NCBI GenBank assembly: GCA_016872385.1
Contig: VGZV01000006.1
Location: forward strand, 768 to 64,767
Length of the DNA: 64,000 nucleotides
Direction: 5' to 3'
From: SAR202 cluster bacterium
GTDB lineage: Bacteria > Chloroflexota > Dehalococcoidia > Lucifugimonadales > UBA3495
The stretch's first letter is position 1. Each line of letters opens with the position of its first letter. The translations under genes were made by a program, and so were the position numbers. The notes beneath the pieces are model-generated. The model was not told the origin of the DNA and searched no databases. It saw only the letters and a list, made by a program, of their open reading frames with translations. This document shows positions 1-64,000 of the stretch, piece after piece.

Positions 1-1
1 G

Positions 2-388
2 GTGCTGTACGTGGCCATCAGCCGCCTGGATGAGCGGTGCATTCAGGAGGAGGAACGGAAGCAAGTGTGCGCCCACCGGAAAATCCGCGCCTTTGACGTG
101 GCACGGAACGGCACGCTGAGCAACAACCGGGTGCTGGTGGACCTGTCATCGGCAGAGCCGGGCGTGCCCGACGGCATGAAGGTGGACAGCAAGGGCCGCA
201 TCTTCTCCACCGGCTCCGGCGGCATCCAGATAATCTCGTCCCAAGGCGAGCGCCTGGCCACCATCCGGGTGCCGGAGGTGCCCCGAAACCTGGCCTTTGG
301 CGGCGCGGACTTCAAGACCCTGTTCATTACTGCAGGCAAGTCTCTTTACAGCATCAAAGTGAAGGAGCCGGGCATTGCGCCGTATTAG
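2..388 (+). CDS. SMP-30/gluconolactonase/LRE-family beta-propeller protein, C-terminal fragment (5' end outside window)
   Basis: ORF is open from the window edge. The C-terminal PRNLAFGGADFKTLFITAGKSLY is the typical last blade of this family. Confidence 0.7.
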   Translation: MLYVAISRLDERCIQEEERKQVCAHRKIRAFDVARNGTLSNNRVLVDLSSAEPGVPDGMKVDSKGRIFSTGSGGIQIISSQGERLATIRVPEVPRNLAFGGADFKTLFITAGKSLYSIKVKEPGIAPY

Positions 389-409
389 GCCCTGGTAATT
401 AAAGGCGGC

Positions 410-542
410 AGTATGTCAGTTTACCCCAGGCTCGACTCGTCGCACCCCGACAAGTCGGGATGCCCAGATACTTACATGGATTATGTGTTCTCCTGGATTC
501 CGGCTTCCGCCGGAATGACGAACGGCTAATTGATACACTACC
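410..542 (+). mobile_element. MITE-like non-autonomous element, family F, copy 1 (133 bp)
   Basis: Flanked by identical 11-bp TTAAAGGCGGC at 399-409 and 543-553. Imperfect terminal inverted repeats (AGTATGTCAGTTTA / TAATTGATACACTACC). Internal hairpins CCCGACAAGTCGGG and ATTCCGGCTTCCGCCGGAAT. Two further copies in the window. Confidence 0.75.
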
Positions 543-557
543 TTAAAGGCGGCCAAG

Positions 558-586
558 TTGACGGCCACCCTTGGAGTGGGCATAAT
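558..586 (+). promoter_or_regulatory. Sigma-70-like promoter candidate (TTGACG-17 nt-CATAAT) for the NHL-repeat gene
   Basis: Hexamers read directly at 558-563 and 581-586 with a 17-nt spacer, 33 nt upstream of the start at 619. Confidence 0.45.
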
Positions 587-618
587 CCCATCAACTCAGC
601 GCAAGGGAGGGAACAGAA

Positions 619-1539
619 GTGGCTACCAAGCAGCGCACAATAGTGGGCAGCGGGAAATTCACTTACGAGATGCACGAGGATTGGGCCAAGGTGCCCGCGG
701 GCTGGAAAATGCCCGCCGCCGCCGTGTATGGCGATAATGAGGACCGGGTTTACTGCTTTAACCGCGACCCGGACCATCCCATCTGCATCTTTGACCGGCA
801 AGGCAACTACATCTCCTCCTGGGGCAAGGGGACTTTCAAGTTTCCCCACGCCATCATCCTGGACAAGGAGCAGCACGTCTGGCTGGTGGAGCGCAACAAC
901 TGCCAGATTATGAAGTTCACCAAGGGCGGCCGGCGGCTGATGACCATCGGCGAGAAGGGCTATCGCTCCAACACCGGCGCGGATAACACCGATTTCGGCT
1001 CCAACGGCTGGAAGCTGGTCACCCGCGGCGCGGAACCTTTCAACCTGCCCGCGGGCATTGCGGTGAACGAAGCCGGAGAGGTCTTCATCGCCGACGGCTA
1101 CGCCAACGCCCGGGTGCACAAGTTTTCGTCCGATGGCCGCTTGCTCATGTCCTGGGGCGGGCCCGGCAAGGCCAACGGCCAGTTCAACCTGCCCCACGGC
1201 TGCTGGCTTGACCGCCGCGGGAGGCTGCTTATCTGCGACCGAGAGAACGACAGGGTGCAGGTGTTCAGCCAGGACGGCAAGCACCTGACCACCTGGCCCA
1301 CCAAGTTCATCGGCCCCGCCGTAATGTACGTGGACGGTGAGGACACCGTATATGTGGCTGAGCACAACGGCGGCCTCATCAGCATTTGCAACCTGGACGG
1401 CCAGCGGCTGGCCCAGTGGGGCGGCATGGAGCGGCGCTCTTGCCACGGGATTTGGGTGGACTCTCACAAGGACCTGTACGTGGTGCAGCCCTACACCGGC
1501 GGCGAGGGGCGCACCGTGGTCAAGTTTGTCCGCAGGTAG
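619..1539 (+). CDS. NHL-repeat beta-propeller protein
   Basis: 306-aa ORF with GTG start. Repeated NHL-type units (FNLPAGIAVNEAGEVFIADGYANARVHKF, FNLPHGCWLDRRGRLLICDRENDRVQVF). Confidence 0.7.
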   Translation: MATKQRTIVGSGKFTYEMHEDWAKVPAGWKMPAAAVYGDNEDRVYCFNRDPDHPICIFDRQGNYISSWGKGTFKFPHAIILDKEQHVWLVERNNCQIMKFTKGGRRLMTIGEKGYRSNTGADNTDFGSNGWKLVTRGAEPFNLPAGIAVNEAGEVFIADGYANARVHKFSSDGRLLMSWGGPGKANGQFNLPHGCWLDRRGRLLICDRENDRVQVFSQDGKHLTTWPTKFIGPAVMYVDGEDTVYVAEHNGGLISICNLDGQRLAQWGGMERRSCHGIWVDSHKDLYVVQPYTGGEGRTVVKFVRR

Positions 1540-1598
1540 GCGTTGCAGGCGGAAGGCGGTTTTGTTATAGTGTCTGGGTGCCTTCGGGCATCCAGGGC

Positions 1599-1674
1599 GG
1601 GGCTGTAGCTCATCTGGGAGAGCGCTTCAATGGCATTGAAGAGGTAGGGGGTTCGAGTCCCCCCAGCTCCACCA
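1599..1674 (+). tRNA. tRNA-Ala (anticodon GGC)
   Basis: Hand-folded cloverleaf. Acceptor GGGGCTG/CAGCTCC with the G3:U70 alanine identity pair, D arm GCTC..GAGC, anticodon stem CTTCA/TGAAG with loop ATGGCAT, T arm GGGGG-TTCGAGT-CCCCC, encoded CCA. Confidence 0.9.
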
Positions 1675-1689
1675 AAAGACTTTGGGCCT

Positions 1690-1765
1690 CCCTAAGTAGC
1701 TCAGTTGGGAGAGCGCCCCGATGGTATCGGGGAGGTAGGGGGTTCGAGTCCCCCCAGCTCCACCA
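1690..1765 (+). tRNA. tRNA-Thr (anticodon GGT)-like gene with non-pairing acceptor stem (possible pseudo-tRNA or assembly artefact)
   Basis: D arm, anticodon arm (CCCCG-ATGGTAT-CGGGG) and T arm fold normally. The 5' acceptor CCCTAAG pairs with the 3' CAGCTCC at only 1 of 7 positions. The last 35 nt are identical to the tRNA-Ala 3' end. Confidence 0.5.
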
Positions 1766-1839
1766 ACCACAAGACAGCAAAATTGCGGGGGGAGCGGACT
1801 TAATCCGCTCCCCCCTATTTTTCCCTTAATCCACGCCCC

Positions 1840-3663
1840 CTAGCGGGGCACGTGGTAGGGCACATTCACCAGGATTATCCGGTCTTGCCGCCCCAGGGCG
1901 GAACGCACCAGCATGGCCGTGTGGTTGTGTAAGAGCTGCTGCCACCAGCGGCGGGGCACAAACTCTGGAATTACTACCGTAATATGCTCGCTGGGGTTCT
2001 CGCTGGCCACCTTCTTGATGTAGTCCACCAGCGGGCGCACCACCTCCCGGTACGGTGAAGGCAAGATAGTCAGCGGGATATTGGTTTCCAGACGGTCCCA
2101 ACGCCGTTCCACCACGTGGGCCGTCTCCGTGTCCACCGCCACATGCACCGCTTGCACGTCCCGGCCAATGAGACGGGCATACTCAATGGCCGGCAGTACT
2201 GCCCGATGCACTCCGCCGACTGGAATGATAACCACCCTGCGACGAGTGGGCACCGCGGGCACATGATTTTCCAGTGACAGGGACTCAGCCAGAGCACGGT
2301 AATGGCCATGTATCACAGCCAGCCCCGATAGCAAGATGGGTATGGCCACCACCACCAACCACGCTCCCGTGGTGAACTTGGTGACAGTCAGGACAATCAG
2401 GACGGTTCCAGTGACCAGCGCCCCTACTCCCGTCACCAGGGAACTGTGCCACCAACCATGCCCTCGCTTTTGCCGCCAGTACCGGGTCATCCCAGCCATA
2501 GTCAGGCTAAAACCGATGAACACTCCGATGGCGTACAACGGCAAGAGTTGGTGCACATCGCCCTGGAAGAGGAAAATCAACAGGATGGCAAATCCCGCCA
2601 GGAGTAATATTCCGTTGGAAAACACCAGGCGGTCCCCCAGGTTGGACAAGGGCCGCGGCAAGAAACCGTCATGGGCCAGCCGCGCCGCCAGCGGAGGAAA
2701 GGCCGAAAAGCTGGTATTGGCTGCCACCACCAGGATAAACAAAGTGCTTAACTGGGTAACATAGTAGAACACACTGCTGCCAAAACTTAAGCGAGCCACC
2801 TGAGAGACCAGGGTCTCCCCCTCCACGGGCCGCAACTCGTACACATAAGCCACCGCGCTCAGACCAACAAACATGACGCCCAATACCACTCCCATCACCA
2901 GCAAGGTGATGCGGGCGTTCCGCACTTCCGGAGGACGGAAGATGTTCAAGGTGTTGGAGACAGCTTCAACACCTGTAATGGCCACACACCCGGAAGAAAA
3001 GGCACGCAGCAACAGAAAGGCGCTCAGGGTTGGCGCTCCCACCATTATGGAGGCGGGCAGCGGCTGGGGAGCCAGGCCCTGGAATATGTGACGGTACGCG
3101 GCTACTGCCAGCATGAGCAGGAAGCTGCCCACGAACAGATACACGGGTAGTGCCAGGAACTGGGCGGACTGCCGCACACCCCGCAGATTCAGCACTGTCA
3201 GTACCACCACCAGCAGCACCGCCAGAGGCACCCGAAAATGAATGAAGCTGGGGAACGCGGAAACTACCGCCGCAGACCCTGCGGTGACCGATACCGCTAC
3301 CGTTAACGCATAGTCCAACAGCAAGCTGGCTCCCGCCACGACACCGGGACCTATTCCCAGGTTTTCCTTGGCTACCACGTAAGCCCCGCCGCCACTGGGA
3401 TAGGTACGGATGACATAGTCGTAGCTGAGCATCACCAGCACCAGCAGGATGGCAATGGCTGCTGTGATGAACGGTATGTCCACGTGCCAGGTCTTGCCGC
3501 CCACGTTCAGGCCCAGCAAAATTTCTTCCGATGCGTAGGCGGATGATGAAATGGCGTTGGCCGCCACAATGACAAAGGCCAGCGGCACCCCCAAACGGGC
3601 GCTTCTGGCTTGCCAAGAGGCGAGAGGATTGCCAATGATTATGGAGCGAATGGAGTTAAACAT
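1840..3663 (-). CDS. APC-superfamily permease with C-terminal cytoplasmic domain (amino acid or KimA-like cation transporter)
   Basis: 607-aa ORF, about 12 hydrophobic segments, GGGAYVVAKENLG motif typical of this APC subgroup, ~150-aa soluble C-terminus. Confidence 0.75.
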   Translation of the reverse strand: MFNSIRSIIIGNPLASWQARSARLGVPLAFVIVAANAISSSAYASEEILLGLNVGGKTWHVDIPFITAAIAILLVLVMLSYDYVIRTYPSGGGAYVVAKENLGIGPGVVAGASLLLDYALTVAVSVTAGSAAVVSAFPSFIHFRVPLAVLLVVVLTVLNLRGVRQSAQFLALPVYLFVGSFLLMLAVAAYRHIFQGLAPQPLPASIMVGAPTLSAFLLLRAFSSGCVAITGVEAVSNTLNIFRPPEVRNARITLLVMGVVLGVMFVGLSAVAYVYELRPVEGETLVSQVARLSFGSSVFYYVTQLSTLFILVVAANTSFSAFPPLAARLAHDGFLPRPLSNLGDRLVFSNGILLLAGFAILLIFLFQGDVHQLLPLYAIGVFIGFSLTMAGMTRYWRQKRGHGWWHSSLVTGVGALVTGTVLIVLTVTKFTTGAWLVVVAIPILLSGLAVIHGHYRALAESLSLENHVPAVPTRRRVVIIPVGGVHRAVLPAIEYARLIGRDVQAVHVAVDTETAHVVERRWDRLETNIPLTILPSPYREVVRPLVDYIKKVASENPSEHITVVIPEFVPRRWWQQLLHNHTAMLVRSALGRQDRIILVNVPYHVPR

Positions 3664-3789
3664 GAGTTGACCAGGGAGCAGGACAGGAAAAATCTAGAAC
3701 TCAATCCGGCACTGCAAAACCCCCTTGGCGGTCCTCTTAGGCCAAGGGGGTCTGAAACATTTCACAGGCCAAGTTGGCAGAATAGACCA

Positions 3790-4872
3790 TTATTTCAGGT
3801 TAGGCGCCACCTCTTTGGCAAAGAGCCGGATTGAGTTCATGACACGGTTAACCGTGATTTGTCCGCCAACGTTTGGCTCAATCATTACGCCAGTCAGCCC
3901 CAGGTCGTCGCGCAATTGGGTAAGACGCTCCACCACCATGTCCGGAGTGCCGTAGGCCAGGCGGTCCCGCAGCAACTCTTCATATGTCACTTCAGCCAGG
4001 CGTTCAGCCCGCTCAGCCCGCTCTTCCGAGGCTGTGGTCCCGGCGCTGCTGGCCGACTTGGCAAAGTTTTCTGCCAGACGTCGGTAGGAGCGCATGGTGG
4101 TGGCTTCCGGCTCAGAAAGGGCTTTTTCCTTAGTCTCCGCCACGTAGGCAGGGATGCGCACGTACACGTCGCCATCACCAGGGTGGCCGGCCTCGCGCCA
4201 GGCCTGGCGGTAGCTCTTTATTGTCTGGTCAATCTCAGGCAGGCTGAAACCCCGCAGTCCGGTGACCATGGGCATACCCATGGCGCCAACCTGGGGGAAG
4301 GTCTCTTTGGTAGTAGCCGCCACCCGGATGGGCGGATGGGGCTTCTGGTAGGGCTTGGGCACCACGCTGAGTTCTTTGAAAGTGAAGTACTTGCCCTGAT
4401 GGGAGAAGCGCTCTTGCGTCCAGGCCTTCAGGATCACCTGCAGAGACTCCTGGAAGCGCTCGCGGCTTTCGCCGTAAGGAATGCCATAGCCTTCGTAGGA
4501 GCGGGGGAACCCGCTACGGCCCACACCGAAGTCCAGCCTGCCGTGGCTGACCTGGTCCACGGTGGCCGCTTCCTCGGCCAGACGCACCGGATGGCACAGG
4601 GGCAGCACGCTGACGCCGGTGCCGATGCGGATGCGCTCGGTGCGGGCGGCAATGGCGCCGGCCATTACCAGCGGCACCGACACCACTGAGGGTATGCCTG
4701 CGCCCATGGGGTCGGTGGGGCGACGCGGCCCGGCAAAGTGCCGCTCCGCCAGCCACAAGCCATCCAGCCCCAGCTCTTCAGCCATGTCCACTATTTGAAA
4801 GGCTTCAGTAAAGGCTTCTTCCTGAGTGACCCCAGACCGGTAATCGCACTCCATTACTAGGCCGACGTGCAC
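3790..4872 (-). CDS. LLM-class (luciferase-like) flavin/F420-dependent oxidoreductase
   Basis: 360-aa ORF. The N-terminus GLVMECDY...FQIVDMAEELGLDGLWLAERHF is typical of the luciferase-like monooxygenase family. Confidence 0.8.
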   Translation of the reverse strand: MHVGLVMECDYRSGVTQEEAFTEAFQIVDMAEELGLDGLWLAERHFAGPRRPTDPMGAGIPSVVSVPLVMAGAIAARTERIRIGTGVSVLPLCHPVRLAEEAATVDQVSHGRLDFGVGRSGFPRSYEGYGIPYGESRERFQESLQVILKAWTQERFSHQGKYFTFKELSVVPKPYQKPHPPIRVAATTKETFPQVGAMGMPMVTGLRGFSLPEIDQTIKSYRQAWREAGHPGDGDVYVRIPAYVAETKEKALSEPEATTMRSYRRLAENFAKSASSAGTTASEERAERAERLAEVTYEELLRDRLAYGTPDMVVERLTQLRDDLGLTGVMIEPNVGGQITVNRVMNSIRLFAKEVAPNLK

Positions 4873-4973
4873 GTTCTACCTCCTGGTCCTTGCTTCCAGA
4901 AGCAAGGCCGCAACTCACAGTCTGAATAATACCACTCTTATTAGTGTACCAGACAACGCCAGAGCTTCGGTCG

Positions 4974-5180
4974 CTAGCCGCTTTGCTTTAGATAGGTCTG
5001 GGGGCTGGCCAGAAATTTGGTGCGGCATTCCAGCCCGCAAAAATAGACCCACTGGCCGTTGTGAAAGCTGCGGGTGCCCTTTTGCGGGTCGACTTCCACC
5101 GCGCCGAACCTGGTGGTGCCGGTAGTGCTGCGGGCCGCCGCCACGTCTATCTCTTTGCCACAGACCGGGTCTTTGGGCAT
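4974..5180 (-). CDS. YHS-domain protein
   Basis: 68-aa ORF with DPVCGKEI...YFCGLECRTKF, the YHS/TRASH-type Cys pattern. Confidence 0.7.
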   Translation of the reverse strand: MPKDPVCGKEIDVAAARSTTGTTRFGAVEVDPQKGTRSFHNGQWVYFCGLECRTKFLASPQTYLKQSG

Positions 5181-5294
5181 TTCAACAACTCCGAATGCTA
5201 CGACTTCTCCATCCCAGATAGCAGAGGATAGGGTGAGTGCAGGTTACCCCCTCACCTAAATCCTCTCCCACAAGGGGGGGGCCTTGTTCCAAAT

Positions 5295-5384
5295 GTCACC
5301 CTGAGTCCCGATGCAATCGGGACGAAGAATCTAAATTTCCGGAATTTTAGACCCTTCGTCCTTCAGCCGAAGGACTCAGGGTGA
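5295..5384. repeat. Palindromic repeat family D, nested inside an outer inverted repeat
   Basis: Terminal inverted repeats GTCACCCTGAGTCC (5295-5308) and GGACTCAGGGTGAC (5371-5384). Inner hairpins GTCCCGATGCAATCGGGAC and GTCCTTCAGCCGAAGGAC. Outer inverted pair GGCCTTGTTCCAAA (5280-5293) and TTTGGAACAAGGCC (5429-5442). Confidence 0.7.
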
Positions 5385-5494
5385 CGAGAGTTGGATGAAA
5401 ATCGTATTCTCCCAGCGAAATCATTACTTTTGGAACAAGGCCCACAAGGGGGAGCATGATTCTCTGTTAGCGGTAGTTTATCCTGGCCGCTGTT

Positions 5495-6769
5495 TCACCC
5501 CGAAGGGGCAAGGTCGTACATGGACTCGCCCAGCCGCACCCTGCCCGGTTGGTCCAGCAGGGCGCGGGCAATCCTGGCCCGGTGCTCAAAGCTGGTGCCC
5601 ATGCGCATAGTCCAGGAGGACACCCGCCGGAACCACAGGTTCAGGTTAAACTCAGCCATGAACCCTATGCCGCCGTGGATTACCTGGGAGGAGCGCACCA
5701 CTGCCTCGCACTTGTCGTTGGCGAAGGCCTTGGCCTGGGATATCTCGATACTGGCGGGCAGCCCCTGGTCCATACGCCACAGGGCTTCGTAGGTCAGCAG
5801 CTGGACACCGTCTACCCAAACAATCATGTCGGCGCACAGGTGCTGGATGGACTGGAAGGCCCCAATGGGCCGCCCAAAGGCCACCCGGTTCTTGGCGTAG
5901 TCAATGCCCATCTCCGCATCCTTGCGGGTGGCGCCCAGCATCTGGGCGCACAGGAGGATGGTGCCCCGGTCCAGCATTCCTTCAATCACCGGCCAGCCCT
6001 GGTGCAGCCTTCCTACCAGGCTGGAGGCGGGGACAGCTACACGGTCAAAAGTCACCCGGCTCTGCTTGTCTTTGACCATGGTGCCCAGGGGCGTGTGGGA
6101 AATGCCAGGCAGGTTAGTATCCACCAAGAAAAGGGATAGGCCAGCTTCACTCCCCTGGGCTGAAATCCCCCCAACCCCCCTTTGCAAAGGGGGGCTAGAC
6201 AGTCCCCCCCTTTCGTAAAGGGGGGTCACGGGGGATTTGTCTCCACTGACAGGCGCAGTGCGGCAAGCCACCAGGAATTTCTGGGCGGCGTTGAAGTTGT
6301 CCACAAACATTTTAGTGCCGGAAATGACGTAGCCGTTGCCCTGGGGCGTGGCCTGGGCGTGCACCGTTTCAGGCAGCAAGCGCGGGTCAGTTTCCAGCAG
6401 TGCCCAGGTAAGGACCATGTCTCCCCTGGCCACCGCGGGCAGCACCTCTTTCTTCTGCTGCTCGCTGCCGTCTTTGGCAATGGTCAGAGCCGCCATCATG
6501 GTGCTGTGGAAGGGCACGGGGGCAATGGCCCGGCCCAGCTCTTCAAAAATCAGGCCCAGGTAGGCCAGAGGCAGGCCCTGGCCGCCATAGGCTTCCGGCA
6601 AGGCCAGGCCCAGCCAGCCCAAATCAGCCAGCTTCTTCCACAGCGCCGGGGGATAACCCAGGTCGTCGGCCTCCATAGCCCGGGCCATTTCCGGGGGGCA
6701 TTCCTTTTCCAGGAACTCCCGGGCCAGGTTTTTGAGCATTTGCTCTTCTTCGTTAAGCAGTACGTCCAT
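5495..6769 (-). CDS. Acyl-CoA dehydrogenase carrying an in-frame repeat-derived loop insertion
   Basis: ACAD-like throughout. Preferred start is the ATG at 6769 (MDVLLNEEEQ); the longer ORF to 6835 runs into a GC-hairpin repeat. About 30 extra residues lie between CRT and GLSLFLV compared with the neighbouring ACAD. Confidence 0.85.
   Translation of the reverse strand: MDVLLNEEEQMLKNLAREFLEKECPPEMARAMEADDLGYPPALWKKLADLGWLGLALPEAYGGQGLPLAYLGLIFEELGRAIAPVPFHSTMMAALTIAKDGSEQQKKEVLPAVARGDMVLTWALLETDPRLLPETVHAQATPQGNGYVISGTKMFVDNFNAAQKFLVACRTAPVSGDKSPVTPLYERGGLSSPPLQRGVGGISAQGSEAGLSLFLVDTNLPGISHTPLGTMVKDKQSRVTFDRVAVPASSLVGRLHQGWPVIEGMLDRGTILLCAQMLGATRKDAEMGIDYAKNRVAFGRPIGAFQSIQHLCADMIVWVDGVQLLTYEALWRMDQGLPASIEISQAKAFANDKCEAVVRSSQVIHGGIGFMAEFNLNLWFRRVSSWTMRMGTSFEHRARIARALLDQPGRVRLGESMYDLAPSG
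6163..6238. repeat. GC-hairpin repeat family B, embedded in frame in the ACAD coding sequence
   Basis: AAATCCCCC...GGGGGATTT terminal inverted repeat enclosing hairpins CCCCCCTTTGCAAAGGGGGG and CCCCCCCTTTCGTAAAGGGGGG. Translates as KSPVTPLYERGGLSSPPLQRGVGGI. Confidence 0.8.
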
Positions 6770-6874
6770 GACCGTCCAAGAACCCCCATCCTGACCTTCC
6801 CCCTTGGCAATGGGGAAGGAATAAGTCTCTCCCACTTAACCGGGGGATATTTAGAAGGGGCAGCTTGCGAGTTT

Positions 6875-8077
6875 CTAGCTCCTGGGCATGCCCAGGCCCC
6901 GGCGGGCTACCTGGTCCCGCATGACCTGTACGCTGCCGTGGTTGATGCCCGACTGGAAGGCTCCCAGAACGTTGTGGGCGAAGATGCCGTCTTCAATAGC
7001 TTCCGGCGAGCCGTTCATCAGTTGGGCATAAGGCCCCAACACCTGGGTGATGGTCTCGGTGGTGCGGACGCCATGCTCCGGGCTGAACACTTTTTCTGCG
7101 GAGCCTTCATAGGTGAACTTGCCGCCGTGCTCCACCAGCGACATGGAACGCAAGGTCATCAGGCGGCAGACCTGGGCCTCAATCCAGAGTTCCGCCAGCC
7201 TGTCCCGCACTGCCGGGTCCTGGGCCGGGGTGAACCCTTGAAAGTCGTTTTCTTTGACCCAGTTGATGATGTCCTCGTCACGGCTTACCGAGAGCAGGTA
7301 GCGGCTGGCCCCCACCCGGTCCAGGTTAAGGCCCATAGCCCCCACATACCACCCCATGTTCTCCTCGCCCAAAATGCAGGAGGCGGGGACGTGCACGTCT
7401 TCCAGGAACACCTCGTTGGTGCGGGCCTGTCCGTAAGTGGTGCCCAGAGGCGCAGTGGGGTTGCTCTGGATGGTCCACAGGGGGCGGACCGTGATGCCGG
7501 GAGTGTCCATGGGAATCAGGAAAATAGAGATTCCCTTGTGCTTGGGAGCTTCGGGATCAGTGCGGGCCATCAGATAAAGGTGGGTGGCGAAGTGGGCCGA
7601 GGAGGTGAACATCTTCTGGCCGTTGACCACGTACTCGTCGCCGTCCCGCACTGCCCGGCACTGGAGGCTGGCCAGGTCCGCGCCCGCCTGCGGCTCGGTG
7701 AAGCCCAGGCCAAACACAATCTCGCCCCGGATGATGCGGGGCAGGAAGTACTGCTTTTGCTCCTCGGTGCCCGCGGCCAGAATGGCCGGAGCGCCGCTGC
7801 CTGCGCCGCCCACGCCAATGCCTACGCGGGCGAACTCCTCTTCCACCAGGTACTGGTCAATGCGGCTGCCGCCCTGGCCGCCGTACTCCTTGGGCCAGCT
7901 GATGCCCACCCAGCCCCGGTCGGCGATTTTCTTCAGCAGCTCCCGGGTCCGAGGCCCGCGGCCTTCCTCCCACCCTTTGGCAGCTTCCGCCAGCACCTCA
8001 GGAGACACGTTCTCTGCAATGAACTGACGGACTTCTTGTTTGAGGGCTTCCTGCCGGGGCGTAAATCCAAAGTCCAT
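6875..8077 (-). CDS. Acyl-CoA dehydrogenase
   Basis: 400-aa ORF, ACAD-like over full length (GFTEPQAGADLASL, ARTDPEAPKHKGISIFLIP, C-terminal helical domain). Confidence 0.85.
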   Translation of the reverse strand: MDFGFTPRQEALKQEVRQFIAENVSPEVLAEAAKGWEEGRGPRTRELLKKIADRGWVGISWPKEYGGQGGSRIDQYLVEEEFARVGIGVGGAGSGAPAILAAGTEEQKQYFLPRIIRGEIVFGLGFTEPQAGADLASLQCRAVRDGDEYVVNGQKMFTSSAHFATHLYLMARTDPEAPKHKGISIFLIPMDTPGITVRPLWTIQSNPTAPLGTTYGQARTNEVFLEDVHVPASCILGEENMGWYVGAMGLNLDRVGASRYLLSVSRDEDIINWVKENDFQGFTPAQDPAVRDRLAELWIEAQVCRLMTLRSMSLVEHGGKFTYEGSAEKVFSPEHGVRTTETITQVLGPYAQLMNGSPEAIEDGIFAHNVLGAFQSGINHGSVQVMRDQVARRGLGMPRS

Positions 8078-8298
8078 GGGCGCACCTCAACCAGCGGCGG
8101 GCCTTTAACCTGGCCAGGCGAAGGCCGCAACTATTTCTAGTTTAAATGTCGCCACCATCTTGCCTTGCGCCAGTGGGAGTGTCAAGGGGAGAGAATGTCA
8201 CAACTAGGGAATCCCTCACCCCCTAATCCCCCTCTCCCGCCCATCGGGCGAGGGGGACTTTTAGGGACGGCCTTCCTCCGTTAGCTTACGCCTGCTAA

Positions 8299-9561
8299 TC
8301 ACTGCTGCCCCGCCCCCAGCTTATTCACAAAAGCCTTTCCGCCCTTCATGACCAGCTTCAGCTTGTTCCGGTCCCGCAGCAGGCCAATGTTGCCCAGGGG
8401 ATCGCCCTCCACCGCCAGCAGGTCCGCCTGCTTGCCCGCTTCCAGGGCGCCAATCTCCTTGTCCAGCCCGCAGCACTCGGCAGCCCAGCCCGTGGCCGCC
8501 TGGATGGCCTGCATGGGGGTCATGCCCCGCTCTACCAGCAGCTCCAGCTCCCTGGAGTTGGCCCCGTGGACAAAGCCGCCTGCGTCGGTGCCTGCCACCA
8601 CTTTCACTCCTGCGGCCAGGGCCTGGTGCATACTGGCCTGGTGAATCTCCTGCAGCGCCCTGGCCCTGGCCTGCATATGGGGTGCGCTGACCGTGGAGTG
8701 GAACTCGTACACTTCAAAGGTGGGCACGAAAAATGTGCCCATGTCGGCCATCATGCGCAGCAGGTCAGGCTCCTCTGCCAGGTAGCAGCCGTGCTCCACA
8801 GAGCCGACGCCCGCCTCGATGCACATCCGCAGCCCCGGCCCGCCCAGGGCGTGGCACATAGTCTTGCGGCCCAGGGCGCGGGCCTCCTGCACCAGGGCTT
8901 TTACCTCGTCGGGGCCAAAGGCGATGTCCCTGGGGCCGTGGCCGGAGCGGGAGCTGGCCCCGCCGGTGGTGGCGAACTTGATAACGTCGGCGCCCACCCG
9001 CGCCATCTCCCGCACCTTGGCCCGCACCGCATCTACCCCGTTGGCTACTCCCGAGGGCAGCCGCGGGTCTTCCGGGAAGCTGTGGCTGTGGCCCGAGGGG
9101 CTGACCCGGTCGCCGATGCCGCCGGTGGGTGAGATGATGCTCACCGAGACCACCAGCCGGGGGCCCGGGTACAGGCCTTCTTCCACCGCCTGCTTGAACC
9201 CGGCGTCCAGCCCGCCTGCGTCGCGGACGCAGGTGTAGCCCGCCGCCAGGGTGTCCTCCAGCACCTTGGCGGTGCGCAGGTACTGCAAGGAGAGGGGTTC
9301 CTGCAGGCCCCACCGGCTGGGCAGGTCGTAGCCTTTGGAGGCCAGGTGGTCGTGGCAGTCAATCAGGCCCGGCAGCAAGGTCAGGCCGGTAAGGTCAACC
9401 ACTTCTGTGTCCGGCGGCATTTGCACCGAGCCGCGCGGCCCCACCGCTTCTATGCGCTGGCCGTTGACCAGCACCACCGAGTTGTTGATTACCGGGCGGC
9501 CCGTGCCGTCAATGAGCCTTGCGCCTGTCAGAGCTTGCATGGGAACACCTCCTGCGGGCAA
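8299..9561 (-). CDS. Amidohydrolase-family metallo-hydrolase
   Basis: 420-aa ORF with LPGLIDCHDHL metal-binding motif and the later HA..G, GTDAG motifs of the amidohydrolase superfamily. Confidence 0.8.
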   Translation of the reverse strand: MPAGGVPMQALTGARLIDGTGRPVINNSVVLVNGQRIEAVGPRGSVQMPPDTEVVDLTGLTLLPGLIDCHDHLASKGYDLPSRWGLQEPLSLQYLRTAKVLEDTLAAGYTCVRDAGGLDAGFKQAVEEGLYPGPRLVVSVSIISPTGGIGDRVSPSGHSHSFPEDPRLPSGVANGVDAVRAKVREMARVGADVIKFATTGGASSRSGHGPRDIAFGPDEVKALVQEARALGRKTMCHALGGPGLRMCIEAGVGSVEHGCYLAEEPDLLRMMADMGTFFVPTFEVYEFHSTVSAPHMQARARALQEIHQASMHQALAAGVKVVAGTDAGGFVHGANSRELELLVERGMTPMQAIQAATGWAAECCGLDKEIGALEAGKQADLLAVEGDPLGNIGLLRDRNKLKLVMKGGKAFVNKLGAGQQ

Positions 9562-9869
9562 TGGGAACTGGCTGTGATGCTAGAGAAGGCGGTTGCCGGT
9601 GTCAAGCTGTACTAGCTCAGGGCACTGGTTCAGTTTGGGTCTCGTCACACCGGGGGAAGCCGGTGTCCAGTAAAGCGCGTCAACCTAACCAGCCTTGCAC
9701 AGCTTGTTAATCCACTCACCTTTCGACGGGCTCAGGATGAGCGGCGGAAATATTGAGCTACTAATGCATGACTTGCATGACTTGCATGACTTTATAGTCG
9801 TTGTCTGGAGTCTGGCTTCTACCGGAATGACGGGGAGCAAACTGATCCATCACCACAGCGCAATTCAAA

Positions 9870-9899
9870 TTGACACTCCTCTCAAGCCGATGATATATT
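9870..9899 (+). promoter_or_regulatory. Sigma-70-like promoter candidate (TTGACA-18 nt-TATATT) for the nuo operon
   Basis: Hexamers at 9870-9875 and 9894-9899 in a lower-GC intergenic region about 50 nt upstream of nuoA. Confidence 0.4.
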
Positions 9900-9947
9900 G
9901 GCTGCGATGATAGCTTCGTTTGCCCCGCGGGTGGACGTGATTTTTGA

Positions 9948-10379
9948 TTGTCCCGTAGTAGTTCTTTCATGACGCTTGCCATTCTCCAGGCGTTTGACGC
10001 CAGCCGGTACGCCCACAACTGGACTGCGGTAGCCCTGGCCGGGGCGGTGGCCGTGGCGGGAATGCTGTTCATGTTTGCCGCCTCCCGGCTGCTGTCGTCC
10101 CGCCGCCCTTCGGCGGTGAAACTTACCCCCTACGAATGCGGCATCCCTCCCGCCGCGTATAACTGGTCAAGCATTAACATCCGCTTCTACATCTTCGCCA
10201 TCCTGTTCCTGATGTTCGACGTGGAAGCGGTGTTCCTTTTTCCCTGGGCGGTGGTGTTCCTGAAGCAGCAAGCCCTGGGCAACCCGGTGCCCTTCTACGC
10301 CATGATTATCTTCCTGGGCGTACTGTTCTTTGCCGTGATTTACGGCTGGAAGAAGGGGGTGCTGGAATGGCAGAAGTGA
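9948..10379 (+). CDS. nuoA: NADH-quinone oxidoreductase subunit A
   Basis: Small 3-TM protein with KLTPYECG motif, first gene of the nuo cluster. The true start may be an internal Met. Confidence 0.85.
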
Positions 10380-10903
10380 TATTGGGTCCCGGCAATGTCC
10401 CGGCGCCCAGCCTGCTGGACCAGGCTTTGGCGGGCCGCGTACCTGGGGCGATTACCACCACCAAAGACCAGCTTTTTGCCCTGGCCCGCAAGTCCTCCCT
10501 GTGGACCCTAAGCTTTGGGCTGGCCTGTTGCGCCATCGAGATGATTTCCACCTACATGGCCCACCACGACTTTGACCGCTTTGGAGTGGTCACCTGGCCC
10601 TCGCCGCGCCAGTCCGACGTGATGATTGTGGCAGGCACAGTGGTCAAGAAGATGGCCGACCCCATCCGCCTGCTGTACGAGCAGATGCCGGACCCCAAAT
10701 GGGTCATCGCCATGGGTAGTTGCGCCACCAACGGCGGGCCTTACTACCGTTCCTACTCGGTGGTCATGGGCGTGGACCACATTATTCCCGTGGACGTGTA
10801 CGTGCCCGGCTGCCCGCCCCGGCCCGAAGCCCTGCTGTACGGCATACTGAAGCTCCAGGACAAAATCTCTCAGGACGCCAGGAAGAGTGGCGGACGCCAG
10901 TAA
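10367..10903 (+). CDS. nuoB: NADH-quinone oxidoreductase subunit B
   Basis: N2 cluster ligand motifs [14 protein letters not shown] and PGCPP. Confidence 0.92.
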
Positions 10904-11450
10904 CTCTCAGCCTGCCGTCCCCTCTCCCAAGCCCCACGCCGCTGCCCCCGGCCACGGTCCCGCAGCAGAGCAAGGGACAGACCGGCTTTCCCCCGCTGGC
11001 AAGGATTTCCTGGCCGCCGTGCAGGAAGCCCTGAAGGATTTTCACCCCCAGCCGGGAGCCCTCTTTGACCTGCCCCAAGTGCATGTGGAAAGCAAGGACA
11101 TCCTGGAAGTCTGCCGCCGGGCCAAGACCGACGCCAAGCTGCAAATGGAAATGCTGTCCTGCTTGGCCGCCGTGGATTACAAGGACCACCTGCAGGTGGT
11201 GTACTTCCTTTACGCCCTGAGTTTGGGGCAGACTCTGGTCATCAAGACCGACCTGCCCAACGAAGCGCCCCGCCTGTCCACTGTGACCAGCCTTTGGGCC
11301 GCTGCCGATTGGTACGAGCGGGAAGCCCACGACCTGTTCGGCGTGGTCTTTGACGGCCACCCGGCGCTTACTCCCCTGTTGCTCTACGAAGGATTTGAGG
11401 GGCGCCCGGGGCGCAAGGACTTCCCGTTCCACGATTACCAGGAGTTCTAG
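10887..11450 (+). CDS. nuoC: NADH-quinone oxidoreductase subunit C
   Basis: 30-kDa subunit signature region [18 protein letters not shown]. Confidence 0.9.
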
Positions 11451-11456
11451 ATTGCC

Positions 11457-11702
11457 TTGGAGCATGTGGTGCTGACTGCCCGGGTAGTTACTGAAGGTGA
11501 CCGATACATTGCCAGGGTGGACCAGCTTCCGCTGGAAGGGCATGGCGGCTCGGTCAAGCAGGCCCAGGACCAGTTGGTGCAGGTGGTGCGCGGCTGGATT
11601 GAAAGCCAGGACGCCGCAGGAAAGCTGCCGGAAGCGCTGGCCCAAGCGGGGATCCCAGGAGTGGAAGAAGACACTGAAGTCCAACTGGAGTTTGTGGAGT
11701 AA
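11457..11702 (+). CDS. Small HicB-like (UPF0150-type) protein inserted between nuoC and nuoD
   Basis: 81-aa ORF with TTG start. The pattern VVLTARVVTEGDRYIARVDQLPLEGHGGSVKQAQDQLVQVVRGWIE resembles the HicB/UPF0150 beta-beta-beta-alpha-beta core. No HicA partner seen. Confidence 0.4.
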   Translation: MEHVVLTARVVTEGDRYIARVDQLPLEGHGGSVKQAQDQLVQVVRGWIESQDAAGKLPEALAQAGIPGVEEDTEVQLEFVE

Positions 11703-11703
11703 G

Positions 11704-11878
11704 CCCCCCACCCTGGCCCTCCCCCTTGGCAATGGGGAGGGGATCAGACGCCTTCCCCCCAATAAAGGGGGAGGGTTGGGATGGGGGTGTTGAAAACTTC
11801 CTCTCCCCTTGTGGGAGAGGATTGAGGAGAGGGGCAATCTCTTATTCTGGCCTTCTCCCGCAAGGGGAGAAGGGATTC
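11704..11878. repeat. Cluster of GC-hairpin repeats (family A)
   Basis: CCCCCCACCC...GGGATGGGGGTG flanks enclosing CCCTCCCCCTTGGCAATGGGGAGGGG and CCTTCCCCCCAATAAAGGGGGAGGG. Followed by CTCTCCCCTTGTGGGAGAGG and CCTTCTCCCGCAAGGGGAGAAGG hairpins. Confidence 0.75.
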
Positions 11879-11901
11879 CAAGTCCTGATACAGTAGAAGC
11901 T

Positions 11902-13038
11902 ATGACCATGACCAACGTGCATACCAACATAGCCGCCGATGCCCACCCGGTGGAAATGCTGCTGAACATGGGGCCGCAGCATCCCTCCACCCACGGCGTG
12001 TTCCGGCTGGTGCTGTGGATAGACGGCGAAAAAATCGTGCGGGCGGAACCCCACATCGGTTACCTGCACCGCGGCTCAGAGAAGCTCTGCGAAGGGGAGC
12101 AGTACCACCAGGTAATTACCCTTTTTGACCGGCTGGACTACGTAGCCAACTTCAACAATGAGTGGGCCTACTGCCGGGCGGTAGAAAAGCTCATGGGCCT
12201 GACAGTCCCGGAACGGGCCGAGTACGCCCGCGTTATTCTGGGCGAATTGAACCGCGTCGCCAGCCACCTGCTGTACGTGGGGACAATGGGCCTGGACGCC
12301 GGAGCCATGACCCCCACCATGTTCTGCTTCCGGGGCCGGGAGCGCATCCAGGCCCTGTTTGAGGCGGTGTCCGGTGCCCGCATGATGCACAATTACTTCC
12401 GCATCGGGGGGCTGAAAGAGGACCTGCCGGAAAACTTTGTCCAGATGGTCAAGGACCTGATGCCCTTGCTGCGCCAGGACGTGGAGGAGAGCGACAAGAT
12501 TCTCACCTTCAACGAAATCTTCCTGGCCCGCCTGAAGGACGTGGGGGCCATCAGCCCCCAGGAGGCCATCAGCTACGGCTTCACCGGCCCCTGCTTGCGG
12601 GGTTGCGGCGTGGACTACGACGTGCGGAAGGCCCATCCTTATTCGGTCTACGACCGCTTTACCTTTGAAGTCCCCCTGGGCCTGGACGGAGATTGCTGGG
12701 ACCGCCATTGGGTGCGGGTCCAGGAGATGTACCAGTCCCTGAACATTGTTGAGCAGGCCCTGCAGCAGATGCCCCAAGGGCCGGTCACTTCCTCTCTGGG
12801 GCGGCGGCTGCTCCGGCCTCCCAAGGGCGAAGTTTACGTGCGGGGCGAGAACCCCCGGGGTGAGCTGGGCGTGTATTTAATCAGCGACGGCACGGACAAG
12901 CCCTACCGGGTCAAAGTGCGCCCGCCTTCTTTTTGCAACCTTTCCGCCATCCAGCACTTACTGCAGAACGCCTGGATTGCTGACTCGGTAATCATCCTTG
13001 GCTCCCTGGACATCGTGCTGGGGGAAGTAGACCGGTAA
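11902..13038 (+). CDS. nuoD: NADH-quinone oxidoreductase subunit D
   Basis: MGPQHPSTHGVFRL motif. ATG at 11902 is preferred over the ORF start at 11809, which lies in repeat DNA. Confidence 0.92.
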   Translation: MTMTNVHTNIAADAHPVEMLLNMGPQHPSTHGVFRLVLWIDGEKIVRAEPHIGYLHRGSEKLCEGEQYHQVITLFDRLDYVANFNNEWAYCRAVEKLMGLTVPERAEYARVILGELNRVASHLLYVGTMGLDAGAMTPTMFCFRGRERIQALFEAVSGARMMHNYFRIGGLKEDLPENFVQMVKDLMPLLRQDVEESDKILTFNEIFLARLKDVGAISPQEAISYGFTGPCLRGCGVDYDVRKAHPYSVYDRFTFEVPLGLDGDCWDRHWVRVQEMYQSLNIVEQALQQMPQGPVTSSLGRRLLRPPKGEVYVRGENPRGELGVYLISDGTDKPYRVKVRPPSFCNLSAIQHLLQNAWIADSVIILGSLDIVLGEVDR

Positions 13039-14201
13039 TGGGCATCACTGACCTATTGATAATCCTCCTTAGCCTGGCCGCGCTGTTTGCCGGGCTGACG
13101 GTGGCCGTGCTGGGGCTAATCTGGCTGGAGCGCAAGGTCTTGGGGCGCTTGCAGCAGCGCCTGGGGCCAACCCGCGCCGGGCCTATGGGGCTGTTTCAGC
13201 CCCTGGCCGACGCTTTGAAGCTAATCCTTAAAGAAGACATCGTGCCGTCTTCGGCGGAAAAGGCGGTGTTCTGGATTGCGCCGGTGATTGTGGTGCTTTC
13301 CGCCTTCGTTGTGTGGGTCACCATACCGGCGTCTCACACGCTGGTGGTGGAGAACCTGGACCTGGGGTTGTTCTACATCATCGCCGTGTCCGTGATTGGA
13401 ATCATGGGACTGGTGATGGCGGGCTGGGGATCTGCCAACAAGTACGGCACCCTGGGCAGCCTGCGGGCGGCGGCCCAGCTAATCAGCTACGAGATTCCCG
13501 TCATCATGGTGGTGGTGGCGGTGGCAATGCTGGCCCAGTCCATGGACTTGCGGGTAATTGTAGAAAGACAGGGCAGCTATCCCTTCGTCCTGCTTCAGCC
13601 CTTGGGCCTGGTGATTTTCTTCATTGCTGGGCTGGCCGAGGTGGGCCGCACGCCCTTTGACATCTACCACGCTGAGTCGGAAGTAGTGGGCGGGCCTTTT
13701 GTTGAATACAGCGGCGCCCATTGGTCCGTATTTTTCCTGGCGGAATACATCAACACCTTTGCCATCGCCGCCCTGACCACGCTGTTGTTCTTGGGCGGCT
13801 GGGCTGGTCCCTTGCTACCCCCCATTGTTTGGTTCCTGCTCAAGACTTTGGCAGTAGTGCTGGTGGTCTTCTGGGTGCGGGGGACCTTTCCCCGGCTCCG
13901 CATTGACCAGCTAATGGCTTTTGCCTGGAAAGCGCTGGTTCCCCTGTCCTTCTACGCCGTAATCAGCACCGCCATCTACCAGTTCTACGGCTGGCCGGCC
14001 TGGAGCCTCAGCCTCATGTCTCTGGCCGGGCTTTTGGCGGTAGGCTACCTGGTATATCAACGAATGACCGGCCCGGCCCGGCGGGTGGCCCAGGTGCGCG
14101 CCCGCCAGCAGGCGGCTATGCAGTCCCGGCGGTCCGGCATCTCCGGCGGACCGGTCGCTCCGCCTGCGGCGCAAACACCCTCTGCGCCAGGCCAAAGCTA
14201 A
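13038..14201 (+). CDS. nuoH: NADH-quinone oxidoreductase subunit H (with Pro/Ala-rich C-terminal tail)
   Basis: LERKVLGRLQQRLGPTRAGPMGLFQPLADALKL signature, 8 TM segments. Confidence 0.92.
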   Translation: MGITDLLIILLSLAALFAGLTVAVLGLIWLERKVLGRLQQRLGPTRAGPMGLFQPLADALKLILKEDIVPSSAEKAVFWIAPVIVVLSAFVVWVTIPASHTLVVENLDLGLFYIIAVSVIGIMGLVMAGWGSANKYGTLGSLRAAAQLISYEIPVIMVVVAVAMLAQSMDLRVIVERQGSYPFVLLQPLGLVIFFIAGLAEVGRTPFDIYHAESEVVGGPFVEYSGAHWSVFFLAEYINTFAIAALTTLLFLGGWAGPLLPPIVWFLLKTLAVVLVVFWVRGTFPRLRIDQLMAFAWKALVPLSFYAVISTAIYQFYGWPAWSLSLMSLAGLLAVGYLVYQRMTGPARRVAQVRARQQAAMQSRRSGISGGPVAPPAAQTPSAPGQS

Positions 14202-14234
14202 TGCTCGCAGATGTTCCTAATCTGAGGTGCGCCA

Positions 14235-14780
14235 ATGCTAAACAGCGTTAAGGGCATGGCCCTGACTTTTTTCTCCACCTTGAAGGGACTGCGCAAGCCG
14301 GTGACCCAGCAATACCCAGCCAAGCCTACGCCCGTGAAAGAGCGCTTCATGGGTTTCCCGGCCCTCACCTGGGACGACAAAGTGCCGGAACCGTTCTGCA
14401 CCGGCTGCATGGTATGCGTCCGCAACTGTCCCACCCAGTGCATGTCCGCAACCATGAAGGACAACCCCCTCTTCGCCGAGGGGAAAAGCGCCCGGCGCAA
14501 GATTATTGACCAGTTTGAAATCAACCTGAACCGGTGTATACTGTGCGGGATTTGCGTGGAGCTGTGCAACTTCGATGCCATTGTGATGAGTCACGAGCAC
14601 GAAATGAGCACTTACCAACGCAATGGCGACCGGGCGGATTTGCCCGCGCTGCTAGAGATTGGCAAGAAGTACCAGCAGACAACTAACTGGCAGCCTCCGT
14701 CTGCCAAGACCAAAGCCACGGCAGCGCCCAGTCCAAAACCGCAGCCAGCGGCGGCGGCACCAGGGGAGACTAAGAGTTAG
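14235..14780 (+). CDS. nuoI: NADH-quinone oxidoreductase subunit I
   Basis: Two 4Fe-4S motifs: CTGCMVCVRNCP and CILCGICVELCN. Confidence 0.9.
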   Translation: MLNSVKGMALTFFSTLKGLRKPVTQQYPAKPTPVKERFMGFPALTWDDKVPEPFCTGCMVCVRNCPTQCMSATMKDNPLFAEGKSARRKIIDQFEINLNRCILCGICVELCNFDAIVMSHEHEMSTYQRNGDRADLPALLEIGKKYQQTTNWQPPSAKTKATAAPSPKPQPAAAAPGETKS

Positions 14781-14878
14781 GCGCCAGTTTTTGGTTTTTT
14801 GACTTCCAAGGTCGGCAACGCCATGATTTTTGAGAGCCGCCGAGATGGTGGCTCATCTTTTGCCAAGAGTTTTTACAG

Positions 14879-15367
14879 GTGTCCCTGTACCTTTTTGCCT
14901 TGTTAGCCTTTTTGACCCTGGCCGGCGGCCTGGGAGTGGTATCCACTCGCAACGTGGTGCATGCCGCCCTGTATCTGCTGCTGTCGCTGCTGGCCGTGGC
15001 CGGGATTTATCTAATTCTTTTTGCCGAGTTTCTGGCGCTGGTGCAGGTGCTCATTTACGGCGGGGCCGTCGTCATCGTGGTGCTTTTCGCCATCATGCTG
15101 ACCCGCTCCAGCGAGTACCCGCGCATTTCCGACAACCGCCAGTGGCCCCTGGCGCTGGTAGCGGCCCTGGGACTGCTGGGGGTATTGGCAGCGGCCTTCC
15201 TGGCTGCCCCAATCCAGATAACACAGCTCCAAAGCCCCGATTTTACTGCGCTTTCCGGCTCGCTTTTTACCAAGTGGGCAGTGCCTTTCGAGATCGCTTC
15301 CCTGGTGCTGCTGGTTGCCCTCATCGGCGCAATCATCATCGCCCGCGCCGGAAAGAACGAGCGGTAG
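14879..15367 (+). CDS. nuoJ: NADH-quinone oxidoreductase subunit J
   Basis: 162-aa hydrophobic protein in the conserved position, GTG start. Confidence 0.85.
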   Translation: MSLYLFALLAFLTLAGGLGVVSTRNVVHAALYLLLSLLAVAGIYLILFAEFLALVQVLIYGGAVVIVVLFAIMLTRSSEYPRISDNRQWPLALVAALGLLGVLAAAFLAAPIQITQLQSPDFTALSGSLFTKWAVPFEIASLVLLVALIGAIIIARAGKNER

Positions 15368-15370
15368 GCC

Positions 15371-15691
15371 ATGGCACCCCTGGTTTACTTCCAGATTTTA
15401 AGCGCCGCCCTTTTCGTCATTGGGCTTTACGGAGTGCTGGCGCGGCGCAGCGCCGTGCTAGTCGTTATGTCCATCGAACTGATGCTAAATGCGGTGAACA
15501 TTAACTTGATTGCGGCGGCGTCCCACCTGGAAGGGCAGGGGCGTTTCCTGAACTTCGACGGCCACATCATTGCCATATTTGTCATCACCATTGCCGCCGC
15601 TGAAATTGGACTGGCCCTGGCAATCATTCTGCGGATGTACCGCAACCGCGCCACGGTGGACGTGGACGAAATCAACCTGATGAAGTGGTAG
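15371..15691 (+). CDS. nuoK: NADH-quinone oxidoreductase subunit K
   Basis: 106-aa 3-TM protein with the conserved membrane-embedded glutamates (SIELMLNA, AAAEIGLALA). Confidence 0.9.
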   Translation: MAPLVYFQILSAALFVIGLYGVLARRSAVLVVMSIELMLNAVNINLIAAASHLEGQGRFLNFDGHIIAIFVITIAAAEIGLALAIILRMYRNRATVDVDEINLMKW

Positions 15692-15706
15692 GCGAAAGTC
15701 GTTAGC

Positions 15707-17635
15707 ATGGAATGGGCCTGGCTTATACCGGTATTTAGTTTCGTTGCCTTCCCCCTGATTGTGCTGTTTGGCAAGCCCCTGCCCGGCAAGGGGGCGCCTA
15801 TCGCTATTCTTGCCATCGGCGGCGGGTTTGTCCTTTTCTGGGTGGCGCTGCTAGGATATTTGAACGTTGTGCCGGGCGTCAACAACTGCTTCACCAGCTC
15901 TGCCACCGGAGTCTTCACCTGCGATTACCGCATCAGTTGGTTCCATGCCGGGCTGCCAGGCCTGGAGGACAGCGTGGAACTGGCCTGGGGCATGATTATT
16001 GACCCGCTGGCCTTGGTGATGCTGGGCATGGTCACATTTGTGGCCCTGATGGTGCAAATCTACTCTTTGGGCTACATGAAGGGCGATCCGCGCTTTAGTT
16101 GGTACTACGCATACCACGCGCTGTTCGCCGCCGCCATGCTCACCCTGGCGCTGGCAGACAACTTCTTGCTGCTTTACGTGGCCTGGGAACTGGTGGGGGT
16201 ATGCTCCTACCTGCTTATCGGTTTCTGGTACGAGCGTCCGGCAGCCCGCAATGCGGCCAAGAAAGCCTTTATTGTGACTCGCCTGGGCGACGTGGGAATG
16301 CTGCTGGGCATCCTGCTCTTATGGCGGGAAGTGGGCAGCTTCAGCATGTTGGACGCCTTCGAAGCGGCGCACAACGGGGTGTTGAACCAGGGAGCGGCCA
16401 CGGCGGCAGGGCTGTTGCTGTTCCTGGGGGCCATGGGCAAGTCTGCGCAGTTTCCCTTCCATGTCTGGCTTCCCGACGCCATGGAAGGCCCCACGCCAGT
16501 GAGCGCACTGATTCACGCCGCCACCATGGTAGCCGCCGGCGTGTACCTGGTGGCCCGCGCTTACCCCATTTTCATGGCCTCAGGCGACGCACTGCTGGTG
16601 GTGGCGGTCATTGGCCTGATTACCGCGCTGCTGGCTTCCACCATTGCCCTGGCATCCACCGACTTGAAGCGCATCCTGGCCTACTCCACCATCAGCCATC
16701 TGGGGCTGATGATGCTGTCCCTAGGCGCACTGGGCTACACCGCCGCCCTGTTCCATTTAATGGCCCACGGCTTCTCCAAAGCCCTGTTGTTCCTGGGCGC
16801 AGGCAGCGTGCTGCACAGCACTGAAGAGCAGGACATACGGAACATGGGCGGCCTGCGAAAGCCCATGCCCTTGACCGCTTTTCTGTTCTCCCTGGGGGCC
16901 CTTTCCCTGGGCGGCATACCTATTCTGGCCGGGTTCTGGAGCAAGGACGAGGTCCTGTCCGCCGTCAGCCACAACATGAATCCCATATTTATAGTGCTGG
17001 CGTTGTTCACCGCCCTGCTCAGCGCCCTGTACATGGCCCGCGCCATGTTTGTGGTGTTCTTTGGCCCGGCCCGCACCCACGGCCACCGCCACTCGCACCC
17101 CATTCACGACGCTCAGCTATCCATGGCGGCGCCCATGCTCCTGCTGGGCGTGCTGGCCGCCGGGTTCGGACTAATCAGCTTCAACTGGCCGGGAAGTTAC
17201 CAGGGAATCGGGTCCTTCCTGTTTTTTAAGGAACACGAAGGGTTCCATATCACCTGGTGGATTGCCATTGTGTCCACCCTGCTGGCGCTGGCTGCTTTCT
17301 TTGCCGCTTACCTGGTCTACGTAAGGCAGCGCATCTCCCTGGAAGGAGCGCGCACTGCCTTTGCGCCGCTCATCCGGGTGGTGGAGAACAAGTATTACAT
17401 GGACCACCTTTATCAGTGGCTGGTAGACCGGGTGGTGCTGGTTGCCTCAGCGGCCATTGCCCTGGTGGACCGGGCAGTGGTTAACGATGTGGGGGTGAAC
17501 GGCCCTGCCGAAGTGGTAGGCCGCGTGGGGATTGCCATGCGCCGCCATGTCACGGGCCACCTTTACAGCTACGCCCTGGTCATGACTCTGGGGCTTATTG
17601 GGCTGGCAATTTTCTGGTGGCTGCGGGCGGGTTAG
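15707..17635 (+). CDS. nuoL: NADH-quinone oxidoreductase subunit L
   Basis: 642-aa antiporter-like subunit with WLPDAMEGPTPVSALIHAATMV. Confidence 0.92.
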   Translation: MEWAWLIPVFSFVAFPLIVLFGKPLPGKGAPIAILAIGGGFVLFWVALLGYLNVVPGVNNCFTSSATGVFTCDYRISWFHAGLPGLEDSVELAWGMIIDPLALVMLGMVTFVALMVQIYSLGYMKGDPRFSWYYAYHALFAAAMLTLALADNFLLLYVAWELVGVCSYLLIGFWYERPAARNAAKKAFIVTRLGDVGMLLGILLLWREVGSFSMLDAFEAAHNGVLNQGAATAAGLLLFLGAMGKSAQFPFHVWLPDAMEGPTPVSALIHAATMVAAGVYLVARAYPIFMASGDALLVVAVIGLITALLASTIALASTDLKRILAYSTISHLGLMMLSLGALGYTAALFHLMAHGFSKALLFLGAGSVLHSTEEQDIRNMGGLRKPMPLTAFLFSLGALSLGGIPILAGFWSKDEVLSAVSHNMNPIFIVLALFTALLSALYMARAMFVVFFGPARTHGHRHSHPIHDAQLSMAAPMLLLGVLAAGFGLISFNWPGSYQGIGSFLFFKEHEGFHITWWIAIVSTLLALAAFFAAYLVYVRQRISLEGARTAFAPLIRVVENKYYMDHLYQWLVDRVVLVASAAIALVDRAVVNDVGVNGPAEVVGRVGIAMRRHVTGHLYSYALVMTLGLIGLAIFWWLRAG

Positions 17636-19159
17636 ATGGATTTCTTCACCGCCATTGAGCAGTCTGCCCTGTTCCTGATTGTGCTGGCCCCCATTGCCGG
17701 GGCGTTGCTGACCATGTTCACTTCCAGGGAGCGCCCCCAGGATGCTTGGCACTTCGCCATTCTGGTGTCGGCCATTACCCTGGCCCTCTCCATCTTCATC
17801 TTTGTTCAATACGACTTTCGCGCTGGCGGCTACCAGCTTACCCACATTTTTAGGTGGCTGGGCTACCCCCTGGACATTAACCTCTCCCTGGGGGTAGACG
17901 GCATTGCCGCACCGTTGGTTTTGCTGAACGGCATCATCCTTTTTGGCGGCGTGCTGGTGGCCCAGACCATCAAGCGCCGCTCCCGTGACTTCTTTGTGCT
18001 TTTGCTGGCCCTGGGCGGGGGCGTGTTCGGCGTGTTTGTGGTGCGGGACCTGTTCTTCCTCTTCTTCTTCTATGAGCTAGCAGTGCTGCCCATGTACCTG
18101 CTCATTGGCGTTTGGGGCAGCAGCACCGACTTCGGCACCTTCCGGCGCACCAAAGAGTACGGCGCAATGAAACTGATGCTGTTCCTGGTGGCCGGCAGCG
18201 TCCTTATCTGGGTGGGCATTCTGGCCCTGTACGTGCAGGCGTGGAAGGCCGGTGCGCCGACCTTTGACATGTCGACGCTGGCGGAGATGGCCCAGCGGGG
18301 CGATTTCAGCGAGGGCCTGCAACGGTGGGTCTTCCCACTGTTTATGATAGGGTTTGGCGTACTGGCAGGCCTGTGGCCTTTCCACACCTGGTCTCCCGAC
18401 GGCCACGTGGCGGCGCCTACCGCAGTCAGTATGCTCCACGCCGGCGTGCTGATGAAGCTGGGAGCTTACGGCATCATCCGGGTGGGCATGGAACTGACGC
18501 CGGCCGGAGCAGAAGCCTGGATGCCCGTGCTAATTGGCTTGGGCACGGTCAACGTGCTATACGGCGCATTCTCCGCCATGTCTCAGGGCGACCTGAAATA
18601 CGTCATTGGTTACTCCAGCGTCAGCCACATGGGCTATGTGATTATGGGCATCGCCACCCTGCACCCCATTGGCGTGGGCGGGGCGGTGCTGCAAATGTTC
18701 TCCCACGGGATCATGACCGCCCTGATGTTCGTGCTGGTGGGGGCCATCTACGACCGCGCCCACATCCGTGACATCAACGTGCTGAACGGCCTGGTCAAGC
18801 GCATGGGCGCCGCTACCTTTTTCTTTGCCATTGCCGGGCTAGCCTCCCTGGGGCTGCCGGGCCTCAGCGGGTTTGTGGCCGAGTTCATGGTGTTCACCGG
18901 CGCATTTAAAGAGTACCTGCCCCTGGCGGTCCTGGCAGTGGCGGGAGCCGCGGTTACCGCCGTGTACATACTGCGGCTGTTGGCGCGCTCCTTTTTTGGC
19001 GAAGCCGATCCCAGGTGGGCGCACCTGACCGACCTTAGCCCAGTGGAAAAGGGCGTGGCCGGGGCCTTTGTGCTAATCCTGATTGCCGTGGGCGTTTGGC
19101 CAGAGCCGCTGCTGCGGGTAATTAACACCGGCGTGGCTTCATTGCTGAAGGTTTTCTGA
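17636..19159 (+). CDS. nuoM: NADH-quinone oxidoreductase subunit M
   Basis: 507-aa antiporter-like subunit with WSPDGHVAAPTAVSMLHAGVLMKLG. Confidence 0.92.
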   Translation: MDFFTAIEQSALFLIVLAPIAGALLTMFTSRERPQDAWHFAILVSAITLALSIFIFVQYDFRAGGYQLTHIFRWLGYPLDINLSLGVDGIAAPLVLLNGIILFGGVLVAQTIKRRSRDFFVLLLALGGGVFGVFVVRDLFFLFFFYELAVLPMYLLIGVWGSSTDFGTFRRTKEYGAMKLMLFLVAGSVLIWVGILALYVQAWKAGAPTFDMSTLAEMAQRGDFSEGLQRWVFPLFMIGFGVLAGLWPFHTWSPDGHVAAPTAVSMLHAGVLMKLGAYGIIRVGMELTPAGAEAWMPVLIGLGTVNVLYGAFSAMSQGDLKYVIGYSSVSHMGYVIMGIATLHPIGVGGAVLQMFSHGIMTALMFVLVGAIYDRAHIRDINVLNGLVKRMGAATFFFAIAGLASLGLPGLSGFVAEFMVFTGAFKEYLPLAVLAVAGAAVTAVYILRLLARSFFGEADPRWAHLTDLSPVEKGVAGAFVLILIAVGVWPEPLLRVINTGVASLLKVF

Positions 19160-19274
19160 AGAACTAAGCGTGCACAAATTGAACAAAATGGCCCCCATAC
19201 TGCCTTTCTCCCTTGCCAAGGGGGAAGGAACTGGGCATCTCCCCTTTACCAAGAGGGAGGTCTAGAGGGGCGTC

Positions 19275-20837
19275 ATGTCCACCGTCACTGAAAATCTGTA
19301 CCTGCTGACGCCGGAGTTCCTGCTGGCTGCGCTGGCGTTGCTGGTGTTTGCCCTGGACCTGGTGCTGCCGGAATCCCGCAAGACCTGGCTGGCCTGGATT
19401 GGCATGGCCGGTCTGACAGCGCTGGCGATCTTCTCGGTGCGGATGCTGGCCGGGCGCACCGAGTCGCTGTATGGCGGACTGCTGGCAGTGGACCAGTTTT
19501 CCCTATTCTTCAAAGTATTCTTCATGGGCTTGGGAGTGTTCATCATCCTGAGCTCGGTGGACTTTGTTAAGCAGCACCTGAGCCACCCGGGGGAGTTCTA
19601 CGGCATCCTGCTTTTCTCCATTCTGGGGATGAACATGATGGCCCAGGCCCGAGAACTGGTGACCGCATACATTGCTCTGGAATTGCTGAGCTTCAGCCTG
19701 TACGTGCTGACCGCCTACGCCCGCGGCAACCCCAAGTCCAACGAAGCCGCGCTGAAATACATCATCATCGGCGCGTTTTCCACGGCGGTGCTGCTGTACG
19801 GCATCAGCATGATTTACAGCGTAGCGGGGTCCACCCACTTTGATGCCCTGGCCGAGACCCTGAGCAGCCCCGGTCAGGCGGGGCCAGTGCTGTGGGTAGG
19901 GGTGGCGTTTCTGGTGGCGGGACTGGGGTTCAAACTGGCGGCAGTGCCCTTCCATATGTGGGCGCCCGATGTTTATGAAGGCGCGCCCCTGCCGGTGACT
20001 GCGTATTTGGCCATAGCATCCAAGGCTGGCGCCGCGGCCCTGGCGTTGCGTTTGATATCTGAGGGCCTGGTGCCCGCCAGGGAGGTTTGGCCCCACTGGC
20101 AGATTATCCTGGCGGCGCTGGCCGCCGCCAGCATGCTGGTGGGCAACCTGGTGGCTCTGGCCCAGCGGAACTTGAAACGGCTGATGGCCTACTCCAGCAT
20201 TGGCCACGTGGGGTACTTGCTGGCCGGCATGGCTGCCCTGAACATTGGCGGCGGCATGGCGGCCAACGGCATTATCTTTTACCTGGTGGGCTATGCGGCC
20301 ACCAGCTTGGTGGTGTTTGCCGCCCTCATCTCCTTTTTCAACCAGACCGGCCAGGAGGAGATAGCCGATTTGGCGGGGCTGGCGGACCGGCAGCCATTGC
20401 TGGCCGCTGCCATTGCCATTGGACTGTTCTCCCTGGCGGGCCTGCCCATTTTTGCCGGGTTTACCATCAAGTTCTACCTGTTTGCCGCCGTGGCCCAGGG
20501 TGGGTTCCTGTGGCTGGCGGGCCTGGCTATTTTCAGCAGCCTTATCTCCCTTTACTACTACTTGCAGGTCATACGGCAGATGTATATCCAGCCCGTACCA
20601 GGTACAGCCCCCGACGCCAGCGGCCACGGTGAGGAGCCCTCCCACACTGCCAGCCACGGCCAGGCTGTTGCCGGTCATGCTTCAGAGACCGCCGCTGCCG
20701 CGCTGCGCACCCCCACAGGGATGCTGCTGGCCGTGGTGGTAGCGGGCCTGGTGGCGGTGTTGGCGCTGGGTGTTTACCCAGGCCCCTTACTGGAGGCCAT
20801 CGAAAGGGCGAGCCAGGTTATCCTGCCCGGCATCTAG
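19275..20837 (+). CDS. nuoN: NADH-quinone oxidoreductase subunit N
   Basis: 520-aa antiporter-like subunit with HMWAPDVYEGAPLPVTAYL. Last gene of the cluster. Confidence 0.92.
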   Translation: MSTVTENLYLLTPEFLLAALALLVFALDLVLPESRKTWLAWIGMAGLTALAIFSVRMLAGRTESLYGGLLAVDQFSLFFKVFFMGLGVFIILSSVDFVKQHLSHPGEFYGILLFSILGMNMMAQARELVTAYIALELLSFSLYVLTAYARGNPKSNEAALKYIIIGAFSTAVLLYGISMIYSVAGSTHFDALAETLSSPGQAGPVLWVGVAFLVAGLGFKLAAVPFHMWAPDVYEGAPLPVTAYLAIASKAGAAALALRLISEGLVPAREVWPHWQIILAALAAASMLVGNLVALAQRNLKRLMAYSSIGHVGYLLAGMAALNIGGGMAANGIIFYLVGYAATSLVVFAALISFFNQTGQEEIADLAGLADRQPLLAAAIAIGLFSLAGLPIFAGFTIKFYLFAAVAQGGFLWLAGLAIFSSLISLYYYLQVIRQMYIQPVPGTAPDASGHGEEPSHTASHGQAVAGHASETAAAALRTPTGMLLAVVVAGLVAVLALGVYPGPLLEAIERASQVILPGI

Positions 20838-20926
20838 TCCCTGTGCTCCGGCCGGCACATCGCCATCTCCAAGCAAACTTATTGCCACCATTAGTCGTCG
20901 GTGGTGGTCATTCCGCAACTTGCCTC

Positions 20927-20935
20927 TGTTATAAT
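20927..20935 (+). promoter_or_regulatory. Extended -10 candidate (TGTTATAAT)
   Basis: Read directly in the low-GC spacer about 125 nt upstream of the 21061 start. No convincing -35. Confidence 0.25.
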
Positions 20936-21060
20936 CACTATCTGTGGCAGGAAATATCTAGAATGACTCCTGCCAATTAGCACCCTTCGCGGTGAAGAAA
21001 GCAGAATTCCTTTTCTTACTGCCCGGGGGAATAGCAAGCTAGTGTCCTGGAAACAAGCAT

Positions 21061-21552
21061 ATGCGCATAATTTCAGTAATTGGCAGCAGCAAAGCTACCC
21101 CTGAACTGGAGTCTCTGGCGGAACAGGTGGGGCGGGAACTGGCCCGGCGCGGCGTCCTGGTCATCTGCGGCGGCCTCACCGGCGTCATGGAAGCGGTATG
21201 CCGCGGGGCCAAGTCGGCCGGGGGCACCACCATTGGCATTCTGCCCGGGCGCAGTGTGGCCGAAGCTAACCCTTACGTGGACATCCCCATCATTACCACC
21301 ATGGGATACACGCGCAACGTGATTGTGGCCCACAGCGGGCAGGCGGTCATCGCCATCGGCGGGGCCTTTGGCACCCTGTCGGAAATTGCCTTTGCCCTGG
21401 GCGACCACATTCCGGTAATAGGCCTCAAGACCTGGCGGCTGGACCGCAACGGCCAGGACGAACTGGTGGACGGGGCCATCATCCGGGCATCAGACCCGGT
21501 GGATGCCGTTAATAAGGCATTGGAAGCAGCGGAAGCCCGAAACCACGCCTAA
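21061..21552 (+). CDS. TIGR00725/LOG-like Rossmann-fold protein
   Basis: 163 aa with [14 protein letters not shown] and [17 protein letters not shown] motifs of the LOG/TIGR00725 group. Confidence 0.7.
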
Positions 21553-21563
21553 CAGGAAGTCCA

Positions 21564-22913
21564 ATGACAACGAGAAAGCGTTCTTCGCCCAACATTGCAG
21601 GCATCAAGGGCCGGGAAGTCCTGGACTCCCGCGGGAACCCCACCGTCGAAGCTGAGGTATGGCTGTCCGACGGGTCGCGGGGCAGGGCGGTGGCGCCCTC
21701 TGGAGCCAGCACCGGCAGCCACGAGGCCTTGGAACTCAGGGATAAGGACTTGCTGCGTTTCGGCGGCCGTGGCGTCCTCAACGCCGTCGCCAACCTGGAC
21801 CAGTCCGTTGGCCCGGCGCTGAAGGGCCAGTCGCCCTTTGATCAAGCCGCCATTGACCAGCGCTTGATTGAACTGGACGGGACACCAGAGAAGCGGAAGT
21901 TGGGGGCCAACGCCATCCTGGCTGCTTCCCTGGCGGTGGCGCGGGCTGCCGCCGCATCCCAAGACCGGGCCGCAGGTAACGGTGGGGCAGGCGCGGACGT
22001 TCCGTTGTGGCGTTACCTGTCTGCCGGGCACGGCTTCACTCTGCCCGTGCCCATGTTCAACATATTGAACGGCGGACGCCACGCCTCCAACTCCACAGAT
22101 ATTCAGGAGTTCATGGTGATTCCCGTGGGGATGTCCAGCTTTGCCCAGGCCCTGCGGGCGGGCACGGAAATTTATCAGGCCCTGCGCAGCCGCCTGCACC
22201 GGGCTGGCCACAGCGTGAACGTGGGGGATGAGGGCGGTTTTGCTCCGTCGCTGCCCTCCAACCGGGACGCGCTGGAGATGGTGCTGAAGTCCGTGGAGGC
22301 CGCCTGCTATGCGCCAGGCCGGGACGTGTTCCTGGCTTTGGACGTGGCAGCCTCGGAACTGTATCATGAGGACGACCAGCGCTACCACCTGGAGCGGGAA
22401 GGAGCCGCCCTGACTTCCCAGGAACTGGTGGACCTGTATGTTCAGTGGGCCAAGGAGTACCCCATTATCAGCATTGAGGATGGCCTGTCCGAAGACGACT
22501 GGGAGGGCTGGGCCAACCTGCGGCGTCAACTGGGCAGCCGAATCCAGCTGGTGGGTGACGATCTGCTGGTGACCAACATCCAGCGCATCCAGCGGGCCAT
22601 AGACTCCCAAGCTTGCAACGCTGTGCTGCTCAAACCTAACCAGATTGGCACCTTGACGGAGACGGGGCAGGCTTTTTCCATGGCGCGCCAGGGAGGTTGG
22701 GGCACCGTAATGAGCCACCGCTCCGGGGAGACCGAGGACACCACTATTGCAGACCTGGCAGTGGCGTGGGACGTGCGGCAGATAAAGACCGGCGCACCCG
22801 CACGCTCCGAGCGAGTGGCCAAATACAACCGGCTCCTCAGGATTGAGGGAGAGTTGGGCAGAGAGGCCAAATATGCCGGAAAGAGCGCCTTCGACTACCT
22901 CCACATATTCTAG
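21564..22913 (+). CDS. eno: Enolase (phosphopyruvate hydratase)
   Basis: Full-length match by eye, including [17 protein letters not shown] and [11 protein letters not shown]. Confidence 0.95.
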
Positions 22914-22962
22914 TCAGCCATCCGGCCAGGATCAGGGCCCGGAAGGGGCTGGAACCCGGCCA

Positions 22963-23322
22963 ATGGACTCTCGCCGCAGCAACTGGAAGCTGGCGTGGCG
23001 GGTGGGCCGCTACCTGGCGGTGCTTGGCTTCTTTGGGATTTTCCGGCTGGCCTGGTGGGCTGTAGTCCAGGGCGTGCTGCCGCTGCGCGGCCTGCTGGCG
23101 CTGCTGGCATCACCCTCTTCGTCGGGGCGCGCGCCCAACGAGTTCAAGGATATGTACCAGCCGGACTCGCCCCAGAACCTGGCCACTCGCGGCAGCCACT
23201 CCGACGCTTTCTGGCGCATGTACCTGCAAGCCTATACTCCCAGGGCGTGGAGCATGCGGCGGCTGTTCCCCATGACCACGGGGCGGAAGTTGCCGCCTAA
23301 AGAGGAGCCAGAGGAGGATTAG
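22963..23322 (+). CDS. Hypothetical small membrane protein
   Basis: ATG at 22963 avoids overlap with eno. One or two hydrophobic segments (YLAVLGFFGIFRLAWWAVV). No recognisable family. Confidence 0.3.
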   Translation: MDSRRSNWKLAWRVGRYLAVLGFFGIFRLAWWAVVQGVLPLRGLLALLASPSSSGRAPNEFKDMYQPDSPQNLATRGSHSDAFWRMYLQAYTPRAWSMRRLFPMTTGRKLPPKEEPEED

Positions 23323-23489
23323 ACAGGCTGGGACTTGTCTGTCACCAGGTGTCCCCAATTCCTTTGCCGTAATGGTCACCATGCCGTGAATATGATATAA
23401 AATGGGTCTTGCAATTCATGGCCCGGCTCTTCGTACTACACCGGGCAGTCCTCAAAACCAGATAATTAAAGAAGCAGGGAGGTAAACCC

Positions 23490-24503
23490 ATGACTACCCG
23501 CATCGGCATTAACGGATTCGGCCGCATTGGCCGCCTGGTCACCAGGGCCATCATTGCCCGTTATCCGGAGAAGCTGCAAGTGGCGGCAGTCAATGACTTG
23601 ACCGACGCCAACACCAACGCCCACCTGTTCAAGTACGATACCAACTACGGCGTTTATCCTGGCAGCGTGGAAGCCCAGAACGGCAACCTGATGGTGGACG
23701 GCTCCAGCATCCGCGTGTTTGCCGAGCGGGACCCCGCCCGCATCCCGTGGTCGGAAATGGGCGTTGATTTGGTAGTGGAGTCCACCGGCATCTTCACCGA
23801 CGCCGACAAGGCCGCCGGCCACCTGAAGGGCGGGGCCAAGAAAGTGGTTATCTCCGCCCCGGCCAAGGGCGAAGACCTGACGGTAGTAATGGGCGTCAAC
23901 CACCAGAAATACGACACCAAGAAGCACCGCATCGTCTCCAACGCCTCCTGCACCACCAACTGCTTTGCCCCCATGGTCAAGGTGCTGCACGACGCCTTTG
24001 GCGTGGAGCACGGCCTTATGTCCACCATCCACTCTTATACCAACGACCAGGCCATTCTGGACCAGCGCCACTCTGACCTGCGCCGCGCCCGCGCCGCCGC
24101 CATGAACATAGTGCCCACGAGCACCGGCGCTGCCAGGGCCGTGGGTTCGGTGCTTCCGGAACTCAACGGCAAGCTCCACGGCATCGCCTTCCGGGTGCCC
24201 ACTGCCACCGTGTCCGTCACCGACTTCACCGCCAACGTGGCCAAGGACGCCACCGTGGAGGACGTGAACCGGGCCTTCCAGAAGGCCGCTGAGTCCGGGC
24301 TCAAGGGCGTGCTGGAATACTGCACCGAGCCTCTGGTCAGCGCCGACTTCAAGGGCAACCCCCACAGCTGCGTGTTTGACGCCCTGTCCACCATTGTGAT
24401 GCAGAAGCGCATGGTCAAGATTATGGGCTGGTACGACAACGAGTGGGGCTATTCCTGCCGCACCGCCGACCTGTGCGCCCTGATGAACGACAAGGGGATA
24501 TAG
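23490..24503 (+). CDS. gap: Type I glyceraldehyde-3-phosphate dehydrogenase
   Basis: INGFGRIGR N-terminus and active-site SNASCTTNC. GGAGG Shine-Dalgarno upstream. Confidence 0.95.
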   Translation: MTTRIGINGFGRIGRLVTRAIIARYPEKLQVAAVNDLTDANTNAHLFKYDTNYGVYPGSVEAQNGNLMVDGSSIRVFAERDPARIPWSEMGVDLVVESTGIFTDADKAAGHLKGGAKKVVISAPAKGEDLTVVMGVNHQKYDTKKHRIVSNASCTTNCFAPMVKVLHDAFGVEHGLMSTIHSYTNDQAILDQRHSDLRRARAAAMNIVPTSTGAARAVGSVLPELNGKLHGIAFRVPTATVSVTDFTANVAKDATVEDVNRAFQKAAESGLKGVLEYCTEPLVSADFKGNPHSCVFDALSTIVMQKRMVKIMGWYDNEWGYSCRTADLCALMNDKGI

Positions 24504-24536
24504 TCTGTTCCGGTAATAGGAGAGGCCAACCATATC

Positions 24537-25616
24537 ATGCTAAACAAGCCTGCGGCCAGCCAAAGGAGCCTGCGGCCAGTCTCGGCAGACCCCCAATGCG
24601 AGGAGGCTATCCTGACCTCCCTGGATAGCCTGATTACCCCCGCCGAACGGTTTTACATACGCAGCCACTTCTCCCAGGTCCCCCGCTTGGATGGCAGGAC
24701 CTGGAAGCTAACCGTTGGCGGCGAAGTGCGGCGTCCGCTGACCCTGAGCCTGGCGGACCTGAAGACCATGCCGGCGGTGGAGCAGGCGGCAACCTTGGAA
24801 TGCGCCGGGAACAGCCGTTCCTACGTCAAGCCGCCGGTGGAAGGCCTGGCCTTTCTCCACGGGGCGGTCAGCACCGGCTGGTGGAAGGGCGTGCCCCTGG
24901 CCCAGGTCTTGGCCCAGGCGGGCCTGAAGGACACAGCCAAAGAGGTGGTCTTTCAGGGGGCGGACCACGGCAGGGAAGAGGAACACGGCGAGGCCGTGGA
25001 ACTGAGCTACGAGCGGAGCCTGCCGGTGGGCAAGGCCATGCAGCCCGATACTCTGCTGGCCTACCAGATGAACGGGGAAGACTTGACCCCGGAACACGGC
25101 TACCCTGTCCGGCTGGTCACGCCGGGCTGGTATGCTATGGCGTCGGTGAAGTGGCTGACCAGCATCCGGGTGGACAGCCAGCCTTTTGACGGCTTTTTCC
25201 AGGGCCGCCGCTACGTGATGATTAACGAGGGGCCGGAGCACCGCATCCAGCGGGAGCCGGTGACGCTGCTGCGGGTCAAGTCCCTGTTCACCAGCCCGCG
25301 GCACGGCGAAGTGGTCCAGTTGGGACGGTTCAACCTTCACGGGGTAGCCTGGTCCGGGGCTGGCCCGGTGGTCAAAGTGGAGGTCAGCTTTAACGGCGGC
25401 CGCCACTGGCGCCAGGCCCGCCTGGTGGGGGAGGATCATCCCAACGCCTGGCGCCGCTGGGAGCTGGACTGGCGGGTCGCCGAACCCGGCCATTTCATCC
25501 TCATGGTGCGGGCCACCGACGCCGCAGGCAATACCCAGCCCAAGAACATCCCCTGGAACTTCCGGGGCTACGCCAATAACGCCATCCACGCCATTGCCGT
25601 GGAGGTGCCGGGATGA
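24537..25616 (+). CDS. Sulfite-oxidase-family molybdopterin oxidoreductase
   Basis: FYIRSHF, LECAGNSR (Mo-ligand Cys region) and the C-terminal dimerisation-domain pattern. Confidence 0.8.
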   Translation: MLNKPAASQRSLRPVSADPQCEEAILTSLDSLITPAERFYIRSHFSQVPRLDGRTWKLTVGGEVRRPLTLSLADLKTMPAVEQAATLECAGNSRSYVKPPVEGLAFLHGAVSTGWWKGVPLAQVLAQAGLKDTAKEVVFQGADHGREEEHGEAVELSYERSLPVGKAMQPDTLLAYQMNGEDLTPEHGYPVRLVTPGWYAMASVKWLTSIRVDSQPFDGFFQGRRYVMINEGPEHRIQREPVTLLRVKSLFTSPRHGEVVQLGRFNLHGVAWSGAGPVVKVEVSFNGGRHWRQARLVGEDHPNAWRRWELDWRVAEPGHFILMVRATDAAGNTQPKNIPWNFRGYANNAIHAIAVEVPG

Positions 25617-25657
25617 CGGCGGAAAGAGATTGGGTTAGAGATAGTTAATACTTCTAT

Positions 25658-25738
25658 GCTCACCCTTCGACAAGCTCAGGGTGAGCGTCCTTCGGCTGAA
25701 GGACCGCTCGTGGTGAGCCCATCGAACCACGAGTGGCG
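25658..25738. repeat. Palindromic repeat family C (hairpin triplet)
   Basis: GCTCACCCTTCGACAAGCTCAGGGTGAGC, GTCCTTCGGCTGAAGGAC and CGCTCGTGGT...ACCACGAGTGGCG hairpins. Confidence 0.7.
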
Positions 25739-25789
25739 AATTTTTTAAACACCGGGTAATCCGGGCGCGCGCTAAATCGAGACTTTGCC

Positions 25790-28700
25790 ATGGGATGGTT
25801 TGCAAACCTGCCGCTGGTGGTCACCCAAATAATCCGCCAGCGGCGGGTTTTTGTTTCTCCGGCAACCTGGCTGCTGCTGGCGATCCTGGCAGCAGCCCTG
25901 GCCCTGCGGCTGTACGGGATTAACTGGGACCAGGGCTACGGCTTCCACCCCGACGAGCGCTCCATCTACATGCGAGCCGGCTGCATGTACGACCTGCTGG
26001 TACAGGCGCCTGGCTACCAGGAGTGTCTGCGGGACCATCCCCAGACCCAGCCGGGCTTCCCCAGCCTGGGCGTGTTCCTGGACCCCCAGCGCAGCCCCCT
26101 TAACCCTCACTGGTTCCCCCTGGGCAGCATCCTGATTTACGCCCTGGTGTACCTGCGCTCTATCCTGGAGCTGTTCACCAACCTTTCCGCCCTGGACATG
26201 CGCTACGCCGGAAGGCTGTTGTCCGCCCTGGCGGACGTTGGCAGCGTTTATCTGGTTTTTTTGCTGGGGAAGCGCATGTATGGACAAGGCACGGGCCTGC
26301 TGGCCGCCGCCTTCGCCGCCTTTGCCGTCATCCACATCCAGAACAGCCACTTCTACCGGCCCGAGACTTTCTCGGTGTTTTTTACCCTGGCGGCTTTCCT
26401 GGCAATGCTGCGGATGATCCAGTACGGGCGCTGGCGGGACTCGGCAATACTGGGCTTGCTGGTGGGACTGGCCCTGGCCCCCAAAGTGAACGTGCTGCCT
26501 TTGCTGCTGCCCCTGGCGCTGGTCTATGGGTGGCGGTGGTATGACCTGGCGCGGCAAAAATCCCCCAAACCACCCTTTGAGAAAGGGGGGCTACAAAGAC
26601 CTTCACCGCGCTGGGGCCAGTCTTTTTCGCCCCTTATTAAGAAGGGGTTAGGGAGGATTGCCAGCGCCCAGCTTCTGGCCGGTCAAGCCGCCCTGGCCGC
26701 CGTAGTTGCCCTGGCAACCTTCTTTGCCGCCAGCCCTTATGCGCTGCTGGACTTTAAATCTTTTGTGGCGGACCAGATAGCCCAGGCCAACATGGCAAAC
26801 CATGCTGGCCTTTGGCCCTTCACCATCCAGTACGTTGGCACTACGCCCTTCCTGTACCAGATGCGTCAGAGCATAACCTGGGGGCTGGGCGTGCCGCTGG
26901 GACTGGCCGCCTGGGCCAGCATCCCCTTTACAGCAGCGATGGCCTTTCTGCAAAAGCAGACCTGCCGGGCCGACTGGCTGCTGCTGGCGTGGATACTCCC
27001 CAGCCTGCTGCTGCTGGAGAGCTTTGAAGTACGGTTCCTGCGCTACCTGTTCCCGCTGATACCCTTTATGCTGCTCTTGGCGGCACGGATGCTGGTGTGG
27101 CTGGCCGTAGCCGCCACGCAACGACTAGATGACGCTGGAAAAGCTCAGTTGCCCTCCGCCTCACCGGAAGAGGGCCAGGGCGAGGGCCGTCAACCCCCCC
27201 CTTTGCCCCCCTTTTTCAAAGGGGGGTTGGTGGGATTTGCGCCACGGAAACTCCTGGCCTGGACGCCGACGCTGCTCATCGCCCTGGTGATGCTGGGCAC
27301 GGTTTTTTACGCCCTGGCCTTTATGCGCATCTACGCCAGGCCTCATCCGGCAATAGCCGCTTCCCAATGGCTCCGGGAAAACGTGCCCGCCGGGAAGGCA
27401 ATAGCCAGCGACAACCACTGGGACGAGTTCATCCCAGGGTTGTACCAGTACCAGGTCTGGCAGTATCCCGCATACGACGCGGATTCCGCCGAGAAGATGA
27501 CCACCCTGGCGCGCCAGCTAGCAAAGTCGGAGTACCTGGTTTTCTACAGCCAACGGCCCTTCGCCAGCGTCAGCCGCGACCCCCAGCGGTTCCCCCTGAG
27601 CGGACATTATTACCAGCAGCTTTTTGCCGGAAAATTAGGCTACCAACTAGAAAAGAAGTTCATATCGTACCCGGAGTTGCTGGGCGTGGCCTTTCAGGAC
27701 GACCCTTATACCTGGTCAGGGCTGCCCAAACCCAGCCCAGCCCAGCCGGAACCAGGGTCGCTGCTGGCCCTGAACCTGGGCTACGCCGACGACAACGTGG
27801 TGGGCTACGATCACCCCCAAGTGCTGGTGTTCCGGAACACGGAGCGGCTGTCCGAATTATCGCTGCGGGCCCGCCTGACACCCTCGCGCCAAAGCCCAGA
27901 CTCCGGAACTGACCAGGGGCTGATGCTTTCTCCAGAACAGGCGGCGGCCCAGCGCAACGGCGGCGCCTGGTCAGAGATTGTCCACCGGGACTCGTGGACC
28001 AACAAACTGCCGGTACTGGCGTGGCTGCTGGCGGTGGAGGTCATCTACATGGCCAGCCTGCCCCTGGCCATGTTCCTGTGCCGGCCCCTGCCTGACCGGG
28101 GGATAGTCCTGGCCCGCATCCTGGGCCTGCTGGCAGTTTGTTACGTGGCCTGGCTGCTGGCCAGCCTGGGCTGGGTCCAGTTCTCCCGCACGGGCATCTG
28201 GTTAGGGATTCTGACAGTGGCAGCCCTGTCCGCCGTCGCACTAGCCGCTCACTGGCAGGAAATCCGCCAATTCCTGAAGGCCCGCTGGCGGTTGCTGCTT
28301 TTGGGTGAAGCTTTGTTCCTGGCCGCCTTCCTGGCCTTTGTCTTGCTGCGGGCGGCCAACCCCGACCTGTGGCACCCCTACCGCGGCGGCGAAAAACCTA
28401 TGGAACTGGCTTACCTGAATGCAGTGGCGCGCTCCAGCCTGATGCCCCCCTACGATCCCTGGTTCGCCGGGGGCTACCTGAATTACTACTACTGGGGCTA
28501 CTTCGTGGTGGCGGCGCTGGTGCGAATCACCGGCATAATACCCACCACGGCATTCAACCTGGCAGTCCCCCTGTTTTTTGCCCTGACCTTCACCGGGGCC
28601 TTTTCTCTGGTTTATAACCTGGCGGCGGCGACAATCCCCTCTCCAGCAATAAGGAGAAGGGGAAATGGAACAACAATTTCAACGGAGCAAGGCTTGAACG

Positions 28701-30538
28701 AATCCGCTCGTCCTGAGCCTGTTGAAGGACGAGTCACAAGTCCGCTCATGGTTCGACAAGCTCACCATGAGCGGTGGAGGCTGTTCAGTTCCGTCTTGGG
28801 AAGACCCAGTTCCTGGCCGCCGGTTACCGCCGGGCTGCTGGGAGGGCTCATGGTAGCGGTCATGGGCAACCTGGACGGGGTAGTGCAACTGGCCCAGGGC
28901 GCATGGCGAAAGCTGGTCCTGGGGCAGCCCTTCCCAGCCTTTGATTTCTGGCGCAGCAGCCGCATGGTGCCGGACCTGCCTGCGTTTGACCCATCGCCCC
29001 TGGCCTTCTGGATGCCAGGCCACGCCCCAGGCGCGGCGGAGGTATCGCCCCACATCACCGAGTTCCCCTACTTCACTTTTCTGTTTGCCGACCTGCACGC
29101 CCACATGATGGTCATCCCCTTCACCCTGCTGGCGCTGGGCCTAGCCCTAACCCTGGTACTGGGGCTGCGGCAGGCTAAAAGCTGGTGGGCCATGTCCGCC
29201 ACCGGCGTCCTGGGGCTGGCGCTGGGATCGCTGTGGGTAATCAACAGCTGGGACTACCCGGCCTACTTGCTCCTGATGGCGGCGCTGCTGGGACTGGCGG
29301 CGTGGGCCGCGCCCGGCGGGGCGGTGTTCCGCGCGGGATTGTGGCTGGCCATGTGGGCCGCAGTGGTTGCAGTAAGCGTACTGGCCTTCTGGCCCTTCCG
29401 CCAGGCCTACCAGACCTTTGACCCCGGCCTGGCTCCATCCCTTTGGCGGACGCCGCCTGAGCGGTATTTCGCCATTCATGGGGTGTTCCTGCTGGTGGCG
29501 ATAGTGCATCTGGTCCAGCAGTGGCGTGATGCACGCCACTCCCCAACTCCCCCTTTGCAGAGCGGGATCAAAATTGTTCTCCCCTTTAGTAAAGGGGGGC
29601 TGGGGGGATTTCTAATTCTGGCCCTGGGAGCGTTGGCGGCAGTCTATCTGGCGGCGGCGGGCTACTGGACGGCAGCCACGCTGACACTGGTGCTGGCCTT
29701 CACCATCAGCGCCGCCGGAAGGGAGTTGAAGCGCGACGCCCAAAGTGGGCCATGCTTGCCAACGGTAGCCTCCCTGGTCCTGCTGGGCATGGCCCTGTCC
29801 ATTGGCATTGGCCTGGACCTGGCGCGGCTAAACGGGGACATTGGGCGCATGAACACCTTCTTCAAATACTACCTGGAAGCCTGGGTGCTGTTTGGCGTAG
29901 CTAGCGCATACCTTCTGTGGCGTCTGGGAGCAACAGGATTTTTCCGCCAGGGGTTGGCAGGCAAAGCAACTTTGGGTATTATGTTATTGTTTTTAGTGGG
30001 CAGCTTGATTTACCCGGCGCTGGGCGCCCGCGCCCGGTTGGCTGACCGTTTCAACCCAACCGCGTTGACGCTGGACGGCACGGCCTATATGCGCCAAGCC
30101 GTTCATATGGAAGAAGGGCAGCCTATCGCCCTGGAGTACGACCTGGAGGCCATACACTGGCTCCAGGACAACGTTCAAGGGTCGCCAGTGGTGCTGGAAG
30201 CCCACCACGAGCAGTACCACTGGAGCAGCCGGATCTCTGTCTATACCGGCCTGCCGACAGTGCTAGGATGGCCGTGGCACCAGATTCAGCAGCGGGGCGA
30301 CAGCACTGCTGTTTACCGCCGGGCGGCAGATGTGCGGGAAATTTACAGCACTGTGTCGGTGGAGCGGGCCCAGGCATTGTTGCAACAGCACCAGGTGCGG
30401 TACATAGTGGTGGGCGAACTGGAGAGGGCTTACTACCCTGCGCCTGGTCTGACCAAATTCGAAAGTATGACGCGCCAGGGGTTGATTACCCTGGTGTACC
30501 AGAATCCAAGAGTGCAAGTTTACCGCACGCCCTGGTAG
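25790..30538 (+). CDS. Giant polytopic membrane protein: N-terminal GT-C/ArnT-like region plus DUF2298 / Chlor_Arch_YYY domain
   Basis: 1582-aa ORF with dozens of TM segments and the hallmark FAGGYLNYYYWGYF (YYY) motif. Contains four in-frame repeat-derived segments. Confidence 0.8.
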   Translation: MGWFANLPLVVTQIIRQRRVFVSPATWLLLAILAAALALRLYGINWDQGYGFHPDERSIYMRAGCMYDLLVQAPGYQECLRDHPQTQPGFPSLGVFLDPQRSPLNPHWFPLGSILIYALVYLRSILELFTNLSALDMRYAGRLLSALADVGSVYLVFLLGKRMYGQGTGLLAAAFAAFAVIHIQNSHFYRPETFSVFFTLAAFLAMLRMIQYGRWRDSAILGLLVGLALAPKVNVLPLLLPLALVYGWRWYDLARQKSPKPPFEKGGLQRPSPRWGQSFSPLIKKGLGRIASAQLLAGQAALAAVVALATFFAASPYALLDFKSFVADQIAQANMANHAGLWPFTIQYVGTTPFLYQMRQSITWGLGVPLGLAAWASIPFTAAMAFLQKQTCRADWLLLAWILPSLLLLESFEVRFLRYLFPLIPFMLLLAARMLVWLAVAATQRLDDAGKAQLPSASPEEGQGEGRQPPPLPPFFKGGLVGFAPRKLLAWTPTLLIALVMLGTVFYALAFMRIYARPHPAIAASQWLRENVPAGKAIASDNHWDEFIPGLYQYQVWQYPAYDADSAEKMTTLARQLAKSEYLVFYSQRPFASVSRDPQRFPLSGHYYQQLFAGKLGYQLEKKFISYPELLGVAFQDDPYTWSGLPKPSPAQPEPGSLLALNLGYADDNVVGYDHPQVLVFRNTERLSELSLRARLTPSRQSPDSGTDQGLMLSPEQAAAQRNGGAWSEIVHRDSWTNKLPVLAWLLAVEVIYMASLPLAMFLCRPLPDRGIVLARILGLLAVCYVAWLLASLGWVQFSRTGIWLGILTVAALSAVALAAHWQEIRQFLKARWRLLLLGEALFLAAFLAFVLLRAANPDLWHPYRGGEKPMELAYLNAVARSSLMPPYDPWFAGGYLNYYYWGYFVVAALVRITGIIPTTAFNLAVPLFFALTFTGAFSLVYNLAAATIPSPAIRRRGNGTTISTEQGLNESARPEPVEGRVTSPLMVRQAHHERWRLFSSVLGRPSSWPPVTAGLLGGLMVAVMGNLDGVVQLAQGAWRKLVLGQPFPAFDFWRSSRMVPDLPAFDPSPLAFWMPGHAPGAAEVSPHITEFPYFTFLFADLHAHMMVIPFTLLALGLALTLVLGLRQAKSWWAMSATGVLGLALGSLWVINSWDYPAYLLLMAALLGLAAWAAPGGAVFRAGLWLAMWAAVVAVSVLAFWPFRQAYQTFDPGLAPSLWRTPPERYFAIHGVFLLVAIVHLVQQWRDARHSPTPPLQSGIKIVLPFSKGGLGGFLILALGALAAVYLAAAGYWTAATLTLVLAFTISAAGRELKRDAQSGPCLPTVASLVLLGMALSIGIGLDLARLNGDIGRMNTFFKYYLEAWVLFGVASAYLLWRLGATGFFRQGLAGKATLGIMLLFLVGSLIYPALGARARLADRFNPTALTLDGTAYMRQAVHMEEGQPIALEYDLEAIHWLQDNVQGSPVVLEAHHEQYHWSSRISVYTGLPTVLGWPWHQIQQRGDSTAVYRRAADVREIYSTVSVERAQALLQQHQVRYIVVGELERAYYPAPGLTKFESMTRQGLITLVYQNPRVQVYRTPW
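26558..26659. repeat. Family B GC-hairpin repeat in frame within the DUF2298 CDS
   Basis: AAATCCCCC...GGGAGGATT ends, hairpin CACCCTTTGAGAAAGGGGGG. Translates as KSPKPPFEKGGLQRPSP...PLIKKGLGRI. Confidence 0.7.
27192..27238. repeat. Family B GC-hairpin repeat (half element) in frame within the DUF2298 CDS
   Basis: CCCCCCTTTTTCAAAGGGGGG followed by GGTGGGATTT. Translates as PPPLPPFFKGGLVGF. Confidence 0.65.
28704..28775. repeat. Family C palindromic repeat in frame within the DUF2298 CDS
   Basis: CTCGTCCTGAGCCTGTTGAAGGACGAG and CCGCTCATGGTTCGACAAGCTCACCATGAGCGG hairpins. Translates as SARPEPVEGRVTSPLMVRQAHHERW. Confidence 0.75.
29541..29611. repeat. Family B GC-hairpin repeat in frame within the DUF2298 CDS
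   Basis: CTCCCCTTTAGTAAAGGGGGG followed by GGGGGGATTT. Translates as SPTPPLQSGIKIVLPFSKGGLGGF. Confidence 0.7.
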
Positions 30539-30566
30539 GCACAAGCTGACCAGGTTTGCTGGAACG

Positions 30567-30851
30567 GTGGATGTGGCCGAGACCATTGCAATAATTCGCG
30601 ACTTATTTATCATCGCTGCGGCGGCAGTATTTATTGCTGTCTTTATCCCAATAGGCATTCTTTTTCTTCGGATGGCCAAGCCCTTAATCCGGGCCGCGGA
30701 TAATCTGGAAAACATCAGCAGCACCGTGCTGAATCAGGTGATTAAGCCGTTAAGCACCTTGGGCGGGCTGCTGGAGTTTATAAATCGTATATTGGGGCAG
30801 TGGCGCGAGCGCACGGCCCCAGACAGGAGTAAAGGCGATGGGCAGGAATGA
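30567..30851 (+). CDS. Small membrane-anchored protein (DUF948-like)
   Basis: 94-aa ORF with GTG start and one N-terminal TM helix followed by a helical region. Sits beside a YtxH-like gene, a common pairing. Confidence 0.45.
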   Translation: MDVAETIAIIRDLFIIAAAAVFIAVFIPIGILFLRMAKPLIRAADNLENISSTVLNQVIKPLSTLGGLLEFINRILGQWRERTAPDRSKGDGQE

Positions 30852-31053
30852 CACCTTTCTGGCAGGGCTTATCACTGGGGCGGTAATTGGCGCGGTGGCC
30901 GGGCTGCTCTTAGCTCCCAAGTCGGGCAAGGAGACCCGGGAGATGCTGGTTGATCAGGGCCAGCGCGCTGGCCGGTATGTTGGAGACGCCATACGCCGCC
31001 GCCGTGGGGAAGAAGAAACTTCCGACGACACCGCCTCCGTTTCTACTCGATAG
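30838..31053 (+). CDS. YtxH-domain protein
   Basis: FLAGLITGAVIGAVAGLLLAPKSGKETREML is the YtxH signature. Confidence 0.65.
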   Translation: MGRNDTFLAGLITGAVIGAVAGLLLAPKSGKETREMLVDQGQRAGRYVGDAIRRRRGEEETSDDTASVSTR

Positions 31054-31140
31054 GCCAGGTTCAACCACAGTCAAGCAAGTGGGGCGAGTACTGAACTCGC
31101 CCCGCTTCATTTTGCGCCCCAGGCAGGATGTGCTTCAGAG

Positions 31141-31255
31141 GGTGTGTGACCATTCTCGCTCGTGGTGAGCTTGTCGAACCATGATCGGAAATGATCCGCC
31201 CATCCTTCGACAAGCTGAGGACGAGCTGACAATGTAACGGCAGTTCTCACACGTA
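31141..31255. repeat. Palindromic repeat family C element with GTGTGTGA / TCTCACAC ends
   Basis: Degenerate TTGTCGAACCATGA and TCCTTCGACAAGCTGAGGACGAGC hairpin cores between GTGTGTGACCATTC and CAGTTCTCACACG. Confidence 0.6.
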
Positions 31256-31271
31256 TTCTTATCTGCCCTGG

Positions 31272-32099
31272 TCAGGCGCCCCACCGGGGATATGACCCCA
31301 GCACCTTCAGCATACTTACCTGGCGTTGCAGCCCCGCCAGGGCTTCGGCCACATTGGGGTCGCTGCGGTGCCCCTCGCAGTCAATAAGAAATATATAACG
31401 GCCCAGGACTTCTTTGGTAGGCCGGGACTCCACCTTGGCCAGGTTTATGCCCATGCGGGCAAATTCCCCCAGGGCGCGGAAGAGCAAGCTGGGGGCATCC
31501 TGGTCGTAGGAAAAGCAAATGGAGGTCTTGTCCCGGCCTGTAGGCTCGTGATCAGTGCGGGCCAGCACCACAAATCTGGTGACATTGTTGGGGTAGTCCT
31601 GGATGCTCTGGGCGATAATAGCTGCCCCGTGCAGTTCCGCCGCCCGACGGGGGGCAATGGCCGCCGCCGGTACGGCGCTGGCTTTCATGTCCAACACTGC
31701 CGCCACTGTACTTAGGGAGGCCATCTGCTGGGCCTGGGGAAAACAGCGCTCCAAGAACTTGCGGCACTGGCCCAGGGCTTGGGGGTGAGAGTAGATTACC
31801 TGCACGTCCTCGGTGCGGGCGCCGGGCTTTGCCATCAAGTAGTGGTCAATGGGTAGTACAATCTCCTGCCAGATAGCCAGACCTGACTGGCTGATAAGCA
31901 GGTCCAGGGTGTAGGTCACCGAACCTTCCAGACTATTTTCAATGGGCACCACGCCTTCCTCGGTGATGCCTGACGACACTGCATGGCCCACCGCAGCGAT
32001 GGTGGGAAAGGCCTGCAACTCTGCGCCGGAGTCATAGCGCAGGGCAGCTTCCTCAGTATAAGTGCCTGCTGGACCAAAAAAGGCGATGCGTTTACCCAT
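31272..32099 (-). CDS. pheA: Prephenate dehydratase
   Basis: 275 aa. PDT domain (IAFFGPAGTYTEEAA, TRFVVL) plus C-terminal ACT domain (ESRPTKE...YIFLIDCEGH). Confidence 0.9.
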   Translation of the reverse strand: MGKRIAFFGPAGTYTEEAALRYDSGAELQAFPTIAAVGHAVSSGITEEGVVPIENSLEGSVTYTLDLLISQSGLAIWQEIVLPIDHYLMAKPGARTEDVQVIYSHPQALGQCRKFLERCFPQAQQMASLSTVAAVLDMKASAVPAAAIAPRRAAELHGAAIIAQSIQDYPNNVTRFVVLARTDHEPTGRDKTSICFSYDQDAPSLLFRALGEFARMGINLAKVESRPTKEVLGRYIFLIDCEGHRSDPNVAEALAGLQRQVSMLKVLGSYPRWGA

Positions 32100-32281
32100 C
32101 CGTTGCTTCCCGCCGAAGGCAGTGTCCCCTGTCGTAGGGACTTACCAGGAACCCGGACACACTCCTACGGGCCTTCCTCAAGCCATCCAAGCTTTTGCCA
32201 GTTTACCATATCTGAAGACTGTAGAGTTGGGGTAAAATAGGCCTGGCATTGCGAGTTCATCGGGGAAGGACAAGGTCAGAA

Positions 32282-33010
32282 ATGAAGAAATTGCTGATGG
32301 TCGCGGCGGTAGTGATTCTGGTATTGCTCATAGTCGTAGTGGGCGTACTGGGATACTACGGATTTGCGCCAGGAGTATCCAGCCTGCTGGGTGCCAACAA
32401 GCCCAAAGACCTGGGAGTCAGCTACACGGAGCAGCACTTGCAGAGCGCCCGGGCCAAGCTGGGGCAGCAGTTTATGACATTGCCTCAGGGGACAAGCGCC
32501 GCCCAGAGCCGTCAGTATTCCGGCCAGAAAAGCATAAACGCCAGTTTCACCCAGGAGGAACTGACCGCCCTGGTGAATGACCAGCGTTGGGCGTACCATC
32601 CGGTGACCGACGCCCAGGTGCGGATTAACCCCGACGGCACTGTAGAGTTTTCCGGCAAGCTGCTCATAGACCGCCTGGATGGCTTTGGCCAGTCCATCCG
32701 GCTGAGCCAGCAGGAACAGTCCTATGCTCAGGACTTTTTGAAGTTCGTTAAGACCGACCCGGCCATTTACGCCAAGGGATCCCTCACCGTGGTGAATAAC
32801 CAGCTGGATTTGAACGTGACCGAGGCTAAAGTAGGCCGTTTGGATGTCCCTGTGGATGACGTAACCGATGACCCTTCATACATGAACGAAGTGGCTCAGC
32901 GGGCGCGGGCCAGCGTGACCGGGCTTTCTGTAACATCGCTAAACTTCCAGGGCGGGCAGATGAACCTGAACGCCAGCATACCCGCCACCGAGTCGGTGTT
33001 GCCGCCGTAA
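32282..33010 (+). CDS. Hypothetical membrane-anchored protein
   Basis: ATG at 32282 (MKKLLMVAAVVILVLLIVVV) gives a signal-anchor followed by a soluble domain. No family recognised. Confidence 0.5.
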   Translation: MKKLLMVAAVVILVLLIVVVGVLGYYGFAPGVSSLLGANKPKDLGVSYTEQHLQSARAKLGQQFMTLPQGTSAAQSRQYSGQKSINASFTQEELTALVNDQRWAYHPVTDAQVRINPDGTVEFSGKLLIDRLDGFGQSIRLSQQEQSYAQDFLKFVKTDPAIYAKGSLTVVNNQLDLNVTEAKVGRLDVPVDDVTDDPSYMNEVAQRARASVTGLSVTSLNFQGGQMNLNASIPATESVLPP

Positions 33011-33075
33011 GGCAACTGGCTCAGAGCCATATGCTAATATATCTCCAACGTTGCAGTACGTTGAGGTGACCGGCC

Positions 33076-35553
33076 ATGACCACCCCTTCCCGGCAGATTG
33101 AACTGCGCTACGACCCCGCCGCCATTGACCGCAAGTGGCAGGAGCGCTGGGCCGCCGATGGCCTCTACCGCGTGCCCGACGACGATCCCCGGCCCAAGTG
33201 GTTTGAGATGACCATGTATCCCTACCCCTCCGGCGACCTGCACATCGGCCACTGGTACGCCATGGCCCCTTCCGACTGCCACGCCCGCTTCCGCCGGATG
33301 CAGGGATACAACGTGCTGCACCCCATCGGCTTTGACGCCTTCGGCCTGCCTGCGGAGAACGCCGCCATCAGCCGGGGCATTCACCCCTACACCTGGACCA
33401 TGAGCAACATCCAGAATATGCGCCGCCAGCTCAAGTCCATCGGCGCAATCTACGACTGGGACCGGGAAATCATCTGCTGCCTGCCGGAGTATTACCGCTG
33501 GAACCAGTGGTTTTTCCTCCAAATGTACAAGGCCGGCCTGGCCTACCGGGCCAAGGCCCCCGTGGTGTGGTGTCCTTCCTGTCAGACGGTGCTGGCCAAC
33601 GAGCAGGTGGTGGACGGCAACTGCGAACGCTGCCACACGGCCATTACCCGCCGCGACCTGGAGCAGTGGTTCTTCCGCATCACCCAGTACGCCGATCAGC
33701 TCCTGGACTTCCAAGGGCTGCTGGAGTGGCCGGAAAAAATCCTGACCATGCAGCAGAACTGGATTGGCCGCAGCGAGGGCGTGGAAATCAGCTTTGACAT
33801 TTCCCACAAGGGGCTGGACCATAAGGAGATTCGCGCCTTCACCACCCGCATTGACACAATCTTTGGCGTCACCTTCATTGTGCTGGCCCCGGAGCACCCC
33901 CTGGTGCCCCGGCTGACCTCCAGGGAGCAGCACGGCGCCGTGGCGGAGTACATTGCCCAGGCCCGCCGCACCTCGGAGATTGAGCGCCAGTCCACTGAGA
34001 AAGAAAAGACCGGCGTATTCCTGGGGACTTACGCGGTGAACCGGCTCAATGGCGAGCAGGTGCCCATCTTCATCGGCGACTACGTGCTGATGAGCTACGG
34101 CACCGGCGCAGTCATGGGCGTGCCCGCCCACGACTCCCGGGACTTTGCCTTTGCCAAGAAGTATGGCCTGCCCATCCGCCAGGTCATCGCCCCGGTATCT
34201 TGGGATGGAAGCGAACTGACTGGGGCCTACTTGGGCGACGGCTTTATGACCGCCTCGGGCCGCTACGACGGCATGACCAACCAGGAAGGCAAGCGGGCCC
34301 TGGCCCAGGACATCGAGGCCAAGGGCTGGGGCAAACGCACCATCACCTACCGCCTGCGGGACTGGCTCATATCCCGCCAGCGGTACTGGGGCACGCCCAT
34401 TCCCATGATTTACTGCCAGGCCTGCGGCATTGTGCCGGTGCCCGAATCTGACCTGCCGGTGCTACTGCCCCCCGATGCCGAGTTCAAGCCCACTGGGGAA
34501 TCTCCCCTGGCGGCGCACCAGGGCTTCGTCAGCGCCACCTGCTCCCAGTGTGGCGCTGCCGCCCGGCGCGAGACCGACACCATGGACACCTTCGTGGACT
34601 CCTCCTGGTACATGCTGCGCTACACCAGCCCCCAGTACCATCAAGGCCCCTTTGACCCGGCCCTGATGCAGAAGTGGATGCCCGTGGACCAATACACCGG
34701 CGGGGCGGAGCACGCGGTGATGCACCTGCTCTACTCACGCTTTTTCACCAAGGCCCTGCGGGACCTGGGCTTGCTGGAGTTCGACGAACCCTTCCTGCGG
34801 CTGTTCAACCAGGGCATCATCCTGGGAGAAGACCACGAGAAGATGAGCAAGAGCCGGGGCAACGTGGTGAACCCGGACCTGGTGGTGGGCCAGCTAGGGG
34901 CCGACGCCACCCGCTGCTTCATGATGTTCATTGGACCCTGGGACCAGGGCGGCCCCTGGAGCGACGTGGGCATCAACGGCGTGGCCCGCTGGTTGAACCG
35001 GGTGTGGGGCGTCATGGAGCACGACCCGGCCCACCTGGAGGGCGGCGCAGGCAACCCCCAGGCCATCCGGGAGACCCAGCGCCTGCTGCACCAGACCATC
35101 CGCAAGTGCTACCAGGACCTGGACCGGTTCAAGTTCAACACCGCCATCGCCAGCCTCATGGAGCTGACCAACCACCTGACCAGGGTGTGGGCCGAGGCCA
35201 GCGTGGACGCCGCTGCCTGGCGGGAGTGCACGGAGAAGTTCCTGCTGATGCTGGCCCCCCTGGCGCCCCACCTGGCCGAGGAGATGTGGGAGAGCACGGG
35301 CCACGCCTACAGCATCCACCAGCAGCGGTTCCCCCAATGGGACGAAGAGCTGGCCGCCGAGGAGACCATCACCCTGGTGGTGCAGGTCAACGGCAAGGTG
35401 CGGGACCGCATCCAGGCCCCCGCGGGCATCAGCTCCGAGCAGGCCCAGGAGCTAGCCCTGGCCAGCCCCAAGGTGCGGAGCTTCATGCAGGGCAAGGCGG
35501 TGCGCCAGGCAGTGTACGTGCCGGGGCGGCTGGTGAACGTGGTGGTGGGGTAG
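33076..35553 (+). CDS. leuS: Leucine--tRNA ligase
   Basis: 825 aa with HIGH motif (LHIGHWY), KMSKS motif and the CP1 editing domain. Confidence 0.95.
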   Translation: MTTPSRQIELRYDPAAIDRKWQERWAADGLYRVPDDDPRPKWFEMTMYPYPSGDLHIGHWYAMAPSDCHARFRRMQGYNVLHPIGFDAFGLPAENAAISRGIHPYTWTMSNIQNMRRQLKSIGAIYDWDREIICCLPEYYRWNQWFFLQMYKAGLAYRAKAPVVWCPSCQTVLANEQVVDGNCERCHTAITRRDLEQWFFRITQYADQLLDFQGLLEWPEKILTMQQNWIGRSEGVEISFDISHKGLDHKEIRAFTTRIDTIFGVTFIVLAPEHPLVPRLTSREQHGAVAEYIAQARRTSEIERQSTEKEKTGVFLGTYAVNRLNGEQVPIFIGDYVLMSYGTGAVMGVPAHDSRDFAFAKKYGLPIRQVIAPVSWDGSELTGAYLGDGFMTASGRYDGMTNQEGKRALAQDIEAKGWGKRTITYRLRDWLISRQRYWGTPIPMIYCQACGIVPVPESDLPVLLPPDAEFKPTGESPLAAHQGFVSATCSQCGAAARRETDTMDTFVDSSWYMLRYTSPQYHQGPFDPALMQKWMPVDQYTGGAEHAVMHLLYSRFFTKALRDLGLLEFDEPFLRLFNQGIILGEDHEKMSKSRGNVVNPDLVVGQLGADATRCFMMFIGPWDQGGPWSDVGINGVARWLNRVWGVMEHDPAHLEGGAGNPQAIRETQRLLHQTIRKCYQDLDRFKFNTAIASLMELTNHLTRVWAEASVDAAAWRECTEKFLLMLAPLAPHLAEEMWESTGHAYSIHQQRFPQWDEELAAEETITLVVQVNGKVRDRIQAPAGISSEQAQELALASPKVRSFMQGKAVRQAVYVPGRLVNVVVG

Positions 35554-35610
35554 GGTGTTGGGGATGCTTTACAGGCAGTTCATTAGTAAATGGAGAACAA
35601 TAATCTTGCT

Positions 35611-36267
35611 TTAAAGGCTCTCAAGCCATTTCACCCAGTCATCAAAGTGTGCGCACTGCTGACGAATTGCCGTTAAGCCGATGCGTTGTGCTACTAGAGG
35701 GCCATGAACCACTTTCTGATATGACGGGCAAGTATGCATGATCCTTTTTGAAGGTGCACTCTCAGGGTTGTCATTTATTTCCTCGGGGGTCGAAAAGCTC
35801 TCCCGTACGCGTGTGAGAGTCTGCCCTGCCGCTGGCATGTTAAGTGCAACGCCAATTGCCTCAGGCTTGCAAAATAGCAGGGCCTCGAACTCGTGGACCA
35901 TCAGATAGGGGCGGAATCGGCGGTCTCCAATTTGGGATTTCCACTGAATTTCAACGTGTTGCGCGCGATGAACTGGACTTCCTGCAAGCCGTGATTCCAT
36001 CCCCGGAAAATCTGAAGGCAAGCCATAGTAGTCAATGAATGTTGTAACTGCAACAACTCCGGAGTCACCTAAAAGCCGTTTTACGTCCCTTTCCACTTTT
36101 TGATAGTCTGTAATCCCACCCTGGAAAACCGCACCTCGTTTCACCCGCTTAGTAGTCGCAATGGTGGGAGTTAGGCTGACTTCTAATGCTAAAAGATGGG
36201 GAGCAAGTACGTCCTTAACAAACCGTTCTTCAGTTTGTCCCTCTACTAGAGCCAGGACACGCTTCAT
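35611..36267 (-). CDS. DUF4276-like protein (predicted Toprim-like nuclease partner of the upstream ATPase)
   Basis: About 218 aa. Motifs LALVEGQTEERFV, IDYYGLPSDFPG, MVHEFEALLF and NPESAPSKRI match my recollection of DUF4276 proteins. The ATG at 36267 overlaps the ATPase stop (TGATG). Low-GC composition. Confidence 0.7.
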   Translation of the reverse strand: MKRVLALVEGQTEERFVKDVLAPHLLALEVSLTPTIATTKRVKRGAVFQGGITDYQKVERDVKRLLGDSGVVAVTTFIDYYGLPSDFPGMESRLAGSPVHRAQHVEIQWKSQIGDRRFRPYLMVHEFEALLFCKPEAIGVALNMPAAGQTLTRVRESFSTPEEINDNPESAPSKRIMHTCPSYQKVVHGPLVAQRIGLTAIRQQCAHFDDWVKWLESL

Positions 36268-37361
36268 CAAGGCCTACCAGTCAGGACGTTTTTCTCCCAC
36301 AATTCACCCAGGCTGTAATCTTCAAGCCATGAGGCCATGTCGGCTTCCCTCAAGTGCTTGAATACGCTTGCGCCATCCTCCCTGTTGACAACCCAGACGT
36401 GCTGTGGTTCCAAATGGTTGATAAGGGTCACTGACTGGGTGGCCACCAGTAGTTGTGTTCGTGTGGATGCGGATTGGAAAAGTCCCGCCAGAATCTGGAT
36501 GGCCGCGGGATGCAGCCCCAATTCAGGCTCATCAATCAAGATAACTGATGGAAGGTCCGGTTGAAGAAGCAGCGTTGCAAGACAGATAAATCTCAGCGTA
36601 CCGTCAGATAGTGCGGATGCGTTGAAGTACGTGTCGCTGCCTATTTCCTCCCACTCCAGCCGAATCTTATCGGGGTTCAGCGCCGTAGGGACGAGTTTAA
36701 ACCCCCGGAAAAATGGCGCTATTTGCCTAACAGTATCCTCGATGTTTCGGTAGTAATCCGTTTTCTTTTCTTGGAGCAAATATAGAAATGCAGCCAGGTT
36801 GGCCGCATCCGGGCGAAGGAAGCGATTGTCTGCAACATCGCACGTTTGTTTGGGCGGGGCAGACGGGCTGGTGTCATGAAAGTGGTATATCCGATAACTG
36901 TCAAGATACTTCTGGATATACCTAGAAATACCCCCCTTCGACGTCGCTAACTGCGCCTCTTTCTGCCCAGACCAATGCTCAGGAAAAAGGTATGGTCGAC
37001 CAGGATAATTTTCGGTATCCCAGAAATTTGATTTCTCGCTTTCGATCAGGAAATCATTATTTTCAGTGGGTATAAGTATGAGTTCGTAGATATTTTGGTT
37101 AAGCCCTTCCGCGAAAGTCACTTTGATGGAAAGTTTCTCGGTGCGCTTCCTGCCAAAATGCAGAATTGCATTTGCGCCGCCAGCCTGCCCTGTGTAGATG
37201 GCCAGCTCTTGTCTATATATCCTGTTGAGCAAATGGAAACAACTGATGAGATTTGACTTGCCGGCGCCATTACCTCCAATGAATACATTCAGAGGCCCAA
37301 ACTCAAGCTCTTGGTCACGGATGGACTTAAAACCCTGAATGTGCATGCTATGCAACGGCAT
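36267..37361 (-). CDS. ABC/SMC-type AAA ATPase (AAA_15/AAA_21-like)
   Basis: 364 aa. Walker A GGNGAGKSN, signature-like LSDGTLRF, Walker B ILIDEPELGLHP, H-loop-like VATQS. GGAG Shine-Dalgarno 11 nt upstream. Low-GC composition. Confidence 0.8.
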   Translation of the reverse strand: MPLHSMHIQGFKSIRDQELEFGPLNVFIGGNGAGKSNLISCFHLLNRIYRQELAIYTGQAGGANAILHFGRKRTEKLSIKVTFAEGLNQNIYELILIPTENNDFLIESEKSNFWDTENYPGRPYLFPEHWSGQKEAQLATSKGGISRYIQKYLDSYRIYHFHDTSPSAPPKQTCDVADNRFLRPDAANLAAFLYLLQEKKTDYYRNIEDTVRQIAPFFRGFKLVPTALNPDKIRLEWEEIGSDTYFNASALSDGTLRFICLATLLLQPDLPSVILIDEPELGLHPAAIQILAGLFQSASTRTQLLVATQSVTLINHLEPQHVWVVNREDGASVFKHLREADMASWLEDYSLGELWEKNVLTGRP

Positions 37362-37491
37362 AGATACTAGCTCCGCTGGAAGTCCTCGTATTGTACAGCA
37401 GGCATCGCTGTCACAGGGCCCTTAACTGACCCATAGAACGCGCAGTTTTGGCCTGGGAGCACTTCCAGGGATAATGAAGGAGCATTCGCTC

Positions 37492-38775
37492 CTACTCCCT
37501 CCTGCTAATGCTCTCCAGCACCTGGAAGTACTCGGGGAAGGTCTTGGAGACGCAGCCGGGGTCGTTGATGGTGATGGGCGCTCCCCCCAGGGCGGCCAGG
37601 GAGAAGCACATGGCCATGCGGTGGTCGTTGTAGGTGTCAATGGCGGCGGGCTTTAACCGGCGCGGCGGAGTAATCTCCAGGTAGTCCTTACCCTCGGTCA
37701 CGGTGGCCCCCAGCTTGCGCAGCTCCGTGGACATAGCTGCCAGCCGGTCCGTCTCCTTGACCCGCCAGTTCCCCACGTTGCGAATCACCGTCTTGCCCTT
37801 GGCGAACAGCGCCGTGGCCGCCACCGTCATAGCGGCGTCGGGGATGTGGTTCAGGTCCAGGTCCACGCCGTGCAGGTCGCCCTGGCGCACCTCAATCCAG
37901 TCTGAGCCCCGCCGCACCTTGGCCCCCATCTGCTCCAGCACATCGGCCAGCCGCACGTCCCCCTGTACGCTGTCGGCGCCCACGCCGTTGACTCGCACCG
38001 GCCCGCCGCTAATGGCTGCCGCCGCCAGGAAGTAGGTGGCGGAGGAGGCATCGCCCTCCACCAGGGCGCGGCCGGGAGAGATGTAACCCTGGCCGCTGGG
38101 CACCCGGAACCATTCCCAGCCCGACTGTTCCACCGGCACGCCAAAGCGTTTCATGGTGTCAATGGTCATGGCGATGTAAGGCTTGGACACCAGGTCGCCC
38201 TCCACCCGAATCAGCAGGTCTTGCCGCCCCAGGGGCGAGGCCAGCAGCAGCGCGGTGAGGTACTGGCTGGACACGTTGCCCCGGATGGAGACCTCGCCGC
38301 CGCTTAAACCCGAAGCGTGAATGCGCAAAGGAAGGCAGCCGTCCTGCCCCAGATACTCAATGCGCGCCCCCAGGGGGATGAGGACGTCCACCAGGTCCCT
38401 GATGGGCCGCTGGTGCATGCGTGGCTCGCCGGACAGGGTGTAAGTGCCCTGGCCCAGGCACAGGGCGGCGCACAGGGGCCGCACGGCGGTGCCGGCGTTG
38501 CCCAGGAACAGGTCCGCCTCCCGCACCTGGAAAGGCCCGCCCTGGCCTTCCACCCGGCAGCGGGTCTTGTCTTCTGAGAGTTCAAGGCGCACGCCCAGTT
38601 TTTCCAGGGCCGCCACCATATGGCGGGTGTCATCGCTGTCCAGCAGATTGTAGACCTCGGTGCTGCCCTGGGCCAGGGCAGACAGCAACAGGATGCGGTT
38701 GGACAGGCTTTTGGAGCCGGGCAGGGAAACCTGGCCCTCCACGCGCGCAATGGGCTGCAACGTCAGCTGTTCCAT
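37492..38775 (-). CDS. aroA: 3-phosphoshikimate 1-carboxyvinyltransferase (EPSP synthase)
   Basis: 427 aa with [21 protein letters not shown] and NDHRMAM motifs. Confidence 0.95.
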
Positions 38776-38857
38776 AAAACATTCCGTGTCCTATATACGA
38801 CATTAATCAGTTAACACGATTATAGGCTGGCCCCCATCGGCGGTCAAAAACCCCGGT

Positions 38858-38991
38858 AGTGTATCAATTAGCCCTTCGTCGTTCCGGCTTGCGCCGGAAC
38901 CCAGTGGTGCGTATCAGCCATGTCCCTATCTGGGCATCCCGACTTGTCGGGGTGCGACCAGTTGAGTCCTTAAGCAAACTGAGACACTACT
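38858..38991 (-). mobile_element. MITE-like element family F, copy 2 (134 bp, inverted relative to copy 1)
   Basis: Flanked by identical 11-bp AAAACCCCGGT at 38847-38857 and 38992-39002. Same internal hairpins as copy 1. Confidence 0.75.
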
Positions 38992-39006
38992 AAAACCCCG
39001 GTTTGG

Positions 39007-39035
39007 TTGACATCCAAAGGGTGCTGGGCTATATT
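39007..39035 (+). promoter_or_regulatory. Sigma-70-like promoter (TTGACA-17 nt-TATATT) driving the cobalamin riboswitch and cbi operon
   Basis: Near-consensus hexamers at 39007-39012 and 39030-39035, about 60 nt upstream of the riboswitch core. Confidence 0.6.
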
Positions 39036-39094
39036 ACCGTCAGTCAAGGGCTGGACTTGCAGGGCGTTGGCCCGTTGTTAACAATCTAGCGACA

Positions 39095-39275
39095 CCCGCG
39101 GCGCCCAGGGGCTGAATAGGGAAGACGGTGCGAGTCCGTCACGGTTGCGCCACTGTGTGCGGGGAGTTGGCCGAATACAACGCCACTGTCCCCCCCCCAA
39201 TGTTGACGGGGCCAGGATGGGAAGGCATCGGCCCAGCGATGATCCGCAAGTCAGGAGACCTGCCCGGGTTGATGG
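39095..39275 (+). promoter_or_regulatory. Cobalamin (B12) riboswitch
   Basis: Conserved core AATAGGGAAGACGGTGCGAGTCCGTCACGGTTGCGCCACTGT, B12 box GCCACTG...GGGAAGGC and AAGTCAGGAGACCTGCC. Lies upstream of cobalamin biosynthesis genes. Confidence 0.85.
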
Positions 39276-39360
39276 GACCACTCCTCTGCGCCCAACAGAG
39301 TTGGTCTTGTAGCATCCTGGCATAGGCCTCCGGCCCATGACAAGATATCTGCTATGCGCT

Positions 39361-39392
39361 CCCCTGGCCGCAATTGGGCCAGGGGATTTTTA
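39361..39392 (+). terminator. Intrinsic terminator (probable riboswitch expression platform)
   Basis: CCCCTGGCC-7 nt loop-GGCCAGGGG followed by ATTTTTA. Confidence 0.6.
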
Positions 39393-39416
39393 GTTGGGGA
39401 GAATTTTGGGCGTTTT

Positions 39417-39502
39417 GCCCCCCACCCTGCCCTCCCCCTTGTTAAGGGGGATACAACTAAGATCCTTCCCTCTTACTAAGGGGGAAGGTGGGGATGGGGG
39501 TC
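39417..39502. repeat. GC-hairpin repeat family A
   Basis: GCCCCCCACCC...GGTGGGGATGGGGGTC ends enclosing CCCTCCCCCTTGTTAAGGGGGA and CCTTCCCTCTTACTAAGGGGGAAGG. Confidence 0.7.
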
Positions 39503-39536
39503 AACTCGCCGAGAGTCTAAAGCTGGTGCAAGGACC

Positions 39537-40187
39537 ATGTCCCTGGTTCAAAAATACGCCCTCCTCCCGGACGAGATTGACCGGCAGAGCCTCCAGATGG
39601 TGGAGGCCAGCTTGCCGTCGTCCCTGGGATTTGCCCACCGCGAGCATTACGTGGTATGCCGCATTGTGCGGGCCGAGGGCGATCCGGACATCGCAACATC
39701 GGTGCGGTTCAGCCCCGGCGCAGTGGCAAAGGGACTGGCGGCGCTGGCTGCCAGGGCGCCGGTGCTCACCGATGTGCGCATGGTGGAGGCGGGCATCTCC
39801 CGCGCCTTGCTCCAGCGACATGGCATCGCCACGCGCTGCCTGATAGACGCCCCCCAGGTGGCCGAGCGCGCCCGCCGGGAAGGCACCACCCGCTCAGTGG
39901 CGGCGCTGCGCGAACTGCAACCCCAACTGAACGGTGCGGTGGTGGCCATCGGCAACGCACCTACCGCGCTGCTGGCCCTGCTGGACATGGTGGACGCTGG
40001 AGAGGCTTTGCCAGCCCTGATTATCGGGATGCCCGTGGGTTTTGTGGCTTGTCCTGAGTCCAAGGAAGAGCTGATGCGCCGCCAAACACCCTACATCAGT
40101 ATTCAGGGACGCCGCGGGGGCAGTTCCGCCGCCGCCGCCACCGTGAACGCTCTGCTGGACTTGCTGAGCGGGCAGGGGGACAAATGA
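39537..40187 (+). CDS. cbiC: Precorrin-8X / cobalt-precorrin-8 methylmutase
   Basis: 216 aa with the AIGNAPTALLALLDMV motif of CbiC/CobH. Confidence 0.9.
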   Translation: MSLVQKYALLPDEIDRQSLQMVEASLPSSLGFAHREHYVVCRIVRAEGDPDIATSVRFSPGAVAKGLAALAARAPVLTDVRMVEAGISRALLQRHGIATRCLIDAPQVAERARREGTTRSVAALRELQPQLNGAVVAIGNAPTALLALLDMVDAGEALPALIIGMPVGFVACPESKEELMRRQTPYISIQGRRGGSSAAAATVNALLDLLSGQGDK

Positions 40188-40202
40188 CTACAAGATCTTC
40201 CC

Positions 40203-40347
40203 AAATCCCCCCAGTCCCCCCTTTGGCAAAGGGGGGAAATAGAAACCCGTCCACTCCACAAGGGGGGGGACTTTGCCAGTCTCCCCATGCACAAAGGGGA
40301 GAGCCTATCCAATCCCCCCTTTCGCAAAGGGGAGTGAGGGGGGATTT
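40203..40347. repeat. Tandem family B GC-hairpin repeats between cbiC and the conserved part of cbiX
   Basis: AAATCCCCCC...GGGGGGATTT ends enclosing CCCCCCTTTGGCAAAGGGGGG, CTCCCCATGCACAAAGGGGAG and CCCCCCTTTCGCAAAGGGGAG. Confidence 0.75.
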
Positions 40348-40360
40348 ATGGGGCGTAATC

Positions 40361-41206
40361 ATGCTCTGCCACGGCAGCCAGCGGGGGGCCAGCCGGGCCG
40401 AATGCTCCTGCGCCTGGCAAAACACTGGCGCTGCATCCCCGGCCTGGTGCCGCCAGTGCCCCAGCACCCCCGTGGGGCTCCAAGAGGCCGCCCAACTCTT
40501 GCAGAAAAATCTGAGTCCTGCCCGTGCCCAGGTAATGCTGTCCTGCCTGGAGTTCATCCCGCCCCATCCGCCGCAGGCGGTGGGGCTGCTGGCCCAGCAA
40601 GGCCTGAAGCGCATCGTCATCATGCCCTACCTGTTGGGGCACGGCAAACACGCCACCCTCGAGCTTCAGGAGGTGCTGGAAGAACTGCGCCGGGCCAACC
40701 CCCAGGTCGCCATCCACCTGGCCGAGGGCCTGGGGGCAGACCCTCGCATTGCGGACCTGGCGGCGGAACGGGTGCGCCAGTTGGAGGCCGTTGAGGGCCG
40801 CAGCAAGCGCCCGGCCGGCGTGCTGCTGGTGAAGGCGGGCACCAAGACCCAGTACGACGACTGCCTGTGGCTGGAACAGTTGGGGCAGATGGTGGAAAAG
40901 GCCCTGGGGGTAGGTTATGCTGTAGCAGTGGCCCAGTCCCACTACGGCGACCCCACCATGGAAGCGGCCACGGCCCGGCTGGTGGAGCAGCGCAAAGTTT
41001 CGTCCCTGATTTGCGTGCCTTACCTGCTCTTCCCTGGCCTGATATTACAGCGCAACGTGCTGGGCACCCTGGGTAAGTTGCAGCAGCAGTACCCCAACGT
41101 GCCCATGCAGGTGACGCCGCCCCTGGGCACCGATGAGCGACTGGTGGCGGTGGCCGCTGACCGTATTAAGGATGTGTGGCAGCGTGCGGAAGCAGGTGGA
41201 GCATAA
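40361..41206 (+). CDS. cbiX: Sirohydrochlorin cobaltochelatase, long two-domain CbiX type
   Basis: The conserved part begins MLCHGSQRG (the HGS motif). The second half has IVIMPYLLGHGKH. The ORF is also open in frame back to an ATG at 40184 that overlaps the cbiC stop (ATGA), so the start is ambiguous. Confidence 0.75.
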   Translation: MLCHGSQRGASRAECSCAWQNTGAASPAWCRQCPSTPVGLQEAAQLLQKNLSPARAQVMLSCLEFIPPHPPQAVGLLAQQGLKRIVIMPYLLGHGKHATLELQEVLEELRRANPQVAIHLAEGLGADPRIADLAAERVRQLEAVEGRSKRPAGVLLVKAGTKTQYDDCLWLEQLGQMVEKALGVGYAVAVAQSHYGDPTMEAATARLVEQRKVSSLICVPYLLFPGLILQRNVLGTLGKLQQQYPNVPMQVTPPLGTDERLVAVAADRIKDVWQRAEAGGA

Positions 41207-41208
41207 TT

Positions 41209-41290
41209 TCCCCCTCTCCCTCAGATGGGAGAGGGTTGGGGTGAGGGTGAATCTATCCCTCACCTCAGTCCTCTCCCACAAGGGGAGAGG
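41209..41290. repeat. GC-hairpin repeats (CTCTCCC...GGGAGAG / GGGTGAGGG...CCCTCACC type)
   Basis: CCCTCTCCCTCAGATGGGAGAGGG, GGGTGAGGGTGAATCTATCCCTCACC and CCTCTCCCACAAGGGGAGAGG hairpins. Confidence 0.7.
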
Positions 41291-41321
41291 ATGCCTCCAA
41301 ATTTGAGGCGTTTTGGTTGAA

Positions 41322-42524
41322 ATGCCAGAAGAACAAGACAAGCAGGACCTTCAGGAAAGCGACTACAGCCAGCCGACGGTGAAGCGCCGGGGGATGCGCA
41401 CCGGCTACACCACTGGCTCGTCCGCCGCCGCCGCCGCCAAGGGCGCCGCCCTGACGCTGCTCACCGGCCAGCCGGTGGCTGAAGTCACCATTCACCTGCC
41501 CGTGGGCCGGGACGCTGCCTTCAAGCTGCACCGCTGCCAGAAGCTGGAGGGCGGCAAAAAAGTGCTGGCCTCGGTTATCAAGGACGGCGGCGACGACCCG
41601 GACGCGACCCACGGCGCAGAAATTTGCGTCACGGTGTCGTTGGCCCCCGACGATCAGAAGGGCCTGAAAATCGTGGGCGGTCCCGGAGTGGGCATTGTCA
41701 CCCGCCCCGGCACCGGCATCCCGGTGGGTGAGCCTGCCGTAACGCGAGTGCCCCGGCGCATGATGACAGAGTCCTTGCAGGCTGCCGCCCGCAGCCAGGG
41801 CCTGCCCGAAGACACGGGATTCATCGCCGAAGTCTCCGTCACCAACGGCGAGGAAATTGCCAAAAAGACCACCAACTCTCGCCTGGGAGTATTGGGCGGC
41901 ATCTCAATTCTGGGCAGCACCGGCGTGGTGCAGCCCTTTTCCACCGCGGCCTGGCGGGCCAGCGTCCACCTGGCCATAGACGTGGCGGCGGCCAACGGTG
42001 TGAAACATATGGTGCTGTCCACCGGCACCCGCAGCGAGGAGTACGCCAAGGCCTGCCTGGACCTGCCCGACATGGCCTACGTGGACGTGGGCATCTTCAG
42101 CGGCCCGGCCCTCAAGCGGTGCGTCATGCGCGGCATACCCAGGGCCAGCCACGTGGGAATGGTGGGCAAGTTCTCCAAAATGGCTATGGGCTACTTTGTC
42201 ACCCACGTGGCGGGCAACAAAGTGGACGTGGGATTCCTGGCCGACCTGGCAGGCCGGTGCGGCGCTTCGGCCCAGGTGCAGGAAGAGATGCGCCAGGCGG
42301 CCAGTGGGCGTCACTTCCAGGAAATTGCCCAGGCCAACGGCCTGCTTTCGGTGTTCCCCTTGATGTGCCAGATGGTGTGCGCCGAAAGCCACAAGCTCCT
42401 GGGGCAGGATGCCAGCGCCCTGACTGTGGACGCCCTGTGCTTTGATTTTGACGGCGCCCTGCTGGGCCACGCCTCCACCTCGCCCCAGGGAGTGCCCCTG
42501 GTGGCAGGCGCCGGACGGCGGTAG
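41322..42524 (+). CDS. cbiD: Cobalt-precorrin-5B (C1)-methyltransferase
   Basis: RRGMRTGYTTGSSAAAAAKGA N-terminal signature of CbiD. ATG at 41322 (the ORF opens at a TTG at 41313). Confidence 0.9.
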   Translation: MPEEQDKQDLQESDYSQPTVKRRGMRTGYTTGSSAAAAAKGAALTLLTGQPVAEVTIHLPVGRDAAFKLHRCQKLEGGKKVLASVIKDGGDDPDATHGAEICVTVSLAPDDQKGLKIVGGPGVGIVTRPGTGIPVGEPAVTRVPRRMMTESLQAAARSQGLPEDTGFIAEVSVTNGEEIAKKTTNSRLGVLGGISILGSTGVVQPFSTAAWRASVHLAIDVAAANGVKHMVLSTGTRSEEYAKACLDLPDMAYVDVGIFSGPALKRCVMRGIPRASHVGMVGKFSKMAMGYFVTHVAGNKVDVGFLADLAGRCGASAQVQEEMRQAASGRHFQEIAQANGLLSVFPLMCQMVCAESHKLLGQDASALTVDALCFDFDGALLGHASTSPQGVPLVAGAGRR

Positions 42525-42533
42525 AAGCGCCAG

Positions 42534-43250
42534 ATGGACAACTTGTGCGAGGGGGCCAGGGTTTCTCAAGCGCACCCCCACCCTAGCCCTCCCCCTAATT
42601 TAGGGGGAGGGAATGGAGTCCCTTCCCCATGCCAAGGGGAAGGGCAGGATGGGGGTCCCCCAACCCGCGCCCTGGGCCTGCCCGACGACGCCTTTGAGCA
42701 GCGCCGCCCCCTGCGGGGCCAGATTACCAAGCGGGAGGTGCGGGCAGTCAGCCTATACTCCCTGGGCCTGCGCCCCGGCAGCGTGGTCTGGGACATTGGC
42801 GCGGGCACCGGCTCGGTAGCCCTGGAGGCAGCGGTCATCGCGTGCCAAGGAAAGGTCTTCGCCATTGAGCGGGACCCGGAAAGCCTGCCCTTGCTGGAGC
42901 GCAACGTAGCCCGCTACAGCCCCGGCAACGTGACAGTGGTCCCAGGGGAAGCCCCGGCGGCCCTGGCCGGACTGCCGGACCCAGACTCGGCATTTATTGG
43001 CGGCAGCGGCGGCAAACTGGCGGAGCTGCTGGCGGCGGTGGCTCAGCGGCTGAAGCCCCAGGGCAGGGTAGTGGTCAACCTGGCAGCCCTGGAGCGGGCG
43101 CAGGAGGCATACCACTGCCTGAAGGAACTGGGGCTGGCTACGGAACTGGTGATGGTGCACTCCGCCCGGGGCAAGGAGATGCCCGACGGGGCGGTGCGGC
43201 TGGAGTCCCTGAATCCGGTATTTGTGGTGACGGGCTGGCGAAGAGAGTGA
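42534..43250 (+). CDS. cbiT: Cobalt-precorrin-6B (C15)-methyltransferase, decarboxylating
   Basis: ITKREVRAVSLYSLGLRPGSVVWDIGAGTGSVALEAA SAM-binding region. The first ~45 codons are family A repeat DNA (42573-42656), so the true start is uncertain. Confidence 0.8.
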   Translation: MDNLCEGARVSQAHPHPSPPPNLGGGNGVPSPCQGEGQDGGPPTRALGLPDDAFEQRRPLRGQITKREVRAVSLYSLGLRPGSVVWDIGAGTGSVALEAAVIACQGKVFAIERDPESLPLLERNVARYSPGNVTVVPGEAPAALAGLPDPDSAFIGGSGGKLAELLAAVAQRLKPQGRVVVNLAALERAQEAYHCLKELGLATELVMVHSARGKEMPDGAVRLESLNPVFVVTGWRRE

Positions 43251-43325
43251 GCAGATAAAGCTAACCCGCCCATCCCCGGACAAGCTCCGGATGAGTGGTA
43301 TATGGGCTCAAGTATCAAGAACAGG

Positions 43326-43458
43326 AGTGTATCAGTTTACCCCAGGACTCGACTCGTCGCACCCCGACAAGTCGGGGTGGCCAGATACTTACATGGATAT
43401 GTATTCCACTGGATTCCGGCTTCCGCCGGAATGACTAAAGGCTAATTGATACATTACG
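43326..43458 (+). mobile_element. MITE-like element family F, copy 3
   Basis: Near-identical to copy 1 (AGTGTATCAGTTTACCCC...GGCTAATTGATACATTACG). Flanks are only partly duplicated (CAAGAACA / CAAAAACA). Confidence 0.65.
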
Positions 43459-43527
43459 CAAAAACACTGGTATTAGCTTTGTTCAGGAATCAGCAGGTGT
43501 TTCAAGTCACGTTGCAGGAATAGCCCA

Positions 43528-44259
43528 ATGACTAGCAGTCAGTCCTCAACCTCCAATGGTTGTCTCTACGGCGTAGGCGTCGGCCCCGGCGACCCGGAGC
43601 TGTTGACCCTTAAAGCGCTGCACCTCCTCCAGCGGGTGCCGGTTATCTGCGTGCCCCAGTCGGAGACCAGCCGGGACAGCTATGCCCTGAGCATTGTGCG
43701 GGGCTTCCTGGACCTGGGCCGCCAGGAAATCTTGCGGGTAACTTTCCCCACTGACGACGCCGAGGGCGCTGCCCGCTCCTGGCGGGACGCGGCAGAAGTG
43801 CTGGCGGGACGGCTCCAGCAAGGCCAGGATGTGGCCTTCATCACCGAAGGCGACCCCATGCTTTTCAGCACCTTCTCCTACGTGCTGGAGAGTATTCGCA
43901 CCAACCACCCCCAGATACCTGTGGAAATCATTCCCGGCGTGTCTTCGGTAATGGCCGCGGCGGCCAGCGCCGGAGTGCCTCTGGTCACCCACGGCCAGCG
44001 CCTGGCTATCCTGCCCGCGGTGTATGGCATTGACGACCTGCGGGAGGCCATTGCCAGCTACGACACCATCGTGCTGATGAAGGTAAACCGCACCCTGCTG
44101 CAAGCCCTGGCCAGCCTGGAGCGGCTGGGACTGGCGGGCAAGGGCATCTACGTGCGGCGGGCCAGCACGGCCAGGGAGCGGGTGGTGCGTGATCTGACCC
44201 AGTTAACGGAAGAAGACCTGGACTATTTCTCCCTACTGATAATCCGGAAAGGTGAATAA
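43528..44259 (+). CDS. cbiL: Precorrin-2 / cobalt-factor II C20-methyltransferase
   Basis: LYGVGVGPGDPELLTLKA TP-methylase N-terminus, size and operon context. Confidence 0.88.
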   Translation: MTSSQSSTSNGCLYGVGVGPGDPELLTLKALHLLQRVPVICVPQSETSRDSYALSIVRGFLDLGRQEILRVTFPTDDAEGAARSWRDAAEVLAGRLQQGQDVAFITEGDPMLFSTFSYVLESIRTNHPQIPVEIIPGVSSVMAAAASAGVPLVTHGQRLAILPAVYGIDDLREAIASYDTIVLMKVNRTLLQALASLERLGLAGKGIYVRRASTARERVVRDLTQLTEEDLDYFSLLIIRKGE

Positions 44260-45116
44260 TGGCTAGCGGCAAAGTTTATTTCATCGGCGGCGGCCCCGGC
44301 GACCCGGAACTACTGACCCTCAAAGCCAAGCGGCTCATGGAGACGGCGGACATGGTGATTTACGCCGACTCCCTGGTGCATCCCTCTATTGTGGAGTTCG
44401 CGCGTCCCGGCGCGCAGGTCCACGGCAGCAAGACCTTGAACCTGGGCCAGATTATGGAACTGACCCTGCAGGCGGTGAAAGAGGGCAAGACCGTGGCCCG
44501 CATTCAGAGTGGAGACCCCTCCATTTACGGAGCCATGTTGGAGCAGATGCGGGTGCTGGAACGGGAAGGCGTGGACTACGAAATTATCCCCGGCGTCAGT
44601 TCGGCCTTCGCCGCCGCCGCCCGCCTCAAGGTGGAGCTGACGGTGCCAGAGGTTTCCCAGACCGTTATTTTGACCCGCGTGGAAGGCCGGGTGTCCATGC
44701 CCCCTGGCGAAGAACTATCGTCGCTGGCCTCCCACGGCAGCACCCTGGTGTTGTTCCTAAGCATCACCCGGATGCCCCGTATTGTGCGGGAACTGCGGGC
44801 TGCGGGTTATCCCAAGGATACCCCCGTAGCAGTGGCCTACCGGGTGGGCTGGCCGGACGAGCAGATTATCCGGGGCACCCTGGCGGACATCTCCCCCAAG
44901 GTGCGGGCGGCCAAGCTCACTCTCCAGGCGTTAATCCTGGTGGGCAAGGCCCTGGACCCGGCCCTGCGCCAGCCTGTCACATCTCTGGGCGAGGGTACTG
45001 AAGTCGCCACTTCCCACCTGTATTCCGAGACATACACCCACCGCTACCGGCTGGGCAAGGGGCGGAGCAGGGCTAAAAAGGAACCTGTACCCGCCGCCAG
45101 CAGGGATGGCGACTAA
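44259..45116 (+). CDS. cbiF: Precorrin-4 / cobalt-precorrin-4 C11-methyltransferase
   Basis: KVYFIGGGPGDPELLTLKAKRLMETADMVIYADSLV. ATGA-type overlap with cbiL. Confidence 0.88.
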   Translation: MASGKVYFIGGGPGDPELLTLKAKRLMETADMVIYADSLVHPSIVEFARPGAQVHGSKTLNLGQIMELTLQAVKEGKTVARIQSGDPSIYGAMLEQMRVLEREGVDYEIIPGVSSAFAAAARLKVELTVPEVSQTVILTRVEGRVSMPPGEELSSLASHGSTLVLFLSITRMPRIVRELRAAGYPKDTPVAVAYRVGWPDEQIIRGTLADISPKVRAAKLTLQALILVGKALDPALRQPVTSLGEGTEVATSHLYSETYTHRYRLGKGRSRAKKEPVPAASRDGD

Positions 45117-45134
45117 CCTGATTGTTCACACTTA

Positions 45135-45220
45135 CCCGCTCATGGTTCGACAAGCTCACCATGAGCGGGCCTGACCCCACGGCGCCACTGCCCTCGCCCT
45201 GAGCCTGTCGAAGCGCGGCC
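45135..45220. repeat. Palindromic repeat family C
   Basis: CCCGCTCATGGTTCGACAAGCTCACCATGAGCGGG plus a degenerate CCTGAGCCTGTCGAAGCG unit. Confidence 0.7.
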
Positions 45221-45238
45221 TCCAGGAGCACACTGCCC

Positions 45239-46381
45239 TTGCATTCAGACGGCAGCTCCCACACCATCATCCTCGCCGTGTCCCGCCGGGGGGCCGCCCT
45301 GGCCCGCACCCTGGCGGCGGCCCTGCCGGACAGTCCTGCCCTGTATTTGGACCGGCGGATGATGGAGGCGGCTGACCAGGCTACGCCCTTTGACCTGCCT
45401 CTGCGCCCGGTGGTGCAAAAGTTGTTTGGCGATTGCCAGCAACTGGTGCTGTTTCTGCCCGTGGGCGCGGCCATGCGCTTGCTGGCGCCCTGCCTTCAGG
45501 ACAAGCACACTGACCCGGCGGTGGTCTGCGTGGATGATGCGGGGCGCTTCGCCGTAAGCCTGCTCTCCGGGCACCTGGGCGGCGCAGACCAGTTAGCTCA
45601 GCAGGTAGCGGCAATTCTGGGAGCCGCGCCGGTAGTTACCTCGGCATCCCACGTCACCGGCGCCATTGCTGTGGACTTGCTGGGCCGGGACTTGGGCTGG
45701 AAGCTGGAGGCCAATTCCCTGGCAGTGACGCGGGCCAGCGCCGCGGTGGTCAACGGCGATCCGGTGGGCATTTACCAGCAGGCCGGGGAGCGCCACTGGC
45801 GGCCCCAAGACACTCCCCTGCCTAGCAACCTGCGTGTCTACCCTTCTGTCCAGGCCCTGGCCGAGTCGGACGCCGTAGCGGCCCTGATTATTTCCGACCA
45901 AGCGGGTGTTTCTGGCGATAGGGGCAGGTTTGAAACCCGCCCCTACGGACATTTTCTCTCGCCTAAGCACGTGGTGGTGTACCGGCCCCGCAGTCTGGTA
46001 GCAGGCATGGGCTGCCGCAAAGGGGCACCGGTGGAAGAGTTGGAGGCGCTGCTGGCGGATACTTTTCAGCAGCACAACCTGGCCCTGGGCAGCTTGCGCT
46101 GCATCGCCACCGCAGACCTCAAGGCCGATGAGCCAGGGCTTAAAGAGCTGGCCCAGCGCCACGGCGTGCCCCTGATATGCTACCCCGCCCAGGAACTCAA
46201 CCGCGCCTTTGAGGAACACGGCAGCCGGGCCGCCACCCCTTCCCAGGCGCGACGCTTGCTGGGCATATGGGGGGTGTCAGAACCGGCGGCGCTGCTGGCG
46301 GCGGGCAGCCAGGAGTTGCTGGCGCCCCGGCAGAAATCGGCGCGGGCCACCATTGCCGTGGCGCGGATGGTGTTTGGGTAA
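45239..46381 (+). CDS. cbiG: Cobalt-precorrin-5A hydrolase
   Basis: 380 aa. CbiG N-terminal and middle regions plus the C-terminal GMGCRKGAPVEELEALL motif. Confidence 0.85.
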   Translation: MHSDGSSHTIILAVSRRGAALARTLAAALPDSPALYLDRRMMEAADQATPFDLPLRPVVQKLFGDCQQLVLFLPVGAAMRLLAPCLQDKHTDPAVVCVDDAGRFAVSLLSGHLGGADQLAQQVAAILGAAPVVTSASHVTGAIAVDLLGRDLGWKLEANSLAVTRASAAVVNGDPVGIYQQAGERHWRPQDTPLPSNLRVYPSVQALAESDAVAALIISDQAGVSGDRGRFETRPYGHFLSPKHVVVYRPRSLVAGMGCRKGAPVEELEALLADTFQQHNLALGSLRCIATADLKADEPGLKELAQRHGVPLICYPAQELNRAFEEHGSRAATPSQARRLLGIWGVSEPAALLAAGSQELLAPRQKSARATIAVARMVFG

Positions 46382-46449
46382 AAGGACGACCCCGCCTAGC
46401 CTCCCCTTGGTAAAGGGAGGAACGGGTTCTCCCCCTTAACAAGGAGAAG

Positions 46450-47388
46450 TCAGAGGGGATAGTAACTCCCCAACTCAGCCTTGCGGAACAGGCCCGGCGC
46501 GGCCAGCCCGGGGAAGCGGTCGGGGTACATAGCCTCGGCCAGGGCTTCCATCACGTCCACCACCCGCGGCCCGTGGCGGCTGGGCACTCTCCCGTCGAAC
46601 AGGTACACCTGGCTATGGCGCACCGCAGGTAAGTCTTTCCACCCTGGCTGGGTGGGAAGCCACTGGGCCGCCTCCCAGGCGGAGCGCTCCAGGTCAAAGG
46701 CGCAGGGCATCATCATTATGTAGTCCGGCTGGTACGTCCGAACCTCGCTCCAGGCCAGTTCCCGGGACTTGCCCCACTTCTCCGCCAGGCCCTCGCACCC
46801 GCCCGCCAACTCCACCAGCTCCGGCGTCCACTGGCCCGTGTTGCGCAGCGGTTCCAGCCAGTCAATGCACAACACCTTGGGGGGTGTGACCACATCGGCC
46901 AGGCTGGACTGCACTGTTGCAACCCTTTGCCGGAGGCTCTGCACCAGGGCAGCGGCTCTTTCCGGGACCTGGGCGGCCCGGCCAATGGCCAAAATATTCT
47001 GAAAAATGTCCTCCAGCCCCGCAGGCCGGATGCTGACAATCTCCGGCTGGTAGTCCAGCACCCTGGCAGCGGTCTCAAACACCGAGCCGCCGCCGATGGC
47101 GCAGACCTCACAAAGCTCCTGGGTGAGGATAACGTCGGGGCGAAGCTCGCGCAGCAGGTTGCCGTCAATCCAGTGCATGGAGCTTCCAGTTGCGCGGGCC
47201 TGCTGGACAATGGCGTCAATTTCCGCGCTGCTCAAGCCGGACACATCACGAATGGCCCGGCTGACCACCGGCTTGGCGCGGGCAGCGTCAGGATAGTCAC
47301 ACTTGTGGGAGACGCCCACCAGTTGGTCGCCCAGACCCAGGGCATAGACCATTTCAGTGGCGCTGGGCAGAAACGAGACTATGCGCAT
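46450..47388 (-). CDS. BtuF-like (cluster 8, Fe/B12-type) binding protein without signal peptide
   Basis: Begins directly with MRIVSFLPSATEMVYALGLGDQLVGVSH, the first strand of the mature BtuF-type fold. No hydrophobic leader. Confidence 0.7.
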   Translation of the reverse strand: MRIVSFLPSATEMVYALGLGDQLVGVSHKCDYPDAARAKPVVSRAIRDVSGLSSAEIDAIVQQARATGSSMHWIDGNLLRELRPDVILTQELCEVCAIGGGSVFETAARVLDYQPEIVSIRPAGLEDIFQNILAIGRAAQVPERAAALVQSLRQRVATVQSSLADVVTPPKVLCIDWLEPLRNTGQWTPELVELAGGCEGLAEKWGKSRELAWSEVRTYQPDYIMMMPCAFDLERSAWEAAQWLPTQPGWKDLPAVRHSQVYLFDGRVPSRHGPRVVDVMEALAEAMYPDRFPGLAAPGLFRKAELGSYYPL

Positions 47389-47468
47389 ATCGGAACCCTC
47401 CAGCAGGATTCAACGTCAGTATAAAAGGTGTAAACTGAAAACAGCAACGTGCGCAGAGGATTAAGGGC

Positions 47469-47897
47469 ATGACTCAATTGCGGGCGGCACGGTGGATGAC
47501 AGTCCTGGCCCACGGCCTGGCGTGGTCGGCCTTTGCCTTCATCCTCTTCTGGCCCTGGATGTACCATGGCACCACCATTGAGGTAGGGCCGGACGGCATC
47601 CAGCGGGTGGTGCCTTACTCCGCCACCTTCCTGGAGGTCAACAGCCGGTGGACCCTCATTCCCCTGCTGGTCCCCGTGGGACTGACTGCTGCCGGACTAC
47701 TGGTTGCGCTGGGCGCTCACGGGCGACGAAATATAGTGTTGCTGTGGATTGTCACGGCTCTGGCGGCGGTATTCTGCGTATTGGGGTCTTTCAGCGTCGG
47801 CATGTTTTACGCTCCCGCTTGCCTGGCATTGCTGGCAGCGGCTATCATATTCACCATGTCCAAGGGGCAAACTACGGCGGCAAGGACCGGCATATGA
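47469..47897 (+). CDS. Hypothetical 4-TM membrane protein
   Basis: 142-aa ORF with four hydrophobic segments. No family recognised. Confidence 0.45.
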   Translation: MTQLRAARWMTVLAHGLAWSAFAFILFWPWMYHGTTIEVGPDGIQRVVPYSATFLEVNSRWTLIPLLVPVGLTAAGLLVALGAHGRRNIVLLWIVTALAAVFCVLGSFSVGMFYAPACLALLAAAIIFTMSKGQTTAARTGI

Positions 47898-47937
47898 GCC
47901 TGCATCAACGCTTTGGGCTTGCCCGCAAGGAGAAAAT

Positions 47938-48237
47938 ATGCCCGCGCAGCTGCGCATCTATACCATCAACAAGGGCCACATGGACGACTTTGTGGCCGCC
48001 TGGAAGAAGGGAGTCTACCCCCTGTGGCTGAAACACGGCTTCAAGATTGACCGCGCTGGGGTTATCCCGGAAAGCAACCAGTTCATGTGGGTATTGTCCC
48101 ATGATGACCCGGTGGACTGGGAGGCCAAAGAAAAGGCCTATTATGCCTCACCGGAGCGTAAGGGCCTGAAGCCCGACCCGGCCCAGTGGATTGCCCGCGC
48201 CGAACGCTACTTCTACAATGAAGTTGTGAAGCCGTAA
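47938..48237 (+). CDS. NIPSNAP-family protein
   Basis: ATG at 47938 preceded by AAGGAG. MPAQLRIYTINKGHMDDFVAAWKKGVYPL fits the dimeric alpha-beta barrel NIPSNAP pattern. Confidence 0.65.
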   Translation: MPAQLRIYTINKGHMDDFVAAWKKGVYPLWLKHGFKIDRAGVIPESNQFMWVLSHDDPVDWEAKEKAYYASPERKGLKPDPAQWIARAERYFYNEVVKP

Positions 48238-48267
48238 GGGTATCCGGCTTCCTGGGCGGAGCTTTCA

Positions 48268-49158
48268 GTGGCAGCGAAAATTCTGGACGGCGTGGCCCTG
48301 GCGAAACAGGTCCGGGGCGAGGTGGCCGCCGGGGTGGCGGAGCTGCGCCAGCGGCACGAAGTTGTGCCCGGACTGGCAGCGGTGCTGGTGGGGGACGACC
48401 CTGCCTCGGCTATTTATGTGCGCAACAAACGCCGCGCCTGCGATGAAGTGGGGATGTTCAGCGAAACCTTTCCCCTGCCTGCCACAACAGCCCAGGAAGA
48501 AGTGCTGGCCCTGGTGGCAAAGCTGAACCAGGACCCTCGATTCCACGGCATACTGGTGCAGCTGCCGCTGCCCCGCCAGGTGGACGAAAACGCGGTCATA
48601 GAAGCGGTCTCTCCGGACAAGGACGTGGACGGCATCCACCCTTTCAACGTGGGCAAACTGGCCCAGGGGATGCCCCGGTTCATTCCCGGCACGGCTGCAG
48701 GCGTCCAGCAGCTCCTGCTGCGCCACGGCTACGACCCGGCAGGCAAGCATGTGGTCATCTGCGGGCGCAGCAACATTGTGGGCAAACCCCTGGCCATGCT
48801 GCTGATGCAGCGGCAGGCCGGGGCCAACGCCACTGTCACGGTGTGCCACACCCGCACTAACAACCTTCCTGAAATTACCCGCCAGGCGGACATCCTGGTG
48901 GCGGCGGTGGGCCAACCCAGGGCCATTTCCGGCAACATGGTAAAAGAAGGCGCGGTGGTCATAGACGTGGGCATCAACCGGGTAGAGGACTCCACCCGCA
49001 AGCAGGGCTACCGGCTGGAGGGGGACGTGGACTTTGAGACCGTTTCCCAAAAGGCAGCGTCCATCACCCCTGTGCCCGGCGGGGTAGGCCCCATGACCAT
49101 TGCCATGCTACTGGTGAACACCCTGACCGCGGCCCGGCTGGGCCTGAGAAGCTTGTAG
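48268..49158 (+). CDS. folD: Bifunctional methylenetetrahydrofolate dehydrogenase/cyclohydrolase
   Basis: KILDG...YVRNKRRAC, DVDGIHPFNVGKL, GRSNIVGKPLAMLL and PGGVGPMTIAML. Confidence 0.95.
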   Translation: MAAKILDGVALAKQVRGEVAAGVAELRQRHEVVPGLAAVLVGDDPASAIYVRNKRRACDEVGMFSETFPLPATTAQEEVLALVAKLNQDPRFHGILVQLPLPRQVDENAVIEAVSPDKDVDGIHPFNVGKLAQGMPRFIPGTAAGVQQLLLRHGYDPAGKHVVICGRSNIVGKPLAMLLMQRQAGANATVTVCHTRTNNLPEITRQADILVAAVGQPRAISGNMVKEGAVVIDVGINRVEDSTRKQGYRLEGDVDFETVSQKAASITPVPGGVGPMTIAMLLVNTLTAARLGLRSL

Positions 49159-49162
49159 ATAA

Positions 49163-49400
49163 CTGCTTGACCCCTCACCCCAGTCTTCTCCCACAAGGGG
49201 TGTTGCCTCAAAACACTTGCGCCTGACTGAAAATGTCATCCTTCGTCCCGATTGCATCGGGACCCACAATGACATTTTGGGCAAAGCCCGGTTTTCTAGA
49301 TTCTTCGTCGTCCCCATGTCATCGGGACTCCTCAGAGTGACACTTTTGAGGCAAGCTCCCCACAAGGGGAGCGAGGGCAAGCTGCTTATACCTCGATGGG
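49163..49400. repeat. Composite repeat: family D units nested inside an outer CTCCCACAAGGGG / TTTTGAGGCAA inverted repeat
   Basis: AAAATGTCAT...ATGACATTTT hairpin containing GTCCCGATTGCATCGGGAC. Second unit GTCACTCTGAGGAGTCCCGATGACATGGGGAC on the opposite strand. Outer pair TTGCCTCAAAA / TTTTGAGGCAA. Confidence 0.65.
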
Positions 49401-49426
49401 GGAAGGCAGGGATGAGGGTTACTGTT

Positions 49427-50482
49427 ATGCGCACCAGCGACTTTGATTACTACCTACCGCCGGAGCTGATTGCCCAGACCCCGGTGGAACCTAGAGATGC
49501 CTCCCGTCTGATGGCGCTAGACCGGGCGACCGGCCAGCTGGCCCACCACAATTTCAGGGGCATCCTGGAGTACCTGCGCCCCAACGATTTGATGGTGTTC
49601 AACCAGAGCCGGGTGATTCCTACCCGGCTGCGGGGCAGGCATTCCGCCACCGGCGGTTCCGTGGAGCTGCTGCTGCTGCGCCAGGAAACTCCCGGCGTGT
49701 GGCTGGCCCTGGGCAAGCCTGGGAGGCGGCTGCGTCCGGGGGCGCGGGTGACCCTGGAACCGCAGTCTTCAGACACCGGCAGTGCCCGCAGCCTGGCGGC
49801 AGAAGTCTTGTCAGTGAACGAAGACGGCACTCGCCGGATGCGCCTGGAGGGGGGCCATGCCCAGTGGGAGGCCCTGGGAATAGTGCCCCTGCCGCCCTAC
49901 ATTCACCAGCCCCTGGCCGACCCGGAACGCTACCAGACGGTGTACGCCCGCCAGCCCGGCAGCGTGGCCGCGCCCACGGCAGGGCTGCACTTTACGCCGC
50001 AGTTGCTGGAGGAGATAAAAGGCTGTCGCGCGACTCTTGCCTTTGTCACGTTGCATGTGGGGCTGGACACCTTCCGTCCGGTGCAGGAGGAGGACCCAGC
50101 GGAGCACAAAATCCACACGGAGTACTATGAAGTTGACCAGGCCGCTGCCCAGGCGCTGGCCCAGGCTCGGCGCACCGGCGGGCGGATTATTGCGGTGGGC
50201 ACCACCTCCGTGCGGGTGCTGGAACAGGTCGCCCAGGACTTGGCCGCCCAAGGAAGCAGTGAAATTCACCCAGTGCAGGGCGATGCCAGCCTTTTTATTC
50301 GCCCGGGCCACCAGTTCCGGCTGGTGGACGCCATGCTCACCAACTTTCACCTGCCCCGCTCCACGCTGCTTATGCTGGTCTCCGCTTTTGCTAGCCGGGA
50401 AATGATCCTGCAGGCCTACCAGGAGGCGGTGGCGCAACGCTACCGGTTTTACTCCTTTGGGGATGCCATGCTGATATTGTAA
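49427..50482 (+). CDS. queA: S-adenosylmethionine:tRNA ribosyltransferase-isomerase
   Basis: MRTSDFDYYLPPELIAQTP N-terminus and C-terminal SFGDAMLI. ATG at 49427 is preferred; the ORF start at 49217 lies in repeat DNA. Confidence 0.95.
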   Translation: MRTSDFDYYLPPELIAQTPVEPRDASRLMALDRATGQLAHHNFRGILEYLRPNDLMVFNQSRVIPTRLRGRHSATGGSVELLLLRQETPGVWLALGKPGRRLRPGARVTLEPQSSDTGSARSLAAEVLSVNEDGTRRMRLEGGHAQWEALGIVPLPPYIHQPLADPERYQTVYARQPGSVAAPTAGLHFTPQLLEEIKGCRATLAFVTLHVGLDTFRPVQEEDPAEHKIHTEYYEVDQAAAQALAQARRTGGRIIAVGTTSVRVLEQVAQDLAAQGSSEIHPVQGDASLFIRPGHQFRLVDAMLTNFHLPRSTLLMLVSAFASREMILQAYQEAVAQRYRFYSFGDAMLIL

Positions 50483-50538
50483 AGAGCGGAACTCCAGGGA
50501 TTTTACGTATTTGCGGTTGTATTTAGAGATGAAGAGTT

Positions 50539-50547
50539 TGTTATAAT
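50539..50547 (+). promoter_or_regulatory. Extended -10 candidate (TGTTATAAT) upstream of the surface-protein gene
   Basis: Read directly in an AT-rich spacer 46 nt upstream of the ATG at 50593. Confidence 0.3.
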
Positions 50548-50592
50548 CAAACACGATTGACATTTATATTCTTAAGGTAGCGCGGATACGGC

Positions 50593-53500
50593 ATGACAAA
50601 GTTCAAAGGTTCGATTGGGGCCGTAGTCCTTGCCTTGGCGCTGGCCCTGGCCTCAGCGGCAGCAGGCATGGGCGTCCTTTACGCTCAAACCCCCTCACCG
50701 GGAACGATCAGCATCAGTCCCCAGGCTGGCACTGCTGGGACAGTGGTTACCGTAACCGGCACTGGTTTTACTGTCGGCGAAACCGGCATCAGCATTACCT
50801 ATGACGGCACGGCAGTACTGACCAATATCACTGCCACTAGTGGAACTTTCACCCAAAATTACACTATTCCTTCATCCACTACCACCACGCACACCTTTTC
50901 CGGCACCCGCACCAGCGGTACGGTCAACAGTGTCACCTTTGAATTGCTGAAGCCCTTCATAAGTCTCAGCTCCTCCAGCGGCCCTCCCGGCGCCTCCATT
51001 ACCGTTACCGGCTCCAACTTCCGCGCCAATGAGACCGGCATCTCCGTGACCTACGATGGCGCCACCATGGTCTCGGGACTAAATGCAGGGTCCAATGGCG
51101 GGTGGAGCGCCACGTTCAATGCGCCCTCTTCCCTAGTAGGCCCCCACACCATAGCAGCTTCCGGATCCCAAACCCTGGCATCCACGGTACCCAGCCTGAC
51201 ATTCACGGTCAGCGCAGGCATTTCCGCCTCCAAGAACAGCGGGCCAGTGGGTACGCCGGTGTCAGTGAGTGGCGCCGGGTTTGCCGTAAATGAGACTGGC
51301 GTGAACATCACTTTCGACGGCGTTAACATAGCTTCAACTACGGCCAACGCCCAGGGCACCTGGACGGCCAACTTTACCGTTCCCGCCACCGCAAGCGGCA
51401 ACCACACCATTGGCGCATTTGGCCGCACTACCTTGGCCACCTCCGTTGGCACGGTGGCTTTCACCGTACAACCCGCCATTGCCCTGAACAAGTCCACGGG
51501 CGCGCCGGGCACTTCCGTAACCATCACCGGCACCGGCTTTGCGGTCAGCGACACCAACATCAACGTGACCTTTGGCAGCACCACGGTGCTGTCCAATTTG
51601 CGGGCTGACTCCAAGGGGGGATGGAGCGCCAACTTCTCCGTTCCCACCACCTCGGCAGGCACCCACACCGTCTCCGCCTTCGGCAACGGGACGCCCGCCT
51701 CCAGCATTTCGGACCAGTCCTTCACCATTGGGGCGGGCATTACCCTCAGCCGGCCCAGCGGCCCGCCGGGATCCTCCATCACGGTGACTGGCACCGGCTT
51801 TGGCGCCAACGAAAGCGGCATTGTCATTACGTATGACGGAACTCCGGTGGCTTCGGGCATTGCCGCCAACAGCGTGGGGGCATGGACGGGCAGCTTCAGT
51901 GTTCCCGTATCCGCCGCGGGCAGTCACGTAGTGCGGGCCTTTGGCGGTGTGGGCGGCGGCGGCAGTTCCGGCGATGCGAGCTTCACCGCCAGCCCAACCA
52001 TTACCCTGAGCAAGTCCAGCGGCGCGCCAGGCACTTCCATAACTGTCAATGGCGCAGGATTCGGAGCCAATGAGCGCAGTATCAGCCTCACCTTTGACGG
52101 GGTGCAGATTGCTTCTGGAATAAACGCCAATGCCCAGGGATCGTGGGTGACCACCATCAACATCCCCGGATCAGGCAGCGGCGCTCATACCATTGCGGCA
52201 ACAGGATCTTCTTCGTCCCAGTCCACGGGAGTGGATGCTCCCTTTACCGTGGGATCTGGGCTGACACTTAGCCGCAGCAGCGGGCCGCCGGGCACCGCCA
52301 TAACCGTGGGCGGCGCTGGTTATGCTCCCAATGAACGGAACATTAACCTGACCTACGACGGCGTACAGGTGGCATCCGGAATTACGGCCAACGCCCAGGG
52401 GGCCTGGACTTACAATTTCACGGTGCCGCCTTCACCCACTGGGTCACACACCATTGCCGCGGGAGGAGCCAGCAGCCAGGGCGCGCCGCCGGATACCGTA
52501 TATTCCGTTACACCGGCCCTTTCTCTCAACCGAACCAGTGGGCCGCCGGGAACTTCCATTGCGGTCACCGGCGCAGGTTTTGGGGCCAGCGAGCGGGGCA
52601 TCACCATAACTTTTGAAGGCACGCCGGTGGCTTCGGGCATTAACGCCAATGCCCAGGGGTCATGGACACAAAATGTGGTGGCGCCGCCATCCCCGGCAGG
52701 AGCCAGGGCGTTGAGTGCATCGGGGCCCATCACTCAAACCTTTGGCAATTCAGACGTCACCTTCATAGTAGCGGCGGAGCTGACCGTCAACCGCCACACC
52801 GGCGCTCCCGGCACTCCCATTACCGTGGGCGGCGCAGGCTTTGCCAGCGGTGAAGGAAGCATAACCTTAACTTTCGACGGCACTCCAGTAGCTTCCGGCA
52901 TCACTGCCAACGCCCAGGGCGGATGGAGCGCCACTTTTGCCATACCCGCCGCCGCCGCAGGCCCACACGAGATCAAAGCTTCAGGCTCTGCTACCCAGGG
53001 AGCCTCCGCGCCGGACTTCCGGTTTGCTGTGGTGCCGGTGGTTAGCATCTCCCCCAACACCGGCAACGTGGGAATGCGCACCGAAGTTACCGGGTCGGGG
53101 TTCAGTCCTAACGCCAGCCTGGCCATTACCTTTGGCGAAGAGCAGATTCGAGGCGGAGCGGTGACAGCCAATGGGGCAGGCAGCTTCAGCTTCGCGGTGG
53201 TTATTCCCCGGGCCAGGGCTGGAGCCCAGGCCTTGAAGATTGTAGATGGCGACCGTAATGAAGCCCAGGTGTCATTCACTATTGAAGGCGTGCCGCCGCG
53301 TATGCCAGGACCCCTTACTCCCAAGAACAACGAGCGCATGGGATTGCTGGGCAACATCTCTCCCACGCTGACCTGGTCCAACCTCCATGACCCCAGCGGC
53401 GTGACCTATGCGCTGCAAATTGACGCCAACCCCAGTTTCTCCAGGCCTATTTTGGAAAAGTTCGACCTGACCTCTCCCAGCTACACCCTGGCGCCGGGTG

Positions 53501-54591
53501 AGGCATTGCCCCGGGGCAGATACTACTGGCGCGTCCGCTCCGTGGACGGCGCATACAACGAAAGCAGCTGGTCGGAGCCAATCGTACTGCGGTCGGGCCT
53601 GATGCCTCTTTGGGCGCTAATCGGCTTAGTGCTGGTGGCGCTGGCCGCCGTGGGCGGGGCCGGAGTTTTCGGTTACCTGTACTTCTTCCGCCGCAAGACC
53701 GAGGTAATCCGCGTAGGAGAGGTGGCTGTTCCTACCCCGGTGCCGGGTTATTTCCGGGAATTGAGCGCACCAGAAGAAGCCGCCAAGCCCCAGCAGCAGC
53801 GCGCCTTGGGACTGCCGTCCCGGCTGGCGCTTCCTGGGGCCACCAGCAGCAGAAGGCCGCGGGTGTTATCGCCCCAGGAGCAGGGGCGGCTGAAAATCCT
53901 GGCGGAGTTTGCCAAGTCCCTGCCCCTGATTCAAGTGGGGTATGACGCCGACTGGCTACAAGAGGTGGCCTCCAGCGCCAACGGCGAAGGTTCTCCCGAG
54001 GCAGTCCGCGAGCAGCTGCTGGCTGGCAACATTTCCCTCAATTACGAGCCTTCGTGGCAGAGCCATCCCCTGTACCTGGAACTGCGTAGCGTCCTGGACG
54101 GGCATCCTCTGCTCCAAGGCCTGGACAACTACATCGAATCCGTGAACCGTTGCGCCAGCGACGTTGCGGGCATGCTGCAGGAAATCTACCGGGAAACCTC
54201 AGGCATTGTGTCTGACGAGGCCATGCGCCGGGGCCGGTGGCAGTACGTTTATGCAGTTTACGCCGACGCCCTGGGCTGGTTCCGCGGCAAGTTCCTGCGG
54301 GAACCTTCGGAACGGGACTACTACATGCTGGCCGATGGCCAGGAGCCTGCTCAAGAAGAGGGCAACGTCATGTGGCTACGGGGAGCCGATGCCACACCCT
54401 TTGCCGGAGAGTTGGTGACTGCGCCAGACCAGGCAGGACTGCAGGAATCCCTGGAGCTGCACATCAGGCTGCGGCGGAACTACCGGAAGAACGAGCGGGC
54501 CAAGTCGCTGGTGGAGACGCTGGCCCAGTTGGAAGTCCAGCGGGACCGGCTGCTGGGCGCGCTGGGGCAGTTGGGCCAGATGGGCGGTTAG
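50593..54591 (+). CDS. Type I membrane surface protein: signal peptide, ten IPT/TIG-like Ig repeats, Fn3-like module, TM helix, ~300-aa cytoplasmic domain of unknown function
   Basis: 1332 aa. Ten ~87-aa repeats (consensus S.S.GPPGTSITVTG.GF..NE..I.LTYDG..VASGI.ANAQG.W...F.VP.S..G.H.I.A.G). YYWRVRSVDGAYNESSWS module. TM segment LMPLWALIGLVLVALAAVGGAGVFGYLYFF followed by RRK. Confidence 0.8.
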   Translation: MTKFKGSIGAVVLALALALASAAAGMGVLYAQTPSPGTISISPQAGTAGTVVTVTGTGFTVGETGISITYDGTAVLTNITATSGTFTQNYTIPSSTTTTHTFSGTRTSGTVNSVTFELLKPFISLSSSSGPPGASITVTGSNFRANETGISVTYDGATMVSGLNAGSNGGWSATFNAPSSLVGPHTIAASGSQTLASTVPSLTFTVSAGISASKNSGPVGTPVSVSGAGFAVNETGVNITFDGVNIASTTANAQGTWTANFTVPATASGNHTIGAFGRTTLATSVGTVAFTVQPAIALNKSTGAPGTSVTITGTGFAVSDTNINVTFGSTTVLSNLRADSKGGWSANFSVPTTSAGTHTVSAFGNGTPASSISDQSFTIGAGITLSRPSGPPGSSITVTGTGFGANESGIVITYDGTPVASGIAANSVGAWTGSFSVPVSAAGSHVVRAFGGVGGGGSSGDASFTASPTITLSKSSGAPGTSITVNGAGFGANERSISLTFDGVQIASGINANAQGSWVTTINIPGSGSGAHTIAATGSSSSQSTGVDAPFTVGSGLTLSRSSGPPGTAITVGGAGYAPNERNINLTYDGVQVASGITANAQGAWTYNFTVPPSPTGSHTIAAGGASSQGAPPDTVYSVTPALSLNRTSGPPGTSIAVTGAGFGASERGITITFEGTPVASGINANAQGSWTQNVVAPPSPAGARALSASGPITQTFGNSDVTFIVAAELTVNRHTGAPGTPITVGGAGFASGEGSITLTFDGTPVASGITANAQGGWSATFAIPAAAAGPHEIKASGSATQGASAPDFRFAVVPVVSISPNTGNVGMRTEVTGSGFSPNASLAITFGEEQIRGGAVTANGAGSFSFAVVIPRARAGAQALKIVDGDRNEAQVSFTIEGVPPRMPGPLTPKNNERMGLLGNISPTLTWSNLHDPSGVTYALQIDANPSFSRPILEKFDLTSPSYTLAPGEALPRGRYYWRVRSVDGAYNESSWSEPIVLRSGLMPLWALIGLVLVALAAVGGAGVFGYLYFFRRKTEVIRVGEVAVPTPVPGYFRELSAPEEAAKPQQQRALGLPSRLALPGATSSRRPRVLSPQEQGRLKILAEFAKSLPLIQVGYDADWLQEVASSANGEGSPEAVREQLLAGNISLNYEPSWQSHPLYLELRSVLDGHPLLQGLDNYIESVNRCASDVAGMLQEIYRETSGIVSDEAMRRGRWQYVYAVYADALGWFRGKFLREPSERDYYMLADGQEPAQEEGNVMWLRGADATPFAGELVTAPDQAGLQESLELHIRLRRNYRKNERAKSLVETLAQLEVQRDRLLGALGQLGQMGG

Positions 54592-54674
54592 AGCTTGTGT
54601 GACGATTCCCGCTCATCCTGAGCTTGTCGAACCACGGGCGGGCTGGGTAGACGGCATTTCTCACACAGGCTCTT
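54590..54674. repeat. Family C element with 20-bp terminal inverted repeats
   Basis: AGAGCTTGTGTGACGATTCC...GCATTTCTCACACAGGCTCT ends around a CCCGCTCATCCTGAGCTTGTCGAACCACGGGCGGG hairpin. Starts within the stop codon of the preceding gene. Confidence 0.7.
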
Positions 54675-54706
54675 AGTCCCCTCATGCCAGTCCGGCGGCT
54701 GGGTAT

Positions 54707-55117
54707 TCAGGCCAATTGCAGCAACTGCACGATATTGCCATCGGGGTCTTTAAAGGTGGCAACCCAGCCGCCCCAGTGCTCCTGCTCAGGAGGACGGATG
54801 AACTCCACTCCTTCCTGGCGCAGACGCAGGCACTCGCTGTGAATCTCATCCACGCCCAGGTGAGGCATAATGCGGTAGGGGTCGGCGGCTTCGCCGCTCA
54901 CCCTGCTGTGCAGGCCTACGTTTAGCCGCAACTCCCCCAACTGGAAGGCCACAAAATGGCCGTGGTGAGAGTGCACTGGCAGCCGCAACACCCTCTGGTA
55001 AAAGTCCACCATCTTATCCAGATTGCTGGTCCAGAGAGTAACGCCCACCAGGCTGGTTATCACTGAGAGGCCGTGGCGGGCTGGGACGCCTGACCTGCGG
55101 CGCAGCGGCGGCAGCAA
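54707..55117 (-). CDS. VOC/glyoxalase-family protein
   Basis: 136-aa ORF with the paired beta-alpha-beta-beta-beta pattern (VGVTLWTSNLDKMVDFY, FKDPDGNIVQL). Its 5' end overlaps the Fur-family gene by 58 nt, so the start is probably internal. Confidence 0.65.
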   Translation of the reverse strand: MLPPLRRRSGVPARHGLSVITSLVGVTLWTSNLDKMVDFYQRVLRLPVHSHHGHFVAFQLGELRLNVGLHSRVSGEAADPYRIMPHLGVDEIHSECLRLRQEGVEFIRPPEQEHWGGWVATFKDPDGNIVQLLQLA

Positions 55118-55512
55118 CCGTAGAAGTCCACCCTTTGCCAGCCAATCTCAAAGTTGGCATCCCGCGCAACCTGGTTCTTCAGCCGCACCACCGCCTGGTG
55201 CCCCTGCTGGGCATCCACCACGTCGCCGCACTGGACACATACCAGGTTAACGTGGGGGTCCAGGTTAGGCTCATAGCGGGATACCTTCTGGAAGGGAAGC
55301 TCCTGGATCAAGCCGCTCTGTTCCAGCACGTCCAGGGTGGAGTAAATGGTGGCCAGGGTCATGGAAGGAAAGTGTTGGCGGACCCGCTCGTAAATCTGCT
55401 GCACCGAAGGGTGGTCAGAGGAGTTCAGCACCGCCTCGGCAATGGCCAGCCGCTGGGGAGTGACCCGGACACCCCACTGGCGCAGACGGGCAGCCAACTG
55501 TTGTTGCATCAT
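55060..55512 (-). CDS. Fur-family transcriptional regulator
   Basis: VTPQRLAIAEAVL...TIYSTLDVLEQSGLI winged helix, then CVQCG...CRRC metal site. Confidence 0.85.
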   Translation of the reverse strand: MMQQQLAARLRQWGVRVTPQRLAIAEAVLNSSDHPSVQQIYERVRQHFPSMTLATIYSTLDVLEQSGLIQELPFQKVSRYEPNLDPHVNLVCVQCGDVVDAQQGHQAVVRLKNQVARDANFEIGWQRVDFYGCCRRCAAGQASQPATASQ

Positions 55513-55595
55513 GGCAGCACTCCTCCGTGAAGAGGACTGTTTCCTGCACTATAACGCTGAGGACTGCGCCTTGCAACTTGGGGGTGGTTGAGCAG

Positions 55596-55726
55596 CAGGG
55601 CCTTTTGATTCTCGGCCCGCTCGTCGTGGCGCCCCGACGAGTCGGGGCGCGCCCTGGACAGGCCCATCAGCCGCAGGGCAGCCACATAGGTCTGCCCCTA
55701 CCTTCAGAGACAATCGAAAGACCCTG
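55596..55726 (-). mobile_element. MITE-like element family G, copy 1 (131 bp)
   Basis: Flanked by identical 10-bp GGTTGAGCAG at 55586-55595 and 55727-55736. Terminal inverted repeats CAGGGCCTTTTGATTCTC / GACAATCGAAAGACCCTG. Internal hairpin CGCCCCGACGAGTCGGGGCG. Confidence 0.8.
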
Positions 55727-55744
55727 GGTTGAGCAGCAGGCCGC

Positions 55745-55773
55745 TTGCAAACCCAGTGCCGCCGGTCTATCCT
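55745..55773 (+). promoter_or_regulatory. Promoter candidate (TTGCAA-17 nt-TATCCT) for tRNA-Ser
   Basis: Hexamers at 55745-55750 and 55768-55773. The -10 ends 11 nt before the mature tRNA 5' end. Confidence 0.45.
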
Positions 55774-55784
55774 GGGAATGGGTT

Positions 55785-55875
55785 GGAGAGATGGCCGAGC
55801 GGTTGAAGGCGCCGGTCTCGAAAACCGGTATGGGCCTTTGGTCCATCGTGGGTTCGAATCCCACTCTCTCCGCCA
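55785..55875 (+). tRNA. tRNA-Ser (anticodon CGA)
   Basis: Acceptor GGAGAGA/TCTCTCC, anticodon stem CCGGT/ACCGG with loop CTCGAAA, long variable arm, T arm GTGGG-TTCGAAT-CCCAC, discriminator G, encoded CCA. Confidence 0.9.
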
Positions 55876-55996
55876 GCCTTGTTTCCTCCCAGTGCCAGCC
55901 AAGTCATAGCCAGTTCTCCAGCCAAACTCCATTTCCAGCCAGGCCAATCGCGCAGCCTAATTTGCCACGAATTCAGAATGTGAGGTAACCACAACA

Positions 55997-57145
55997 ATGC
56001 CAGGGAAAAGGATAGTCATTATTGGGGGCGGTTTTGGCGGTGCAGCCGCGGCCCGGACTGCCCGCCAGTTTTGGGCCGCGACCACGAAGTAACCGTAATT
56101 GATCGCAGCAAGCAGGCCTACCTGTGCGGTTCTTTTCCCCTGCTCATCGTGGGAGAGCGGGAGTCCAACAAGGTGCGCCGCTCTCTGGGCAGCCTTACCC
56201 GCCGCGGCGTCCGGCACCTGGAAGCCGAAGTAGAGAGCGTGGATACCTCGTCCCACACAGTGACCACTTCCGCAGGCAAGCAGGAGTATGATTACCTGGT
56301 GCTGGCCTCGGGCGCAGTTTATGACTGGGACGCCGTCCCTGGGGCCAGGAACGCCTACTCTTTCTACAATATAGACACGGCCCGCCGCCTGCGCCGCAAG
56401 CTGGCTTCTTTCCGCAATGGCCGGGTAATTATTGCGGTGGCCTCATTGCCCTACAAGTGCCCGCCTGCGCCCTTTGAAACCTCGCTGGTGCTGGACTGGG
56501 CATTTACGCGCAGCGGCGTGCGGCGGGACGTGGAAATCCACGTTTTCACGCCGGAACCCATGCCCCCTGGCAGTGGCCGGGCCCCAGGCGGGCGCTAAAC
56601 TGTTGGGCGACATGCAGGCCAGGGGCATCCAGCCCCACACCAACGCGGCGATTAAAGAGGTCTCCAGAGATGGCCGCCAGGCCCTGTTCAGCGACGGCTC
56701 CACCCTGGATGCAGACTTGGTTATCACGGTGCCCACTCACCGGGCGTCCCCCCTGGCGCGGGCAGCGGGGCTGGCTGGGCAGTCTGGCTGGGTAGATGTC
56801 AAGCCAGACACCCTGGAAACCAGGGTGCCCAATGTCTATGCCATTGGCGACGTGAACAATGTCCCCATGGCCAATGGCCGGGGCATCCCCAAAGCTGGCG
56901 TGTTTGCTTCCGCCGAGGGCGAGACCGTGGCTCGCAACATCGCCGCCGCGGTGCTGGGGACTCCGCCAGCCAAATTTGCCGGCGAGGGCTACTGCTTCAT
57001 TCTGTACGGCGGAAACCAGGCAGGGTCCATCCGCGGCCAGTTCCTGGCGGCAGAGCGGCCGGTAGTGAACTTGCAGGGGGCCAGTCCTGAAGGGTATCAG
57101 GGCAAGGAGCAGTTTGAAGCGGACTGGCGCGCATTCAGAATATAG
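55997..57145 (+). pseudogene. Sulfide:quinone-reductase-like FAD/NAD(P) oxidoreductase interrupted by two frameshifts
   Basis: The protein is split over three frames: MPGKRIVIIGGGFGGAAAARTARQ (55997-), LGRDHEVTVIDRS...HVFTPEPMP (56071 frame) and LAVAGPQAGAKLL...YAIGDV... (56432 frame). The junctions fall at a TTTT run near 56059-56062 and a CCCCC run near 56563-56567. Confidence 0.7.
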
Positions 57146-57221
57146 GCTGAATTAGCGGCGCAGGATTGCGCCATCCGGGGCATCCCAGCCAGTACGGGAT
57201 GCCCCGTTTATTTGCGGCCAG

Positions 57222-58247
57222 CTACTTGGCGGGATACTCTATCCGGTACACCTTCGCCGCCGTATCGTGGAACATGGCGGCTCGCTCCGTGGGCGAGTAG
57301 CCCTTGGACAGCCGCTTGAAGGCGTTGAACAGCACGTGGTAGGAAGATGATACCTTGTCCGGCGGGAAGTTGCTTTCAAACATGCACCGGTTGGGACCAA
57401 ACTGCTCAATGCAGTAGTTCATGAGCGGGGCCAGACTGCGGGCCAGCTCTTCGGAACCGATGGGCTTTTCCCGGGTATGCCAGTCAAAGCCGGTGCGGGT
57501 CATGCCAACGCCGCCCAGCTTGCAGTAAACGTTGGGGCACTTGGCTAACTCGGCAATGTTCTTGCGCCAGGCGCCCATTACCTCTTCGTCCTTGTTGGCG
57601 TAAGGGCCAACCCGCATCAGCCCGCCAATGTGGTTGAGCACAATGGTCAGGTTAGGCACAGTCCTGGCCAGGTCCGCCAGGTCGGGAAGCTGGTGAAAAT
57701 ACATCCAGCCCTCCAGGGACAGGCCCATCTTGGCCAGTTCCCGTGCGCCAGCCCGGAAGTTGCTGGAGGTCATGATGTTTTTGGGCTGCCTGCTTTCCAC
57801 TTCCGGGTGGGGGTCCCAGTTCACCGAGTGGCGAATGCCGCGGAAGCGGTTGGGGCTGGCGGCCTTGAGGGCATCCAGGACTGGCTTCACCTTCTCGCCC
57901 AGTTTCAAATCGGCATGGCCCACAATGGCGGCGGCCACCCGGCAAGGGCCGTACATCCCGCTGGCGCTGGCGGCGGCCAGCCCCTGCACAAACTCCACCT
58001 CTCCCACAGGCTTCATCTCCACCGGGCCGCTGGCGCGGTACATGGAACGGGCTTCGATGAATACCGTGGAGCGGATATTGTGCCCGCTGTTCACGTCGGC
58101 GGCCAGCTCGTGCAACAGGTAGCGCTGGTAGGGGATTCGCTCCATCCGCATGTCCCAGAAATGGTGGTGCGGATCGCAGATGGGCAGTTCGGGTTCCAGG
58201 GTCGGTTCCTGCGTCAAGGCCAGCCAGTCGTTCCCGCCGTAAGGCAT
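57222..58247 (-). CDS. Amidohydrolase-2 (TIM-barrel metal-dependent hydrolase) family protein
   Basis: ATG at 58247 preceded by GGAGGAG. ICDPHHHFWD metal-binding motif. The longer ORF to 58412 has no support. Confidence 0.8.
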   Translation of the reverse strand: MPYGGNDWLALTQEPTLEPELPICDPHHHFWDMRMERIPYQRYLLHELAADVNSGHNIRSTVFIEARSMYRASGPVEMKPVGEVEFVQGLAAASASGMYGPCRVAAAIVGHADLKLGEKVKPVLDALKAASPNRFRGIRHSVNWDPHPEVESRQPKNIMTSSNFRAGARELAKMGLSLEGWMYFHQLPDLADLARTVPNLTIVLNHIGGLMRVGPYANKDEEVMGAWRKNIAELAKCPNVYCKLGGVGMTRTGFDWHTREKPIGSEELARSLAPLMNYCIEQFGPNRCMFESNFPPDKVSSSYHVLFNAFKRLSKGYSPTERAAMFHDTAAKVYRIEYPAK

Positions 58248-58421
58248 AAAGGCTCCTCCAGTGCAACATTTAAAAGTACGGGTACATAATACCGCAAAGC
58301 GGGCTGGGCGTCTGTGGGCCAGCTTGGTTGCACCGCCTGCTGGCGACAAAGAATAACTGATAAAGGCTGCTATCCATTGGCAGCGGGGTCTGGAACGACC
58401 CCGCCCTGTCACCTCATCCCC

Positions 58422-58552
58422 CAGGGTCTTTCTATTGTCCCCGAATGTAGGGGCAGACCTATGTGTCTGCCCTGCGACTGATGGGCCTGTCCAGGGCGCG
58501 CCCCGACGAGTCGGGGCGCTCCTACCAGCGGGCCTAGACTCGAAAGACCCTG
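58422..58552 (+). mobile_element. MITE-like element family G, copy 2 (131 bp, inverted relative to copy 1)
   Basis: Flanked by identical 10-bp CCTCATCCCC at 58412-58421 and 58553-58562. Ends CAGGGTCTTTCTATTGTC / GACTCGAAAGACCCTG. Confidence 0.8.
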
Positions 58553-58570
58553 CCTCATCCCCAGCGGCTC

Positions 58571-58599
58571 TTGACGCACCCTGGCTTCCCGTGTTTAGC
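58571..58599 (+). promoter_or_regulatory. Weak promoter candidate (TTGACG-17 nt-TTTAGC)
   Basis: Good -35 at 58571-58576, poor -10. Upstream of the TPP-enzyme gene. Confidence 0.2.
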
Positions 58600-58709
58600 T
58601 TCCCCCAGCAGCGGGTCCCTCCTTTCCAATTTGCTTTTCGGAAAAGGTTGCTGGCCGCTTCTGCTCAATCACTCATCCCAGGAATGAACTTGGCTAAGAT
58701 TAGCCCCAG

Positions 58710-60389
58710 ATGAAGGAGGACTGCCCGATGGCTATAGATGTCGCTACTGGCATCGCCCGCATTCTCAAGCAAGAGGGGGTGGAATGGGTGTCCACTTTCC
58801 CGGTCTGCCGGGTGAACAATGCCCTGGGCCGTGAAGGCGTGCCCATGATTATGATGCGCGACGACCGTTATGCGGTGGCGGTGGCCGATGCTTATTCCCG
58901 CATTACCGCCGGAAGGCGCATTGGAGTATGCACCTTTCAGGGCGGCATCAACGCCGCCGGTATGCAGTACGCTTACCCTGGCATGGCCCAGGCCTACGAG
59001 GACGGCTCCCCGGTGCTGTGCATTACCGACGGCGTGCCCATTGGCAGTTCCGGAAATAGCCAGTTTGACGTTACTTCCAGCATGAAGACCGTGTCCAAGT
59101 GGTTTGGGTACGTTGATAAGCCGGAGCGGCTGCCCGAGTTCATGCGCCGGGCGTTTACCATGCTGCGCAGCGGGCGGCCTGGCCCGGTAATCCTGGCCAT
59201 TCCCGACACTTCCGGGACCTACGATGAAACGGCTGACCCATACATGACGGTCAAGGGCTGGAAGGCGGCTCCGGACCCAGAGGATGTGGCGTTTGCGGTG
59301 CAGTTGCTCCTGAAAGCCCGGAATCCCCTCATTTACGCCGGCGAAGGCGTTATCTACGCAGGGGCTTCCGCCGAGTTGAAGGCCTTTGCTGAATTGGTCA
59401 ACGCGCCGGTGATAACCACCCTGAAAGCCAAGGGTGCTTTCCCGGAGAATCACCCCCTGTTTGTGGGCGTCCGCGGCGACCACGTCTCCGACTACCTGGC
59501 CAACAGCGACCTGATCCTGGCGGTGGGTTCCAGCCTGTCGCCAGGCCGGTTCAGCCACGGCATTCCTGGCGCGGTCAACAAGACCATCATTCACTGCATC
59601 GTTGACGAACTGCACGTGAACAAATCCTATCCCACGACCCAGGCAATTATCGGCGACGCCCGCTACACGCTTCAGGCCCTAATCCGGGAGGTATCCGCCA
59701 GCACCGCCGAGGCTGGGCGGCCAGCCGGGAAAGTGGCCGCAGAGGTGAAGGCCGCCAGGGACGCCGGAATGGCCAAGTACCGGGAACTGATGCGCTCCAG
59801 CGACAAGCCCATTAACCCCTACCGTGTCTACGGCGACATGATGAAGGTGCTGGACCCACTGAACTCCTTTGTCACCCATGAATCGGGAAATACCCGCGAC
59901 CAGTTGAGCACAGTTTATGACACGCTGGTGCCCCGGGGGTTTCTGGGCTGGGGCAACGTTTCCACCCTGGGCTTTGGCCTGGCTGCGTCCATAGCGGCCA
60001 AACTGGCCCAGCCGGACCGGCCCGCAGTTACGGTCACTGGCGAGGCGGGCCTGGGCTACATGCTGGGCAACCTGGAAGCGCCCTTGCGCCAGAAGCTGGG
60101 TATAACCATTGCCCACATCAGCAACGGCGGGTTCGCCGGTTATGGCCCCGGGTTCTGGGGCCAGGGCCACGACCCCTTTACCCACAAGGTGCTGGGGTAC
60201 GACGAGGTGGACATGTCCAAGGTAGTTGGGCAGCTGGGCCTTCACTCGGAACGGGTCACCGAACCCGCGGAAGTAATTCCCGCCCTGCGCCGCGCCCTGG
60301 CCGCCAACCAGTCGGGGCAGCCGTCCTACATTGAGTTCATCTGCAGCCAGTACCCAGTGTACGGCCGCTGGGTGGGCCGGCAAGACTAG
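58710..60389 (+). CDS. Thiamine-diphosphate-dependent enzyme (acetolactate synthase / sulfoacetaldehyde acetyltransferase-like)
   Basis: 559 aa with three-domain TPP-enzyme layout and TPP-binding region VTGEAGLGYMLGNLEA...NGG. The start could be the ATG at 58728. Confidence 0.8.
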   Translation: MKEDCPMAIDVATGIARILKQEGVEWVSTFPVCRVNNALGREGVPMIMMRDDRYAVAVADAYSRITAGRRIGVCTFQGGINAAGMQYAYPGMAQAYEDGSPVLCITDGVPIGSSGNSQFDVTSSMKTVSKWFGYVDKPERLPEFMRRAFTMLRSGRPGPVILAIPDTSGTYDETADPYMTVKGWKAAPDPEDVAFAVQLLLKARNPLIYAGEGVIYAGASAELKAFAELVNAPVITTLKAKGAFPENHPLFVGVRGDHVSDYLANSDLILAVGSSLSPGRFSHGIPGAVNKTIIHCIVDELHVNKSYPTTQAIIGDARYTLQALIREVSASTAEAGRPAGKVAAEVKAARDAGMAKYRELMRSSDKPINPYRVYGDMMKVLDPLNSFVTHESGNTRDQLSTVYDTLVPRGFLGWGNVSTLGFGLAASIAAKLAQPDRPAVTVTGEAGLGYMLGNLEAPLRQKLGITIAHISNGGFAGYGPGFWGQGHDPFTHKVLGYDEVDMSKVVGQLGLHSERVTEPAEVIPALRRALAANQSGQPSYIEFICSQYPVYGRWVGRQD

Positions 60390-60398
60390 GCACCGCTA

Positions 60399-60526
60399 AG
60401 AGCCTGTGCCAAAAGTGCCCGCTCATGGTTCGACAAGCTCACCATGAGCGGGCTAAAAGCTACTCATCCTTCGACAAGCTCAGGATGAGCGGGCTGGGTA
60501 GACCGCATTTCTCACACAGGCTCTAA
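60399..60526. repeat. Family C element (double hairpin) with terminal inverted repeats
   Basis: AGAGCCTGTGCCAAAAGTGC...GCATTTCTCACACAGGCTCT around CCCGCTCATGGTTCGACAAGCTCACCATGAGCGGG and CTCATCCTTCGACAAGCTCAGGATGAGCGGG. Confidence 0.75.
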
Positions 60527-60542
60527 CAGAATGCCGAACCTG

Positions 60543-60647
60543 TCACCCTGAGTCCTTCGGCTGAAGGACGAAGGGTCTGGGGTAGTGGGCGTTTGCCCCG
60601 CCCCAGATTATTCGTCATCCCGATGATATCGGGACTCCTCAGAATGA
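60543..60647. repeat. Family D palindromic repeat
   Basis: GTCACCCTGAGTCC...GGACTCCTCAGAATGAC ends. Inner hairpins GTCCTTCGGCTGAAGGAC and ATCCCGATGATATCGGGA. Confidence 0.7.
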
Positions 60648-60924
60648 CGCCCCCCGTTTGTTAGGCACTCTTAATCTGGGCAATCCAGTTATCTCCATCT
60701 GCCTGGCCTCCGTTGTCATCAACGCATATCCCTCACAGAAGCCAGGCTCCCCAAACTCTCTGCTGCCAAAGCCCCAGGCAGCGGTCTCCAGCGCTTCACC
60801 CCAGTGTTAGCCGCCCCTGCCAGTTCAATGCAGGGATTCATTCCCATCCGCACTTGCACTGCGGGTCTTTTAATAACATGAGTCATCCCGAATTTTCGGC
60901 CAGATTTGTAGGGAGAGGGACCAA

Positions 60925-61010
60925 CCTGGTACGGCCCCGTCATTCCATCCTCCGGCTGAAGGATGGAATCCAGTTGCCGCTCTGGGTTCCGGCTTCCGCC
61001 GGAACGACGA
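60925..61010. repeat. Fragmentary repeats related to families D and F
   Basis: CATTCCATCCTCCGGCTGAAGGATGGAATC and GTTCCGGCTTCCGCCGGAAC hairpins. Confidence 0.55.
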
Positions 61011-61135
61011 CATAGTCGCCCTGGACTTGGCCCGGGTTGGTGCAGTTGTCATTCCTTGCTGTCAAACTCTTGGATGACTCATGTTTACGAGAAATTATAT
61101 AGGTGATTAGCCTTTATATTGAAGATTCAAGATGA

Positions 61136-61164
61136 TTGACAAAGTAGTGTTCGGATACTATCAT
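61136..61164 (+). promoter_or_regulatory. Sigma-70-like promoter candidate (TTGACA-17 nt-TATCAT) for the SBP gene
   Basis: Hexamers at 61136-61141 and 61159-61164 in an AT-rich spacer about 115 nt upstream of the ATG at 61280. Confidence 0.4.
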
Positions 61165-61279
61165 TCCCATACGTTTACGCCATGGGTTCTGGCGCGTCAT
61201 TTACCTGACAGGCGGTATTGACCAGGCATTACAAACACCACAACACGGCAAATTTGGGCAATGCGGAGAATGGAGAGTT

Positions 61280-63138
61280 ATGAGTCACCCTTATAAAAGG
61301 CTAGGGGCCAAGTTCACCACGGTGGCTGCTTCATTGCTGATTCTCCTGCTGGCCGTGGCCTGCGGCGCCGCCGCCACCCCCACTCCTGCGCCTGCCGCCA
61401 AGCCCACTCCTGCGCCTGCCGCCAAGCCCACTCCTGCGCCTGCCGCCAAGCCCACTCCTGCGCCTGCCGCCAAGCCCACCGCCCCGGCTGCGCCAGTGGC
61501 TGCGCCGCAAGCCACCGCCGCGCCCACGCAGTGGCTCCGACCGCCGCGCCGGCAGTCAATCCGGGCAAGGTAAAGTTGCTGGTGGGCGACTTTGGCTCCG
61601 AGCGGTTTGACACCAACTATGGCTCCACCGGCAAGGAGATACGCAAGAACTTCCACGGCCACCTGACTGCCTGGGACCAGGTGGATGGCCGGATGGTCAT
61701 CGTCCCAGGCATCGCCAGCAAGTGGGAACTGTCCAATGGCGGCAAGACCACCACCTACACCATACGAAAGGGGGCCAAGTTCCACGACGGGACGGAGATT
61801 ACCGCCGAGGACGTGCTGTGGACCCTTCAGCATGGCATTGGGTCCCAAGCCAGAGGATATTCCAAGAGTTCCCCCGGCATCACCTACTCCACCATCATGG
61901 ACAAAATTGAGCAGACTGGGCCTGACCAGGTTAGCGTAACCACCAAAATCCCGTCCCCCGAGTTGGTGGTCTACATCTCGGAAAACGAGGGGGGCGCCAC
62001 TCAAGGCCAGGTGCTTCCCAAGCGAGCATCCCTCCACGATGAAAAGGACGTGACGGATTTTGAGGCTAAACCCATTGGCGCCGGCCCCGGCAAGGTGGTG
62101 AAGCACGTCAAGCTCCAGTCCATCACCTTCGAGCGGTTCGATGGTCACTTCTACCAACCCGCCAACGGTTTCCCTGTGGATAAGCGGTACAAATTCAAGG
62201 AGTTGGAGCTGGTGCAAATTCCAGAAGAAGCGACCCGGGCGGCGGCCATACGGACTGGGGAGGGGGACATTGCCGCCATCAGCCTGGCGACGCGGAAGCA
62301 AGTTGAAACTGGGGGAGCCCGCGTGATTTTTAGTCAGGAAGCAGTAATCATCGAGGCTTTCCAGTGGGGGTGCTTTAAGCCCCAGTACCCCTGCTCCGAC
62401 AAGCGGGTCCGCCAGGCCCTGAACTACGCCTTTGACAAGAAGGTGCTTCAGGAGCGGCTCATGGGAGGGCCTGAAGTGATGGAACTACGAGGCTGGTGGG
62501 TTATCACCCCCAGCACCATCGGCTACAGCCCGGAGTTGGCCCCCTGGCCCTTTGACCCCAACAAGGCCCGCCAGCTTTTTGCCGAAGCGGGGTACAAGAC
62601 CCCCACCAACCCCGGGGGCAAGGATTTCGGCAAGCTGGTGATCAACGCCAACCAGGACCCGCTGATTGCCCCCCTGATGGAGTCGGCGCAACTGGTAGGT
62701 GACTTCTGGAGCCGCGAGCTGGGGATAAACGTGGAAATAAAGACTTGGGACAAGGCCAACTTTACTACCCAGCGCGCCGTCGCCTTTGAGCAGTTCGACG
62801 GAACGATCTCTTGGACCGCCCAGAACACCCGGTTAGATGCGGGGGGCGTCACCAGAAACTACCATTTGAATCTCCAGAAGGGCGGTCCCTCGGCACGGCA
62901 CCACGCTGACCCGGAACTGTTTGCCATAGTGGAAAAAGCCTTGACCGGCATTGGTCAGGAGGGGTACGAGAAGAACCTCAACAGTATGTACCGGCGGCTG
63001 CGGGAGGAAGCGTATGACATATCCGCCGGGGGGTACATCAACACTCCCTACGCCGTGGGGCCGCGCATCAAGTCCTGGCAGCCCTACCGGGTGGCCGAGT
63101 ACGCCTCGGCCCTGCATACCATCCAGCTGGCTCCGTAG
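61280..63138 (+). pseudogene. Family-5 (peptide/nickel-type) ABC substrate-binding lipoprotein, apparently frameshifted after the linker
   Basis: ORF 61280-61573 encodes a lipoprotein signal (LLILLLAVACG) plus a Pro/Ala linker, then runs out of frame. The SBP body (KVKLLVGDFGSERFD... to 63138) is in another frame and has no signal peptide of its own. Confidence 0.65.
61379..61474 (+). repeat. Perfect tandem repeat, 4 x 24 bp (CCCACTCCTGCGCCTGCCGCCAAG), encoding (PTPAPAAK)4
   Basis: Four identical units counted directly: 61379-61402, 61403-61426, 61427-61450 and 61451-61474. Confidence 0.9.
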
Positions 63139-63297
63139 CTGATCCTATATTGCCAAGCATGGGATTGCGAAGCCCCAGCCCTCACCCTTGGGGTAGGCTG
63201 GGGCTTTAATTTGTTCCAGAACTGCCGGCCAGGGGCAATGCCTTGTGTTCCTGCCTGGAATACGCCCAGCAGAAATTCTTGAAAAATCTGTTAATGG

Positions 63298-63326
63298 TTG
63301 ACAGGCACTCAAGTGAGTCCCAAAAT
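63298..63326 (+). promoter_or_regulatory. Promoter candidate (TTGACA-17 nt-CAAAAT)
   Basis: Hexamers at 63298-63303 and 63321-63326, 60 nt upstream of the ATG at 63387. Confidence 0.3.
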
Positions 63327-63386
63327 CTGCCTATACCATTGGGCGCCCGCCAAAACAAGAGCCACACAAAATGAGGAGAAACTGCC

Positions 63387-64000
63387 ATGCCGTTCTACAC
63401 TAAAGGCAATGTCCGCATTCACTATGAGGAAGCAGGGTCCGGGTTTCCGCTTTTGCTCATCCCCGGCGGCGGCTTGAACTCCAAAATCAGCAACTGGCCC
63501 ACTCAAGTCTTTAATGCAATGGATGAGTTCAAGAACGAGTTTCGCTGCATTACCATGGACCAGCGCAACGCCATTGGCGGCGAGTCCACTGGGCCAGTCC
63601 CGGTGGATGATCCGTGGGGGGCCTTTGCCGCCGACCAACTGGGGCTGATGAACCATCTGGGCATCCGGAAGTTTGGGTTCATCGGCTTTTGTATTGGCGG
63701 CCCCTTTGCCCTCAAGCTCATTGAAGGGGCCCCAGACCGGGTTGTGGCCGCTGTGCTGTGCCAGCCGGTGGGACACAACAAGAAGTTTCCTGATTCTATG
63801 TACAACTCAGGCCACGATAACTGGGCGCCAGAACTGTTGGCCCAGCGTACTGACGTGACCATGCCGACTCTGGAGAAATACCTGCATAACCTCTACCGTA
63901 CCCGGCCCGGGTTTGTGTACAGTGTCACCCGCGATTTTGTCCGTTCATGCCAGACACCCCTGCTGGTCATGCCTGACGACACCCCGTCCCATTCCTACGA
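63387..64000 (+). CDS. Alpha/beta-hydrolase-fold protein, N-terminal part (3' end outside window)
   Basis: Absent from the ORF track because no stop codon is reached. ATG at 63387 preceded by AGGAGA. My translation is open to the window end (MPFYTKGNVRIHYEEAGSGFPLLLIPGGG...FGFIGFCIGGPFA...). The nucleophile elbow reads G-F-C-I-G-G. Confidence 0.7.
   Translation, partial: MPFYTKGNVRIHYEEAGSGFPLLLIPGGGLNSKISNWPTQVFNAMDEFKNEFRCITMDQRNAIGGESTGPVPVDDPWGAFAADQLGLMNHLGIRKFGFIGFCIGGPFALKLIEGAPDRVVAAVLCQPVGHNKKFPDSMYNSGHDNWAPELLAQRTDVTMPTLEKYLHNLYRTRPGFVYSVTRDFVRSCQTPLLVMPDDTPSHSY

Follow-up and report, generated by a model that had tools for sequence, protein, structure and literature searches.

Family G MITEs of a Chloroflexota genome lie at a fixed distance upstream of host −35 boxes, a register shared with ISAs1 insertion sequences

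Introduction

Why should a short noncoding repeat stop at a set distance from the −35 box of a host promoter? The question is raised by a 131-bp noncoding element, copy 1 of family G, at positions 55596 to 55726 (plus strand) of the window, by which we mean the whole 64,000-nucleotide stretch of DNA analyzed here. Copy 1 is flanked by a perfect 10-bp target site duplication, GGTTGAGCAG, at 55586 to 55595 and 55727 to 55736. An 8-nt spacer, CAGGCCGC, separates the right-hand duplication from the host promoter TTGCAA-17-TATCCT (55745 to 55773, plus strand; TTGCAA at 55745 to 55750 and TATCCT at 55768 to 55773), which lies ahead of a gene for tRNA-Ser (anticodon CGA; 55785 to 55875, plus strand) identified by ARAGORN and Rfam. 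The initial annotation had described this arrangement, and a rereading of the sequence agreed with its coordinates, length, duplication, spacer, and promoter.

A second TTGCAA lies beyond the other end of copy 1, at a distance of 9 nt from the left duplication. It is the −35 box of a divergent minus-strand host promoter, TTGCAA-17-TATAGT (55548 to 55576), that serves a gene for a Fur-family (PerR-like) regulator (55060 to 55512, minus strand). The promoters of the tRNA-Ser and Fur/PerR-like genes are thus back to back, with copy 1 midway between them.

A second copy in the window (58422 to 58552, minus strand) is inverted relative to copy 1, with 88% identity to it. It too is 131 bp long and is flanked by a 10-bp duplication, CCTCATCCCC, at 58412 to 58421 and 58553 to 58562, and a TTGACG hexamer (58571 to 58576, plus strand) lies 8 nt beyond the duplication, upstream of a gene for a TPP enzyme (58710 to 60389). 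The position, length, duplication length, and 8-nt offset of copy 2 were as first described. The −10 sequence downstream of this TTGACG is poor (TTTAGC), and the conserved leader of the TPP-enzyme gene lies nearer the start codon than the hexamer does, so the TTGACG at copy 2 may not belong to an active promoter.

Results

Family G is a MITE family. The genome carrying the window, referred to here as G000, is a 2.70-Mb metagenome-assembled genome (MAG) of the Chloroflexota in 111 contigs, with 61% GC and 96.9% completeness; repeats are frequently missing from assemblies. For comparison we used two sister species (G001 and G002), a member of another genus in the same family (G005), and a member of a further genus (G009). 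A nhmmer search with a profile built from eight copies found 91 separate loci of the family G superfamily in G000 and more in G001 and G002. The loci have a common build, with CAGGG...CCCTG ends, an inverted repeat of about 20 bp, and two GC-rich hairpin modules.

In copy 1 the terminal inverted repeats are CAGGGCCTTTTGATTCTC on the left (55596 to 55613) and GACAATCGAAAGACCCTG on the right (55709 to 55726), both given on the plus strand; the right repeat reads CAGGGTCTTTCGATTGTC when reverse-complemented, and 15 of the 18 positions of the two repeats are complementary. The first GC-rich hairpin module, GGCGCCCCGACGAGTCGGGGCGCG, lies at 55628 to 55651 and also occurs alone at other sites in the genome. 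The second, GGGCAGCCACATAGGTCTGCCCCTAC, lies at 55676 to 55701. It, like the modules without the element in general, was found at more than 30 further sites in G000 and also in other genera. Folded as DNA, copy 1 forms a long hairpin with a minimum free energy of −32.4 kcal/mol (z = −3.95). The open reading frames that span the region are not element genes, being long, GC-rich, and continuous through the tRNA-Ser gene, and a Rfam search of window positions 54000 to 60000 returned nothing besides the tRNA.

Twenty-eight G000 copies were well bounded by a score computed from two features, the terminal pentamers and the agreement between the flanking 10-mers, and so blind to sequence further out. 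All had 10-bp duplications, with at least 7 of the 10 positions matching and many perfect, and the duplicated sequence was different in every case. The flank identity at copy 1 extends to 14 bp overall, but only through the CAGG that starts element and downstream flank alike. The initial annotation had given the length as exactly 131 bp, and this held for copies 1 and 2, but not for the family, whose other members bring the range to 124 to 152 bp. Family G elements are thus short and noncoding, have inverted repeats and a 10-bp duplication, and are present in many copies; that is, they are MITEs.

Family G lies at a fixed offset from the −35 box. We read offsets outward from the element end, counting the first duplicated base as 0. 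A TTG was found at offset 18 or 19 in 18 of the 56 ends of the 28 well-bounded G000 copies, against 2.2 expected from the TTG frequency at offsets 25 to 61 of the same flanks (p = 4e-12). The register is sharp: there were 11 TTGs at offset 18 and 7 at offset 19, with about 1 per position elsewhere. The longer motif TTGAC occurred four times at offset 18 and three times at offset 19, with only one other occurrence within offsets 0 to 54, and the reverse motif GTCAA showed no peak in the G000 flanks. A simple −35/−10 score gave its sole peak in these flanks at offsets 18 to 19. The promoter lay on the right of the element at 10 of the 18 ends and on the left at 8. Altogether 17 of the 28 elements had a TTG in register, and some 40% of copies did not.

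Since the hypothesis was formed on G000, the copies in the sister species served as independent test data. Among 16 well-bounded copies from G001 and G002, 12 of 32 ends were in register, with 1.1 expected (p = 2e-10). The initial annotation had proposed a fixed offset to TTG hexamers from the copies in the window, and the offset persisted when the family was cataloged across G000 and the other genomes, at a frequency far beyond chance.

A preference of this kind might arise if insertion were random and only copies just upstream of promoters were tolerated. The genome is compact, and genic insertions would be purged from it; that the family G copies are old (75 to 88% identity) also speaks for this reading. 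Survivorship of this sort predicts depletion over the core promoter and a flat distribution upstream of it, however, whereas we observed a peak 2 nt wide, with background levels at offsets 20 to 60.

The promoters belong to the host. The initial annotation had allowed that the spacer and hexamer might be part of the conserved element end. When we aligned 62 promoter-side ends on the TTG, no position of the duplication or spacer reached 0.35 bit, and both the 8- to 9-nt spacers and the duplications were different at every copy. The only other signals in this alignment were an A after the TTG (58%) and A/T at +24 to +28, corresponding to the −10 box. The orthologous promoters were found without the element in relatives. 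In G001 a MITE-free TTGAAA-N18-TATGCT lies ahead of tRNA-Ser and TATAGT-17-TTGCCA serves the perR-like regulator, and in G009 a MITE-free TTGAAA..TATTCT lies ahead of tRNA-Ser. The promoters are therefore older than the insertion, and the hexamer is derived from the target and not borne by the element. The perR-like/tRNA-Ser interval of G001 is MITE-free, but its spacer has diverged, with an 18-bp length difference. For the region upstream of copy 2, alignment with G001 is lost some 60 nt ahead of the start codon, and synteny is not kept. Metagenome contigs contained no exact empty site for copy 1 or copy 2.

Another way to account for the spacing is that the element carries the hexamer itself, or persists because it serves in regulation, for example as an UP element or an insulator, so that the spacing reflects function. 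The element does take the place of positions −44 to −60, the site of action of UP elements and activators, and it forms a strong hairpin. The position of the hexamer outside the duplication, the spacers that differ from copy to copy, and the element-free orthologous promoters all speak against this reading.

The host −10 box was in register as well. TANNNT was found at offsets 41 to 43 after 17 of the 30 TTG-bearing ends of G000, G001, and G002. Seventeen elements had an in-register TTG at neither end. Among their 34 ends, 8 still had a hexamer with at least five of the six TATAAT bases at offsets 41 to 43, where the other positions would predict about 0.5, and several of these −10 hexamers had a TG extension. 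This accumulation at 41 to 43 means that the elements are in register relative to the whole promoter even where the −35 box is poor. Co-directional gene starts followed about 17 of 25 promoter-like ends and about half of the other ends, as judged with a crude ORF/GC3 caller.

These observations bear on a third alternative, in which the transposase reads the letters of a TTGACA-like −35 box on naked DNA and cuts at a fixed distance from it, with RNA polymerase uninvolved. TTG, followed by A, is the only strongly conserved target feature, as this alternative would have it. The TTG was at offset 17 to 19 whatever the length of the spacer between the −35 and −10 boxes, which, in what was a low-power test, fits direct reading of the −35 box equally. 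The −10 boxes that remain at 41 to 43 in elements lacking the TTG are harder to reconcile with it.

The parent is probably an ISAs1-family insertion sequence. The initial annotation had predicted an autonomous parent with a 10-bp duplication and CAGGG termini, and the ISAs1 family of insertion sequences (ISs) fits this description. The end of G002 contig C92, CAGGGCCTTTCGATTATTGG, is identical at 20 of 20 positions to a MITE end from G001 and matches the ends of the window copies, including the left terminal repeat of copy 1, at 17 to 18 of 20 nt; beyond the ends, the MITE interior is unrelated. About 85 nt inside the C92 end begins an ORF (MNGQ...LPDPRSAHGRRHPLGAVLALSVCAML) that matches PF13808, the ISAs1 N-terminal domain, with an E value of 4e-6; the ORF is interrupted by the end of the contig, and its score of 29.7 bits is below the Pfam curated cutoff.

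The G005 genome has two types of ISAs1 IS, both with 10-bp duplications. Type 1 is 1,232 bp long and present in 13 copies, of which 12 are full length (99.8 to 100% identity) and one is truncated. Type 2 is about 1,212 bp long and present in six copies, and its transposase scores 392 bits on NF033564. Taking the 19 copies together, a TTG was found at offset 18 or 19 in 12 of 37 ends (p = 3e-10), and 6 of the 13 type 1 copies were in register. The recency of the near-identical type 1 set argues against slow selection as the source of the register, and we consider survivorship after random insertion extremely improbable.

Searches with PF13808 and NF033564 gave no match to an ISAs1 transposase in the 111 contigs of the 96.9% complete G000 MAG, and none was found in G001. 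The closest named ISAs1-bearing relatives of G000 are Dehalococcoidia MAGs. The DDE_Tnp_1 genes present in G000 were considered as candidate parents and rejected: a decayed IS5-type gene (C26) and another IS5-type gene (C108) have other ends, and an IS1634-type gene (C110) has ends GCCCATGTTCCGC... and not CAGGG. Judging from the shared ends and duplication length, we infer that the family G parent is an ISAs1-family IS, which would also have mobilized the MITEs of G000.

The register is widespread among ISAs1 elements. We scanned one genome per species and obtained 80 ISAs1 loci, of which 40 could be bounded by an inverted repeat and a duplication. These 40 public elements came from Dehalococcoidia, Chloroflexia, Alpha-, Gamma-, and Deltaproteobacteria, Verrucomicrobia, Planctomycetota, and others. 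All 40 had CAGGG-type ends and 10-bp duplications matching at 9 to 10 of 10 positions. TTG was found at offset 18 or 19 in 20 of their 80 ends, with 2.9 expected (p = 9e-12); the counts at offsets 17, 18, and 19 were 3, 6, and 14, where the background was about 1.3 at each position. TTGAC occurred 1, 4, and 7 times at the same three offsets, and TANNNT 7 times at offset 41 and 8 times at offset 42. Promoters to the left and to the right of the transposase gene were about equally common. Homing to promoters is thus a property of the ISAs1 transposase family that the MITE has inherited.

An AlphaFold2 model of an ISAs1 transposase, made from a 28-sequence alignment, had a mean pLDDT of 90. Its best match in the PDB was Tn5 transposase (E = 4e-9; TM score, about 0.55; identity, about 12%), followed by TnsB/Mu-type cores, and the model identifies the ISAs1 transposase as a compact Tn5-like DDE enzyme. 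A fold search with the model revealed no sigma-region-4-like domain.

The spread of the register over many phyla would be easy to explain if the transposase read DNA alone. The Tn5-like model, however, shows no additional domain for DNA binding that looks like sigma region 4, and ISAs1 element ends generally lack a TTGACA-like motif. We regard direct reading of the −35 box as a serious contender that nonetheless falls short of an even chance. Because promoters with a poor −35 and a good −10 box are targeted in the same register, we lean slightly toward the view that the transposase senses DNA held or bent by the RNA polymerase holoenzyme rather than reading TTGACA itself.

A second MITE family has its own register. 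Two copies of another MITE family, F, also lie in the window (410 to 542 and 38858 to 38991). Family F is distinct from family G and larger, at 153 loci; its elements properly have the ends GGTAGTG...CACTACC and make an 8-bp target site duplication. In 59 well-bounded copies, TTG was at offset 15 in 32 of 118 ends; over offsets 14 to 16 the count rose to 40 of 118, against 7.0 expected (p = 4e-20). Offset 15 also had 14 occurrences of TTGAC, and offset 38 had 13 of TANNNT. The initial annotation had assigned family F a distance of its own, and the 15-nt register bears this out; that distance is made up of an 8-bp duplication and 7 nt to the −35 box, not of 11 bp and 4 nt. No ISKra4 transposase was found in the G000, G001, or G002 assemblies. 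The ISKra4 copies of G005, considered as a possible parent, do not have GGTAGTG ends.

Two unrelated MITE superfamilies in one genome thus dock before promoters, each at its own distance. That family F, with a different sequence, has its own register counts further against an element-borne hexamer or a regulatory role for family G, as does the finding that autonomous 1.2-kb ISAs1 copies with different ends share the family G register. Together with the host origin of the hexamer, these results make an element-borne or regulatory origin of the spacing very unlikely.

Discussion

We propose, with considerable confidence, that family G is a nonautonomous MITE moved in trans by a promoter-homing ISAs1 transposase. 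Family G would have kept only the ends, about 20 bp, of an ISAs1 IS, placed around two unrelated GC-rich hairpin modules. A Tn5-like DDE transposase of the ISAs1 family would act on these ends and join them to the target with a 10-bp stagger. Its preferred targets would be promoters of the sigma-A/sigma-70 type, with the duplicated 10 bp ending 8 to 9 bp upstream of the −35 box, and the resulting geometry would place the element end 18 to 19 bp from the −35 box and 41 to 43 bp from the −10 box. With nearly symmetric ends, either end might face the promoter, and the back-to-back promoters about 27 bp apart at copy 1 would have offered a double target. Since such an insertion would spare the core promoter and the gene and displace only upstream DNA, its cost to the host would probably be small.

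Small repeats at a constant distance from promoters should accordingly be read as landings at promoters and not as sources of promoters or binding sites for activators. Read in this way, they are less likely to be misannotated as regulatory motifs, and each copy becomes a marker of a host promoter. If the polymerase is indeed the landmark, promoter homing would have arisen repeatedly and convergently among bacterial transposons as a way to reach safe havens, and each register (15 nt for family F, 18 to 19 nt for family G) would report how a transpososome docks on the initiation complex. More tentatively, and at somewhat less than even confidence, we suggest that Tn5-like ISAs1 transposases independently evolved the use of the RNA polymerase holoenzyme, or of the bend it imposes on DNA near −45 to −55, as a landing mark, a habit that would extend over at least six phyla.

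The yeast retrotransposons Ty3 and Ty1, which insert at Pol III start regions, likewise use the transcription machinery as a landmark and avoid coding DNA. They differ in being eukaryotic retroelements with an integrase, and contact with TFIIIB/Pol III is experimental there, whereas for family G a comparable contact is a proposal.

Tn5/IS50 of the IS4 family (PDB 3ECP, 4DM0, and 1MM8) is the best structural match to the ISAs1 enzyme. Both are cut-and-paste DDE transposases that leave a staggered duplication of similar length, which in Tn5 is 9 bp. The target consensus of Tn5 is weak, and Tn5 is not known to home to promoters. Study of the ISAs1 enzyme is helped by its small size, by a fold near that of the well-studied Tn5 transposase, and by its natural 130-bp substrates.

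Family G shares with the ISAs1 family (ISAs1, IS1358, and H-repeat/ISEc1), whose parents of about 1.2 kb have one transposase gene, the CAGGG termini and the 10-bp duplication; it differs as a 131-bp noncoding derivative with an interior unrelated to the IS. We found no published target preference for ISAs1 in the searchable literature. A 2022 survey reported ISAs1 to be overrepresented between convergent genes.

The closest parallel in behavior is found in the TnGBS conjugative elements, the ISLre2 family, and the ISKra4 group (Brochet et al. 2009; Guerillot et al. 2014, PMC3942029). As in family G, the insertions sit a short, fixed way upstream of a −35 box that belongs to the host. The TnGBS, ISLre2, and ISKra4 transposons are Mutator-like and insert upstream of sigma-A promoters, with 15 to 17 bp between the element and the −35 box; where the element ends are symmetric, both orientations occur (PMC3942029), as they do in family G. 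By analogy with Ty3, the transposases were proposed to touch the initiation complex, and the habit was read as gene sparing (PMC3942029). ISAs1 is not mentioned in that study (PMC3942029), and in the searchable literature promoter-upstream homing has so far been published only for transposons unrelated to ISAs1. Family F has a 15-bp register, the published register of this Mutator-like group. Family G, in contrast, is a Chloroflexota MITE with an 18- to 19-bp register, a 10-bp duplication, and a link to ISAs1 (DDE_Tnp_1). Rather than bearing the Mutator-like (p-MULT 3/4) signature, the G005 transposase is an ISAs1 enzyme (NF033564), and its fold model is Tn5-like. ISAs1 thus joins the few bacterial transposons that home upstream of promoters as a second, structurally unrelated DDE family, with a habit that spans many phyla, and promoter sensing can now be compared between two enzyme folds with two registers.

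Relatives and neighbors of the family G MITE

In the window's own genome (G000), a truncated G-type MITE copy adjoins a decayed IS5-type transposase gene that lies in two frames with an internal stop (contig C26, 26800-27700; L001), and at this locus an IS5-type IS probably inserted into or next to the MITE. Two more repeated sequences, GTGTCAACTCAAACAAGAATGTTACCGAAGG and CGTGTTGCGTCAATAGAAACTGTTACCGAAGG, adjoin MITE copies at G000 contig ends (C63:147-271, C94, and the end of C108; C82 and C69). They look like the ends of another multi-copy element that is unassembled.

The hairpin GGGGCAGACCTATGTGTCTGCCCC, which lies within the first window copy of family G at 55676-55701, is repeated at over 30 further sites across G000 and is also present in genomes G009 (from another genus), G013, and G014; several genera that have no MITE carry it alone. 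Either the MITE acquired a free-standing REP-like module, or the reverse took place.

Solo ends (CAGGGTCTTTCAATTGTCTCCAAATGTCATTT...) with ~90% identity to the family G right end were found at two loci, L018 and L011, the latter in G005, a genome from another genus (C1:2523089-2526115, near position 1527, minus strand). Moving outward from the L011 end, 10 nt and then 8 nt are once more followed by TTGACA.

The same G005 contig carries a 1,232-bp ISAs1-family IS at 13 sites (L098-L110), with 12 copies full length at 99.8 to 100% identity and 1 truncated. Its transposase reading frame breaks at GGAAAAAAAGCGGG, past which the homologous protein carries on in the -1 frame. Programmed slippage at the A-run could account for the break, or the copy could be defective and have been spread in trans by the other ISAs1 types. 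At L100 and L101 (~736 kb and 1003 kb), the flanks are swapped between two copies, one copy's left flank and the other's right flank forming a 10-bp duplication pair. This arrangement points to an inversion that arose when the two IS copies recombined.

Possible promoter or leader of the TPP-enzyme gene

Downstream of the second family G copy, the ~60 nt 5' of the TPP-enzyme gene (AACTTGGCTAAGATTAGCCCC...AAGGAGG; window 58665-58730) are kept between species when compared with contig C77 of a sister species (G001), and there is no conservation farther upstream. The conserved stretch may be the gene's real promoter or leader.

Family F also targets promoters

Family F, with termini GGTAGTG...CACTACC, is a MITE superfamily separate from family G, with 153 loci in G000, including window sites 399-586 and 38847-39035. 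Its duplication measured 8 bp rather than the 11 bp of the initial annotation, but the proposed fixed distance to a -35-like hexamer was borne out: of 118 ends, 32 have a TTG 15 nt away, counted from the end of the element, and 40 have one at offsets 14 to 16 (p 4e-20). Family F, too, homes to promoters. Its parent element was not found, and G000-G002 contain no assembled ISKra4 transposase. The 15-nt register is the one published for TnGBS, ISLre2, and ISKra4 (PMC3942029).
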